DNA of 64,000 nt from Scyliorhinus canicula (Eukaryota), in NCBI RefSeq assembly GCF_902713615.1, contig NW_024055479.1:186001-250000 (forward strand), given 5' to 3'. How positions within the stretch are numbered: position 1 is the stretch's first letter; every line of letters begins with the position of its first letter. The position numbers and the translations under genes were made by a program. Below, piece by piece: positions 1 through 64,000 of this stretch. The notes beneath the pieces are model-generated. The model made no database searches and was not told where the DNA came from. It saw only the letters and a program-made list of their open reading frames with translations.

Positions 1-975
1 AAATATGTCATTGGAAACATGGAAGTCTGACAAAACCTGAGGGTACATTAGAAAATGTAGGGAAAATCTCACGAGGGGTTAACAGCAGCAGTAAAAGAAG
101 GTAGCCTTTATGAAACAGGCGTTAAGAAAACAGCTTCTGACAGCTCATTATGTAAAACTGATGCCTGTCTTTCAAGTTAAAGCAGATTGATCTTTTAATT
201 ACATGAAGGGATACAGTATTTCGCACCTTCTTTGAAGTTAATTATTTTAGTAAGCAGTTAAAAAAGAATTGCGAGGATATCCAGTTGTATTGGGTGACAA
301 ACGATTAGGTGTGAAATCCTGCTGACACCAGTTGAATATGGGAAGCCAGAGACGATGTGTCCACGAGAGCACAAGTTAACACCAAGTCGTGGTCAGAGGT
401 CTGACAAGCTAAGGGCACTATTTGGTAATAAAACAACTTTAGAAGTGACAGGAGCCAAATGTAACACCCCTCTAGGATCAAAGCACTTTTGAATATTACA
501 AGGAAAAAAATGTAATCAGAGTTCGATGAACTAAAGTCATGCTCATCATGAAAACGTAGTTGTGTTAAATGTAATTAAGATTAAAGGTACACTGAACAGT
601 CAAGAGCAAAACGAAGTTACTTTACGATAATGTCATAAATTTAACTACTGTTAGAAGGGCAGTTTAAACCCTGAATGGCTAGCAGCCAGCAGAGTCATCT
701 CTCATAGCTGCCCTCGGTCATGGGACGGATAGAACACGAAAACCGAGCAAAACAGCAAATTATACCGGGGGATAACTGGAAATATTAGTTTTACCCGAAT
801 ACAGCAGCACCTACTTAAGTCTGCATCGGAGTCAGGGAGTGAGAATCCCTGTTCACCATTTAGAATATCTTGATTTTTATTGGCATAGGGGGAATTCTAA
901 GAATATTGGTGAGTTTTTTTACTTCACACCTCCTGCAACGTGGAATGCGCCAGCTGGTGGGTGTCTTGAGCGTAC

Positions 976-1040
976 CTCATTTTAAATCCATGAGAAGTCT
1001 CACAGCACCAGGTTAAAGTCCAACTGGTTTTCGAATGGCA
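976..1040 (-). mobile_element. Penelope-like element terminal repeat (pLTR) fragment
   Basis: AAGTCTCACAGCACCAGGTTAAAGTCCAACTGGTTT matches the pLTR segment also seen at 16.8, 20.2, 27.1 and 41.7 kb; abuts the truncated 3' end of an L1-like element. Confidence 0.6.
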
Positions 1041-4000
1041 AAGTTTCCAGCTTGATGAACCCTGCCATATCATTAATCCAAACTTTCATGCTTGGGGGCT
1101 TCATATCCCTCCACATTAGAAGGATCCTCCGCCGGGCTACCGGGGACGCAAAGGTCAGAACACCAGCCTTTTGTTTGGCTCCTGCACTCCCGGCTCGTCT
1201 GATACCCCAAATAATGCTATCCCCCAGCTCGGCTTGACCCGGGTGTTCACCACTTTGGACATAGTCCTCGCAAAGCCCCTCCAGGACCCCTCCAGCGCCG
1301 GGCACGTCCAGAACATATGGGCGTGATTTGCTGGGCTCCCCGAGCACCTCACACACCCCAAAAAACCTTCTCATCCTCGCCCCTGTCATATGCGCCCTAT
1401 GAACAACTTTGAACTGTATGAGGCTAAGCCTGGCGCAAGAGGAGGAATTAACCCTACTCAGGGCATCAGCCCACAGATCCTCATCCAGCTCCTCCCCGAG
1501 CTCCTCCTCCCACTTGCCCTTTAACTCCTCCACCGAGGCCTCCTCCACTTCCTGCAGTTCCTGATAGATCGCCGTGACCTTGTCTTCTCCAACACATACA
1601 CCCGAAATCACCTTGTCCTGAATTCTACGTGCTGGGAGCAGCGGAAATTCCCTCACCTGCCATCTCACAAATGCCCTCACATGCATGCACCTAAAAGCAT
1701 TCCCGGGAGGTAAACCAAATTTATCCTCTAGCGCCCCTAGGCAAGCAAAAGTCCCATCGATGAATTGGTCCCCCATTCTTTTAATCCCTGCCCGATGCCA
1801 GCTCAGGAACCCCCCATCCTACACGGGACGAACCTGTGGTTCGCTCGTATTGGGGACCAGACCGAGGCCGCCAAATCGCCCCTATGTCGCCTCCACTGCC
1901 CCCAGATCGTCAGAGTCGCACCACCACCGGACTCGTGGTGTATCTTGTCAGCGGGAGTGGCAATGGTACCGTCACCAGCGCCCCCAGACTTGTACCCACA
2001 CAAGACACCACCTCCAGCCTCTTCCACGCCACTCGCTCCTCCTCCATTACCCACTTGCGGATCATCGCCACATTAGCTGCCGAATAATAACCACATAGAT
2101 TTGGCAGCGCCAGCCCCCTCTGTCCCTGCTACACTCCAAAAACACCCTCTTCACCCTCGGGGTCTTATTCGCCCATACGAATCCCATAATACCCCTGCTG
2201 ACCCATTTTTTAAAAGCCTTGGGGATAAGAAGGGGCAGGCACTGGAACACGAACAGGAACCTCGGGAGGACCATCATCCTGACCGACTGCACCCTGCCCG
2301 CCAGGGAAAGTGGCAGCACATGCCATCTCTTGAAATTTTCCTCCATCTGTTCCACCAACCGTGCCAAATTGAGCTTATGAAGGGCCCCAAGCTCCTAGCT
2401 ACCTGGATCCCTAGGTATCAAAAGCTCCTCTTCGCCCTCTTCAACGGTAGCTCATCTATCCCCCTTCCCTGGTCCCCCGCATGCACCACAAAAAGCTCAC
2501 TCTTCCCCACGTTGAGCTTCTAACCCGAAAAGTCCCCAAACTCCTCAAGGATCCGCATAACCTCCACCATCCCCTCCACTGGGTCTGCAACAGAGAACAA
2601 CAGGTCATCAGCAGAAAATGACACCCGGTGTTCCACACCGCCCCCCCCCCAGACCAATCCCCTCCAGTTCCAAAATTCCCTCAGTGCCATGGCCAGCGGC
2701 TCAATTGCCACGGTACAACCTGAAATACTCCGACCTCCAACGTTTCATAGCCACGCTCGCCACGGGGGCCCTATATAACAGCCTCACCCATCTTATGAAC
2801 TCTTCTCCAAACCCAAACCTCCGAAGCACTTCCCAGAGATACTCACACTGCACCTGATCATAAGCCTTCCCCGTGTCCATGGCCGCCACTACCTCCGCTT
2901 CCCCCTCCACCGAGGGCATCATGAACACATTTCAGAGCCTCCGCACATTTGTATTTAACTGCCTGCCCTTCACAAACCCCGTCTGGTCCTCGTGGATCAC
3001 CCCTGGGACACAGTCCTCAATCCTCGTAGCCAGAACCTTCGCCAATAAATTAGCATCTACATTGAGGAGCAAAATCGGCCCATACGATCCACATTACAAT
3101 AGATCCTTCTCCCGCTTCAAAATCAGTGAGATCAGTGCCCGGGACATTGTTGGGGGCAGGGTCCCCTCCTCCCTCCCCTCATTAAAAGTTCTCACCAGCA
3201 ACGGGCCCAGCAGGTCCACATACGTTCTGTAAAATTCAACCAGGAACACGTGCAGTCCTGGAGCCTTCCCCGCCTGCATGCTCTCCAATCCCTTAACCAG
3301 CTCCTCCAGCCCAATCGGTGCCCCCAAACCAGCCACCTGCTCCTCCTCCACCCTCGGGAACGTCAGTTGATCTAGAAACTGCCGCATCCCCACCCCCAGG
3401 GGCTCAGACCTATACAGATCCCCATAGAAATCCCTAAGCACCTCGTTTATTCTCACCGCACTTCGCACCATATTCCCCCCTCTATCCCTAATTCTACCAA
3501 TCTCCCTCGCTGCCTCCCTCTTACGAAGCTGATGTGCCAGCACCGGCTCACCTTCTCCCCATACTCATATACCGCCCCCTGCATTTTCCTCCACTGCACC
3601 TCTGCTTTTACCGTGCTCAATAGATCAAATTCCATTTGGAGGTTTTGTCGCTCCCTAAGCAGCCCCTCCTCGGGAGCCTCTGCATAGCTCCTGTCCACCC
3701 TTAATATCTCCCCCACTAATCTCTCCCTCTCCCTCCTCTCTCTCTTCTCCCTATCGGCCCTAATGGAAATGAGCTCTCCCCTAACCACCGCCTTCAAAAC
3801 CTCCCAGACTACCCCACCTGCACCTTCCTATTATCGTTGGTGTCCATGTATTTTTAAATACACCCCCCGGATCCGCTCGCACACCTCCTCCTCCCCCAAC
3901 TCCAGGTCCACCCAATGCAGGGCGTGGTCCAAGATGGCTATAGCCGAATATTCCATTCCCTCCACTTTCGGGATTAGAGCCCTACTAATTATAAAGACAT

Positions 4001-4610
4001 ATACCCGGGAATAGGCGTTATGGACGTGGGAGAAAAAAGAAAATTCTCTGGCCACCGGCCTGGCAAACCTCCACGGATCCACTCCCCCCACCTGGTCCAT
4101 AAACCCACTGAGCACCTTGGCCGCAGCCGGCCTCTTACCCGTCCTGGACCTGGAACGGTCCAGTGCTGGGTCCAGCACTGTGTTGAAGTCCCCCCCCCCC
4201 CCCATTATCAAATTCCCTGCCGCCAGATCCAGGATACGACTCAACATGCGTTTCATAAATCCGGCTTCATCCCAATTCGGGGCATAAACATTCACCAGTA
4301 CCAACCGCATCCCCTGCAACCTACCACTCACCATCACATCCCGACCTCCATTATCCACCACAATATTCATCGCCTGAAACGACACCCGTTTCCCCACCAG
4401 TATTGCAACCCCTCTATTCTTTGCATCCAGCCCTGAGTGAAAAAATTGCCCGACCCATCCCTTTCTCAGCCTAACCTGATCTGCCACGTTCAAGTGTGTC
4501 TCCTGTAGCATGACCACGTCTGCCTTTAGTCCCTTTAAGTGCGCGAACACCCGGGCCCTCTTGACCAGCCCCTCACATTCCATGTTATCAGCTGGATCAG
4601 GGGGCTATTC
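1040..4610 (-). pseudogene. L1 ORF2 endonuclease/reverse transcriptase, disrupted
   Basis: Collinear ORF fragments 3831-4583 (EN), 3453-3797, 3094-3543, 2701-2928, 2520-2711, 2062-2367 and 1000-1776 in different frames. Confidence 0.85.
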
Positions 4611-5137
4611 GCCCCCCCCCCCCCTGCTGACTAGCCATCCTCTTTCGTAGGCCAGCCACGTGCCTGCGCATCCCGCACCCTCCACTCCCCCAGGCGGCGG
4701 ACCCCCACCCCGACTCCCTCTTCTACCTCCAGCTCCCCTTTGGCAGATACAGCAGCAACCCAGTCGTCCCCCCCCCCCCCCAGCCAGACCACCGTCCAGT
4801 CATTCTGCTCCCCCCATTATGCTCCCTTAAGTCAGCTGACTCCTGCTGGCCCAGCCCCTCCCTTCCTTAACGCGGGAAAAAGCCAACGCTTTTCATCCGA
4901 GCCGGCCCCGCCCCCAATGGCACAGCTCTTTTTTCTGCGACTTCGCCCCAGCTCCCCAACCTGGGCTTCCAACCCCCCCTTCATCAGCGGGGACCTGCCC
5001 CTACAGTAACGGCGCCCACACTCTCACACAGCCCCCATATCATACCCCACTCACCCCTTCCCATGTCCCCTCTTCTCAACCTGAAACCAGCAGAAGAACA
5101 CCCCCACAATACAGTGAACACCCCCTACAACAAACCC

Positions 5138-6011
5138 TCAGCGCGAGCCCAGCTTTTCAGTCTGAATAAAGGTCCACGCCTCATCTGGCGCCTCAAAATA
5201 TTGGTGATGGTCCAGAAACATAACCCACAATCGCGCGGGCTGCAGCATTCCAAACTTCACTCCCTTCCGATGGAGAACCGCCTTGGCACGATTAAAGCCA
5301 GCCCTCTTCTTGGCCACCTCCACACTCCAGTCCTGGTAGATTCGGATCTCCATATTCTCCCACCTGCTGCTCTGTTTTTTCTTCGCCCATCTCAGGACGC
5401 ACTCCCTATCCATAAAGCGGTGGAACCTCACCACTGCAGCCCTTGGCGGCTCGTTGGCTTTGGGCCTCCTTGCCAGGACTCAGTGAGCCCCGTCCAGCTC
5501 CTGGGGCGTCGGAAAAGCTCCCACGCCCATCAGCGTTTTGAGCATTGTAATTACATATGCCCCAGCGTCAGACCCCCTCCACTCCTTCAGGGAGACCCAG
5601 AATCCGAAGATTCTTCCTCCTCAACCTGTTTTCCAGGTCCTCAAACTTCTCCTGCCACTTCTTGTGTAGTTCCTCGTGCGCCTCCACTTTCTCTGCCAGG
5701 CCCAGAATCTCGTCCTCGTTCTCTGAGGCTTTCTGCCACACCACTCGAATCGCTGCCCCTTAGGCATTCTGGGTCTCCACCAGGTTTTCTATCGACGCCT
5801 TCATTGGCGCCAGCATTTCTGCTCTCAGCTCTGCAAAGCAGTTTTTGAGGAACTCCTGCTGCTCCAGCGACCACTGCGCCCACGCTGCTTGATCTCTACC
5901 CGCCACCACCTTTCTCTTCCTGGGCCACTCTCTTCGCTGCTCCAAAATCACTTTTTTGATCGCTCCACTCCTGGTCCACTCCATACAGTGCTGGCGGAAC
6001 CTTACTATCAC
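5138..6011 (-). pseudogene. L1 ORF1 (coiled coil, RRM, CTD), disrupted
   Basis: ORF-track fragments 5760-6011 and 5138-5434 are homologous to the ORF1 of the second L1 at 22500-23419. Confidence 0.8.
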
Positions 6012-6314
6012 CTGCCCACACTGGGAACCGTCGTACCAGTGCCGCTGGGGCTACTCAAAAGGGCCCAAAAGTCCGTTCTTGGCGGGAGCTGCCGAACGTG
6101 CGACCTAGCAAAGCATGGCCGCAACCGAAAGCACGGACTGTAAAAATTGTCCTGCTCTGTTCACCGGGATCCACCTTGTGGACATTTTCCAAATAAGAAA
6201 TTGGGGGCTGGTTCCGCTCATTTGCCTGGACAAATGGTTTGTGATGCAGAGCCAGTCCAACAGCGTGGGTTCAATTCCTCTACCGGCTGAGATTAGTCAT
6301 GAAGGCAGCATCCA

Positions 6315-6540
6315 GGACCAGTAAACCATTCCGAGGAAACTCACCTCCCGTCCCGGAGATCAGCATCTCCCTGATACGGGACCAGTAAACTATTCTGAGG
6401 AGACTGTCACTGCCAGCCCCAGACAGCAGCACCCCCCTGATCCGGGATCAATAAACCATTCCGAGGAGGCTGTTACCTCCAGCCAAGGAGATAAGCACCC
6501 CCCTGATGTAGGTCCAGTAAACTGTTCCCACCTGATCCAG
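6315..6540 (+). repeat. Degenerate tandem repeat, about 65-bp unit, about 3.5 copies
   Basis: GGA(C/T)CA(G/A)TAAAC-type unit starts at 6315, 6379, 6445 and 6511; units share GAGG...CCCCTGAT. Confidence 0.7.
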
Positions 6541-6669
6541 GGCCATACGTCTTTTCTGTCTATTTAGCTGTTGCATTAAATGTAAACTGTTGCTTCTTAA
6601 TCAACTGCTTTAAAATCACCAATGATTTCGACCCCCTTTTTGGATAATCTGTGACTCCCGGACACTTGT

Positions 6670-7105
6670 CCATGAGAGTAAGGGAAGGTCTTATCTCTGA
6701 GTCAGGAGGTTGTGGGTTCAAATCCACCTCCAGAAACATGAGCATCAAATCCAGGTTGCTATTCTGATGCAGTCCTGAGGGAGCACTGCACTGTCAGAGG
6801 TCCCGTCTTCCAGATCAGACCTTTAACTCTGGCCCCATCTGCCCTCAGTTGGGTGTAAAGGTTCCCATGATGTTATCCAAAGAGCAGGGGAGATCTCCCC
6901 GGTTTACTGCTGAATTCATCACTCAACAAACATCACTGAACAGATTCTCTGGGCACAATCACATTTCTGTTTGTGGGATCTCGCTGTGCACATTTGGTAA
7001 CTGTATTTCTTACATTACAACAGTGACTACATTTCAAAAGAACCTCATTGGCTGTAAAGGGACATCCTGAAGTTGTGAGAGGCGCTATATAAATACAAGT
7101 CTTCC
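6670..7105 (+). mobile_element. DeuSINE-type SINE (SacSINE1/AmnSINE1-like)
   Basis: tRNA-like head (GGTTCAAATCC), Deu-domain-like core (GGCCCCATCTGCCCTC...GAGCAGGGGAG...) and 3' tail CATTACAACAGTGACTAC...GGCGCTATATAAATACAAGTCTT; family recognised from memory. Confidence 0.65.
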
Positions 7106-7329
7106 ATTAACAAAGGAGAAAAGACCCAACAATGGAACAGTCGGTAAAAGGACATCAATCAGTCTCCTCTTATCTTCGAGAAATCAAGGACTCCAACACT
7201 GTGTTTGACACAAAGCTGATTTAATTCATCTCTATCCAGAACATTAAACTCCAGTTGCAGGGATTATTAACATCAACTGAAACAAACTCTAACTGTCAGA
7301 AAGAACATGGTTCAGTCCTGGATGTGATT

Positions 7330-8200
7330 CACAGCAGCAATAACAGCAGAATCCAACTCTTGTAACTTGTGAAATCGCTGGTGTATCTGCAGGGTGGATG
7401 AATGAGAGAATCTCTTCCCACAATTGGAACAGGTGAATTACCTCTCCCCAGTGTGAATTCACTGGCGTTTCTGCAGGGTGAATGAATGAGAGAATCTCTT
7501 CCCACTCTCGCAGTGAACGGTCTCTCTCCAGTGTGAGCACCGTTGGTGACTCAGCAGATCCATTTTGCTTCTAAAGCTCTTCTCACAGTCAGAACACATA
7601 AAATGTCTTGTGTCAGAGTGAACATGTTGGTGTGAAGTGAGATGGGTTCGAGTTATAGAGTTTTACAGCACAAAACAAGGCCCTTTGTCCCATTGTGTCT
7701 GTGCCGGCTATCAAGCACCAATCTATTCTCATCTCAGTTTCAGGGATTATTAACATCAACTCAAACACACTCCATCTGTCAGAATGAACATGGTTCAGTC
7801 CTGGGTGTGATTTAGGCTCAGTCCTGGATGTAATTAACATCAATAACAGCAGAGTCCTGGAGGCACTTGTGAACTCGCTGATGTGTCTGCAGGGTGGATG
7901 ACCGAATGAATCCCTTCCCACACAGGGAACAGATGAACGCTCTCTCCATGGTGTGAATGCGCTGGTTTTTCAGCCAGAGGGAATGCTGAGTGAATCCCTT
8001 CCCACACACGGAGCAGGTGAACGGCCTCTCTCCAGTGTGACTGCGCTGGTGAATCAGCAGATCCATTCTACCTTTGAAGCTCTTCTCACAGGTGGAACAT
8101 TTAAAAGGTCTCGTGTCAGAGTGAACACGTTGGTGTGAAGTGAGGTGGGCAGAGTGAGTGAATCTCTTTCCACACTCAAGACAAGGTAATGGTCTCTACC
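7330..8200 (-). pseudogene. C2H2 zinc-finger remnants (two segments) with ZNF 3' flank motif
   Basis: [26 protein letters not shown] and [25 protein letters not shown]; frameshifted; shared CAGGACTGAACCATGTTC 3' motif on the minus strand. Confidence 0.8.
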
Positions 8201-8474
8201 CAGCGTGAACGTGCTATAAATTGCCCGAGTGTCCAAAAGGTGAAATGGGGTTACGGGGAGAGGGCAGGGGAAGTGCGCCTGTGTTGCGTGCTCTTTTGTC
8301 GGGTTGGTGCAAGCTCAATGGGCCAAATGGCCTCCTTCTGCACTGTAGGGATTCTACGATGCTGCCAGGCCTGTGGAGTTAATCTGGCATTTTCAGTTTT
8401 AACTCTAGATTACACACATTTGTAATCCACTAATTATATCTACGAGGAGCAGTGTGTTGATGTTTCAGCTATTC

Positions 8475-8705
8475 CGGCCTTGGGTGACTGTGTGGAGTTT
8501 GCACATTCTCCCCGTGTCTGTGTGGGTTCCCTCCGGGTGGTCCAGTTTTCTCCCAGTCCAAAGATGGGCAAGTTAGGTGGATTGGCCGTGCTAAATTGCC
8601 CCTTAGTGTCCAAACAAAGGTTAGGTGGGTGAGGCATGGGCTGAAGTAGGGTACCATATCCGATGGCCGGTGCAGGCTCGATGGGCTGAATGGCCTCCTT
8701 CTGCC
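8475..8705 (+). mobile_element. HE1/V-SINE-like SINE, 5'-truncated
   Basis: V-domain core GTGGAGTTTGCACATTCTCCCCGTGTCTG...GGATTGGCC.TGCTAAATTGCCC and tail GGGCTGAATGGCCTCCTTCTGC. Confidence 0.8.
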
Positions 8706-8739
8706 TGAACCGATGGATGTGACTGGTGGGATTTCCCTG

Positions 8740-9025
8740 GGGGTAGCACAATTGATTCACAGCACCAGGGTTCAGAGTTCAATTCCCACTTGTATCACTG
8801 TCTGTGTGGAGTCTGCACGTTCTCCCCATTCCTGCGTGGGATTCCTCCGGGTGCTCCGGTTTCCTCCCACAAGTCCCGAAAGACATACTTATTAGGTGAA
8901 TTGGACATTCTGAATTCTCCCTCTATGTCCCCAAACAGCCGCCGGAATGTGGCGACTAGGGGCTTTTCACTGTTACTTCATTGCAGTATTAATGTAAGCC
9001 TACTTGTGACAATAATAAAGATTAT
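8740..9025 (+). mobile_element. V-SINE variant with alternative 3' tail (GACAATAATAAAGATTAT)
   Basis: tRNA-like head, V core, then CCGGAATGTGGCGACTAGGGGCTTTTCAC...GCCTACTTGTGACAATAA; same type at 17577-17860 and 55430-55740. Confidence 0.75.
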
Positions 9026-9039
9026 GTGTTTGTGTATTT

Positions 9040-9360
9040 TAGGTAGAACTTCCTTGGTTCTACCTGTTGTTCCTTCAGATATTCCATCTGTTTTTGGTTA
9101 ATGTGTCTGGAGTCTGAGTTCTTCCAGTCTGTCTCCAATTCTCCTTCCTGTCTGGGGTATATTGGTGTAGGTAGCTTGGTGTTGTGATTCATGCTGTTTA
9201 GTTGTCTGTCTGTCTCCAGTAGGTATTGTTGTCCCTCGATAATGACTGCTGCTACCCTTGTCTTCTGATCTTATGAACATATCAATGTTGGATCCAAGCT
9301 CCCAGATTGTCTGTCTTTCTCTCCGGGTGAGATTCTGTTTGTTTCTTGTATTTCACTGTG
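9040..9360 (-). mobile_element. Penelope-like RT N-terminal fragment
   Basis: Reads NLTRRERQTIWELGSNIDMFIRSEDKGSSSH, resembling the IVIKPADKG region of PLE ORFs; paralog at 22085-22420. Confidence 0.55.
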
Positions 9361-9915
9361 ACAGGGCAGAGACCTGATTGAAGGGACTCAAACATGGGAG
9401 TTTTGGGAAAGATGGGCAAGGATTTGGGAGGTGGCAATATGTTTTGGAGAGGAGAGGGAGGTTGAAGATGGGGCAGTAGTTTATAAGGTTGGCAGGGTCA
9501 AGGGTTTGTTTTATGGAGGAGGAGGTGATGATGGCAGATTTGAAGGATAGAGGGACACTTGAAGAGAGAAATGTTGACAATATCCGTGGACTCAGTAGTT
9601 GGCTGATCAGTAGCTCAGTGGGAATATGGTCAATGAAGCAGAAGCTGGGTCTCATGGACAAGATGGGCTATGAGAGGGAACGAGGGGAGATGGGAGAGAA
9701 ACTAGAGAAAGATGTGGGTTCAGGGCTTGGGAAAGGATGAAATTTAGAGACAGTTTGGTCTGGTGGGTTCGTAGAAGGGAGGGAAGCAGCAGAGGCAGCT
9801 GATCGGATTGACTCAATCTCAGTCACAAAGAAGCTCCACAAGCTCCTCACACTTCTTGTTGGAGGTGAGGATGGAAGAGACAGGGGAGAGCGAGAGTACT
9901 TCAAAAGGAACTAAC
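9360..9915 (-). mobile_element. L2-clade LINE RT fragment
   Basis: SSVPLSFKSAIIT...KQTLDPANLINYCPIFNLPLLSK matches the L2 RT motif VP.AFK.AVI.PLLKKP.LDP..L.NYRPISNLPFLSK. Confidence 0.7.
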
Positions 9916-10261
9916 TTGTGTCAGAGATATTAAAAAGTTTCAAAACACTGTGTATTTAACACAAATCTAATTTATTTGACTTTTAGCCAGAATATTAGCC
10001 CCTGTAAATGGGCTGGAGTTTGTTATCAGCAGAAAGAGACCCAAATGAACATGGTTCAGTTCTGAATGTGAAGAACAGCAAAATTCAATCACTGCACAGC
10101 GATCAAAGAACAATACAGCACAGGAACAGGCCCTTCGGCCCTCCAAGCTTGTAGCGGTCATGATAGGACCTTGGCCAAAACCCTTGTGCCATATCCCTCT
10201 ATATCCATCTTATCCATGTGTTTGTCCAGATGCTTTTTGAACGCCGTTAAGGTAACTGCTC

Positions 10262-11547
10262 TGTGGCGTCGTTGGTGAGTCAGGAGGTTGGATGAAGTGG
10301 TAAATCCCTTCCCACAATTGGAGCAGGTGAACGGTCACTCTCCAGTGTGAACTCGCCGGTGCCTCTGCAGGGTGGATAACTGAGTGAATCCCTTCCCACA
10401 CTTGGAGCAGGTGAATGGCCTCTCCCCAGTGTGAACTCGCTGGTGCCTCTGCAGTTCGGATGAATCAATGAATCCCTTCCCACACCAGGAGCAGGTGAAT
10501 GGCCTCTTCCCAGTGTGAATTCTCTGGTGTCTCCGCAGGGCTGATGACTGAGTGAATCCCTTCTCACACCAGGAGCAGGTGAATGGTTTCTCCCCAGTGT
10601 GAACTCGCTGGTGTTTCTCCAGGTCGGATGACCGAGTGAATCCCTTCCCACACTTGGAGCAGGTGAATGGCCTCCCCCCAGTGTGAATTCGCTGGTGCTT
10701 CTCCAGGTCAGATGACTGAGGGAATCCCATCCGACACCAAGAACAGGTGAATGGCCTCCCCCCAATGTGAATTCGCTGGTGTTTGCGCAGGGCCGATGAC
10801 TGAGTGAATCCCTTCCCACACTGAGAGCAGGTGAATGGCCTCTCCCCAGTGTGAATTCGCTGGTGGTTCCGCAGAGTGGATGACTGAGTGAATCCCTTCC
10901 CACACTGAGAGCAGATGAATGGCCTCTTCCCAGTGTGAATTAGCTGGTGTGACAGCAGGTTGGATGACTGAGTGAATCCCTTCCCACATTGGGAGCAGGT
11001 GAATGGCCTCTCCCCAGTGTGAATTTGCTGATGTACAGTGAGGTCAAAAGATCGTCTGAACCCAGTCCCACAGTGAGAGCACCGGAATGGTTTCTCGTCA
11101 GTGTGAACACGTTTATGGAGCAGCAGTTCCCCAGAACTTCTGTAGCACTTCCCGCAATATGGACATTGAAAAGATCTCTCAGCAGTGTGAATTCGCTGGT
11201 GTTTGCGTAGGGCGGATGGCTGAGTGAATCCCTTCCCACACTTGAAGCAGGTGAATGGTCTCTCCCCAACGTGAATTCGCTGGTGTTTGCGCAGGGCGGA
11301 TAACTGAGTGAATCCCTTCCCACACTTGAAGCAGGTGAATGGTCTCTCCCCAGTGTGACTGCGCCGATGAGTTTCCAGCCTGGATGGGTAAGTGAATCCT
11401 TTCCCACAGTCCGCACATTTCCACGGTTTCTCCTCAGTGTGACTGCATTTCGTGGCTTTTGAGCCCCGATGATCGAGTGAATCCTCGTCCACACACACAA
11501 CACGTGTACGGTTCCTCTCCACTGTGAATGATGCTTTTTCCGTCCAT
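10262..11547 (-). pseudogene. KRAB-less tandem C2H2 zinc-finger gene A: 13 fingers in the long ORF 10335-11522, about 15 in total; frameshift near 11451 and premature TGA at 10335-10337
   Basis: Repeated CxxC...HxxxH fingers with TGERPF linkers; start [23 protein letters not shown] (ATG at 11547) is out of frame with the main ORF by one extra base; one more finger follows the TGA, then a CR1 tail (about 10100-10262). Confidence 0.85.
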
Positions 11548-11959
11548 GTTCAAAATCCGCTGATATTCAGGATATGATAAATTGAGGACTCTGTCAGATC
11601 CTGATGTGATGTTTGGTTTTAGATTCCAGACCTTGAAGTCTCCCCTTCGAACACCCTGTGAAACTGATTGAAAACAGAAAATAGGGAGTGAGTGAGAACC
11701 CACAAAAACACAAAGGCAGGTTGTGAAATTGAGCTGAATCAATCTGGCCATTTGTGGGGCCGGCACTAGGAAAAAGTGACCATGAAAACTGCTGGATTGT
11801 CATAAAAACCCAACTGGCCTCTTTGGGAGGAGTGAGAGAGAGGTGAAGTGGGATTTTGTATATCTACAAGACATATTAAGAGAGTAATTGGCAAAGCAAA
11901 TTCGATCTTGGGCTTCATAATTAGAAATATTGATACCGAAACAGGGTAGCAAGGCTTCT

Positions 11960-12300
11960 GGTGGCACAGTGATTAGCACTGCTGCCTCACAGTGCCAGGG
12001 ACCCGGGTTCAATTCCGGCCTTGGTGACTGTCTGTGTGGAGTTTGCACTTTCTCCCCGTGTCTGCGTGGGTTTCCACCCGGTGCTCAGGTTTCCTCCAAC
12101 AATCCAAAGAAGGGAAAGTTAGGTGGATTGGCCTTGATAAATTCCCCCTTAATGTCCAGGGATGTGCAGGTTAGGTGGGGCTACGGGGTTACAGGGACAG
12201 GGTAGGGCTGTGGGCTTAGGCAGTGTGCCCTTTCAGAGAATCAGTGCAGACTTGATGGGCCGAATGGCCTCCTTCTGCACTGTAGGAATTCTATGGTTCT
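11960..12300 (+). mobile_element. HE1/V-SINE, full length
   Basis: A-box/B-box tRNA-like head (GGTGGCACAGTGATTAGC...GGTTCAATTCC), V core, CR1-like tail ending TTCTATGGTTCT. Confidence 0.85.
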
Positions 12301-12313
12301 AATTAAATTCAAT

Positions 12314-12908
12314 GGGCGCGATTCTCCGCCCCCCACGATGGGTCGGAGAATAGCGGGAGGGCCTTCCCGACATTTTTCCCGACCTCCTGCTATTCCCCCC
12401 CCCCCCAACACGGCCGCTCCACGACACGAATTACTGCTCGCCGTTTTCTCCCCTAGCCGATGGGCCGATTTCCCAGGCCTTCACAGCCGTTTTCACGAAC
12501 TCCAACACACCTGCTCTCACAGTTCGTGAAAACGGCCGCAAAGTGCCGTTCTGGAGAACCATGCCACCGATTGGAACGGCCGTACCACGGCCGTGCCAAG
12601 GGTGGCAGGGGCACCGATCGCGGGCAGCGGGTCCGAACCCCGCGCACTCTTTGTTCCTCCGCCGCCCCGCTGGATCAGTCCATGGGGCGGCTGAGGGGCA
12701 TAACGGCCCGCGCATGCCGCCGTTAAACTTGGCGCGCGGGCTTAGCGAAGTTCACTAAGCCTGCGATGCCGAGGTTCACGGGGCCCCGCTGCTAGCCCCG
12801 ACCGGGGAGCAGAATCGGGTCCCGGGAAGGGGTGCGGAGGCTGCCGTGAAACACGGCCAGTTTCACGGCAGCCTTCACGACTCTCCGCATTTGCGGAGAA
12901 TCGCGCCC
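12314..12908. mobile_element. Non-autonomous DNA transposon (PIF/Harbinger-like MITE), GC-rich
   Basis: Perfect 16-bp TIRs GGGCGCGATTCTCCGC (12314-12329) and GCGGAGAATCGCGCCC (12893-12908); 3-bp AAT duplication on both sides; no coding capacity. Confidence 0.8.
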
Positions 12909-12909
12909 A

Positions 12910-14470
12910 ATGAATCTTTATAAAGCTCTGGTCACCACTCTTCAGGAAGAATGTGAAGGTTCTTGGAGAAGGTGCAGAGGAGATTTACCAGAATGGTTCC
13001 AGCAAAGGAGGTTGAGGGGAGATTTGATTCAGGTCCACAAGATTATGGCAGATTTCCATTGGGTGGACAAAGAAACTCTGTTTCCATTCACTGATCGTAC
13101 AAGCAATCGGGACACAGATTTAAAGTTTTGGGTAAAACCTGGATTGAACAAGATAAGAACCTGAGGGGTCTCGACAGGGTGGATGTGGAGAGGATGTGGA
13201 GTGGGCAGCATGGTAGCATTGTGGATAGCACAATCGCTTCACAGCTCCAGGGTCCCAGGTTCGATTCCGGCTTGGGTCACTGTCTGTACGGAGTCTGCAC
13301 ATCCTCCCCCGTGTGTGCGTGGGTTTCCTCCAGGTGCTCCGGTTTCCTCCCACAATCCAAAGTTGCGCATGGATTGGCCATGATAAATTGCCCTTAGTGT
13401 CCAGAATTGCCCTTAGTGTTGGGTGGGGTTACTGGGTTATGGGGATAGGGTGGAAGTGTTGAGCTTGGGTAGGGTGCTCTTTCCAGGAGCCGGTGCAGAC
13501 TCGATGGGCCGAAAGGCCTCCTTCTGCACTGTAAATTCTATTTAAAATAAAAGGATGTTTCCTCTTGTGGGAGAATCTGGAACAAGGGGGTCACTGTTGC
13601 AAAGTCAGGGGTCACCCATTCAAGATGGAGATGAGGATTTTTTTTCTCTTGAGGGTTGCAAGACAGGGGGTGGCATAGTGCTTAGCACTGCTGCCTCACA
13701 GCACCCGGGTTCAATTCCCAACCTGACGGTGTGGAGTTTGCACTTTCTCCCCGTGTCTGTGTGGGTTTCCTCCGGGTGCTCCGGTTTCCTCCCACAGTTC
13801 AAAGATGTGCAGGTTAGGTTGAATCGGTTAGGATTGTATTCGCTGGAGTTCAGAAGAATGAGGGGGGATCTCATAGAAACCTATAAAAAGTGGGTGGCAC
13901 GGTGTAGCAGTGGTTAGCACTGCTGCCTCATGTCGCCAAGGACTCAGGTTCAATCCCTGCCCCGGGTCACTGTCTGCGTGGAGTTTGCACCCTCTCCCTG
14001 TGTTTGCGTGGGTCTCACTCCACAAATCCAAAGATGTGCATGGTAGGTAGATTGGCCACGTTAAAACTGCCCCTTAATTGCAAAAAAAAAATTGGGCACT
14101 CTAAATTTATGTTTTAAAAAAAAACAGGGCGAGACAGAATAGATTCAGGAAGGATGTTCCCGATAATGGGTGTGTCCAGAAATAGGGGTCACAGTCTGAG
14201 GATACGGGGCAGACCTTTTAGGACAGAGATGAGGAGAACTTTCTTCACCCAGAGAGTGGTGAGCCTGTGGAATTCGTCGCTACAGGAACTAATTAAAGCC
14301 AAAACATTGCATGTTTTCAAGAAGTAGTTAGATACAGAACTTAGGGTGAAGGGGATCAAAGGATACGGGGGGAAAGCGGGATTAGGCTATTGAGCTGAAT
14401 CAGCTCCGATCGTAATGAATGGTGGAGCAGGCTCGAAGGGCCGAATGGCCTCCTGCTTCTATTTTCTATG
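12910..14470 (+). mobile_element. CR1-clade LINE 3' fragments interrupted by three V-SINE insertions (about 13203-13540, 13665-13815, 13890-14123)
   Basis: LYKALV...RRLRGDLIQVHKIM and LGLYSLEFRRMRGDLIETYK motifs; CR1 3' UTR GGCTCGAAGGGCCGAATGGCCTCCTGCTTCT; CR1 text resumes after each SINE. Confidence 0.8.
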
Positions 14471-15199
14471 TTGCTCCGTATCTATGCATGTAAATGGTCC
14501 AGGAGGTATGAGGAAGAATGTTTTTACACAGCCAGTGGCAATGACGTTAAACTTGCTGCTTATGACAGTGTTTGGAAATAGACACAATAAATTCTTTTTT
14601 TTATAAATTGGATAGAAACCTGAGAGAAATAAACCTGTGAGGATACAGAGCCAGAGCAGGAGAATGACTCTGACTGGATTGCTCCAGATAATAATAATCT
14701 TTATTAGTGCCACAAGTAGGTTTACATTAATGCTGCAATGATCAATGCACAGTCCAAAGATGTGCGGGTTAGGTGGATTGGCCATGCTAAATTGCCCGTA
14801 GTGTCCTAAAAAGTAAGGTTAGGCGGGGGGGGGGGGGGGGAAATTTTAACAATAAATTTAGAGTACCCAATTCATTTTTTCCAATCCACCTACCCTGCAC
14901 ATCTTTGGGCTGTGAGGGCGAAACACACGCAAACAATGTGCAAACTGCACATGGACAGTGACCCAGAGTCGGGATCGAACCTGGGACCTTGGCGCTGTGA
15001 GGCAGCAGTGCTACTCACTGCGCGACCGTGCTGCCAGCTGACTCTGACATTTTTGTCTAATCTCGCTTTGTAATTTAATCCCGGGGGGTTCAGATATCAC
15101 TCAGGTAAATCTGTGCCACACTCCCTCCGAGGCCATTCTATCCTTCCTCAGGATTGTTGCCCAGAACTGAACACAGTTCTCCAGGTTTGGTCTAACCAG

Positions 15200-15440
15200 G
15201 GTTTGTGAATCTCGGGGCTTTTCCAGTCACACTGAGACCTGAAATCTTCCCTCACAGACAGAACAGACAAACCTTTTACCTCCCACACCCAGATGCAGCT
15301 GAAATTCAGTTTCTAATGAATCGTGTGATTCTGTCAGATCGCGATGTGATGTTTGGTTTGCGTTTCCCGTCTGTTAAACCTCCACTTCCAGTATCCTGTA
15401 AATTTACAGAAACCTCACTGTTAGTTTAGGATAGAAATTC
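15200..15440 (-). pseudogene. 5' part of a C2H2 ZNF main exon (acceptor plus first degenerate finger), truncated by CR1
   Basis: Minus strand TTTACAG|GATACTGG acceptor, FVCSVC-like text and CAGTGTGACTGGAAAAGC motif shared with 20592. Confidence 0.5.
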
Positions 15441-15524
15441 ACCACATTTTCTCCTCACCAACTTTGATTAAATGTATTCCTGGAGGTTTGATCACATGAC
15501 CTGTCACCATCCTGGGTGGTGGTT

Positions 15525-15705
15525 TAGCACACTGGGCTAAATCGCTGGCTTTTGAAGCAGACCAAGGCAGGCCAGCAGCATGGTTCAATTCCCATACCAG
15601 CCTCCCCGAACAGACGCCGGAATGTGGCGACTAGTGGCTTTTCACAGTAACTTCATTGAAGCCTACTCGTGACAATAAGCAACTTTCATTTTCATTTCAT
15701 TTCCT
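15525..15705 (+). mobile_element. Short tRNA-derived SINE (about 180 bp, ATTTC tail)
   Basis: GGTTTAGCACACTGGGCTAAATCGCTGGC...GGTTCAATTCCC.TACCAGCCTCCCCGAACAG...GACAATAAGC; further copies at 28650-28772, 40620-40775 and 40895-41065 (-). Confidence 0.75.
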
Positions 15706-16546
15706 CCAGCCATTAATCGGTCAACACATCCATCCTTGTGACACACTGCCTTCCTCAGCCAATTGGGAAGCAAAAGGACTCCTGACCGACCAGGACAATG
15801 TTTGACTTGGGCAGCACAGTGGTGCAGTGGTTAGCATTGCTGTCTCACGGCACTGAGGTCACAGGTTTGCTCCGGGTCACTGACCATGTGGAGTTTGCAC
15901 ATTTCACCCCCACAACCCAAAGATGTGCAGGTTAGGTGGATTGGCTACGCTAAATTGCCCTTTAATTTGAAAAACTGAATTGGGAATTCTAAATTTATTT
16001 TTAAAAAGTAAAAAAGATTGACTGTCAGCCAAACAACCTTTATCCCATTTTCAATATTTTTATATCCGCTGAGGAGAAATGCTCAAAAGTATTTTTTACT
16101 GTCCTAATGACCCAAAATTAATATCTTTACTGTCCAATTCATGTTCCAGAGTGACAAAAATATTTTGTACTGTCCCAATGGTCTTCCTGCCTCCCAGATA
16201 TGAATCTCACCAAGACAGAAGGTAAAATTTGAATTCATTGAAAGTTTACTTTTTAAAAATAAATTGAGTGTACCCAATTCATTGTCACGCGACGCCTGTT
16301 CATCCACTGTCACAGCATCTGCAAGGTCTAGCCAATGTACCACGCTTCGGGGGCTTATTGGGAGTTTGTGAATCCTCCCCGCCCACCTGCCAGGGTTTCC
16401 TTCCCAGGCAGTTCCCTTCCAGTCGGGGAACACTTCAGCAGTCAAGGGCATTGAGCCTCTGATCTCCGGGTAAGCGTTCTAAGGCAGCCTTTAGGATGCA
16501 CGACAAAGCAGAATTGCCAAGCAGACTTATAGCCAAGTCCCGCACA

Positions 16547-16907
16547 CATGAGTACGGCCTCAACCGGGACCTTGGATTCATATCACATTACATTCACCGC
16601 CCCCCCCCCCCATCTGACCTGGGCTTGCGAAATGCTACCAACAGTCCAGGCTTGAGACAATTCACACTTCTTTAACCTGGATTCCACCTCTCTCTGGATC
16701 TGTCAAGACTTAATTACCTGCAAATGCTCGCATTCAAAGCATTGCCTGGCATCTTTGACTATGTATATATTTCTAGAACATACCTCTTCATTCACCTAAG
16801 GAGCAGTGCTCCAAAAGCTAGTGATTTCAAACAAACCTATTGGACATTAACCTGGTGTCAGACTTCTTACTGAGTTCACCCCAGTCCAACACCGGCATCT
16901 CCACATG
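16547..16907 (+). mobile_element. Penelope-like element 3' end plus pLTR with a decayed hammerhead motif
   Basis: THEYGLNRDLGFISHYIH (GIY-YIG C-terminal end) followed by 3' UTR and the pLTR ending CCCCAGTCCAACACCGGCATCTCCACAT. Confidence 0.8.
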
Positions 16908-16920
16908 ATTGTGAAGGGTT

Positions 16921-17460
16921 TGCTCCAGCTCTCAATGCCCGGGTACTGATTGACGGCAGATTCGGACCAATAGAAAGAGGGGGCGGCGCTGGAGGACCGA
17001 ACAAGGTCCTCCAGCCAATCAGAGTGAATGGGAGGCGGGGCAAACCCGGGCCTGTCTCGGGGAAAAGCCCGAGCAGCGATCGCCAATTCAACGCCCATAT
17101 CCGAGCTTCGTAATCCGAATTTGGGGCCTACACGGAGTGTTTATGAAACCTCCCGACCCATCCACCGGCTCCATCCCTCCCTTATGACTCACCGAGCTGA
17201 AATTGACCGGCTGAGAATTTCCACCCGACCGCCGAAATCCTGATCTATCATCGGCACTGCGCATGCTCCAATAAAGGATGGTGATTGGGGCTCAGTCACG
17301 TCCCTGATTCACTCTGATTGGCTGGAGGAGCAGCTGGGTCCTCCAGTCCCGCCAGTTTCTTTCTATTGGTCCAGGGCTGCCGTCAATCACTCCCCGGGCA
17401 TGGTGATGTGGAGCATGCGCAGTGCCGATGCTGGACTCAGCCGGGCGGTTTCATCGGAAT
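16921..17460 (-). promoter_or_regulatory. CpG-rich promoter-like region with multiple CCAAT boxes and NRF1-like GCGCATG motifs (candidate promoter of minus-strand ZNF unit)
   Basis: High CpG density versus surroundings; several CCAAT/ATTGG boxes; TGCGCATGCTCC near 17259 and GAGCATGCGCAG near 17411; GGAGGTTTCATAAACAC motif shared with the 19.9-kb promoter. Confidence 0.55.
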
Positions 17461-17576
17461 CAAATCCGCGTGAAATCACTGTGCCATCGTGGGGTAAAGG
17501 AGCAGAGGTACCTACGTGTATATGTGCAGAAGTCATTAAAGGTGGTAGGATAGGTGAAGAGAACAGTTAAGGCATA

Positions 17577-17860
17577 TGGGTCAGCACGGTAGCACAGTGG
17601 TTTCACAGCTCCAGGTTCGATTCCCAGCTGGGTCACTGTCTGTGTGGAGTCGGCACGCTCTCCCTGTATCTGCATGGCTTCCCTCTGGGTGCTCCAGTTG
17701 TCTCCCACAATTCCCGAAAGACGTGTTTGTTAGGTGAATTGCACATTCTGAATTCTACTTCCGTGAACCTGAACAGGTGCCAGAATGTGGTGACTTGGAG
17801 CTTTTCACAGTAACTTTGTTGCAGTGTTAATGTCAGCCTACTTGGTTCAATAAAAATTAT
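17577..17860 (+). mobile_element. V-SINE variant inserted in a CR1 fragment
   Basis: GCACGGTAGCACAGTGG head, V core, alternative tail; CR1-like text on both sides. Confidence 0.7.
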
Positions 17861-19689
17861 TAAAGGTTATTATAATATTCTATAAGAAGGGCATTGAGTA
17901 CAGTAGCAAGCTGGTTATGCTGAACTTATATGAGACACTAGCTAGACCACAGAACTATACACAATATTCCAACGGTGGTCCATGGTGGACTTCCTCCAAC
18001 TAACAACAGGAGATCCAGGAACAGGTAACAATAGTTAATTTCAATTCAAGCATGGAGGGAACTATCCCAGTGAAACGTCTGTAGGAGCACCTTCCCCTGA
18101 ACCAGATCTTTCACTTTCCCACCTAAATGTTTAATATTACCTGCCTGGAGCTCAGAAAGGAAAATTTGAAGAGTGGTGATCGTATGACATTGTCCACGAG
18201 CATGGTGACCATCCACATCTAGTCCCTTTTGGATAAAATCAAACATCGTACTTATTCTCAATCTAGTTATCAGACTTCTTAAATTTTGTACCTGACACAC
18301 TTATTTCCATAGTAACATAGATACCGTGCTTCCTTCCCTCAGTTCTGAATAGCCCATAAAAGACTTGTTCTTCCCAATTTATCCAGATCATCGTGTGGAA
18401 CGTCCCAATTAGTCTTCCTGCTGCATGACTGGATTAGTTTGGACACAGGTTCAGGTGCTGATAAACATCCTGGTGTTTCCTCAGCCACCAGAACTAATTA
18501 TGAGCATATGGGGACACGAAAGACAAAAACACTCCCCCAATTTGATCCCTAAACAAAAAATATTTTTGTAAGACATCAAGATATGACCCAAATCGAATTA
18601 GAGCCTCTTTGTGATAGAAAACCTCATCATGTAGGATTGGTGAGTCCTTGCTGTGAGAGATAAGGGAAAGTCTATCACCTCTTTACCATTCTCACGCTAG
18701 GGTATGGGTCCTGACAAGTGTTTTAAATCAGGTTTATCTGGAGTCTGTCATACCAGTGCCAATGATTGTACTTTGGGTGGATCCCATGGACCTTCCTCTA
18801 GAGCAGCATTCCTGGTGAGTCAGACTGCCTGGTTATTACCGTCACCCTCTTCACCAACTCCTCCTACTGATGTACCTTCACCTCGCAAATAACAACTAGT
18901 TCTGGACAATTACTAGCAACATCCGAAATCATTCAGAGTTTGAACTGGTGTGTGAGTGGTTTCCTTTCTGCTGTGGAGAAGCTGTGTGTTTTTTGCTAGA
19001 TAAATATGTTTTCACTGAGAGTGTTACAACTAATGGAGCTTTCAGAATTGTGGTTGATTCTGTCAACAGTTTCAAGGGCAATAATAATGATGATGTCCTC
19101 AGATTGATAGGCTAAATGCTGTCATGGTGTGGAGTTTGCACATTCTCCCGTGTTTGCATGGGTTTCGCCCCCACAACCGAAAGATGTGCAGGGTAGGTAG
19201 ATTGGCCACGCTAAATTGTCCGTTAATTGAAAAAATGAATTGGGTATTCTAAAAGAAAACGGGCAAATCATTTTTTTACACAGGGGTGAATGTGACTCTG
19301 AACAATCCAATAGGAAAACAGCAGATACACATTGTTCTCACTCTGCCAGCAGGGCTGTGGGATTCAATGAAGAGATCTTCCAAAGAGCCAGTACAAGTCT
19401 AATGGGCCAAACGACTTCCATTCATGCAGTATCATTCTGTGAAACACTGAATATTCAGTATCAGCAATAGAGAGAGAAAGAGAGAGGGACCAGTGACGGC
19501 GTGATTGAACCCAGCCAGAGTCAGTACCATGAGAGGAGGTAAGAGGGGAAACAGCATAGAAGCTTGAACACCTCTGCGTGGTCACACAAGAGAACACTGA
19601 GAAAACGGAACATAGTAGATCACCAATTCACAATTTGAGATTTTGAATTAATTAATCTCAAATCGTAACAAAGTTATTTGGTTGAGTGT

Positions 19690-20120
19690 TTCGGATTTGA
19701 TTGGTAGGACTATTACCAATCATTCCCTGCGGTTGTGAATGTGCCCTATTCACTCCACAGGAGGCCAGTGAGCAGGCGCAGTGCTGTATCCGGAGCATGC
19801 GCAGTGGTGTCTCCGGTGCATGAGCAGTCGAGGCTGTATCTGGAGCATGCGCATTGTCACTTTGTTCGGAGCCCTGCCAGTGCGGGAGCGCCTTTGTGGT
19901 GGTTAGAGTCGTGGGGCGGAGTGAGTAATGGAACTGTGAGTCCGGGTGGAGAGGGAACGGAGGCTTCATAAACACCTGGTACAATCCCCACGGCCGGAAT
20001 CATATCCTGCATGTCCCGAGTTTGCAGCTGCGGAGCTTCTATCCGGGAAAGGCCCAGTTCCAGCGGCGCCATCTCCGTTCAACAGGGAGCGGGGCGCATG
20101 CGCGGTCATTTTGGCGGAGC
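19690..20120 (+). promoter_or_regulatory. CpG-rich promoter-like region of plus-strand ZNF unit
   Basis: ATTGG/CCAAT boxes near 19700-19720; 50-bp-spaced direct repeat GCTGTATC(C/T)GGAGCATGCGCA at 19783 and 19833; GCGCATGCGC near 20095; GGGGCGG box; GGAGGCTTCATAAACAC motif. Confidence 0.55.
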
Positions 20121-20202
20121 AGCAGATTCAGGGTCCCGGTGACCAGGAGAGAAAATGTTTGAGTAAATGAAAGGTGCAAAATACGGGCGGCCTCTTTATA
20201 TG

Positions 20203-20330
20203 ATATGGAGATGCCAGCGTTGGACAGGGGTGGGCACAGTACGAAGTCTTAGTACACCGGGTTAAAGTCCAACAAGTTTGTTTTGAATGGCTAGCTTTCG
20301 GAGCACAGCTCCTTCCTCGGGTGAATGAGG
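20203..20330 (-). mobile_element. Penelope pLTR fragment with a mutated hammerhead motif
   Basis: Reverse complement of the pLTR; core reads CCGAGGA-AGGAGC-TGT-GCTCC-GAAAGCT. Confidence 0.7.
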
Positions 20331-20631
20331 AGAAAATTCTTCCCTCAGAGGGTGGATAGTTTTCGCAATTCTCTTCCCCAGAGAACAGTGGAGGCTGCAT
20401 CATTAAATATATTCGGAGCAGTGGGTGGAAAGTTACAGCATTTGCGGAATGAGATAGGAAAGCATGTTCCACAGTGAGTCATTTGTCTGTTCTGAATTTG
20501 TGAGCTGTACTGACAGTGATGACAATTCTAATCTCCTTTAATAGAATATTAAAAGCAAGATCTGACGGCGTCATTCGGCCACTTTACGATCAGTGTGACT
20601 GGAAAAGCACCGAGACACGGACACCAGCACC

Positions 20632-21390
20632 ATGAGGAAACCATGGAAATGTGGAGATTGTGGGAAGGGATTCACTTTCCCATCTGAGCTGGAAACTCAT
20701 CGAAGTACTCACACTGGGGAGAGACCGTTCACCTTCTCTCATTGTGGGAAGGGATTTACTAATTCGTCTGACTTGTTGAGACATCATCGAGTTCACTCTG
20801 GGAAGAGCCCATTCACCTGCTCCATGTGTGGCAAAGGATTCAGAGATTCATCCAGCCTGCTAACACATCAGCGAGTTCATACCGGGGAGAAGCCATTTAC
20901 CTGCTCAGTGTGTGGGAAGGGATTTACTAATTCATCCAACCAGCTGAGACATTAGCGAGTTCACACTGGGGAGAGACCATCCACCTGCTCCGAATGTGGG
21001 AAAGGATTTAGAGATTCATCCTGCCTAATGGCACATCAGCAAATTCACACTGAGGTGAGACCATTCACCTGCTTACTGTGTGGGAAGGGATTCACTAATT
21101 CATCCAACCTGCTGATACACCAGAGAGTTCACACTGGGGAAAGACCATTCTCCTGCTCTGTCTGTGGGAAGGGATTTACTATTTTATCCAACCTGCTGAC
21201 ACACCAGCGAGTTCACACTGGGGAAAGACCATTCACCTGCTCCGTGTGTGGCAAGGGATTTACCAATTCATTTAACTTGCTGACACACCAGCGAGTTCAC
21301 ACTGATGAGAAGCCGTTTATCTGCTCCGTGTGTGGGATAGGATTCAGAAATGCATCCCATCTGCGGAGGCACCAGCGAGTTCACAAGTAA
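20632..21390 (+). pseudogene. KRAB-less C2H2 zinc-finger gene B, 9 fingers, single in-frame TAG at 20953-20955
   Basis: ORFs 20632-20955 and 21028-21390 are in the same frame; the finger text continues across the stop ([11 protein letters not shown]); ends HQRVHK-TAA. Confidence 0.85.
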
Positions 21391-21639
21391 TTAGAGGCGT
21401 TGGATTCTGCTGTTAATCACATCCAGGACTGAACCATGTTCATTCTGACATTTGGTGAACAGGGAAGGTCAGAGGGTTTCCCTCTGGACTGGTCGGTCTT
21501 CCAATTTTCACTCCAGTGGACTGATTCTCTTTGAGCAAGAGCACATTTCCACTGCAATGATCTGCAAATGCAGATATAGTACATTAATTTTATCCTGTTT
21601 AGTAAATAGTCTTTCGTCTACCGCAAAAGGTGTCCTGTC

Positions 21640-21990
21640 TTGTCTTTCATCCGTCCTCATTCCGAGTGTTGGCCGCTGTCTAGACAATCTTTCTCACTGA
21701 TTTCTCCGCTGCTCTCACTGCCTGTCCCATCGAGAGGCCAGTCCACATTCTGATACTATCCACCCAGGCCACCTTGGGCTTTCCTTGTGCACAGTTTCCA
21801 GGTGCCTGGCATTACCTCTTTGTCCAAACACTCCCTTCCTATTCACAACACATGTCCAAAATACGTGAGCTTCCTTGATATCAGTGCCTCAAACAGGTTC
21901 CTCCGAACACCAACTTTCTCCAGCTCCCACTCATTCATCCACTTTGCCGTCCATGACAGACAGAATACCCGTCTGAGTCCTTTCAATCCT
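21640..21990 (-). mobile_element. RTE-clade LINE C-terminal fragment
   Basis: Minus strand reads KLTYFGHVL...CLDKEVMPG, resembling the RTE C-terminus KL.YFGH..R...LEK..M.G. Confidence 0.5.
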
Positions 21991-22084
21991 CTCCAAACTC
22001 TTTGAACTTGTTGTCGCCTGCCAAATCCTTACCCATCTTTTCAAGAACTCTCATGTTTTAATCCCTTCAATTAGGTCTCTGCCC

Positions 22085-22420
22085 TGTCACAGTAGTGAAA
22101 TGAGAGACAGACACAATCTCACCCGGAGAGAAGGACAGACAATCCGCGAGTTTGGACCCAACACTGATCTGTTCATAAGACCAGAAGACAAGGACAACAG
22201 CACAGTCATTATCGAGAGACAACAATATCTGCTGGAGACAGATAGGGAACTAAACAACATGAATCACAACACCAAGCTATCTAGACCCATATACCCAAGA
22301 GAATTGGAGACAAGCTGCAAGAACTCAGACTGCAGATACATTAACCAAACGGATGGAATATCTGAGGGGACAACAGGACGAACTAAGGAAGTTATATATA
22401 CTCCTTAAAATACACAAACA
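22085..22420 (+). mobile_element. Penelope-like RT N-terminal fragment (paralog of 9040-9360)
   Basis: NLTRREGQTIREFGPNTDLFIRPEDKDNSTVIIERQQYL. Confidence 0.6.
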
Positions 22421-22421
22421 C

Positions 22422-25400
22422 GGAGACTTCCGGTGGCTGTGATGGAGTAGGAAGCCACACATTTGGGAGCTCCCGTTTTAAAGAGACTTTTCGGCTCATT
22501 TGAGAGCCCAAAACGGAAATTTCTCGACGTCTCCCGGTGGGGGAAGGTGTCCTGAACGACTTTCCCCGCAGTCCATGCCTCGAACTCGGAGTGGAAAGGG
22601 GGAGAAAACGGCAGCAGCTCCTCAGAAAAAACGGGGGAAGGAATCCAAGATGGCGGCCGGGGGAGCCCCAGAGGAGTGGAGGCTGTGGGCCCAGGAGCAA
22701 CAAACTGATCTCCTGCGCTGCTTTAAAGAATTCAAGGATGAGGTACTGAGCTCTCTGCAGGAAACGAACAGAAGGCTGTCAGAGATTCAGTCCACCCAGG
22801 GTGCTGCCATCAAGGAGTTGCAGACGCAGGCCACTGAACGAGAGGAGGAGGCCGTGGTCCTCGTTAGTAAGGTGCAGGGGCACGAGGCACTCCACAAGAA
22901 GTGGCAGGAACGCTTCGAGTAGTTGATCACCGCATGAGGCGGAAAAACCTGCGGATCCTGGGCCTTGCGGAGGGGCTGGAGGGGTCGGACCTGACAGCCT
23001 ACGTGGCTGTAATGCTGAACTCGCTAGTGGGGGCCGGGTCTTTCCATCTGCCCTTGGAGCTGGAGGGAGCACACAGAGTACTGGCCAGGAGGCCGAAGGA
23101 AGATGAAGCCCCGCGCGCGGTGCTGGTGAGATTCCACCGGTTCAGTGATCGGGAGTGTGTGCTGCGCTGGACCAAGAAGGTGAAGAGCAGCAAGTGGGAG
23201 AATGGGGTAGTACGGATCTACCAGGATTGGAGTGCGGAGGTGGCTAAGCGGCGGTCCGGATTTAATCGGACGAAAGAGGTGCTTTATAGAAAAAAGATAA
23301 AGTTCGGAATGTTGCAGCCTGCGCGCCTGTGGGTAACTTATTCGGACCAGCATTATTATTTCGATTCCCCGGAGGAGGCGTGGGCCTTCGTGCGGATGGA
23401 GGAACTGGACTTGAACTAGGGGTTGGGGGTTGCGGGATCGTCTGTAATATATGAGTGCTGGATTCTGCTGTTGCTGTGTTCTCTTTTTCTTCTGTTTTTC
23501 TCTTCTTGTTTTAGTACTTTTGCAATTTTGATATGGTTATTTATGGCGGTGTTGTTCTGCTATGTTTTTGTTTTTGTGCTGTGGGGCACTGTTTGGGCTG
23601 TGTATCTTGCGGGGAGGGTCGGGGGGGTCTGTTGTATTCTATGGCGGGTTGGGGGTATGGAGTGGGGCTGATATTTGGGAGCTGCATCAGAAGGGTGTGG
23701 TGGGGCAGTGCGAAAGCATGGGCTTTCCTCTGGTTTCCCGCGCTGCGGGGCTGGGGGGTGGAGACGGTGACGGGGGAGGCGGGGCCTTAACTGGTTCTTC
23801 CCGCGCTGGAGCGGTGCCTGGAGAAGGGATAGATTGGGGGATGATCCCACTTCGGGAGGGGTCGGGCTATTGGCGGGAGTTTCCGGGGTCAGCAGAAGTC
23901 AGCTGACCCACGGAAGAACAATGGAGGACGGTTCGCGGCTGGGAGGGTTCCTAGCCTGGGGGGGGAAGGGAGGGGGGAGGAAGGGGAATACCGGGTTGCT
24001 GCTGGTAGGGACAAGAAGGAGCTGGTGGGGGCTGGGGGGACAGAGGTGAGGTGTTGTCGCTGTGGGGACTGGGTCGGGCGGGCGGGTGCTGGCCTGGGGC
24101 GGGCAGTCGATGGGCTATGGCTAGTCGACGCGAGGGGGGGGGGGGCGGGACGCCCTCTGATCCGGTTGGTCACTTGGAATGCGAGAGGGTTGAATGGGCC
24201 GGTGAAGCGGTCGAGAGTACTGGCTCACCTGAAGGGGCTAAAGGCAGATGTGGCAATGCTTCAGGAGACCCACCTGAAGGTGGCGGATCAGGTCCATCTG
24301 AGGAAGGGATGGGTGGGGCAGGTTTTCCACTCTGGGTTGGATGTGAAAAACCAGGGAGTGGCGATTCTGGTGGGGAAAAATGTGTTGTTTGAGGCATCGG
24401 AGGTGGTGGCGGATAAGGGGAGTAGGTATGTTATGGTTAGGGGCAGGCTACAAGGAGAGACGGTGGTACTGGCTAGTGTGTATGCCCCAAATTGGGACGA
24501 TGCAGGCTTTATGAGGCGTATGTTGGGACGGATCCCGGATCTGGAGGCTGGAGGTCTGATCATAGGGGGGGACTTTAATACGGTGTTGGATCCTTCACTG
24601 GATTGGTCCAGCTCTAGGACGGGTAGGAGGCCGGCGGCGGCCAAGGTACTGAGAGGGTTTATGGATCAGATGGGTGGAGTGGATCCATGGAGGTTTGTGA
24701 GGCCGAGGGCACGCGAGTACTCTTTCTTATCCCACGTACATAGGGTCTACTCTCGGATAGATATCTTCGTGGTGAGTAGGGGACTGATTCCGAGAGTGGA
24801 GGAGGCCCAGTATTCGGCCATTGCAATCTCCGACCACGCTCTGCATTGGATAGAGTTGGAGATGGTGGAGGTGCGGGACCAACGTCCGCTTTGGCGGTTA
24901 GATGTGGGGTTGTTGGCGGAGGAGGAGGTGTGTAGGAGGGTCCGGGCAAGTATTGAGGGGTACCTCGAGGTGAATGATGCGGGGGAGGTTCAGGTGGGGA
25001 TGGTCTGGGAAGCCCTGAAGGCAGTAATTCGTGGGGAGCTGATATCCATCCGGGCACACAGGGAGAGGAGTGAGAGGGATGGACTGGTGGGAAAGATGCT
25101 GGAGGTGGACAGGAGGTATGCAGCGGCACCAGAGGAGGGACTGTTGGGGGAGAGGCGCAACCTGCAGACTAAATTTGATTTGCTGACCACTAGAAAGGCG
25201 GAGGCACAGTGGAGGAAGGCACAAGGGGCAGTGTACGAACATGGTGAAAAGGCAAGTAGGATGCTGGCTCATCAGCTCCGCAAGCAGGATGTGGCTAAGG
25301 AAATTGCTGGAGTGAGAGACAAGAGTGGGAATGTGGTGCGGAAGGGGGTAGAGGTCAATGAGGTCTTCAAGGACTTTTACGGGGAACTGTACCGGTCGGA

Positions 25401-25490
25401 GCCAACGGGGGATAGGAGGGGAATGGAGAGGTTCCTTGATGGGCTTTCTTTCCCAAAGGTGCAGGAGGAGAAGGTGGAGGGGTTGGGGCA
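22422..25490 (+). mobile_element. L1-clade element with 5' UTR, frameshifted ORF1 (22500-23419) and ORF2 endonuclease through early RT; 3' part missing
   Basis: ORF1 RMRRKNLRILGL...RFHRFSDRECVLRW; ORF2 LVTWNARGLN...QETHL...GGDFN...SDH; sequence switches abruptly to a SINE at about 25490. Confidence 0.9.
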
Positions 25491-25894
25491 ATTTAGTGTG
25501 GCCAATCCTCCTAACTTGTATCTTTGGATTGTGGGAGAAAACTGGAGCACCCGGAGGGACCCCACACAGACACAGGGAGATTGTGTGGCGTTTGCACAGT
25601 CACCCAAGGTCGAAATAGCTGAAACATCAGGACACTGCTCCTGGGAATTGATGGTATGGTGGTTCAGTAAATATAATAAGTGGATTAAAAGTGTGTGTAA
25701 TATTGAGTTAAAACTGAAAATGCCAGATTAATTCAACAGATTTGGCAGCATCACAGAATCCCTACAGTGCAGAAGGAGGCCATTTCCCCCATTGAGTTTG
25801 CAACAACTCTACAAAAGAGCACCCCACCCAGGTGCACTTTCCTTTCCCTCTGCCCGAAACCCCATATCACCTTTTGACAGTAAGGGGCAATTTA

Positions 25895-26600
<706 letters not shown>

Positions 26601-26691
26601 CCTGTTGTGATTCCGGTCTCCCTGGCACCCCCTCCTCCCCCAACCCAAGACTGGAAATTCCTGGATGTTTATCAAATAGCTGTAGTGCATA

Positions 26692-26805
26692 TACCTTTAA
26701 GAACTGGGTGTTTATCAAATAGCTGCAGTGATATCAGAGTGTGGGTGGAGCTGGGCTGTCTGTCTTCCCTGCAGCTATTTGATAAACACCCAGTTCTTAA
26801 AGGTA
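26692..26805. repeat. Perfect 37-bp inverted repeat with 40-nt spacer
   Basis: TACCTTTAAGAACTGGGTGTTTATCAAATAGCTGCAG (26692-26728) and its exact reverse complement (26769-26805). Confidence 0.85.
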
Positions 26806-27102
26806 CTCTCACATGACAATTCTGAATTCTCCCTCTGTGTACCTGAACAGGCTCTGGAATGTGCTGACTGGGGGCTTTCACGGTAACTTCATTGCAGTGT
26901 GAATGTAAGACTACTTGTGACAATAAAGATTAGTATTATTTAAAAAAAGTTCTGGCAAATTTCCATCCCGCCCAGGATGATTCGCACGGGAATATAACCC
27001 CAACAAATGGGATGAAGCCAAATCTTTCAAAGTCAAAGTCTTTATTTCGAATTATTGCCGTGCTGTTAGGGAAAGGTTAACTTCTCTGCTTGTTTACAAA
27101 AG

Positions 27103-27282
27103 TAGGAAGTCTTACAACACCAGGTTAAAGTCCAACAGGTTTGTTTAAAACACGAGCTTTCGGAGCACTGCTCCTTCATCAGGTGAGAGCTCGTGTTTGA
27201 AACAAACCTGTTGGACTTTAACCTGGTATTTTAAGACTTCTTACTGTGCTCACCCCAGTCCAACGCCGGCATCTCCACATCA
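27103..27282. mobile_element. 180-bp Penelope-derived fold-back insertion with 12-bp flanking duplication
   Basis: TGTTTACAAAAG at 27091-27102 and 27283-27294; inverted pLTR arms of about 50 bp around a hammerhead motif. Confidence 0.8.
27151..27185 (-). ncRNA. Minimal type I hammerhead ribozyme motif in Penelope pLTR
   Basis: Minus strand CAC-CUGAUGA-A-GGAGC(AGU)GCUCC-GAA-AGCU-C-GUG: core boxes, stem II, palindromic AGCU helix III, UC cleavage site, 3-bp stem I. Confidence 0.65.
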
Positions 27283-28559
27283 TGTTTACAAAAGGGAAGA
27301 GGAAACATTCACAAAGCTTCCCACAGCTTGTGATCTCCGAAACATAACTTGAAGGCTGAAGTTTATCTTCAGAGATTGAAATGTTCTGGTACCTTTTCCA
27401 ATTGTACCAGTAAATTGTGATTCACACTGAAAGGTTATCTTTCACTCAGTAATTAGAACATTTCACTTTCTCAGCACAAACACTTTAGATCAAATATCAA
27501 TTGTTCACTTCTCTTGTAGCTGGTGTGTGGAGAAGATCATGTTCACTGTAGATCAGTCAGCACAGAAACCACACTGTGCTTCTGGACAAACTCAGTCTGC
27601 AAGTAGATGAATCTTTTTAACATCACCCAAGTGAAGGTCTTCCCCTGACTCTAAGGAGTGAGATGTCCCTGTAGTTGATGCTGTCTCCTCTGTCACTGCT
27701 GTTTTTATTGCATCACACATGTTCCGTGGACCAGTCTCACAGCCCAAAGGGGAGGGCAGGAAGGTGTGACAGTCGATGGGACTTTCTGTATGTGAGCAGG
27801 TCAGCTGGAATTCCATCCTTGCCGGGCACCTTTCTGCTTGCTCAGCAATCAATGGCCTTTTCCAGCTCAAATGATGAGAATTCCTTGTCCAACTCAACCA
27901 TGACAGAAAGCTGCAGGAGAGTCAAACAGAGATTGGGAGTTGCCCTTCTAACAGGGGTACAGCTCACTGTTGTGTTCAACCCAGCTCCTCCTCACTCTCA
28001 CCATGACTGACACGGAGCACGCTCAGAGCACACACCCACACTGCACCTGCGCACTGGCGTCGTACATTCAATGATAGGGGACTTTCTTCAGCATGGGGGA
28101 TTCTGGGTAACACAGCCGCCATAGAGCAATTAGTAAACAGGAAGATTCTTTCGCCCAGTCGGCAAAACAGAGGAGCCACAGTTAGGCAAGATGCCGGGCA
28201 TGAAGCACAAAGAGAGGTTTGGATACTTTATTTAATACAGAAGCACATTATTCTGATATCACTTAGACATGGGCAGCCAGCAGGCTGATCTACAGTCTGT
28301 ACAGTATTTACAACACCTGGGACACGCTAAATCATCTCATCAAACCAGTGATAGGTTTGTTTACTGTTCATAATAGTGACTGGGTCACACTCACCATTTA
28401 TGCAAAATGCAACTCCCCAGGTTTTTTGACCCACTCCCTCCAGACCTGTTTTCGCTCCAAGGGTCTTGACATCTGCTTTGGTCTTTCTCCACCCATGTAT
28501 GTTCAGCTGTTTACAACAATTGTTCAATTACTTACAACAATCTGAGGTCCCTATCTGCT

Positions 28560-29712
28560 TCAAGAAGACGACCAGCATCCCTGTACCGAAAAAAGTCAAG
28601 CAGCGAGCCTTAATGACTGTCGTCCTGTGGGTCTGACATCCATCATCATTCCCGTACCAGCCTCCCCGAACAGGCGCCGGAATGTGATGACTAGGGGCTT
28701 TTCACAGTAACTTCATTGTAGCCTACTCGTGACAATAAGCGATTTTCATTTTTCATTTCATTTCATTTTTTCATCATGAAGTGCGTCGAAAGGTTAGTCA
28801 TGGCACAAATCAACTCCAGCCTCCCAGATTGCCTCGTTGCACTACAGTTTGCCCACCGCTGCAACAGGTCCACAGCAGACGCCATCTCCATGGACCTGCA
28901 CTCTACACTGGAACACCTAGATAACAAAGACACCTATGTCAGACTCCTATTTATCGAATACAGCTCAGCCTTCAACACCATCATTCCTACGAAACTCGTC
29001 TCCAAACTCCGTGGCCTTGGCCTCAGCTCCTTCCTCTGCGACTGGATCCTGAACTTTCTAACCCACAGACCAGAATCAGTAAAGATACGCAACAAAACCT
29101 CCTCCACAATCATCCTCAGCACCGGTGCCAGACAAAGCTGTGTCCTCATCCCCCAACTACACTCCTTATACACCTATGATTGTGGCCAAATTCCCCTCCA
29201 ACTCAATTTTCAAATTTGCTGATGACACCATCGAAGTGGGTTGGATTTCAAACATAGGAATGAGATATAGAATCTGGTGAATTGGTGCGATTACAATAAT
29301 CTCTCCCTCAATGTCAACAAAATGAAGGAAATTATCATCTACTTTAGGAAGTGTAGTGGAGAACATGCCCGTGTCTACATCAATGGGAACGAAGTAGAAA
29401 GGGTCGAGAGCTTCACGGTTTTAGGTGTACAGATCACCAACAGCCTGTCCTGGTCCCCCCATGCCGACACTATAGTTAGGAAAGCCCACCAACGATTCTA
29501 CTTTCTAAAAAGACTGAAGAAATTTGTCATGTCAGCTACGCCCCTAACCAACTTCTACAGATGCACCATAGAAAGCATTCTTTCTGGTTGCATCACAGCT
29601 TGGTATGGAGCCTGCTCTGCCCAAGACCGCAGGAAACTACAAAAGGTCGTGAATGTAGCCCAGTCCATCACGCAAATCAGCCTCCCATCCACTGACTCTA
29701 TCTATAATTCCC
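28560..29712 (+). mobile_element. Rex1/Babar-clade LINE RT fragment, interrupted by a short SINE (28650-28772)
   Basis: MKCVERLVMAQI...LQFAHRCNRSTADAIS...YVRLLFIEYSSAFNTIIP...FADDT...YRCTIESILSGCITAWYG. Confidence 0.85.
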
Positions 29713-30245
29713 GCTACTCTCGAATGGAGATCAACTCACCCCTAACCACTGCCTTCAGCGCCTCCCAGACCATCCCCACTCGGACCTCCCCGTTGTCATT
29801 GGCCTCCAGGTACCTCTCGATACATCCTCGAACCCGCTCGCCTACCTCCACGAGGTCCACCCAATGTGGGGCATGGTCAGAGATGGCTATCGCCGAGTAC
29901 TCAGCATCCTCCACTCTCGCAATCAGCGCACTACTCATAACGAAAAAAATCAATCTGGGAATAGGCCTTGTGCACGAGAGAAGTATGAAAATTCCCTGGC
30001 CCTCGGCCTCGCAAACCTCCATGGATCCACCCCTCCCATCTGGTCCATAAACCCCCTCAACACCTTAGCCGCCGCTGGCCTCCTACCCATCCTGGATCTG
30101 GAGCGACCTAGTGCCGGAGCCAGCACCATGATAAAATCCCCCCCCCCCCCCCATTATTCGGCCCCCCGCCTCCAAATCTGGAATCCGGCCCAACATGCAC
30201 CGCATGAAACCAGCATCGTCCCAATTCGGGGTGTACACATTGACT
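29712..30245 (-). mobile_element. L1 ORF2 endonuclease fragment
   Basis: NVYTPNWDDAGF...EYSAIAISDHAPHWVDL...WEALKAVVRGELISIRE; same family as the two larger L1s. Confidence 0.8.
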
Positions 30246-31489
30246 AGCATTGAATTGCAAACATGACTGACCAAGAAAAGAAAGCGTTTCACTGGGTAAC
30301 AGAAATCTCATGAATCTTTACTGAGTTTGACCACAGTCAGCCTTTGAACAAAGTCAAATATAGTTAAATGGAAGTGAATTGAGAATTATGTGATGCTTAT
30401 ATTTGACCCCTCTGTGTTTTGCTTTAAAACATTCTGCAGCCTAAATACCGTTCATGTATAAGAAAGGAGGGGTGACAGCAAATCCGCACTGAGCCTGGAT
30501 TCCCACATCTCCTTGAGTGGCTTTTCCTGTTTCTCTATCATTCAGGCCAAATTTTTCAAAAAGGTGGCCCAGTTAAATCTCTGCTATTTCCTCGAATTCA
30601 GTTGCAGTATCGTTTGTATCTGTCTATATGAACACACATTACCTGTCATGTATAGGCCAGGCTACGCAAGGAGAGCAGATTTCATGAAGGACATTAGTGA
30701 ACCAGATGAGTTTTTACAACAATCAAGAATGTTATCATCAGACTTTTAATCCCCAGAGCATTAACCTGGGTCTCTGGATTACTCGCCCATTAACAATATC
30801 ATTACACCAATGCTTAGTCCACATATTCTTGGCAGAATATGGTGTCTTGTGTTGTGTTCTGTGATCTTGTCTTGCAATGATTCTACAGAACAGCTGGTGA
30901 ATTAGCCAAAACGATGATTTATTGATGTACATGTGGTAAGGTAACGATCAGAATGCTGTACAGACTATGTTATCACAGAGTTACATTGGACTCTCTTGGA
31001 ACTACCCTTATGTGCGACTGGCCTCATGTATGCCTGACAACCTTCTACTGGTAGCCGGATGTCACCTGACTGATGCCTGATGCCAACTACTGGTGGGAGG
31101 TCACACTGCTGAGTACATGCAATATTATATACAGGCTTATCACCACATCGCGTAACTTCTCAAAATTATCAAATAATTTATTTTTTCAAACAAATTGATA
31201 GCTCTGCAGTTTCTGAAAACATTTTGGTTGATCGTGTTATCTTTAGAAATAAAGATCTAGTCTTTGCAATATAATTACCTAACACACCAATTCATTATTC
31301 ATAATCAATGTTCGCTACTGAATAAAGTTCAATTTAATTATTATTTTTTGCAATGAAATCAATACGTAGTTAATATAGAAAGGTACAGAAGGGGAAATTG
31401 ATGCAGAAAGGCACATATTAGAGGTATAAAAGGGCTTCCTTGACCTTATTACTAAGGCCAGTGAATACACTATGAAAATAACAATTTAC

Positions 31490-31710
31490 GGGCAGCAAGG
31501 TGGCACAATGGTTAACACTGTTGCCTCATGGCGACGAGGTCCTAGGTTCGATCTCGACCCTGGGTCACTGCCGTGTGGAGTTTGCACATTCTTCCCGTGG
31601 CTGTTTTGGTCTCACCCCCACAACCCAAAGATGGGCAAGGTCGGTGGATTGGCCACGCTAAATTATTCCTTAATTGGAAAAACTGAATTGTGTCCTTGAA
31701 ATTTTTTTTA
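31490..31710 (+). mobile_element. V-SINE copy (short-tail type)
   Basis: GGGCAGCAAGGTGGCACAATGGTT head, V core, ATTGGCCACGCTAAATT; similar copies at 15810-16010, 19120-19270, 35595-35800 (-) and 36155-36375. Confidence 0.7.
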
Positions 31711-32814
31711 ATAATGAAAATAACAATTTTAAAACTAAATGTGATGACACATGTGTACTTACAGCTTCCTACATTACAACAGTGAATATGTTTCAAAATT
31801 ACTCCATCGGCTTTAAAACACTTTAGGAGGCCCAGTGGGAGTGAGAGGTTTTATAGAAATGTACATTTGTACTAATTGTTGGCAAACGAGGATATTTTTC
31901 ACTTGGTGTCCTCACCAATTTATTGATAAAGGCTGAGTCTTAATTTTGTGTAATAACCACGTCATTTTGAATACTCTGTGAAACTCCAGACACACCATAT
32001 GCACAATTATTTGTTGTAAAACACAGCGAGTTGTTGAGATTTGGAATACACTGTCCATAAATGGTGCTGGAATCTCTTTGGATTGTAACTTCCAAAACGG
32101 AATTTGGTACATTCTGAAAAAGAAAACAAAACAGTCGAACTATGGGATTAAATGGGTCGCTGGCAAAGAGCTGGCATGGGAAAATGGGCCAAATAGACTC
32201 CTCTGTGCTCTAGCAGCCTTGTGTACATGTAAAGGGGTTGGTAACGACCTGGAACCTACTGCCTTTGAGGGTAGGAGATGCAGAGATGACGGAAGGATTT
32301 CAATAGGAAATTAGACAAGCACTGAGAGAAATAAACCCACAGGGATTCGGGGAAAGAATGGGGCAATGGACAGACTGGCTTCCTCCACAGGGAGCCGACA
32401 CGGTCCCAAAGGGCTGAATGGCTCCATTCCCCACCCTCCAGATGCTGTGATCTCAGGAGATAAATTCAGCTGCTCCAGTCACTCCAACTAACTGGAGTCC
32501 CTCATCTCTGGTGCTATTCTTGTAAATGTCCTCTACACCCTCTCTAAGAACTTCCCATCTTTCCTAAAGTGTGAAGCCCATATATAGGGTTCCATTCAAG
32601 AGGGATAGAATTGAAAAGCACGGCGGAAATGTTCAATTTGTTTAAAATGATGGTTCCACTACACTTGGAGCATTGTCAACATCAGAACATAAGAACTATG
32701 AGCAGGAGTAGGCCATCTGGCCCCTCGAGCCTGCTCCACCATTCAATGAGATCATGACAGTGACCTGGGGCCAGGATTGAACACTGGTCCTCAGCTCCGT
32801 CAGACTGCAGTGCT

Positions 32815-33819
32815 GAGGTGGGAAGGTGAGTTGTGAGGAGGTTGCAGAGATCCTTCAGTGTGATTTGGACAAGTTAAGTGAGTGGGCAAATGAATGGCAG
32901 ATATAGTATAATTTGGAGAAATGTGAGGTTATCCAGTTTGGTAGAAAAACGAGAAGGCAGGCTATTATCTGAATTGTCATAAATTAGGAGAGGGGGATGT
33001 GCAACAAGACCTGGGTATCCTCGTACACCAGTCACTGAAGGGAAGCATGCAGGTACAGCAGGCGGTAAAGAAGGCAAATGATATGCTAGCCTTCATTGTG
33101 AGCGGATTTGAGTACAGGAGCAGGAATATCTTGCTGCAATTATATAGGGCCTTGGCGAGGCCATACCTGGAATATTGTGAGCAGTTTTGGTCTCCTTATC
33201 TGAGGAAGGATGTTCTTGCTCCAGAGGGAGTGCAGCGAAGATTTACCAGACTCATTCCTGGGATGGTGGGTCTGATGTCTGAGAGATTGAATCAGTTAGG
33301 ATTGTATTCGCTGGAGTTCAGAATGGGATGGGGGGGATCCCATAGAAACCTATAATATTCCAACAGGACTTGATAGGATAGATGCAGGAAAGATTTTCCC
33401 GATGGTGGGAGTGTACAGAACGAGAGGTCACAGTCTGAGGATACGGGGTGGACCATTTAGACCAGGGGTGGGCAAACTTTTCCGTGCAAGGGCCACATTC
33501 AGAAATTCACAATTTTAAAGGGCCGCATAGTATATTAATTAATAGTCCCGGTTGTAACCAATTAGCATGCGGCATATACCTCAGCGCTTCCCCCGGCGGC
33601 ATCCTGCCTTTCGCCCTCTTTTTCTCTACTTTTCAAAAATGGCGCTTCACCCGGTTATGATTCTGGGCGCCTCATATAGCACATAGAACAGAGAACAGTA
33701 CAGCACAGAACAGGCCCTTCGGCCCTCGATGTTGTGCTGAGCAATGATCACCCTACTCAAGTCAACGTATCCACCCTATACCAGTAACCCAACAGCCCCC
33801 CCCCCCCCATTAACCTTAT

Positions 33820-33850
<31 letters not shown>

Positions 33851-34195
33851 ACATTTTTTGATGACTTGATCTTGGTGGGCCGCATAAAGACCTTTGGCGG
33901 GCCGCATGCGGCCCGTGGGCCGTAGTTTTCCCACTCCTGATTTAGACAGAGATGAGTAATTTCTTCATCCAGAGAGTGGTGAGCTTGTGGAATTTGTTAC
34001 CACAGGAAATAGCTGAGGCCAATACATTGTGTGTTTTCAAGAAGCAGTTAGATATAGCACTTAGAGCGAAGGGAATCAAAGGATGTAGAGGGGAAATCGG
34101 GATTAAGCTATTAAGTTGGATGATAAGCCATGATCATAATGAATGGCAGAGCAAGCGCTAAGGGCCAAATGGTCTCATCCTGCTCGTATTTTCTA
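32815..34195 (+). mobile_element. CR1 LINE 3' portion, split by a hAT MITE
   Basis: QQDLGILVHQSLK...LYRALARPYLEYCEQFWSPYLRKD...; the CR1 text resumes after 33947 and ends with the CR1 3' UTR. Confidence 0.85.
33463..33939. mobile_element. hAT (Charlie-like) non-autonomous DNA transposon
   Basis: TIRs CAGGGGTGGGCAAACT / AGTTTTCCCACTCCTG; exact 8-bp TSD ATTTAGAC at 33455-33462 and 33940-33947; subterminal GGGCCGCA motifs; contains a retroposon tail and (AAAT)n. Confidence 0.85.
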
Positions 34196-34269
34196 AGTAA
34201 TCCCTTTCCCACACTGAGAGCAGGTGAATGGCTTCTCCTCAGTGTGAACTCGATGATGTGTCTGCAGGA

Positions 34270-35215
34270 TAAGCTGGCATCCCTGATGGTAGAGATGTTG
34301 GGGAGGCGATAGGGAAGGGGGTGTTACCACAATCTTTGGGGCAGGCATCGGTTTCCCTGTTGCTCAAAAAGATAAGGATCCGACGGAGTGTGGGTCGTAT
34401 AGGCCCATATCACTTTTAAACGTGAATGCAAAGGTATTAGCAAAGATACTGGTAGGTAGGCTGGAGAAGTGCCTCCTGAAGGTGATAGGTGAAGATCAGA
34501 TGGGGTTTGTGTGAGGGAGGGAGCTCTTTTCAAACGTAAAGAGGGTATTGAACGTGGTTATGGCACCGGCAAAGAGGAAGGAAACAGAAGTGGTTGTGGC
34601 ATTGGACGGCAAGCACGCATTTGACCAAATAGAATAGGGGCACTTGATAGCAGTTCTGGAGCGGTTTGGGATTGGTCCGCACAAAAACATCAACTAAAGA
34701 TACTTTTCTCTCCACCGTGGGACTAGGCAGATATGTCCTATGCCCCCCCCCCCCCCCCACCCCACCCCCACACCACCCCTGCTGTTTGCACTCACGATTG
34801 AGCCATTGGCCATTGCATTAAGACATTTGGGGTATGGAATGGGATAGTGCGGGGGGGGGGGGGGGGGTTGAATGGAGCACAGGGTGCCCTTGTCTTCCGA
34901 TGACTTGTTATTATATGTGTCGGAACCGAGTGTGTCAGGAGGGGGAATATTGGAGCTGTTTCGGGTGTTTGGGTCTTTCTCGGGGAACAAATTAAATCTA
35001 GACAAGTGTGAGTATTTTCTGATGTTTCGGCTGGGGTGTGGGCAGGGGTGGGGTGGCTGCCATTACGTAGGGCAGGGGTTCACTTTAGGTGCAGGTTGCT
35101 CAGGATTGGGGGGGGGGGCACTGGAGGGTTGGTTAAAATGAACATGTTGCCGCGATTTCTGTTTATTTTCCAATGCCTGCCGATTTTCCTGCCAAAAGCA
35201 TTTTTGGAGAGTTTT
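34270..35215 (+). mobile_element. L1 ORF2 RT fragments
   Basis: YRPISLLNVNAK, DQMGFV, FDQIE, LSSDDLLLYVSEP and KMNMLPRFLFIFQCLPIFLPK motifs with frameshifts. Confidence 0.8.
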
Positions 35216-35224
35216 AAGGAATAA

Positions 35225-35985
35225 TTTCCGACAAGTGGAAACATCTTCTCCATGTCCACTCTACCCAGGCCTCGCAGTATCCTGTAAGTTTTAATAAGAT
35301 ACCCCCATATCCTTCTAAACTCCAATGAGTACAGACCCAGAGTCCTCAACCATTCTTCATTTGACAAGCTCTTCATTCCAGGAATCATTCCTGTGACCTC
35401 CTCTGGACCCTTTCCAAGGCCAACACAGCCTTCCTTAGATATGGGGCCCAAAACTGCACTTAATACTCCAAATGGGTCTCATCAGAGCCTTATATAGCCT
35501 CAGAAGTACATCCCTGGTCTTGTATTCTCACCTACTCAACCTGAATACATTGCATTTGCCTTCCTAACTGCCGACTGAACCTGCACGTTAACCTTTAAAA
35601 AAAAATTTAGAGTACCCAATTCATTTTTTCCAATTAAGGGGAATTTTAACGTGGCCAATCCACCTACTCTGCACATCTTTGAGTTGTGGGGGCGAAACCT
35701 ACGCAAACACAGGGAGAGTGTACAAACTCCACACGGACAGTGACGCAGAGCCGGGATCGAACCTGGGACCGTCGGCGCCGTGAGGCTGCAGTGCACCTGC
35801 ACGTGAACCTGAAGAGAATCTTGAACAAGGTCTCCCAAGTCCCTTTGTGCTTGTGATTTCCTCAGCATTTTCCCATTTAGAGAATAGTCTATGCCTCCAT
35901 TTCTCCTTCCAAAGTGCATAACCTCACACTTTTCCATATTGTATTCCATCTGCCACTTCTTTGCCCACTCTCCTAGCCTTGCTCA
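35225..35985 (-). mobile_element. CR1 LINE 3' fragment with inserted V-SINE (35595-35800)
   Basis: MEYNMEKCEVMHFGRRN...QRDLGDLVQDSL and LGLYSLEFRR motifs. Confidence 0.8.
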
Positions 35986-36689
35986 GCATTGCTTCTTTTT
36001 CTAATCACTTTAAATGAATGCCCTTTGTTTATAATCTTGCCCTAAATATGACTTGCTAGATCAAACGTCCATTGCAGATCCTTCGTTTTAATGTGGTCAA
36101 GTGCCTTTCCATTTGAGAACTGTTCAATAAAGTTATTAGAATTATTTGTAGCTAGGGCAGCACGTGGAGCAGTGGTTAGGAGTGGGAAATGGGACTACGG
36201 CGCTGAGAACCTGGTTCACTGTCCGTGTAGAGTTTGCACATTCTCCACGTGTCTGCATGGGTTTCACCCCCACAACCCAAAGATGTGCAGGTTAGGTGGA
36301 TTGGCCAGGCTAAATTGCCCCTGAATTGGAAAAAAAAGAATTGGGTACTCTGAATTTATTTTTTTTTTAAAAAAAGGATTATTTGTAGCTTCCCCACCAA
36401 TCAATTTTTTCCATTATCCTGAAGTGACCTTATTTTTTATCGGGAGTTAACTGAAGTGTGTTCCTAACCTCTCATTATCTAAATTTCCATTCACCACTTT
36501 TCAGTCCACCTGACCCAGTCCATGGCTTTCTCCCTCATTGTCTAAAACACATCAGCAACTTTTGTATAATCCTGGTGCATACATTTCAGTCTAAATCACT
36601 GATATATACCGGAAACTGTGGAGCCCCACTGGAAACAGACATCCAGGCATCATTCAGTCCTGGATGTGACTAACAGCGGCAACAGCAGC

Positions 36690-38124
36690 TGAATCCAAAC
36701 CCTGCTGTTGTCTGTGAACTTGCTGATGTCTGTGCAGGTTGTTTGACTGAGTGAATCTCCTCCCACGCACAGAGCAGTTAAACATCCTCTCCCCAGTACC
36801 GCTCCCATATGTAGGCCACACGGTAGCACAGTGGTTAGCACAGTTGCTTCAAAGCTCCAGGGTCCCAGAATTCCCGGTTTGGCTTACAGTCTGTGTGGAG
36901 TTTGCACGTTCTCCCATTGTCTGCGTGGGTTTCCTCCGGGTGCTGCAGTTTCCTCCCACAAGTCGAAAAATGTGCAGATTAGATGGATTGGCCATGCTAA
37001 ATTGCCCTGAGTATCCAAAAAGGTTAGGTGGGGTTATGGGTTAGGTTGGAGGTATGGGCTTAAGTAAGGTGCTCTTTGCAAGGGCCGGCGCACTCGATGG
37101 GCTGAATGCCCTCCTTCTGCACTGTAAATTCTATGATTCTGTTTCAGTGTAAACTCGCCGGTGTTTCAGCAGATGCTGTTCACTTTTAAAACTTTTTTCA
37201 GTCAGAACATTTGAAAGGTTTCTGATCAATGTGAACAAGTTGGTGTGTCATCAGGCGGGATGACTGAATAATTTTCTTGTCACACATGGGGCAAGAGTAA
37301 GGCCTCTGCCCAGTGTGAACTCGCTGGTGTTCCAGGAGGTGGGATGACCGAGTGAATCCCTTCCCACACACGGAGCAGGTGAACGGCCTCTCCCCAGTGT
37401 GAGTACGTTGATGTGTCAGTAAATCATTTCTGCGTTTAAAGCTTTTTTCACAGTCAGCACATTTAAAAGGTCTCTGATCAGTATGGACAAGTTGGTGTCT
37501 CAGGAGGTCTGATGACTGAGTGAAGTGAATCCCATCCCACACACGGAGCAGGTGAATGGCCTCTCCCCAGTGTGAGTGCGTTGGTGTCTCAGTAAATCCT
37601 GTTTACTTTTAAAACTCTTCTCACAATCAGCACATTTAAAAGGTCTCTGATCAGAATGAACAAGCTGGTGTCTCAGGAGGAATGATGACTGAGTGAATCC
37701 CTTCCCACACACGGAGCAGGTGAGTGGCTTCTCTCCAGTGTGTTGGCGTTGATGCGCCCATAAATCCTTTCTGCGTTTAAAGCTCTTTTCACAGTCAGCA
37801 CATTTAAACGGTCTCTGGTCGGAGTGAACCTGATGGTGATCCCGGAGGTTTGACGAAGCATTAAATCCCTTCCCACATTCCAAAGAGGTGAATGGCCTCT
37901 CCCCAGTGTGAGTGCATTGATGTAACAGTAAACTATTTCTGCTTTAAAAGCTTTTTCCACAGTCAGCACATTTAAACGGTCTCTGATCAGTATGAACAAG
38001 TTGGTGTATCAGGGGGTGGGATGACAGAGTGAATCCCTTCCCACACACGGAGCAGGTGAATGGCCTCTCCCCAGTGTGAATACGTTGATGTGTCAGCAAA
38101 TCCTTTCTGCGTTTAAAGCTCTTT
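36690..38124 (-). pseudogene. C2H2 zinc-finger gene C with alternating two-finger repeat; frameshifted, split by an HE1 SINE and cut at 38124 by CR1
   Basis: Alternating [25 protein letters not shown] and (T/S)[15 protein letters not shown]...DLL.HQRTH units in ORFs 37198-37542, 37500-37883 and neighbours. Confidence 0.85.
36814..37140 (+). mobile_element. HE1/V-SINE, full length, inserted antisense in ZNF gene C
   Basis: CACGGTAGCACAGTGGTTAGC head, V core, tail CTGCACTGTAAATTCTATGATTCT. Confidence 0.85.
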
Positions 38125-40410
38125 CGGATGGAGCGATCACAATATGGTGGAATTTAAAATACAGCTGGAGGGTGAGAAAGTAAAATCAAATACTAGTGTT
38201 TTGTGTTTAAACAAAGGAGATTACAAGGGGATGAGAGAAGAACTAGCTAAGGTAGACTGGGAGCTAAGACTTTATGGTGGAACAGTTGAGGAACAGTGGA
38301 GAACCTTCCAAGCAATTTTTCACAGTGCTCAGCAAAGGTTTATACCAACAAAAAGGAAGGACGGAAGAAAGAGGGAAAATCGACCGTGGATATCTAAGGA
38401 AATAAGGGAGAGTATCAAATTGAAGGAAAAAGCATATAAAGTGGCAAAGATTGCTGGGAGATTAGAGGACTGGGAAATCTTTAGGGGGCAACAGAAAGCT
38501 ACTAAAAATGCTATAAAGAAGAGTATGAGAGTAAACTTGCTCAGAATATAAAAACAGACAGTAAACGTTTTTACAAATGTATAAGACAAAAAAGAGTGGC
38601 TAAGGTAAATATTGGTCCTTTAGAGGATGAGAAGGGAGTTTCAATAATGGGAAATGAGGAAATGGCTGAGGAACTGAACAGGTTTTTTGGGTCGGTCTTC
38701 ACAGTGGAAGACACAAATAACATGCCAGCGACTGATAGAAATGAGGCTATGAAAGGTAAGGACCTTGAGAGGATTGTTATCACAAAGAAGGGAGTGATGG
38801 GCAAGCTAATGGGGCTAAAGGTAGACAAGTCTCCTGGCCCTGATGGAATGCATCCCAGAGTGCTAAAAGAGATGGCTAGGGAAATTGCAGATGCACTAGT
38901 GATAATGTACCTAAATTCACTAGACTCTGGGGTGGTCCCGGTGGATTGGAAATTAGCAAACGTAACGCCACTGTTTAAAAAAGGAGGTAGGCAGAAAGCA
39001 GGAAATTATAGACCAGTGAGCTTAACTTCGGTAGTAGGGAAGATGCTGGAATCTATCATCAAGGAAGAAATTGCGAGGCATCTGGATAGAAATTGTCCCA
39101 TTGGGCAGACGCAGCATGGGTTCATAAAGGGCAGGTCATGCCTAACTAATTAAGTGGAATTTTTTGAGGACATTACCAGTGCATTAGATAACGGGGAGCC
39201 GATGGATGTGGTATATCTGGCTTTCCAGAAAGCCTTTGACAAGGTGCCACACAAAAGGTTGCTGCATAAGATAAAGATGCATGGCATTACGGGTAAAGTA
39301 GTAGGATGGATAGAGGATTGGTTAATTAATAGAAAGCAAAGGGTGGGGATTAATGGGTGTTTCTCTGGTTGGCAATCAGTAGCTAGTTGTGTCCCTCAGG
39401 GATCCGTGTTGGGCCCACAATTGTTCACAATTTACATAGATGATTTGGAGTTGGGGACCAAGGGCAATGTGTCCAAGTTTGCAGATGACACTAAGATGAG
39501 TGGTAAAGCGAAAAGTGCAGAGGATACTGGAAGTCTGCAGAGGGATTTGGATAGGTTAAGTGAATGGGCTAGGGTCTGGCAGATGGAATACAATGTTGAC
39601 AAATGTGAGGTTATCCATTTTGGTAGGAATAACAGCAAACAGGATTATTATTTAAACGATAAAATATTAAAGCATGCCGCTGTTCAGAGAGACTTGGGTG
39701 TGCTAGTGCATGAGTCACAGAAGGTTGGTTTACAAGTGCAACAGGTGATTAAGAAGGCAAATGGAATTTTGTCCTTCATTGCTAGAGGGATGGTGTTTAA
39801 GACTAGGGAGTTTATGTTGCAATTGTATAAGGTGTTAGTGCGGCCACACCTGGAGTATTGTGTTCAGTTTTGGTCTCCTTACTTGAGAAAGGACGTACTG
39901 GCGCTGGAGGGTGTGCAGAGGATATTCACTAGGTTAATCCCAGAGCTGAAGGGGTTGGATTATGAGGAGAGGTTGAGTAGACTGGGACTGTACTCGTTGG
40001 AATTTAGAAGGATGAGGGGGGATCTTATAGAAACATTTAAAATTATGAAGGGAATAGCTAGGATAGATGCGGGCAGGTTGTTTCCACTGGCGGGTGACAG
40101 CAGAACTAGGGGACATAGCCTCAAAATAAGGGGAAGTAGATTTAGGACTGAGTTTAGGAGGGACTTCTTCAACCAAAGGGTTGTGAATCTATGGAATTCC
40201 TTGCCCAGTGAAGCAGTTGAGGCTCCTTCATTACATGTTTTTAAGGTAAAGATAGATAGTTTTTTGAAGAATAAAGGGATTAAGGGTTATGGTGTTCGGG
40301 CCGGAAAGTGGAGCTGAGTCCACAAAAGATCAGCCACGATCTAATTGAATGGCGGACCAGGCTAGAGGGGCCAGATGGCCTACTCCTGCTCCTAGTTCTT
40401 ATGTTCTTAT
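38125..40410 (+). mobile_element. CR1-clade LINE (HER1-like), 5'-truncated, largely intact ORF2 and 3' UTR
   Basis: ORFs 38596-39153 and 39154-40317 are contiguous in frame (one TAA); DKSPGPDG, NYRPVSLTSVVGK, QGSVLGP, FADD motifs; tail (TTCTTATG)n. Confidence 0.92.
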
Positions 40411-41059
40411 GTTCTTATGTAAAAAGGAGATTACATTGAAATACTGTGAATATATAAGACACAAACAGGCCATTCTGTCACAGATTCTGCTGCTGTCAAT
40501 ACTCGGCACACATCTCCGACTGTCACACCGATCAAATCTCAGCCTTTCAGCTGATTTCAATTCCAATTTCTCTCACGTCCTTGCCCCGTTTCCTTTTGAA
40601 AACATCTCAGCACTTTCCTCGCTGGCTTTGAAAGCAGACCAAGGCAAGCCAGCAACACAGTTCAATTCCCGTACCAGCCTCCCCGGACAGGCGCCGGAAT
40701 GTGGCGACTGGGGGCTTTTCACAGTAACTTCACTGAGACCTACTGGTGACAATAAGCGACTTTCATTTCATTTTCAACTCCTTTCCATGGTAATGAGTTG
40801 CACATTCTGAACCAGTCATAAATAATTTTGTCTGTATTGTTCCCTTGGATTTATTCATAACTATCTTGTATTTATGACTTGTTTATTGAAATGAAATGAA
40901 AATCTCTTATTGTCACACATGGGCTTCAAATGAAGTTACTGTGAAGAGCCCGTAGTTGCCACATTCTGGCGCCTGTTCGGGAAGGCTGGTACAGGAATTG
41001 AACCGTTCTGCTGGCCTACGTTGGTCATCTTTGAAAGCCAGCGATTTAGCCCAGTGTGC

Positions 41060-41620
41060 TAAACCGTGTTCACTCTCTCACATCACCCCCCGCTCCATTT
41101 AATCTTTCCTGAGAGCTGTAATCTCTCATGTTACAAAAGTCATCACTGTCAATGCAGGATAGAATTCGCAAAGAGACAAACCTTTCCGTTGGGTTCAGTT
41201 TGTTGTGTGCAAATTCTCCAATTCTAACACCCTGTAAAAGGAGTTTACAAAAGCCATCACTGTCAGTCCAGGATAGAAATTCTGAACAGGCAATTCTAGT
41301 TTCTCTGGAACATTTTTTCCTCTCTTGTTCCCCCAAAGCTGTAAATCCCCGTCCCACACACTCTCCCTCCTCCCTGGGCTGAAATGCAAACACATCTCAC
41401 TATCTGCACCATTTCTTTCCTCCACTCCCAGTTTTCTCCCTCCCTCTCCTCTGCTTGGGTTCAGTTCTCCAGCTCTTGTCTGCAGACTGACAATAAAATC
41501 AATGGGTCTTATTGGGGGTTTGGGGCCTCCAGCGGGTGTTTCTGAATCCTCCCCACCCACCTGCCAGGGTTTCTTTCCTTGCCAGAGATCAGAGTCCTCA
41601 CTGATTTGAGTGCAAAGTGT
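41060..41620 (-). other. Probable upstream exons/acceptor region of ZNF gene C
   Basis: Duplicated CAGTGATG(A/G)CTTTTGTAA motif with TTTTACAG acceptor near 41232, homologous to 15400-15440; 41530-41590 homologous to 16350-16400. Confidence 0.4.
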
Positions 41621-41673
41621 CAGCTCTTATTTATTGTCCCCCTCCCTTATCGTCTGATGTGAACCACCCTCCA

Positions 41674-42055
41674 CAGTAAGAAGTCTTACAACACCAGGTT
41701 AAAGTCCAACAGGTTTGATTCAAACACGAGCTTTCGGAGCGCAGCTCCTTCCTCAGGTGAATGGCGAGGTATGTTCCAGGAACATTTATATAGACAAAGT
41801 CAGAGATGCTGGACAATGTTTGGAATGCAGGCATTTGCAGGTAATCAAATCATTGCAGATCCAGGGAGAGGGATAATCACAGGTTAAAGAGGTGTAAATT
41901 GTCTCAAGCCCGAACAGTTGGTAGGGTTTTGCAAGTCCAGGCCTGATGGTGGGTGGTGGATGTAATGCGACATGAATCCAAGATCCCTGTTGTGGAAGTT
42001 GTCGGTGTTGAGGACTGAGCCTGTTGCAGCAATGCCGTCGTCATGGGGGATGCTG
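41674..42055 (-). mobile_element. Inverted Penelope 3' module (RT fragment fused to GIY-YIG end, 3' UTR and pLTR)
   Basis: Minus ORF SIPHDDGIAATGSVLNTDN|FHNRDLGFMSHYIHH; the first part duplicates 43337-43393; followed by the pLTR. Confidence 0.85.
41725..41759 (-). ncRNA. Minimal hammerhead ribozyme motif in Penelope pLTR
   Basis: Minus strand CAC-CUGAGGA-A-GGAGC(UGC)GCUCC-GAA-AGCU-C-GUG. Confidence 0.6.
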
Positions 42056-44386
42056 CCAGGAGGATTGCACATATAGACACTGGCATTAAGTTTCTACAAA
42101 GATGCAAAAAAGCAGACAAGATCCCGAAAGGGCTACAGATCACAAACCCACTCAAGTCGACCGACAACACAGACGACGCTGAAAGACTCTGCCGCCGCAC
42201 CTCTGTCACACGCCTCAAACACCTCGTACACCAGCTCTACAGCAGTCGACGCAACCTGGAAACCAAGATAGAGGCCATATTCTCAAATTGCGCTCAGGAC
42301 ACAGCAGACCAGCTGCGTAACACCGCCAAACAGGTGGGACAATGATACTGTGCCACCTATATGCACACCAAGAACAGGAAGCTTGAGAAACTCGGCATCA
42401 CCACCAGCAGCAACCAAGCCTCCCCCAGTACCACAGTTGAAAACAATACAGGGAAATCTATTGTCAACTTGTCAGACTACACCCTTCAACCAGATGAAAT
42501 CAAAGTCCTCAGCAGAGGGCTCAATTTCAGCACCACCACCAAAATGGACCCCATCAATCTCGCGGCAGACACGGAGGAATTCATCAGGCGAATGAGGCTC
42601 CGGGAATTCTTCCACAGACCCCAAGAGGCCGACAGCGAACCCAAGGAGACGACCAATGAACCGGAACAGCAGACAGCGAGATCTATGGTGCAGCAAACAA
42701 AAAGGAAAGAGTCGAATTGGACCCCTCTGGAAGGCCGCTGCCCTAGACTCAACATGTATGCTCAAGCCGTCAGAACTCGTGTCAATGCCAGATTCACCAG
42801 TCGCATTCACAAGGCAGCCCCGAACGTCACCAAAGTACAACCCAACGCCATCCGCGGTCTCAAAACCAACTGCAACATCGTCATCAAACCAGCAGACTAA
42901 GGACGGGCCACCGTCATACTGAATAGAACGGACTACTGCAAAGAAGTATACTGACAACTCAACAACCAGGAACATTACAGACAGTTACCCGCAGATCCAA
43001 CCAAGGAACACATCCGCCAATTCAACAGACTGATCAGGACCTTGGATCCAGACCTTCAGAGCACCCTACGTGCTCTCATCCCACGTAATCCCCGCATTGG
43101 AGATCTCTACTGCCTCCCGAAAATACACAAGGCCAACACACCATCCTATGGTTTCAGGCAATGGGACCCTGTGTGAGAACCTCTCTGGCCACATCGAGGG
43201 CATCTTGAAACCCATCGTACAAGGTACACCCAGCTTCTGTCGCGACACGATGGACTTCCTACAGAAACTCAGCACCCATGGACCAGTTGAACCAGGAACA
43301 TTCCTTGTCACAATGGATGTCTCGGCACTCGACACCAGCATCCCCCATGACGACGGCATTGCTGCAACAGCCTCAGTCCTCAACACTGACAACTGCCAAT
43401 CTCCAGACCCAATTCTGCAACTCATCCGCTTCATTCTAGATCACAACGTCTTCACCTTCGACAACAAATTCTTCACCCAGATGCATGGAACAGCCATGGG
43501 GACCAAATTTGTACCTCAATATGCCAACATTTTCATGCACAAGTTTGAACAAGACTTCCTCACCACACAGGACCTGCAACCGATGTTATCCAAAAGATAC
43601 ATTGATTACATTTTTTTCCTTTGGACCCACAGCGAAGAATCACTGAAACGACTACACAATGAGATCAATAAATTCCATCCCACCATCAGACTCACCATGG
43701 ACTATTCTCCAAATTCTGTTGCATTCTTGGACACACTCATCTCCATCAAGGACGGTCATCTTAGCACTTCGCTTTACCGCAAGCCCACAGACAACCTCAC
43801 GATGCTCCACTTCTCCAGCTTTCACCCGAAACACATTAAAGAAGCCATCCGCTATGGACAAGCCCTCCGTATACACAGGATCTGCTCAGACGAGGAGGAG
43901 CGTAACAGACACCTACAGATGCTCAAAGATGCTCTCGTACGAACGGGATATGGCGCTCGACTCATCGATCGACAGTTCCAACACGCCACAACAAAACACC
44001 GCACCGACCTCCTCAGAAGACAAACACGGGACACCACTGACAGAGTACCCTTCGTCGTCCAGTACTTTCCTGGGGCGGAGAAACTACGACATCTTCTTCA
44101 CAGCCTTCAACACATCATCAATGAAGATGAACATCTTGCCAAGGTCATCCCCACACCCCCACTACTGGCCTTCAAACAACCGCAACCTCAAACAAACCAA
44201 TGATTTGCAGCAAATTACCCAGCCTTCAGAACAGCAACTACGACACCACACAACCCTGCCAGGGCAATCTCTGCAAGACATGCCAGATCATCGACTTGGA
44301 TACCACCATTACATGTGGTAACACCACCCACCAGGTACGTGGCACATACTCGTGCGACTCAACCAATGTAGTCTACCTCTTACGCA
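42056..44386 (+). mobile_element. Penelope-like retroelement ORF (N-terminal domain, RT, start of GIY-YIG), decayed
   Basis: IVIKPAD*GR, LPKIHK, VTMDVSAL.TSIPHDDG, HGTAMGTKF.PQYANIFM, RY.DYIF, FLD, LYRKPTD, YGQALRIHRICS, CKTC and SCDSTNVVYL; stops and frameshifts. Confidence 0.9.
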
Positions 44387-44439
44387 TTAGAAGCAATACT
44401 GCTTCAGTATTTGAGAAATCGAATATGGTGCAGAACATT

Positions 44440-45010
44440 GGGTAATCATCAATGAACATCCCCATTTCTGACCTTATGATGAAGGGTGAAGCTAGGGCCG
44501 GGGGCACTGTGCTGGGACACTATACGTGACAGGATGATCCTTGACATTTTTCATGAAGTTGCTGATGATCGAATGCGGACTGATAGGTCAATAATTGGCC
44601 GGGTTGGATTTTTCCTGCCTTATGTGGACGGGTCATGTTTGGCAATGTTACACATTGTTGGGTACGTGTCAGTGCTATAGCTGCACTGGAGCAACTTGTC
44701 TGGGGCGCAGCCAGTTCCAGGCCACACATCTTCAGTATTGCTGCTAGAATGTTGCCAGGGATAATGCATTAGCAGCGCCGTCAGCCGTTTCTTGATATCG
44801 TGTGGAGTGAATCAAATTTGCCGAAGACTGACATCCATGATGATGCAGACCACCGGAGGAGGCCCAGATGGATCATCCTCTCGGCACCTCTGGCAGAAAC
44901 TTTCAGTCTTGTTTTTTGCATTGACGTGCTGGGCTCCCGCATCATTGAAGAGGGGAATTTTATTGAGGCTCCTATTCTGGCCTTTTGTTTCTTTATTCAT
45001 TACTATTCAG
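44440..45010 (-). mobile_element. CR1/L2-group non-LTR RT fragment (ancient)
   Basis: Frameshifted remains of CAPELAAP...KSNPANY.PISL.SIIS; related fragments at about 47600-48215 (-) and 55750-56210 (+, QDITA...QG.ILGPTIFS.FINDL). Confidence 0.55.
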
Positions 45011-48000
45011 GACTGGATGAGGCAAAACTGCAGAGACAGATCCTGTATATTGAAAATAGGATCACAGTGATTGTGTGATATAAACATTGACAAGTACTGG
45101 TGCAGTATTAATTGAAACAGAGTGTCGTGTATAAAAACTAAGAGAGTGTCTAGCCTAACAAAAATACAGATGGAGTCCAATTTAAAATTAGCAGAGGCAG
45201 CAGTAATTATTGAGGCAATGTCTGCTTCATGTGATGCAAGGCATCTCGATTTAAATTCCATCTGCTGGCCAAACTTTGCAATTGCAGTTACTGTGAAAAT
45301 GTCCCTGTCAGGTATAATCCATGATGTTGATGTATCCAAAATCCATTTCCACAAATGTAATATCACATCGCCTTCTACGGGAGGTGCCAAAATTTAAGGT
45401 GTAACTAATTGCAGGTGTCGCTGGCTGATTCTCCCACATTGAGATCAGCACCAGAGCAAAGCGGCTCAATTCCTGGTCACGCGTTTTTGTTCATCTTTGT
45501 TAAATAGAGGAATGTTTACCTGGGCGCTGTATGGAGTCCATGGGAAATGTAAGATTCATCTAACAAGCATAGGGTTGGGCAGATTTTATTCATTCATTAT
45601 ACCACCAGGAAGATGGTTGGGGCCATTGTGTCCGGAGCTTCCCAGGAAGTTAACATGGGATTTTAATTTTAAAGGGGAAATGTGGGTGTGCGTGTAAGAC
45701 AGAGAGAGTGCGTCTGTGAGAGACTGTGTGTGTGGCTGTGTTTGTGTGAAAGACACGTTGCGTACAACTAAATTTCACAAAGGCCACGGCATCCTTCTAT
45801 TTCCAATAGATACACCGCAAATATTTCCACAAATGTAGCACATGAAGCTCCCAGTTGTCGTTCTGGGTTGCCATTTTCTCGGTTTGCGTCCATTTCAAAG
45901 CTGCTAAATCCACTGGTTCTGGTGGCCCACACCAGCCCACCGGACGTGTCGCCATTTTTTCAGTTTGCAGCCGGTGACACCCGATTGTGATGATCAATGT
46001 TTAGCTTTCGGGACATTATATCACACTTGGAAAAATGTTTGAAGGGGGATATCGGCCTTCCGCTGGGTGCGTGGCTCCTGCTACTTCGCAAAGTGGAAAT
46101 TCCTTGGTCGTGTGACTATGTCCCATTTAGGGACCAGACTGGAAATGTGCAAACCATCTCCTTTTAATTGTCTTGAAGAGAATTGCAAACTCTGTCTTTG
46201 AGAAAACTGCCGCATTTCTGATTGTGGCCGGCCAGTAAATATCCATAATGCATTGCGGACAACAAAGATGAAATTGGCTGAGTTATTTTTCTTGACAGGT
46301 GCAGGTGTTCCCTGTTTCACAGCCATACAAGAAGGTTCTGGGCGTTCAGGCCTTATAAACCATCTGCGTGTTTCAAAGGATCAGTTTGATGTTATTCCAT
46401 GAGCATTCAACGAGTAAAACAAAGGTCATATCTGCTTTCTCCATGACAGCATCACATTCTACATCAAGGCAGTCTCTCACCATGGAATCTCGAGAGCAGA
46501 ATCTGCTCACCGGGTCTTATTTAGTGTGACCATGGCGAGAGTGCAACACCTTGTCCCACTGCCACGGTTTTCCTCATGCGTATGGTAAGGAAGAACAAGT
46601 TACCAGGCACCGAGGACAGAGTCCATGAGTCTCTGAAGATGATGTTTTGTTTGGATGATCCAACTTTGAGCGGAGAGGAATTCTCTGATGAGGATGTATT
46701 GTGATTATGTCTCCGTTTTGATAACTGAAAGGTTGCCGAGGTTGCAGCCTGACCGAGTGTGCAAGTGGAGTCATCCATATCTTCAGGGAAGGCGAAGATC
46801 AGCAGCATGGAGAGGAAGCTGCCGAATAGAGTTGGGTGTGGTACGCGGTCCTCTTTCATTCAATTATTCACTTAGAATCGTTCTGAAGTGGAATCATCAA
46901 TCGGTACAGTGCAGTGCATTTTGCCGTGGAAGGAGTGAATGCGAGAGGGGAGCTTAGGCAGACAGACAATTTTCCCCAAATCATATAGTCCCCACTCCGC
47001 TGACAGTGTCGAATTTTTTTTGAGATTGACGAACGTAAGGTGAAGAGGTAGGCATGTGGTATAGGGAGCAGATTATGTCCAGAGTAAATCTTGCGACGCA
47101 AACACAGCCCCTTTCTTCCAGCAAAAATTCAGCCTGCAAGCAGGTGAAGTGTTTAAACTGTGACCATTGGAAAGGCCTTCCCAGTGCTGCTATGAGTGAG
47201 ATATGCCAATAGTTGCTGCAGTCTCCTCTGTCCACTTTGTTTTCAGATATTGGTTATGATTTTGCATCATGAATCTCCTGTGGGATGGATTATGTCTTCC
47301 AGCAGAGAAGGCATAGGTCATAACTGATCAGAAACATAGCAATTATATTCACCAATTGTCATTCATTTATGAATATAAATAATCAGATTCACAAATTGCC
47401 ACCGTTCCACAAAGTACAGTTTTAAATTAAGTTGTACGGTGTGGCCGCCGAGGGCTAGGCCATGATTTATTGTCCATCGCTAATTGCCTTTCACAAAGAG
47501 GCGGTGAACTGCCTGTTTCAACCTCTGCAGTCACTCTGGTGTAGGTACACCGACGATGCTGTTAGGGAGGAAGCTGTAGGTTTTTGAACCAGCGCATATT
47601 CGGTGATATATTTCCAAGTCAGGATAGTGAGTGATTTGGAGGTAGATCTCTTCACCTTACTTTCATCAATCTCAATAAACATTCGACATCGTCAGCAGAG
47701 CAGGGACTTTAAGATTTGGAGGGGAATTTCCAAGTGGTCATCTTCCCATGTGCCTGCTGCCTTTTCCTTCTGGGAGGTAATGGTCCTGGGTTTAGAAAGT
47801 GTTTCAAGGGAGACTTGCTGCGTTCCTGCAGCTCATCTTGTGGATGGTACATTATTGTCATTGTTAGTCGGTGGTGGATGGAATGAGTGTTTGCGCATAG
47901 GGTGGCAATCAAGCGGAGCTGCTTTGGCCTGGAAGGTGTCAGAGTATTCAATTACAGTCCTGACTCGTGCCTTGCAGATGGTGAACAGGCTTTGGGAGTC

Positions 48001-49244
48001 AGGAGGTGAGTTGCTCGCCGCAGGCTTCCGAGACGCTGACCGTATCTTGTATCCTCAGCATTTATATGGTCAGTCCAGTACAGTTTCTGGTCAATGGTAA
48101 CCCCATGATATTGATAATTGGGGATTCCGCAATCGCAATATCAGTGAATGTCAAGGAGCGATGGTTAGATTCTATTTTGCTGGAGATGGTCATTGTTTCG
48201 CAATTCCGTGGCTAATATTACCAATTGTCACATTTCACAAAGTTAAATAATGATATTAATCAATTATCATCAACTCACAACATAAAAAGTTATGTTCACC
48301 AATTATGATCCGCACTTTCTTTCACAAAATGTAAATGCAATTCATTTAAGGGAGATGGATTTGAGACTAGGAAGAGATCAGCCATGATGATTGAATGGCG
48401 GAGCAGGCTCGAAGGGCTGAATTTCCGACTTCTGGTCCTCATTTCTTTATTGGTATGTTTAACATCATGTATTGAGATTAAACGTAATCGAGATAGCATT
48501 GACCATTCTGTCACCAGGAAGTCACATCTTCATCGGAATTCAATGTGAAATGGAATCAAACCACACCGAGGATAATGTGCAGCTTCCCAGCAGCCTCTGC
48601 GCTGTATTGGTCAGTAATCGCCTCATCGTCACACAGAATCTGCAGACTGGAGTGTGAGATGATTTTTAAAGTGATGGTAGAAACGAAAATACCTGTACCT
48701 AATGTGACGTTAATGAATCTCTAAATATGGATTTGTTATGGAAAAGTAATTCAACGTCTGCAGCTGTCCACCGGGTTTCACAGGATTTCGGTTCCAAGTC
48801 TGGTGTCTTATTGATTTGGGCGAGGACATATTGAGTGACCTATTGTACACGAAATGACCACATGTTGCAAAAATTACAGCCGTCCCTCCTCAATGTAATC
48901 ATGTTCCCGCTTTCCGTTAAGATGAAGATACGCCATCAGCGGAGAAGAATCGCCAGAACCGCAGGAATATCTCCAGTTTCCTCTTAGTGACGTCCATCTC
49001 ATCAGTTCCCGATAGTCTGGGGATGCAATTCACTCAGAAAAGCTTGAGCCACCGAATGTATTAGACTGACACAAATTATAATGGACCTGCTTTAATTTAT
49101 CAAGTGCAAAATTGAGAATGTGGAACAACATCTTTCAGACCATCTATCCATCCATCCATCAACCCCATTCACTGATTCCGCAATCAAATTGTTCAGGCAT
49201 CCAACCAACATCCATCCCTCCACAAAAACAGTCACCCCTTTATC

Positions 49245-49585
49245 TTTTGGCAGATGGTGGTGCAATATTAATGTTATTGTACCAGTAATCCAAAGGCCCA
49301 GGCTAATTCTGTAGGGACTCGGGTACAAATCCCACCATGGCCGGTGATGGAATTTGAATTCAATTAATAAATATGGAATACATACTAATGGTGGCCATGA
49401 AATCCCCTCTGCTTTACCAATGAAGGAAATCTGGCAACCTTCCCTGGTCTCACCAACATGTGGCTCCAGTCAGAGAGCAACATGTCTGAATCTTCAGTTC
49501 CTTCTGAGCTGGCCCACTCAGTTTAACAGCAATTAGGGACAGGGAACACATGGTGGTCTTGCCAGTGAGTCCCACATTCCACGGA
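49245..49585 (+). mobile_element. tRNA-derived SINE of another shark family, diverged
   Basis: CCAGTAATCCAAAGGCCCAGG...GGGTACAAATCCCACCATGGC head; GCAATTAGGGA...CCCACATTCC...GAATAAA tail; partial copy at about 30730-30830 (-). Confidence 0.5.
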
Positions 49586-51367
49586 AGAATAAAGGGAAAA
49601 ACACATAAATGTACATGTTTATCTATTACAAAATGTATCCCCTGTCTGACAGTCTGATTGTATTTCTATCCACATCACAATGTTATGATGTGTGGGAGAG
49701 ATTCCTCCAGCCGGCTAGTGTTGATAAGAGGGGCTAGAAAAGCTGGATAACTCTCCTTTCCTTAGAGATGGGAACAGTTCAAATAAGTTCACGATTTTAA
49801 ACATAAAAAGTACTGTTGCTGGGTAGATTTGTTTATAAATAGTCCTCATTGACAATGTTAAGAGTTTGAAGTTGGCTTGCAGCCAATCAGTCAGTACTGA
49901 GCAAACAGATCTCTGAAAAACAAATCCAGATGCTTCCTGTAAACAACATTGAACATTCGAGCCTCCCTGACTGCAGGCGGCTGGATTGCTGCCAAATATT
50001 GTGTGGGGCAGATTAACCTGAATATGAATGGATTAAATGGGATTTCTCCATTCAAACAATAAATGTTTAGTCGCACATGAAGTAAACGTTTTCAAATGGT
50101 GATCCATGCAAAGAAATATATTCACTGAATGTTTTGTTCACTATGAGATTAAACACAATCGGAAAATAGTAACCTGACCCGATGCTGTTTAATTTATATT
50201 AGTTCTGAGTAAAGGTCACTCTAGCTATTAAAGTCCGTTTGTTAAGAGCCTAATGAAGTGAGAGTGAGTGGTGTTGATGGACACAATCCACAAGGTCAAT
50301 AAGATGAGTGAAATTGCAAAAAATAAAATAAAACGAATTAAAAGTAAATAAACTGCATTGAACTCGCGGGGAATCCTGGAATATTCTCCGAGTTGTTGAT
50401 CTGCTTTAAACGGAGTCGTCTCTTATACTCGATTAACACCGTGTTCTGTACAGTTTAGTTTGTCTGGATTTCAATTATTTAACAGTCTCTCTCATTGCTG
50501 CCAATGAGTGGAGAAATGACCAGTTCATGACCAGCTTCAGTGGAAGATAACACATTTATTCCTGTGATATTGTGTAATATGCCGCAAAGTCCTGATATCC
50601 TGTGTTCCCAACACCAGTGAATGTTAGACAGCCGGTGGTCAGTAAAATTAGCGGCAATGATTTGGACGCTGAAGGATAACTTTGCTGATCGCCGTGTCCG
50701 TTCTGATTCATTAACTTCTCTGTCAAAAGCTGGTGTGAATTTTATGTTTCTCTGTCAACTCACTGTTGCATTATCAGGCAAGCGGATTCTTTTACCGCTA
50801 ATGTTCACAGGACTGTCTGAGGCTCAGGGGCAATTCGAGAAATGTAAAGAGAGACATTGTGTAATGTTAGAGTTTCTTCTTGTCGACAGACCCACATTGT
50901 ACAGTGATGGCCATCCGCACTGCAAATGTAATCACGTCATTCATTCCCTCATTTAGTTACATTTCGTCTGATAAATTTACTTTATTGTTGTAATGGGATA
51001 GAGACCGAGAATGTTGCAAATCAGACAGACAGACGATTTATTCCCTGATAATGTAATTTAATCTGTTTATGTGCATCCCTTTATATTGGAGTGTAGAAAT
51101 AAAGAGACTTAATATATAATTGAATTAGATTTTACTTAGAGATTTTCAAATATAATTTTCGATTGAGATGAGGATAGACATTACAATGAATTCATTCAGC
51201 CAAACAAATATACCGATATCGATCTAATATCGTTTTTAAAATAATAACCTATAGTAAATCTCTGGGTCCATTCTGTTGGGGGTGTGGAAGGTGGGACGTG
51301 GATCCAGTCGCCGCCTCCACCAGGGAATCAACAGGCGGCGCCTGGAAAGCCGCCCCCTTCTGCCGGG

Positions 51368-51376
51368 TATTTAAAT
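51368..51376 (+). promoter_or_regulatory. TATA-like box of the VH promoter
   Basis: TATTTAAAT about 80 nt upstream of the leader ATG, preceded by a GC-rich segment. Confidence 0.55.
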
Positions 51377-51454
51377 GCCGCTCACTGGGACCCGAATCCA
51401 ACAGTCCGGGAGCTGGTTTGTTCACTGAGTTCCTGACACAACCATTTCCCCCAA

Positions 51455-51512
51455 ATGACCAGAAGGATGAGGTGGGCCATTTCTCTCAGTTTGTTGCTGA
51501 CTTTCTTATCCC
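51455..51512 (+). CDS. IGHV: IgH V leader exon (MTRRMRWAISLSLLLTFLS; ATG at 51455 or in-frame 51467)
   Basis: Hydrophobic signal peptide, phase-1 donor C|GTGAGT at 51513, 128-nt intron ending TTTTTACAG at 51640. Confidence 0.9.
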
Positions 51513-51640
51513 GTGAGTAGTTTTTATTGTCCAAGTCTCTCACTGTTACTGTCTCAGTGTTAGTCTCTCTCTGGAATGTTCCAGAGTCACCAATCATTTC
51601 ACCAGCATTAATCCTCGGGCTTTTTGATATATTTTTACAG

Positions 51641-51943
51641 GTGTCCAGTCGCAGGTTGTGTTGACTCAGCCAGAGGCAGAGACCGGGCGTCCCGGAGGCT
51701 CCCTGACACTGATCTGTAAAACCAGCGGGTTCAGCCTTGGCAGCTACTGGATGAGCTGGGTCCGCCAGGTACCCGGACAGGGGCTGGAGTGGCTCGTTAG
51801 CTACCGTACTTCATCCTACAACGGCTACGCCCCAGCCATTAAAGATCGATTTACTGCGTCCAAAGACACTTCGAACAACATCTTTTCTTTGGCCATGAGG
51901 AGTCTGAAGACTGAAGACACCGCCATCTATTACTGTGCAAGAG
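51641..51943 (+). CDS. IGHV: IgM-type heavy-chain variable segment exon, open and intact
   Basis: (R)[100 protein letters not shown]; conserved Cys (51715), WVRQ, YYC (TGT 51934); typical shark VH-mu framework. Confidence 0.95.
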
Positions 51944-51957
51944 GTACAGCAGTGGAT
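51943..51957 (+). CDS. D1-like segment fused directly to V (GGTACAGCAGTGGAT, reads GTAVD)
   Basis: 15 nt between YYCAR and the first heptamer; resembles shark D1 sequences as recalled; followed by a 22-bp-spacer RSS. Confidence 0.75.
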
Positions 51958-51995
51958 CACAGTGCTGTGCACAGCGACATCCTCATACAAAAACG
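51958..51995 (+). other. RSS, 22-bp spacer (23-class)
   Basis: CACAGTG (51958-51964), 22 nt, ACAAAAACG (51987-51995). Confidence 0.92.
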
Positions 51996-52305
51996 CCAGA
52001 GAAAGAGCTTGTTCAAATTGGTGATCAGCGTCACAGAAGGATTGTCAAAGTAAATGTGGCTCGGATAAAACAAAGGTTGGAAGTAATATTAGTTGTAAAA
52101 GGGTAAAAAATCTTCCACTTTACCTCTGTAAACCGACATACTAAATCTGCACAGAGAGTTTAAAAGTGTTGCGACCCTCTTTATAAATGGAATGACCAGG
52201 ACAAGCTGAAATAACTCACCCATTCGCTCTTGGAAGAGACAGAGTTAGTTTTTTGATGGAATAGTGAAATTAAATCTCTGTATTTTACATTTAACAGTCT
52301 GCCGC

Positions 52306-52373
52306 AGTATTTGACACGTTGTGTCTCACTGTGATAGCTGGGTAGCACAGCAGTTACTGTCAATACAAAAACC
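52306..52373 (+). other. D2 segment ATAGCTGGGTAG (52334-52345) flanked by two 12-RSS
   Basis: 5': AGTATTTGA-12 nt-CACTGTG (52306-52333); 3': CACAGCA-12 nt-ACAAAAACC (52346-52373). Confidence 0.9.
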
Positions 52374-52673
52374 CTTCAGCACTAATTAACTGATCCAACT
52401 TTATTCACAGTGAATAATTAATTATGTCCATCACTGCCCAAATAACGAGAAATAATATGGAAACTCTGTGATAATTATCCACTCATTAGTTAGTCATTTC
52501 AATTACATGTTCATGTGTTACTCTGAAATATAAAACAATAGGGTCATTTCTGAACAGCAAGCGATATCCACAAATACATTTCTAATTTCATGAATATCAT
52601 TACAAGTTTACTTTGCCGCTGGTTTGTGAATATTTAAAATAATGGCGGATTTATGTCTATTTTGTGCAGGTTC

Positions 52674-52712
52674 GGTTATTGTATGGAGCTGCCCAGGGAA
52701 TGTGACACTGTG
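52674..52712 (+). other. 23-RSS of JH
   Basis: GGTTATTGT (52674-52682), 23 nt, CACTGTG (52706-52712). Confidence 0.92.
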
Positions 52713-52760
52713 ACGCCATGGGCTACTGGGGACAAGGCACCATGGTGACGGCGAATGCAG
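52713..52760 (+). CDS. IGHJ: JH segment (AMGYWGQGTMVTANA)
   Basis: WGQG motif; splice donor GTAAG at 52761. Confidence 0.93.
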
Positions 52761-52859
52761 GTAAGAACTGTTCCATTATTTATGAACTGCTTTACTTTTG
52801 TCTTTGTTTTACTTATTTTTTTCTATTTTAAGTATGCATTCGTTCACTGAATTGTGGGT

Positions 52860-54290
52860 TTGCTGTATTGAGATTTTGTTGCAATGTTTCATGTGATTCT
52901 GCTGAAATAGGAATTACTCTGCCTCTTGATAAAATATGCTGCTGAGGGATTCAGTCCCTGGTTGTTATGATTTGATGTTTATTTGCTGAGGACTGTGTGG
53001 CTGGATACTTTAAATACCTGACGCCTGTTAAACAGTTTGGTATTTCGTAATGTTTAATCTCGGCGACATCTGAGCAGGTTTTACCATCTGCTACACAAGT
53101 GTTAGAAATCTAACCCAATATTAACAAAAGTGCTGATGTATCTGTGTCAATTTATTGAACACTTCCCGCTTATTGACAATGCTGATGATATTCTTCCATA
53201 TTTCTGTGTGTTTTAATTGTTCATTCACTTGCTGAAAGGCGGATTTGGTGGGTTCTAGATTGAGATTTTCTTGAAACGCTGTTTGATTCTGTTGAAAGTG
53301 TTTGTAGATTTTAGATGGTTCTCCGTGAGACAAATTTCAGCCCCTCGCTGATGAAATTTGGTGTATTTCTGCTGAAGATATTGAGTCTGGGTGATTTTGA
53401 ATATGTGAAGTTTGTGAAACGGTTCTGGCATTTCTATGTTCTTTAAACTCGTTGATATTGAGCGGTTCCATGTTTTGTAATTGAATGAAAACAACACACG
53501 TGTTTGAAACGGCTGCATGATTGTAGGCAGAAAACAGTCAGGGTTTTAGAGTGTTTTTAAAAGTGATGATTGCAGATTAAACCACAGTTTAAAATGCTCT
53601 TTCCGAACATAATTTGTTACTGCAATCACAGCCTGGTTTTTCTGCAACGTTCCATCTTGGTGGGATTGATGGATGCAGCTTTATCTCTCCTGGCAATTGT
53701 TTAAATGCGTTTGAAATATGGTCCAACATGAATAACATGTGGTAAAGTTTCAAAAATATTTTGGACATACTCCACATCCTCACAATGATATTGCTGTTAT
53801 TCTGTATTTCTATTTAGATTGATAATTCGTACATTTGTTGGCGAACTGGTTTGCTGGATTCGATATTCAGATGTTTTTGAAATGTTACGTTTGATTCTGT
53901 TGAATGTAGAATTTAGCTGTTTCTCAATGAAACGGGTTGAGTCCTTACGATGAGTTTTGACGTGTTCCTGCTGAGGAGATAGTTTGTCTGAGTGACTTTG
54001 AATAAGTACGATTTGTGAAGCGGTTTCCTGTTTCTCCCTTGTTTCTGCATTGTTCAAACTGGGTGATATTGAGCAGTTACACGTTTTCTGGTTACATGTA
54101 AAAAGGTTTGCGCGTTTGAATCTCCTTGAAACACAATTGTAGGGAGTAAACGCAGCAGGTTTCAAAAATAAGGAAAGGAATTAAAGAATTGGTAGACTTT
54201 TAAAATTTTATCTAATGCTTACTGATTAAACTAAACCACGGCGTCATTAAGAACGCAATTTGTTACTGCAGTCTGAAACTATTTAATTAA
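52860..54290 (+). repeat. Degenerate triplicated unit at the start of the J-C intron
   Basis: TGATTCTG(C/T)TGAA near 52893, 53284 and 53892; TGCTGA(G/A)GA near 52984, 53370 and 53969; copies 2 and 3 share about 600 bp including AATTTGTTACTGCA. Confidence 0.6.
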
Positions 54291-54374
54291 AACATTTTCA
54301 AATTAGTGAGCAAACTTAATATAACTTAAACAATTATAATGCAGTGTTATAACCATATTATCCAAATATGTTTT

Positions 54375-55410
54375 CATGTACATACACTCTCTCATGCATA
54401 TGCTCTCTCTCACACACTCTCTCTAACACGCATGGTCTCTCGCATGCACGCTCTCTCACGCTCTCACACACACGCTCTCCCACACAGACACACACACACG
54501 GCCTCTCGCACACACATGCGCTCTTGTAATCCTGCTCTGTCACACCTGTAACGTCTCTTGCACACATGCTCTCTCACACACATGCTCTCACACACATGCT
54601 CTCTCACACACAAGCTCTCTCACACACTTGCTCTCTCACATACATGCTCTCTCATACACTCACTCTCTCACACTCATGCTCTCACCAACACACGCTCTCT
54701 CACACACAAACTCTCTCACACACGAACTCTCATTCTTGATTGCACACATGCTCTAACACACATGCTCTCGTACTCATGTTTTCTCGCACACATGCTCTAT
54801 CATACTCATGCTCTCTCGCACACATGCTCTCTCACAAACATGTTCTTTTGCACACATGCTCTCCCATGCACACGTTCTCTCACACTTGCACTCTCACACA
54901 TATGCTCCCTTGCACACATGCTCTCACACATATGTTGTGTCGCACACACTCTCACACACATGTTCTCTCGCACACATGCTCTCTCACATACATGCTGTCT
55001 TACTCACATGCTTTGGTGCATCCATGCTCTCTCACACACATGGTCTCTTGTGAAGGCACTCTTTCACACACATGCTCTCTCACACACAATTTTGCTCATA
55101 CTCTCTATCTCTCTCCTGTGCACACTATTTTGCTCCCTCACACACGCATCCTTTCTCTCGCACAGATACACACAATCGCGCTCTCACACACAGATATTCT
55201 CTCCCAGACAGATACTCTCTCTCACACACACACTCACACGTATACTCTTTCTCCCACTCTCTTGACCCATGTCTCGCAGAAACACACACACACATTAACA
55301 CGCATACATGCAGTCACATACATAGACACAGACCCACGCTCTCAGACACATACCCACACTCTCCCTCACATACACTCAAAAACACACGCACTTTCAGATA
55401 CACAGGTGAG
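54375..55410. repeat. CA/CT-rich low-complexity minisatellite (CACACATGCTCTCT-like)
   Basis: Repeated CACACATGCTCTCT units and (CA)n/(CT)n runs. Confidence 0.85.
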
Positions 55411-55429
55411 AGCGACTGAATTTGACATC

Positions 55430-55740
55430 AATAATAACAATATTAATCTTTATTGTCACAAGTAGGCTTACATTAGCACTGAAATGAAGTTACTGTGAAA
55501 ATCCTCCAGTCGCCACACTCTGGTTCGGCTACACAGAGGGAGAGTTCAGAATATCCAAACCCCCTAACAGGTCGTTTTTCGGGACTTGTGAGAGGAAACC
55601 GGAACGCCCGGAAAAAACATAAGCAGACTCCGGGGAGAACGTGCAGACTGCACACAGGCAATGAGCCAAGCTGGGAATCGAACCCGGGTCCCTGGTGCTG
55701 TGAAGCAACAGGGTTAACCACTGTGCTGTCGTGCCGCCAA
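55430..55740 (-). mobile_element. V-SINE variant
   Basis: Reverse complement of head GGCGGCACGACAGCACAGTGG, V core and GACAATAAAGATT tail. Confidence 0.75.
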
Positions 55741-56219
55741 ATCAAGGCAGCATTTCAACGTGTGACCTCAAGCAGTCCAACCAAAGAATGGAACCATGGG
55801 AACCAGGGGAACAATCTCCAAGGTAGATGGATTCCATTGCTGGAGATCAATTATCTCAGTTCCAGGACATCACTGCAAGACTTCTTCAGGGCAATATCCT
55901 AGGTCCAACCATCTTCAGCTTATTCATCAATGACCTTCTTTCCATCATGAGGTCTGAACTGGGGTTGTTGCACCATGCTCAGCACAGTTTGCAACTGTGC
56001 AGTCTCTAAATAAATCTATGTGTAAATAAAGCAACATGGCGGCCATATCAGGTTCTGGCTAACAGGTGGTAAGTAACAGTCAAGTCACCCAATTGACGGC
56101 AATGCCCACCTCCAGTAAGAACGGATCTAACCACCGCCCCTCAATGGCATTACCATCATTGAATCCCCACTAACAACCTCCTGGGGATTAACAATGACCA
56201 GAAAGTGATCTGGATCCGC

Positions 56220-59200
56220 ATTCCCTCTGTTCCCTCAGTCATCCACACTCACTCTCCTACCCTCACTCAGTTACTCACTCCCCCGCACTCACTCTCCTAC
56301 CCTCACTCAGTACCTCAGTCATCCACACTCACTCTCCTACCCTCAGTCAGTTACTCACTCCCCCGCACTCACCCTCCTCACTCACTCAGTACCTCAGTCA
56401 TCCACACTCACTCTCCTACCCTCAGTCAGTTACTCACTCACCTGCACTCACTCTCCTACCCTCACTCAGTTACTCACTCATCCACAATCACACTCCTATC
56501 TTTACTCAGTTGCTCACTCACCCACACTCACTCTCCTACCCTCACTCAGTTAATCACTCACCTGCACTCACTTGCCTACCCTCACTCAGTTACTCACTCA
56601 CCCACGCTCACTCTCCGAACCTTACACAGGTACTCACTCACACGCGCTCACTCTCCTTCACTCACTCAGCTACTCACCCACACTAACTGTCCTACCCTCA
56701 CTCAGTTACTCACTCACCCACACCCACTCTCCTACCCTCACTCAGTTACTCACTCACCCGCACTCACTCTCCAACCCTCACTCAGGTACTCACTCACACA
56801 CACTCACTCTCCTACCCTCACTCAGTTACTCACTCACCCGCACCCACTCTCCTACCCTCACTCAGTTACTCACTCACTGCACCCGCTCTCCGACCCTCAC
56901 TCAGCTACACACTCACCCGCACTCACTCTCCTACCCTCACTCAGTTACTCACCCGCACTCTCTCTACTACTCTCTCTCAGTCAATCACTCACCTGCACTC
57001 ACTCTCCTACCCTCACTCAGTTACTCACTCACCCACACTCACTCTCCTACCCACACTCAGTTACTCACTCACCCTCCTATCCTCACTCAGGAACTCACTC
57101 ATCCACACATACACTCCTCCACTCACTCAGTTACTTACTCATCCACAATCACTCGTCTACCCTCACTCAATTACTCACTCACGCACACTCACACTCGTGC
57201 CCTCACTCAGTTACTCACTCACCCGCACTCAGTCTCCTACACTCACTCAGTTACTCACTCACCCACACTCACACCCCTACCCTCACTCAGGTACTCACTC
57301 ACCTGCACTCACTCTCCTTCCCTCACTTTCTCACACGCACTCACTCTCCTTCCCACACTCAGTGACTCACTCACCCACACCCACTTTACTGCACTCACTT
57401 AGTTACTCACTCACTCGCACTCACCCTCCTACCCTCACTCAGTTACTCACTTGCACAAACTCACTCTCCTACCTTCACTCACTTACTCACTCATCCACAC
57501 TCACACTCCTCCCTTCACTCAGTTGTTCACTCACCAGCACTCACTCTCCTACCCTCACTCACTCATGTGCATCCACTCTGCTACCCTCACTCAGTTACTC
57601 ATTCACCCACACTCAATGTCCAGACCCTCACTTAGTTGCTCCCTCACCAGCACTCACTCTCCTACCCTCAGTCAGTTACTCACTCACCCGCACTCACTTT
57701 CCTACCGTCACTCAGTTACCCACTCACCCACACTCAATCTCCTACCCTCACTCAGTTACTCACCCACACTCACTCTCCTTCACTCACTCAGTTATTCCAT
57801 CACCCGCTCTCACTCTCCCACCCTCACTCAATTACCCACTCACCCGCATTCCCTCTGTTACACTCACTCAGTTAGTCACTCACCCGCACTCACTCTCCTA
57901 CCCTCACTCAGTTACCCACTCACCCGCATTCACTCTCTCACCCTCACTCAGTTAGTCACTCACCCGCACCCACTCTCCTACCCTCACTTAGTTACTCACT
58001 CACTGCACCCGCTCTCCGACCCTCACTCAGCTACACACTCACCCGCACTCACTCTCCTACCCTCACTCAGTTACTCACCCGCACTCTCTCTACTACCCTC
58101 CCTCAGTCAATCACTCACCTACCGTCTCTCAGTCAATCACTCACCCACACTCACTCTCCTACCCTCACTCAGTTACTCACTCACCCTCCTATCCTCACTC
58201 AGGAACTCACTCATCCACACATACACTCCTCCACTCACTCAGTTACTTACTCATCCACAATCACTCGTCTACCCTCACTCAATTACTCACTCACGCACAC
58301 TCACACTCGTGCCCTCACTCAGTTACTCACTCACCCGCACTCAGTCTCCTACACTCACTCAGTTACTCACTCACCCACACTCACACCCCTACCCTCACTC
58401 AGGTACTCACTCACCTGCACTCACTCTCCTTCCCTCACTTTCTCACACGCACTCACTCTCCTTCCCACACTCAGTGACTCACTCACCCACACCCACTTTA
58501 CTGCACTCACTTAGTTACTCACTCACTCGCACTCACCCTCCTACCCTCACTCAGTTACTCACTTGCACAAACTCACTCTCCTACCTTCACTCACTTACTC
58601 ACTCATCCACACTCACACTGCTCCCTTCACTCAGTTGTTCACTCACCAGCACTCACTCTCCTACCCTCACTCACTCATGTGCATCCACTCTGCTACCCTC
58701 ACTCAGTTACTCATTCACCCACACTCAATGTCCAGACCCTCACTTAGTTGCTCCCTCACCAGCACTCACTCTCCTACCCTCAGTCAGTTACTCACTCACC
58801 CGCACTCACTCTCCTACCCTCACTCAGTTACCCACTCACCCACACTCAATCTCCTACCCTCACTCAGTTACTCACCCACACTCACTCTCCTTCACTCACT
58901 CAGTTATTCCATCACCCGCTCTCACTCTCCCACCCTCACTCAATTACCCACTCACCCGCATTCCCTCTGTTACCCTCACTCAGTTAGTCACTCACCCGCA
59001 CTCACTCTCCTACCCTCACTCAGTTACCCACTCACCGGCATTCACTCTCTCACCCTCACTCAGTTAGTCACTCACCCCGCACCCACTCTCCTACCCTCAC
59101 TTAGTTACTCACTCACTGCACCCGCTCTCCGACCCTCACTCAGCTACACACTCACCCGCACTCACTCTCCTACCCTCACTCAGTTACTCACCCGCACTCT

Positions 59201-60713
59201 CTCTACTACTCTCTCTCAGTCAATCACTCACCTGCACTCACTCTCCTACCCTCACTCAGTTACTCACTCACCCACACTCACTCTCCTACCCACACTCAGT
59301 TACTCACTCACCCTCCTATCCTCACTCAGGAACTCACTCATCCACACATACACTCCTCCACTCACTCAGTTACTTACTCATCCACAATCACTCGTCTACC
59401 CTCACTCAATTACTCACTCACGCACACTCACACTCGTACCCTCACTCAGTTACTCACTCACCCGCACTCACTCTCCTACACTCACTCAGTTACTCACTCA
59501 CCCACACTCACCCCCCTACCCTCACTCAGGTACTCACTCACCTGCACTCACTCTCCTGCCCTCACTTTCTCACACGCACTCACTCTCCTTCACTCACTCA
59601 GTGACTCACTCACCCACACCCACTTTACTGCACTCACTTAGTTACTCACTCACTCGCACTCACCCTCCTACCCTCACTCAGTTACTCACTCGCACAAACT
59701 CACTCTCCTACCTTCACTCACTTACTCACTCATCCACACTCACACTCCTCCCTTCACTCAGTTGTTCACTCACCAGCACTCACTCTCCTACCCTCACTCA
59801 CTCATGTGCATCCACTCTGCTACCCTCACTCAGTTACTCATTCACCCACACTCAATGTCCAGACCCTCACTTAGTTGCTCCCTCACCAGCACTCACTCTC
59901 CTACCCTCAGTCAGTTACTCACTCACCCGCACTCACTTTCCTACCGTCACTCAGTTACTCTCTCACCCACACTCAATCTCCTACCCTCACTCAGTTACTC
60001 ACCCACACTCACTCTCCGTCACTCACTCAGTTATTCCATCACCCGCTCTCACTCTCCCACCCTCACTCAATTACCCACTCACCCGAATTCCCTCTGTTAC
60101 ACTCACTCAGTTAGTCACTCACCCGCACTCACTCTCCTACCCTCACTCAGTTACCCACTCACCGGCATTCACTCTCTCACCCTCACTCAGTTAGTCACTC
60201 ACCCGCACTCACTCTCCTACCCTCACTCAGTTACTTACCCACACTCACTCTCCTGCTCTCACTCATTTATTCCATCACCCGCACTCACTCTCCTACTCTC
60301 AATCAGCTCCCACTCGCCCTCACTCACTCTCCTACCCTCACTCAGTTACTCACTCACCCGCACTCACTCTACAACCTTCACTCATTTATTGACTCACCCA
60401 AACTTACTCTCCTACCCTCACTCAGTTACTCACTCACCCACATCACTCTCCTACCCTCACTCAGTTACTCACTCACCCGCACTCACTCTACTACCCTCAC
60501 TCAGTTACTCACTCACCGGCACTCATCTCCTACCCTCACTCATTTATTCACTCCCCCAAACTTACTCTCCTACCCTCACTCAGCTACCCACTCACCCACA
60601 CTCAATCTCCTACACGCATTCAGTTACTCACTCACTCTCCTACCCTCACTCAGTTAGTCCCTCACTCGCTCTTAATCTCCTACCCTCACTCAGTTACTCA
60701 CTCACCCGCACTC
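56220..60713 (+). repeat. 40-bp minisatellite array, C-rich on + strand, with about 1.1-kb higher-order repeats
   Basis: Consensus CACTCACTCTCCTACCCTCACTCAGTTACTCACTCACCCG; marker GTTGTTC at 57522, 58634 and 59761. Confidence 0.95.
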
Positions 60714-60813
60714 NNNNNNNNNNNNNNNNNNNNNNNNNNNNNNNNNNNNNNNNNNNNNNNNNNNNNNNNNNNNNNNNNNNNNNNNNNNNNNNNNNNNNNN
60801 NNNNNNNNNNNNN
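60714..60813. other. Assembly gap (100 N)
   Basis: Run of exactly 100 N. Confidence 0.99.
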
Positions 60814-63800
60814 GAGTGGGTAACTGAGTGACGGTAGGAAAGTGAGTGCGGGTGAGTGAGTAACTGACTGAGGGTAGGAGAGTGAGTGCTGGTGAGGGAG
60901 CAACTAAGTGAGGGTCTGGACATTGAGAGTGGGTGAATGAGTAACTGAGTGAGGGTAGCAGAGTGGATGCACATGAGTGAGTGAGGGTAGGAGAGTGAGT
61001 GCTGGTGAGTGAACAACTGAGTGAAGGGAGGAGTGTGAGTGTGGATGAGTGAGTAAGTGAGTGAAGGTAGGAGAGGGAGTTTGTGCGAGTGAGTAACTGA
61101 GTGAGGGTAGGAGGGTGAGTGCGAGTGAGTGAGTAACTAAGTGAGTGCAGTAAAGTGGGTGTGGTCACTGAGTGTGGGAAGGAGAGTGAGTGCGTGTGAG
61201 AAAGTGAGGGCAGGAGAGTGAGTGCAGGTGAGTGAGTACCTCAGTGAGGGTAGGGGAGTGAGTGCGGGTGAGTGTGTAACTGAGTGAGTGTAGGAGACTG
61301 AGTACGGGTGAGTGAGTAACTGAGTGAGGGCACGAGTGTGAGTGTGCGTGAGTGAGTAATTGAGTGAGGGTAGATGAGTGATTGTGGATGAGTAAGTAAC
61401 TGAGTGAGTGGAGGAGTGTATGTGTGGATGAGTGAGTTCCTGAGTGAGGATAGGAGGGTGAGTGTGGGTGAGTGAGTAACTGAGTGAGGGTAGGAGAGTG
61501 AGTGTGGGTGAGTGATTGACTGATAGAGAGTAGTAGAGAGAGTGCGGGTGAGTGAGTAACTGAGTGAGGGTAGGAGAGTGATTGCAGGTGAGTGATTGAG
61601 TGAGAGTAGGAGAGTGAGTGTGGGTGAGTGAGTAACTGAGTGAGGGTAGGAGGATGAGTGCAGGTGAGTGAGTAACTGACTGAGGGTAGCAGAGTGGGTG
61701 CACATGAGTGAGTGAGGGAAGGAGAGTGAGTGCTGGTGAGTGAACAACTGAGTGAAGGGAGGAGTGTGAGTGTGGATGAGTGAGTAAGTGAGTGAAGGTA
61801 GGAGAGTGAGTTTGTGCGAGTGAGTAACTGAGTGAGGGTAGGAGGGTGAGTGCGAGTGAGTGAGTAACTAAGTGAGTGCAGTAAAGTGGGTGTAGGTGAG
61901 TGAGTCACTAAGTGAGGGCAGGAGAGTGAGTGCAGGTGAGTGAGTACCTGAGTGAGGGTAGGGGAGTGAGTGTGGGTGAGTGAGTAACTGAGTGAGCGTA
62001 GGAGACTGAGTACGCGTGAGTGAGTAGCTGAGTGAGGGTACGAGTGTGAGTGTGCGTGAGTGAGTAATTGAGTGAGGGTAGACGAGTGATTGTGGATGAG
62101 TAACTGAGTGAGTGGAGGAGTGTATGTGTGGATGAGTGAGTTCCTGAGTGAGGATAGGAGGGTGAGTGTGGGTGAGAGAGTAACTGAGTGAGGGTAGGAG
62201 AGTGAGTGCTGGTGAGTGATTGACTGAGTGAGGGTAGTAGAGTAAGTGCGGGTAAGAGAGTAACTGAGTGAGGGTAGGAGAGTGAGTGTGGGTGAGTGAT
62301 TGACTGAGAGAGGGTAGTAGAGAGAGTGCGGGTGGGTGAGTAACTGAGTGAGGGGAGGAGAGTGATTGCAGGTGAGTGATTGAGTGAGGGTAGGAGAGTG
62401 AGTGTGGGTGAGTGAGTAACTGAGTGAGGGAAGGAGGATGAGTGCAGGTGAGTGAGTAAGTGAGTGAGGGTAGGAGACTGAGTGCGGGTAAGTGAGTAAG
62501 TGAGTGAGGGTAGGAGAGTGAGTGTGGGTGATTGAGTAACTGAGTGAGGGTAGGAGAGTGAGTGTGGGTGATTGAGTAACTGGGTGAGGGTAGGAGAGTG
62601 AGTGCGGGTGAGTGAGTAACTGAGTGAGGGTTGGAGAGTGAGTGCGGGGGAATGAGTAATTGAGTGAGAGTAGTAGAGTGAGTGTGGGTGAATGAATAAC
62701 TGAGTGAGGGTAGGAGAGTGAGTGTGTGCCAGTGAGTAACTGAGTTAAGGTAGCAGAGTACGAGCGGGTGAGTGATTAGCTGAGTGAGTGTAGGAGAGTG
62801 AGTGAGTAACTGAGTGAGGGTAGGAGAGAGAGTGCGGGTGTGGGAATAACTGAGTGAGTGTAGGAGAGTGGGAGCGGGTGAGTGAGTAAGTGAATGAGGG
62901 TAGGAGATTGAGTGTGGGTGAGTGAGTAACTGAGTCAGGGTCGGAGATTGATTGCGGGTAAGTGGGTAGCTGAGTGAGGGTCGGAGAGCGGGTGCAGTGA
63001 GTGAGTAACTGAGTGAGGGTAGCAGATTGAGTGCGAGTGAGTGAGTAACTAAGTGAGGGTAGGTGAGTGGGTGTGGGTGAGTGAGTAACTGAGTGAGGGT
63101 AGGAGAGTGAGTGCAGGTGAGTGAGTAACTGAGTGAGGGTAGGAGAGTGAGTGTGGGTGAGTGAGTAACTGAGTGAGGGTAGGCAAGTGAGTGCAGGTGA
63201 GTGATTAACTGAGTGATGGTAGGAGAGTGAGTGCGGGTGAGTGATTAACTGAGTGAGTGTAACAGAGGGAATGCGGGTGAGTGGGTAATTGAGTGAGGGT
63301 AGGAGAGTGAGTGCTGGTGAGTGAACAACTGAGTGAAGGGAGGAGTGTGAGTGTGGATGAGTGAGTAAGTGAGTGAAGGTAGGAGAATGAGTTTGTGCGA
63401 GTGAGTAACAGAGTGAGGGTAGGAGGGTGAGTGCGAGTGAGTGAGTAACTAAGTGAGTGCAGTAAAGTGGGTGTAGGTGAGTGAGTCACTGAGTGAGGGA
63501 AGGAGAGTGAGTGCGTGTGAGAAAGTGAGGGCAGGAGAGTGAGTGCAGGTGAGTGAGTACCTGAGTGAGGGTAGGGGAGTGAGTGTGGGTGAGTGAGTAA
63601 CTGAGTGAGCGTAGGAGACTGAGTACGGGTGAGTGAGTAACTGAGTGAGGGTACGAGTGTGAGTGTGCGTGAGTGAGTAATTGAGTGAGGGTAGACGAGT
63701 GATTGTGGATGAGTAACTGAGTGAGTGGAGGAGTGTATGTGTGGATGAGTGAGTTCCTGAGTGAGGATAGGAGGGTGAGTGTGGGTGAGTGAGTAACTGA

Positions 63801-64000
63801 GTGAGGGTAGAAGAGTGAGTGCAGGTGAGTGATTGACTGAGTGAGGGTAGTAAAGTAAGTGCGGGTAAGAGAGTAACTGAGTGAGGGTAGGAGAGTGAGT
63901 GTGGGTGAGTGATTGACTGAGAGAGGGTAGTAGAGAGAGTGCGGGTGAGTGAGTAACTGAGTGAGGGTAGGAGAGTGATTGCAGGTGAGTGATTGACTGA
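60814..64000 (-). repeat. Same 40-bp minisatellite array in the opposite orientation (G-rich on + strand), running to the window end
   Basis: GAGTGAGTAACTGAGTGAGGGTAGGAGAGTGAGTG units; the same higher-order marker (GAACAAC) at 61011, 61742 and 63323. Confidence 0.95.

Follow-up and report, generated by a model that had tools for sequence, protein, structure and literature searches.

A putative IgM-type heavy-chain minicluster of Scyliorhinus canicula with V fused to D1, very probably by germ-line joining

The contig of Scyliorhinus canicula analysed here carries what appears to be a shark IgM-type heavy-chain minicluster in which V is fused to D1 and in which D2 and J are still separate segments. 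This VD1-D2-J arrangement very probably arose by a RAG-type join of V to D1 in the germ line. The cluster is situated in the last quarter of the window (the whole stretch of 64,000 nucleotides that was analysed). Its V-D1 part (51641-51995) has exactly the layout put forward in the original prediction, every detail of which was found in place.

Anatomy of the cluster and its surroundings

The V exon starts at 51641, directly 3' of an AG acceptor, and encodes a V-set domain (Pfam E = 2.4e-16). In protein searches its best matches are the Ig heavy-chain V region HV01 of Heterodontus francisci (82% identity) and a V of Scyliorhinus torazame (82%). Identities to V genes of the bamboo shark Chiloscyllium punctatum reach up to 80%, and one C. 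punctatum V with 80% identity has a neighbouring gene model with C1-set domains. The cluster consists of the following elements:

51368-51376 (+): TATA-like box TATTTAAAT, 87 bp 5' of the ATG, in a promoter block shared with bamboo-shark IgM clusters
51455-51512 (+): leader exon, MTRRMRWAISLSLLLTFLS..., followed by a GTGAGT donor
51513-51640 (+): leader intron, GT...AG
51641-51943 (+): VH exon proper, with the end of the leader and FR1 to YYCAR; open, V-set, 3' end TGTGCAAGAG
51944-51957 (+): D1 coding sequence of 14 nt, GTACAGCAGTGGAT, fused in frame to V; its homologue is the free D1 ATACTACAGTGGGT of the C. punctatum cluster L001
51958-51995 (+): D1 3' RSS, with heptamer CACAGTG (51958-51964), 22-bp spacer (51965-51986) and nonamer ACAAAAACG (51987-51995)
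52306-52333 (+): D2 5' RSS, with nonamer AGTATTTGA, 12-bp spacer and heptamer CACTGTG
52334-52345 (+): D2, ATAGCTGGGTAG, with TAG in two of the three frames
52346-52373 (+): D2 3' RSS, with heptamer CACAGCA, 12-bp spacer and nonamer ACAAAAACC
52674-52712 (+): J RSS, with nonamer GGTTATTGT, 23-bp spacer and heptamer CACTGTG
52713-52760 (+): JH, AMGYWGQGTMVTANA, with 3' part YWGQGTMVTANA, followed by a GTAAGA splice donor

At the 3' end of V there is no heptamer; TGTGCAAGAG runs straight into GTACAGCAGTGGAT. The missing heptamer, the lack of intervening DNA and the RSS with a 22-bp spacer behind D1 had all been claimed beforehand, and all are seen in the sequence. The V-D1 frame is open, in keeping with the in-frame junction that had been proposed, and the spliced product of leader and V-D1, which begins MTRRMRWAISLSLLLTFLSRVQS, is open as well. 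D1 and D2 are 376 bp apart and D2 and J 367 bp, in line with the separation of roughly 350-380 bp that had been given for D2 and J. Such distances of less than about 400 bp, together with the shared orientation of D2 (12/12 RSS) and J (23-RSS), are as expected of an IgM-type minicluster.

The remaining signals are well preserved. Heptamers are perfect at D1 3', D2 5' and J, and the nonamers score 9/9 at D2 3', 8/9 at both D1 3' and J, and 6/9 at D2 5'. The window of 64 kb contains the heptamer-22-nonamer pattern a single time, as against no occurrence in 100 dinucleotide shuffles. The bamboo-shark clusters share the promoter, leader and splice sites in conserved form (promoter and leader in alignment A2), and the gene is unbroken as far as the J splice donor.

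Elsewhere in the window, an RSS-like sequence of the form CACAGTA-22-ACAATAAGC at 15643, 28703 and 40720 (+) was considered as an Ig element and rejected, as the three sites lie in copies of the dispersed repeat family D10; the motif merely resembles a cryptic RSS. One D10 copy (40619-40782) lies just 3' of a reverse-transcriptase ORF (39154-40317). The DNA upstream of the Ig cluster also contains C2H2 zinc-finger arrays with an 84-bp period at 10335-11522 (-), 20632-21390 (+) and 37198-37883 (-). ORFs for LINE endonuclease and reverse transcriptase are scattered among these arrays, for instance at 24025-25731 and at the above-mentioned 39154-40317.

Attachment of the cluster to a constant region, and its expression, are putative. 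Regarding C-mu exons, the ORF listing contains no Ig C-domain ORF in 52761-64000, the approximately 11 kb that follow J and that are interrupted by a 100-N gap; the J-C intron of the bamboo-shark cluster is longer than 7 kb. A tblastn search of the window with ORF pieces of L001, which contained no C exon, matched dispersed repeats only. Much of the DNA 3' of J is taken up by tandem arrays. A 16-bp array with the consensus CACACATGCTCTCTCA (54561-55088, about 33 copies) lies between J and a 40-bp array, which is C-rich on the plus strand and comprises about 114 copies (56234-60713). Past the 100-N gap (60714-60813), the same 40-bp family continues in inverted orientation with about 81 copies (60814-64000). 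A mirror-image assembly artefact was considered for this inverted repeat and rejected: the two arms share 84% identity in their best alignment and are thus a diverged paralogous array, not an exact palindrome. The inverted array suggests a diverged sibling cluster in tail-to-tail position or, alternatively, an inversion.

Comparison with an unjoined bamboo-shark cluster

The protein search matches led to a cluster of C. punctatum (L001; BEZZ01001580.1) with the layout V-D1-D2-J, in which V and D1 are unjoined. It served as the reference, so that the comparison of the V-D1 region spans two shark orders and one unjoined cluster. The V of L001 ends in TGTGCAAGAGAC and is followed by the heptamer CACAGTG, a 23-bp spacer and the nonamer TCAAAAACA. 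About 420 bp past this V RSS, a heptamer CATTGTG is located directly 5' of the free D1 ATACTACAGTGGGT. The 3' RSS of this D1 consists of CACAGTG, a 22-bp spacer and ACAAAAACC, and the D2 5' RSS, the J RSS and J are found downstream. The reference has imperfections of its own: the D1 5' nonamer is weak, and about 170 bp are missing at the 3' side of D2 relative to the window. The missing DNA (at L001:9280-9340) corresponds to the 3' part of D2, the D2 3' RSS and DNA downstream of it. Given this loss, the L001 cluster may be unable to complete rearrangement.

In alignment A1, the window and L001 are collinear through V. The window then shows a single gap, 430 columns long, behind which collinearity resumes at D1 and lasts until J ends, a region that takes in D1, the D1 3' RSS, the D1-D2 intersegment, the D2 5' RSS, the J RSS and J. 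The gap opens 2 nt 5' of the V heptamer and extends through the final base of the D1 5' heptamer. Four consecutive pieces of L001 are thus absent from the window: the 2 nt at the V end, the 23-RSS behind V, the intersegment between V and D1, and the 5' RSS of D1. This matches the original prediction, according to which the V RSS, the V-D1 spacer and the D1 5' RSS had been lost, and on sequence grounds the missing DNA is exactly what a V-to-D1 coding joint would remove.

The RSS that remains in the window is identical to the D1 3' RSS of L001 at 35 of 38 positions (20/22 within the spacer), as against 16 of 38 for the V RSS of L001 (spacer 5-8/22). Background similarity does not account for this match, because the adjoining D1-D2 intersegment is only 56% identical between the two clusters. 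As the 14 nt behind V align with the free D1 and the RSS following them agrees so closely with its 3' RSS, the former are D1 itself and the latter is the 3' RSS of D1. Two neighbouring segments are therefore fused, with both of their RSSs and the intersegment precisely lost relative to an unjoined homologue, and the RSS left downstream is that of the distal side of the joined segment.

Origin of the V-D1 join

The ancestral layout of the cluster would have been V(23-RSS)-(12)D1(22)-(12)D2(12)-(23)J. In a germ-line cell, V would then have been fused to D1 by the RAG recombinase or by RAG-like cutting and joining, and a single piece of DNA would have been removed, made up of the V RSS, an intersegment of about 420 bp and the D1 5' RSS. 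The event would have spared the V coding end, from which at most 1-2 nt would be lost as judged against bamboo-shark V ends (...AGAGAC), as well as essentially all 14 nt of D1, with the reading frame kept. RAG is the probable agent because each breakpoint lies where coding sequence and heptamer meet, in a 23-RSS/12-RSS pair; such a placement is the signature of a V(D)J coding joint. D1 starts with ATAC in the bamboo shark and with GTAC in the window; in this comparison across species, the junctional G may be a case of microhomology or a P nucleotide, or just the first base of the host D1. The absence of N nucleotides put forward in the original prediction is likewise putative.

A deletion unrelated to RAG, caused by replication slippage or end joining, might also have taken out the V-D1 interval. 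Nothing specific speaks for it, except that neither a signal joint nor a re-inserted excised V-D1 fragment, either of which would prove RAG action, was found in the 64-kb window. However, the two ends of the deletion lie at most 2 nt away from the points where heptamer and coding sequence meet in a pair of 23-RSS and 12-RSS, a placement that would be very unlikely for a random deletion of 430 bp. The reading frame is kept as well. We therefore regard this explanation as the least credible of the alternatives. Hardly better is the chance that this V family had V and D1 fused from the outset, as a native or archaic condition, i.e., a long V with a 22-spacer RSS and a single D that was never split. 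A second C. punctatum V (in L005, see below) is also located directly 5' of a D1-type RSS with a 22-bp spacer, so such V genes recur. Still, this V retains no D1 nucleotides, which is expected of independent joins with different trimming and not of one native long V. Moreover, the two-D split layout is the general form of IgM clusters in cartilaginous fishes according to reviews (PMC5192425), and the 14 nt and their RSS are homologous to a free D1 of L001 that has its own 5' heptamer and RSS. The original prediction had named a native long V with a single D as the alternative capable of overturning it, and it is on this free D1 that the alternative fails.

The third competing view concerns the time of the event and is, by a little, the most plausible of the three, yet still very improbable: the sequence could be a somatic, non-inherited VD-D-J intermediate (1R) that entered the assembly from a lymphocyte clone. 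B cells and thymocytes of the nurse shark do indeed commonly contain VD-D-J as a somatic intermediate (PMC2435157). Any one somatic join is rare and confined to its clone, however, so that an assembled consensus spanning at least 60 kb would be expected to show the majority germ-line form; partly joined clusters are, furthermore, present in several independent shark assemblies. Germ-line status is thus favoured in our analysis, which draws on the assembly consensus sequence and on these joined clusters.

If V and D1 were joined in the germ line as proposed, a lymphocyte would complete the assembly of the gene with two joins that obey the 12/23 rule, one between VD1 and D2 and one between D2 and J. 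The rule would bar VD1 from joining J directly, because both of their RSSs are of the long-spacer type. Junctional diversity would arise at two joints instead of three, and the start of CDR3 would be hard-wired as ARGTAVD and vary only by 3' trimming. Among the 13 closest homologues that were inspected at the sequence level, none has the ARGTAVD junction. A further and distinctly tentative proposal is that the V-D1 join is old and has been kept. If the candidate sibling in tail-to-tail position shares the junction, VD1 might have been duplicated after joining and then preserved, with RSSs still competent for recombination, as a semi-invariant antibody gene whose CDR3 base is fixed.

Joined antibody genes in sharks and other vertebrates

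In cartilaginous fish, IgH clusters can be joined in the germ line partly (VD-J, VD-DJ) or fully (VDJ), which has been attributed to RAG activity in germ cells (PMC5192425, PMC4279169, PMC2193156). Partly joined shark antibody genes have been known since 1988, when VD-J and VDJ genes were described in the horn shark (Kokubu et al. 1988, as cited in PMC4279169, PMC2193156). The unusual "intermediate state" between diversified and fixed antibody genes that the original prediction saw in this cluster is therefore overstated, since partial germ-line joins are textbook knowledge for these fishes (PMC5192425, PMC4279169, PMC2193156). The reviews name VD-J, VD-DJ and VDJ, and VD-D-J is not named explicitly in them (PMC5192425, PMC4279169, PMC2193156, PMC8355894). 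In lymphocytes of the nurse shark, the Group 2 genes frequently yield VD-D-J as their first rearrangement product (PMC2435157). Because it is so frequent as a first somatic step there, a germ-line copy of this step is unsurprising.

Judging from their sequences, public shark assemblies contain a graded series of germ-line joins. In C. punctatum L005 (BEZZ01138472.1, 917-988), the V end is fused directly to a D1-type RSS with a 22-bp spacer and to the D1 3' flank. Three further C. punctatum clusters are of the VDD-J type, in which the fused part is followed by a D2-type RSS with a 12-bp spacer (L002:3445-3530, L003:4670-4750, L004:3448-3530). The whale shark Rhincodon typus has a VDJ gene (L006:10465-10560). 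Among the five bamboo-shark V genes sampled, only that of L001 is unjoined. A V of S. torazame (P0002) also looks like VDD-J: its read-through past YYCTR, back-translated by hand from the protein, appears to lead to the D2 3' RSS.

A close counterpart of the S. canicula cluster is L005. In both, the V coding end directly precedes a D1 3' RSS of the same spacer family (22 bp) and the D1 3' flank. L005 retains no D1 nucleotides, however, whereas all 14 are present in the window, and its contig, at 988 nt, is too short to show the D2 and J context. The joined IgM clusters of Heterodontus francisci likewise are cluster-type IgH genes, and their V belongs to the same family as that of the window (82% identity to HV01). 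As far as the reviews cited above describe them, they have lost the RSSs between fused segments, with the remaining segments still flanked by RSSs, and they are inherited DNA. They are of the VD-J and VDJ types, whereas the window has only the first of the three joins. The somatic 1R VD-D-J products of nurse shark Group 2 genes show the identical configuration and the same 12/23 logic, with V-to-D1 as a favoured first step (PMC2435157). These, in contrast, are clonal lymphocyte products with diverse junctions (PMC2435157), and the window is an assembly consensus.

The fully joined VDJ genes, among them nurse shark IgM1gj and whale shark L006, belong to the same gene family and are germ-line joining products, too. 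No RSS is left in them and no somatic recombination is needed, whereas the gene in the window requires two joins. Outside the cartilaginous fish, the pseudo-VH (VD) donors of chicken and the partly germ-line-joined VH of opossum also are V-D fusions in inherited DNA, as far as they are cited in PMC2193156 and PMC8355894. According to the same reviews, these differ in being parts of translocon loci, and the chicken copies have no RSSs and act as donors in gene conversion.

The VD1-D2-J cluster of S. canicula is one more case of the known partly pre-joined shark antibody genes and leaves the accepted picture unchanged. The single-join VD-D-J is a configuration within this known phenomenon, with L005 as its counterpart in a public bamboo-shark assembly. 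As a clean single-join cluster with all remaining RSSs intact, it documents the first step of germ-line joining, and its precise VD1 junction can be used for dating, for population tests and for repertoire tests. Genes joined in the germ line tend toward expression early in life (PMC5192425, PMC4279169, PMC8355894, PMC2193156). In cartilaginous fish, such genes show RAG editing of the inherited genome, and they are candidates for innate-like, early-life antibodies.
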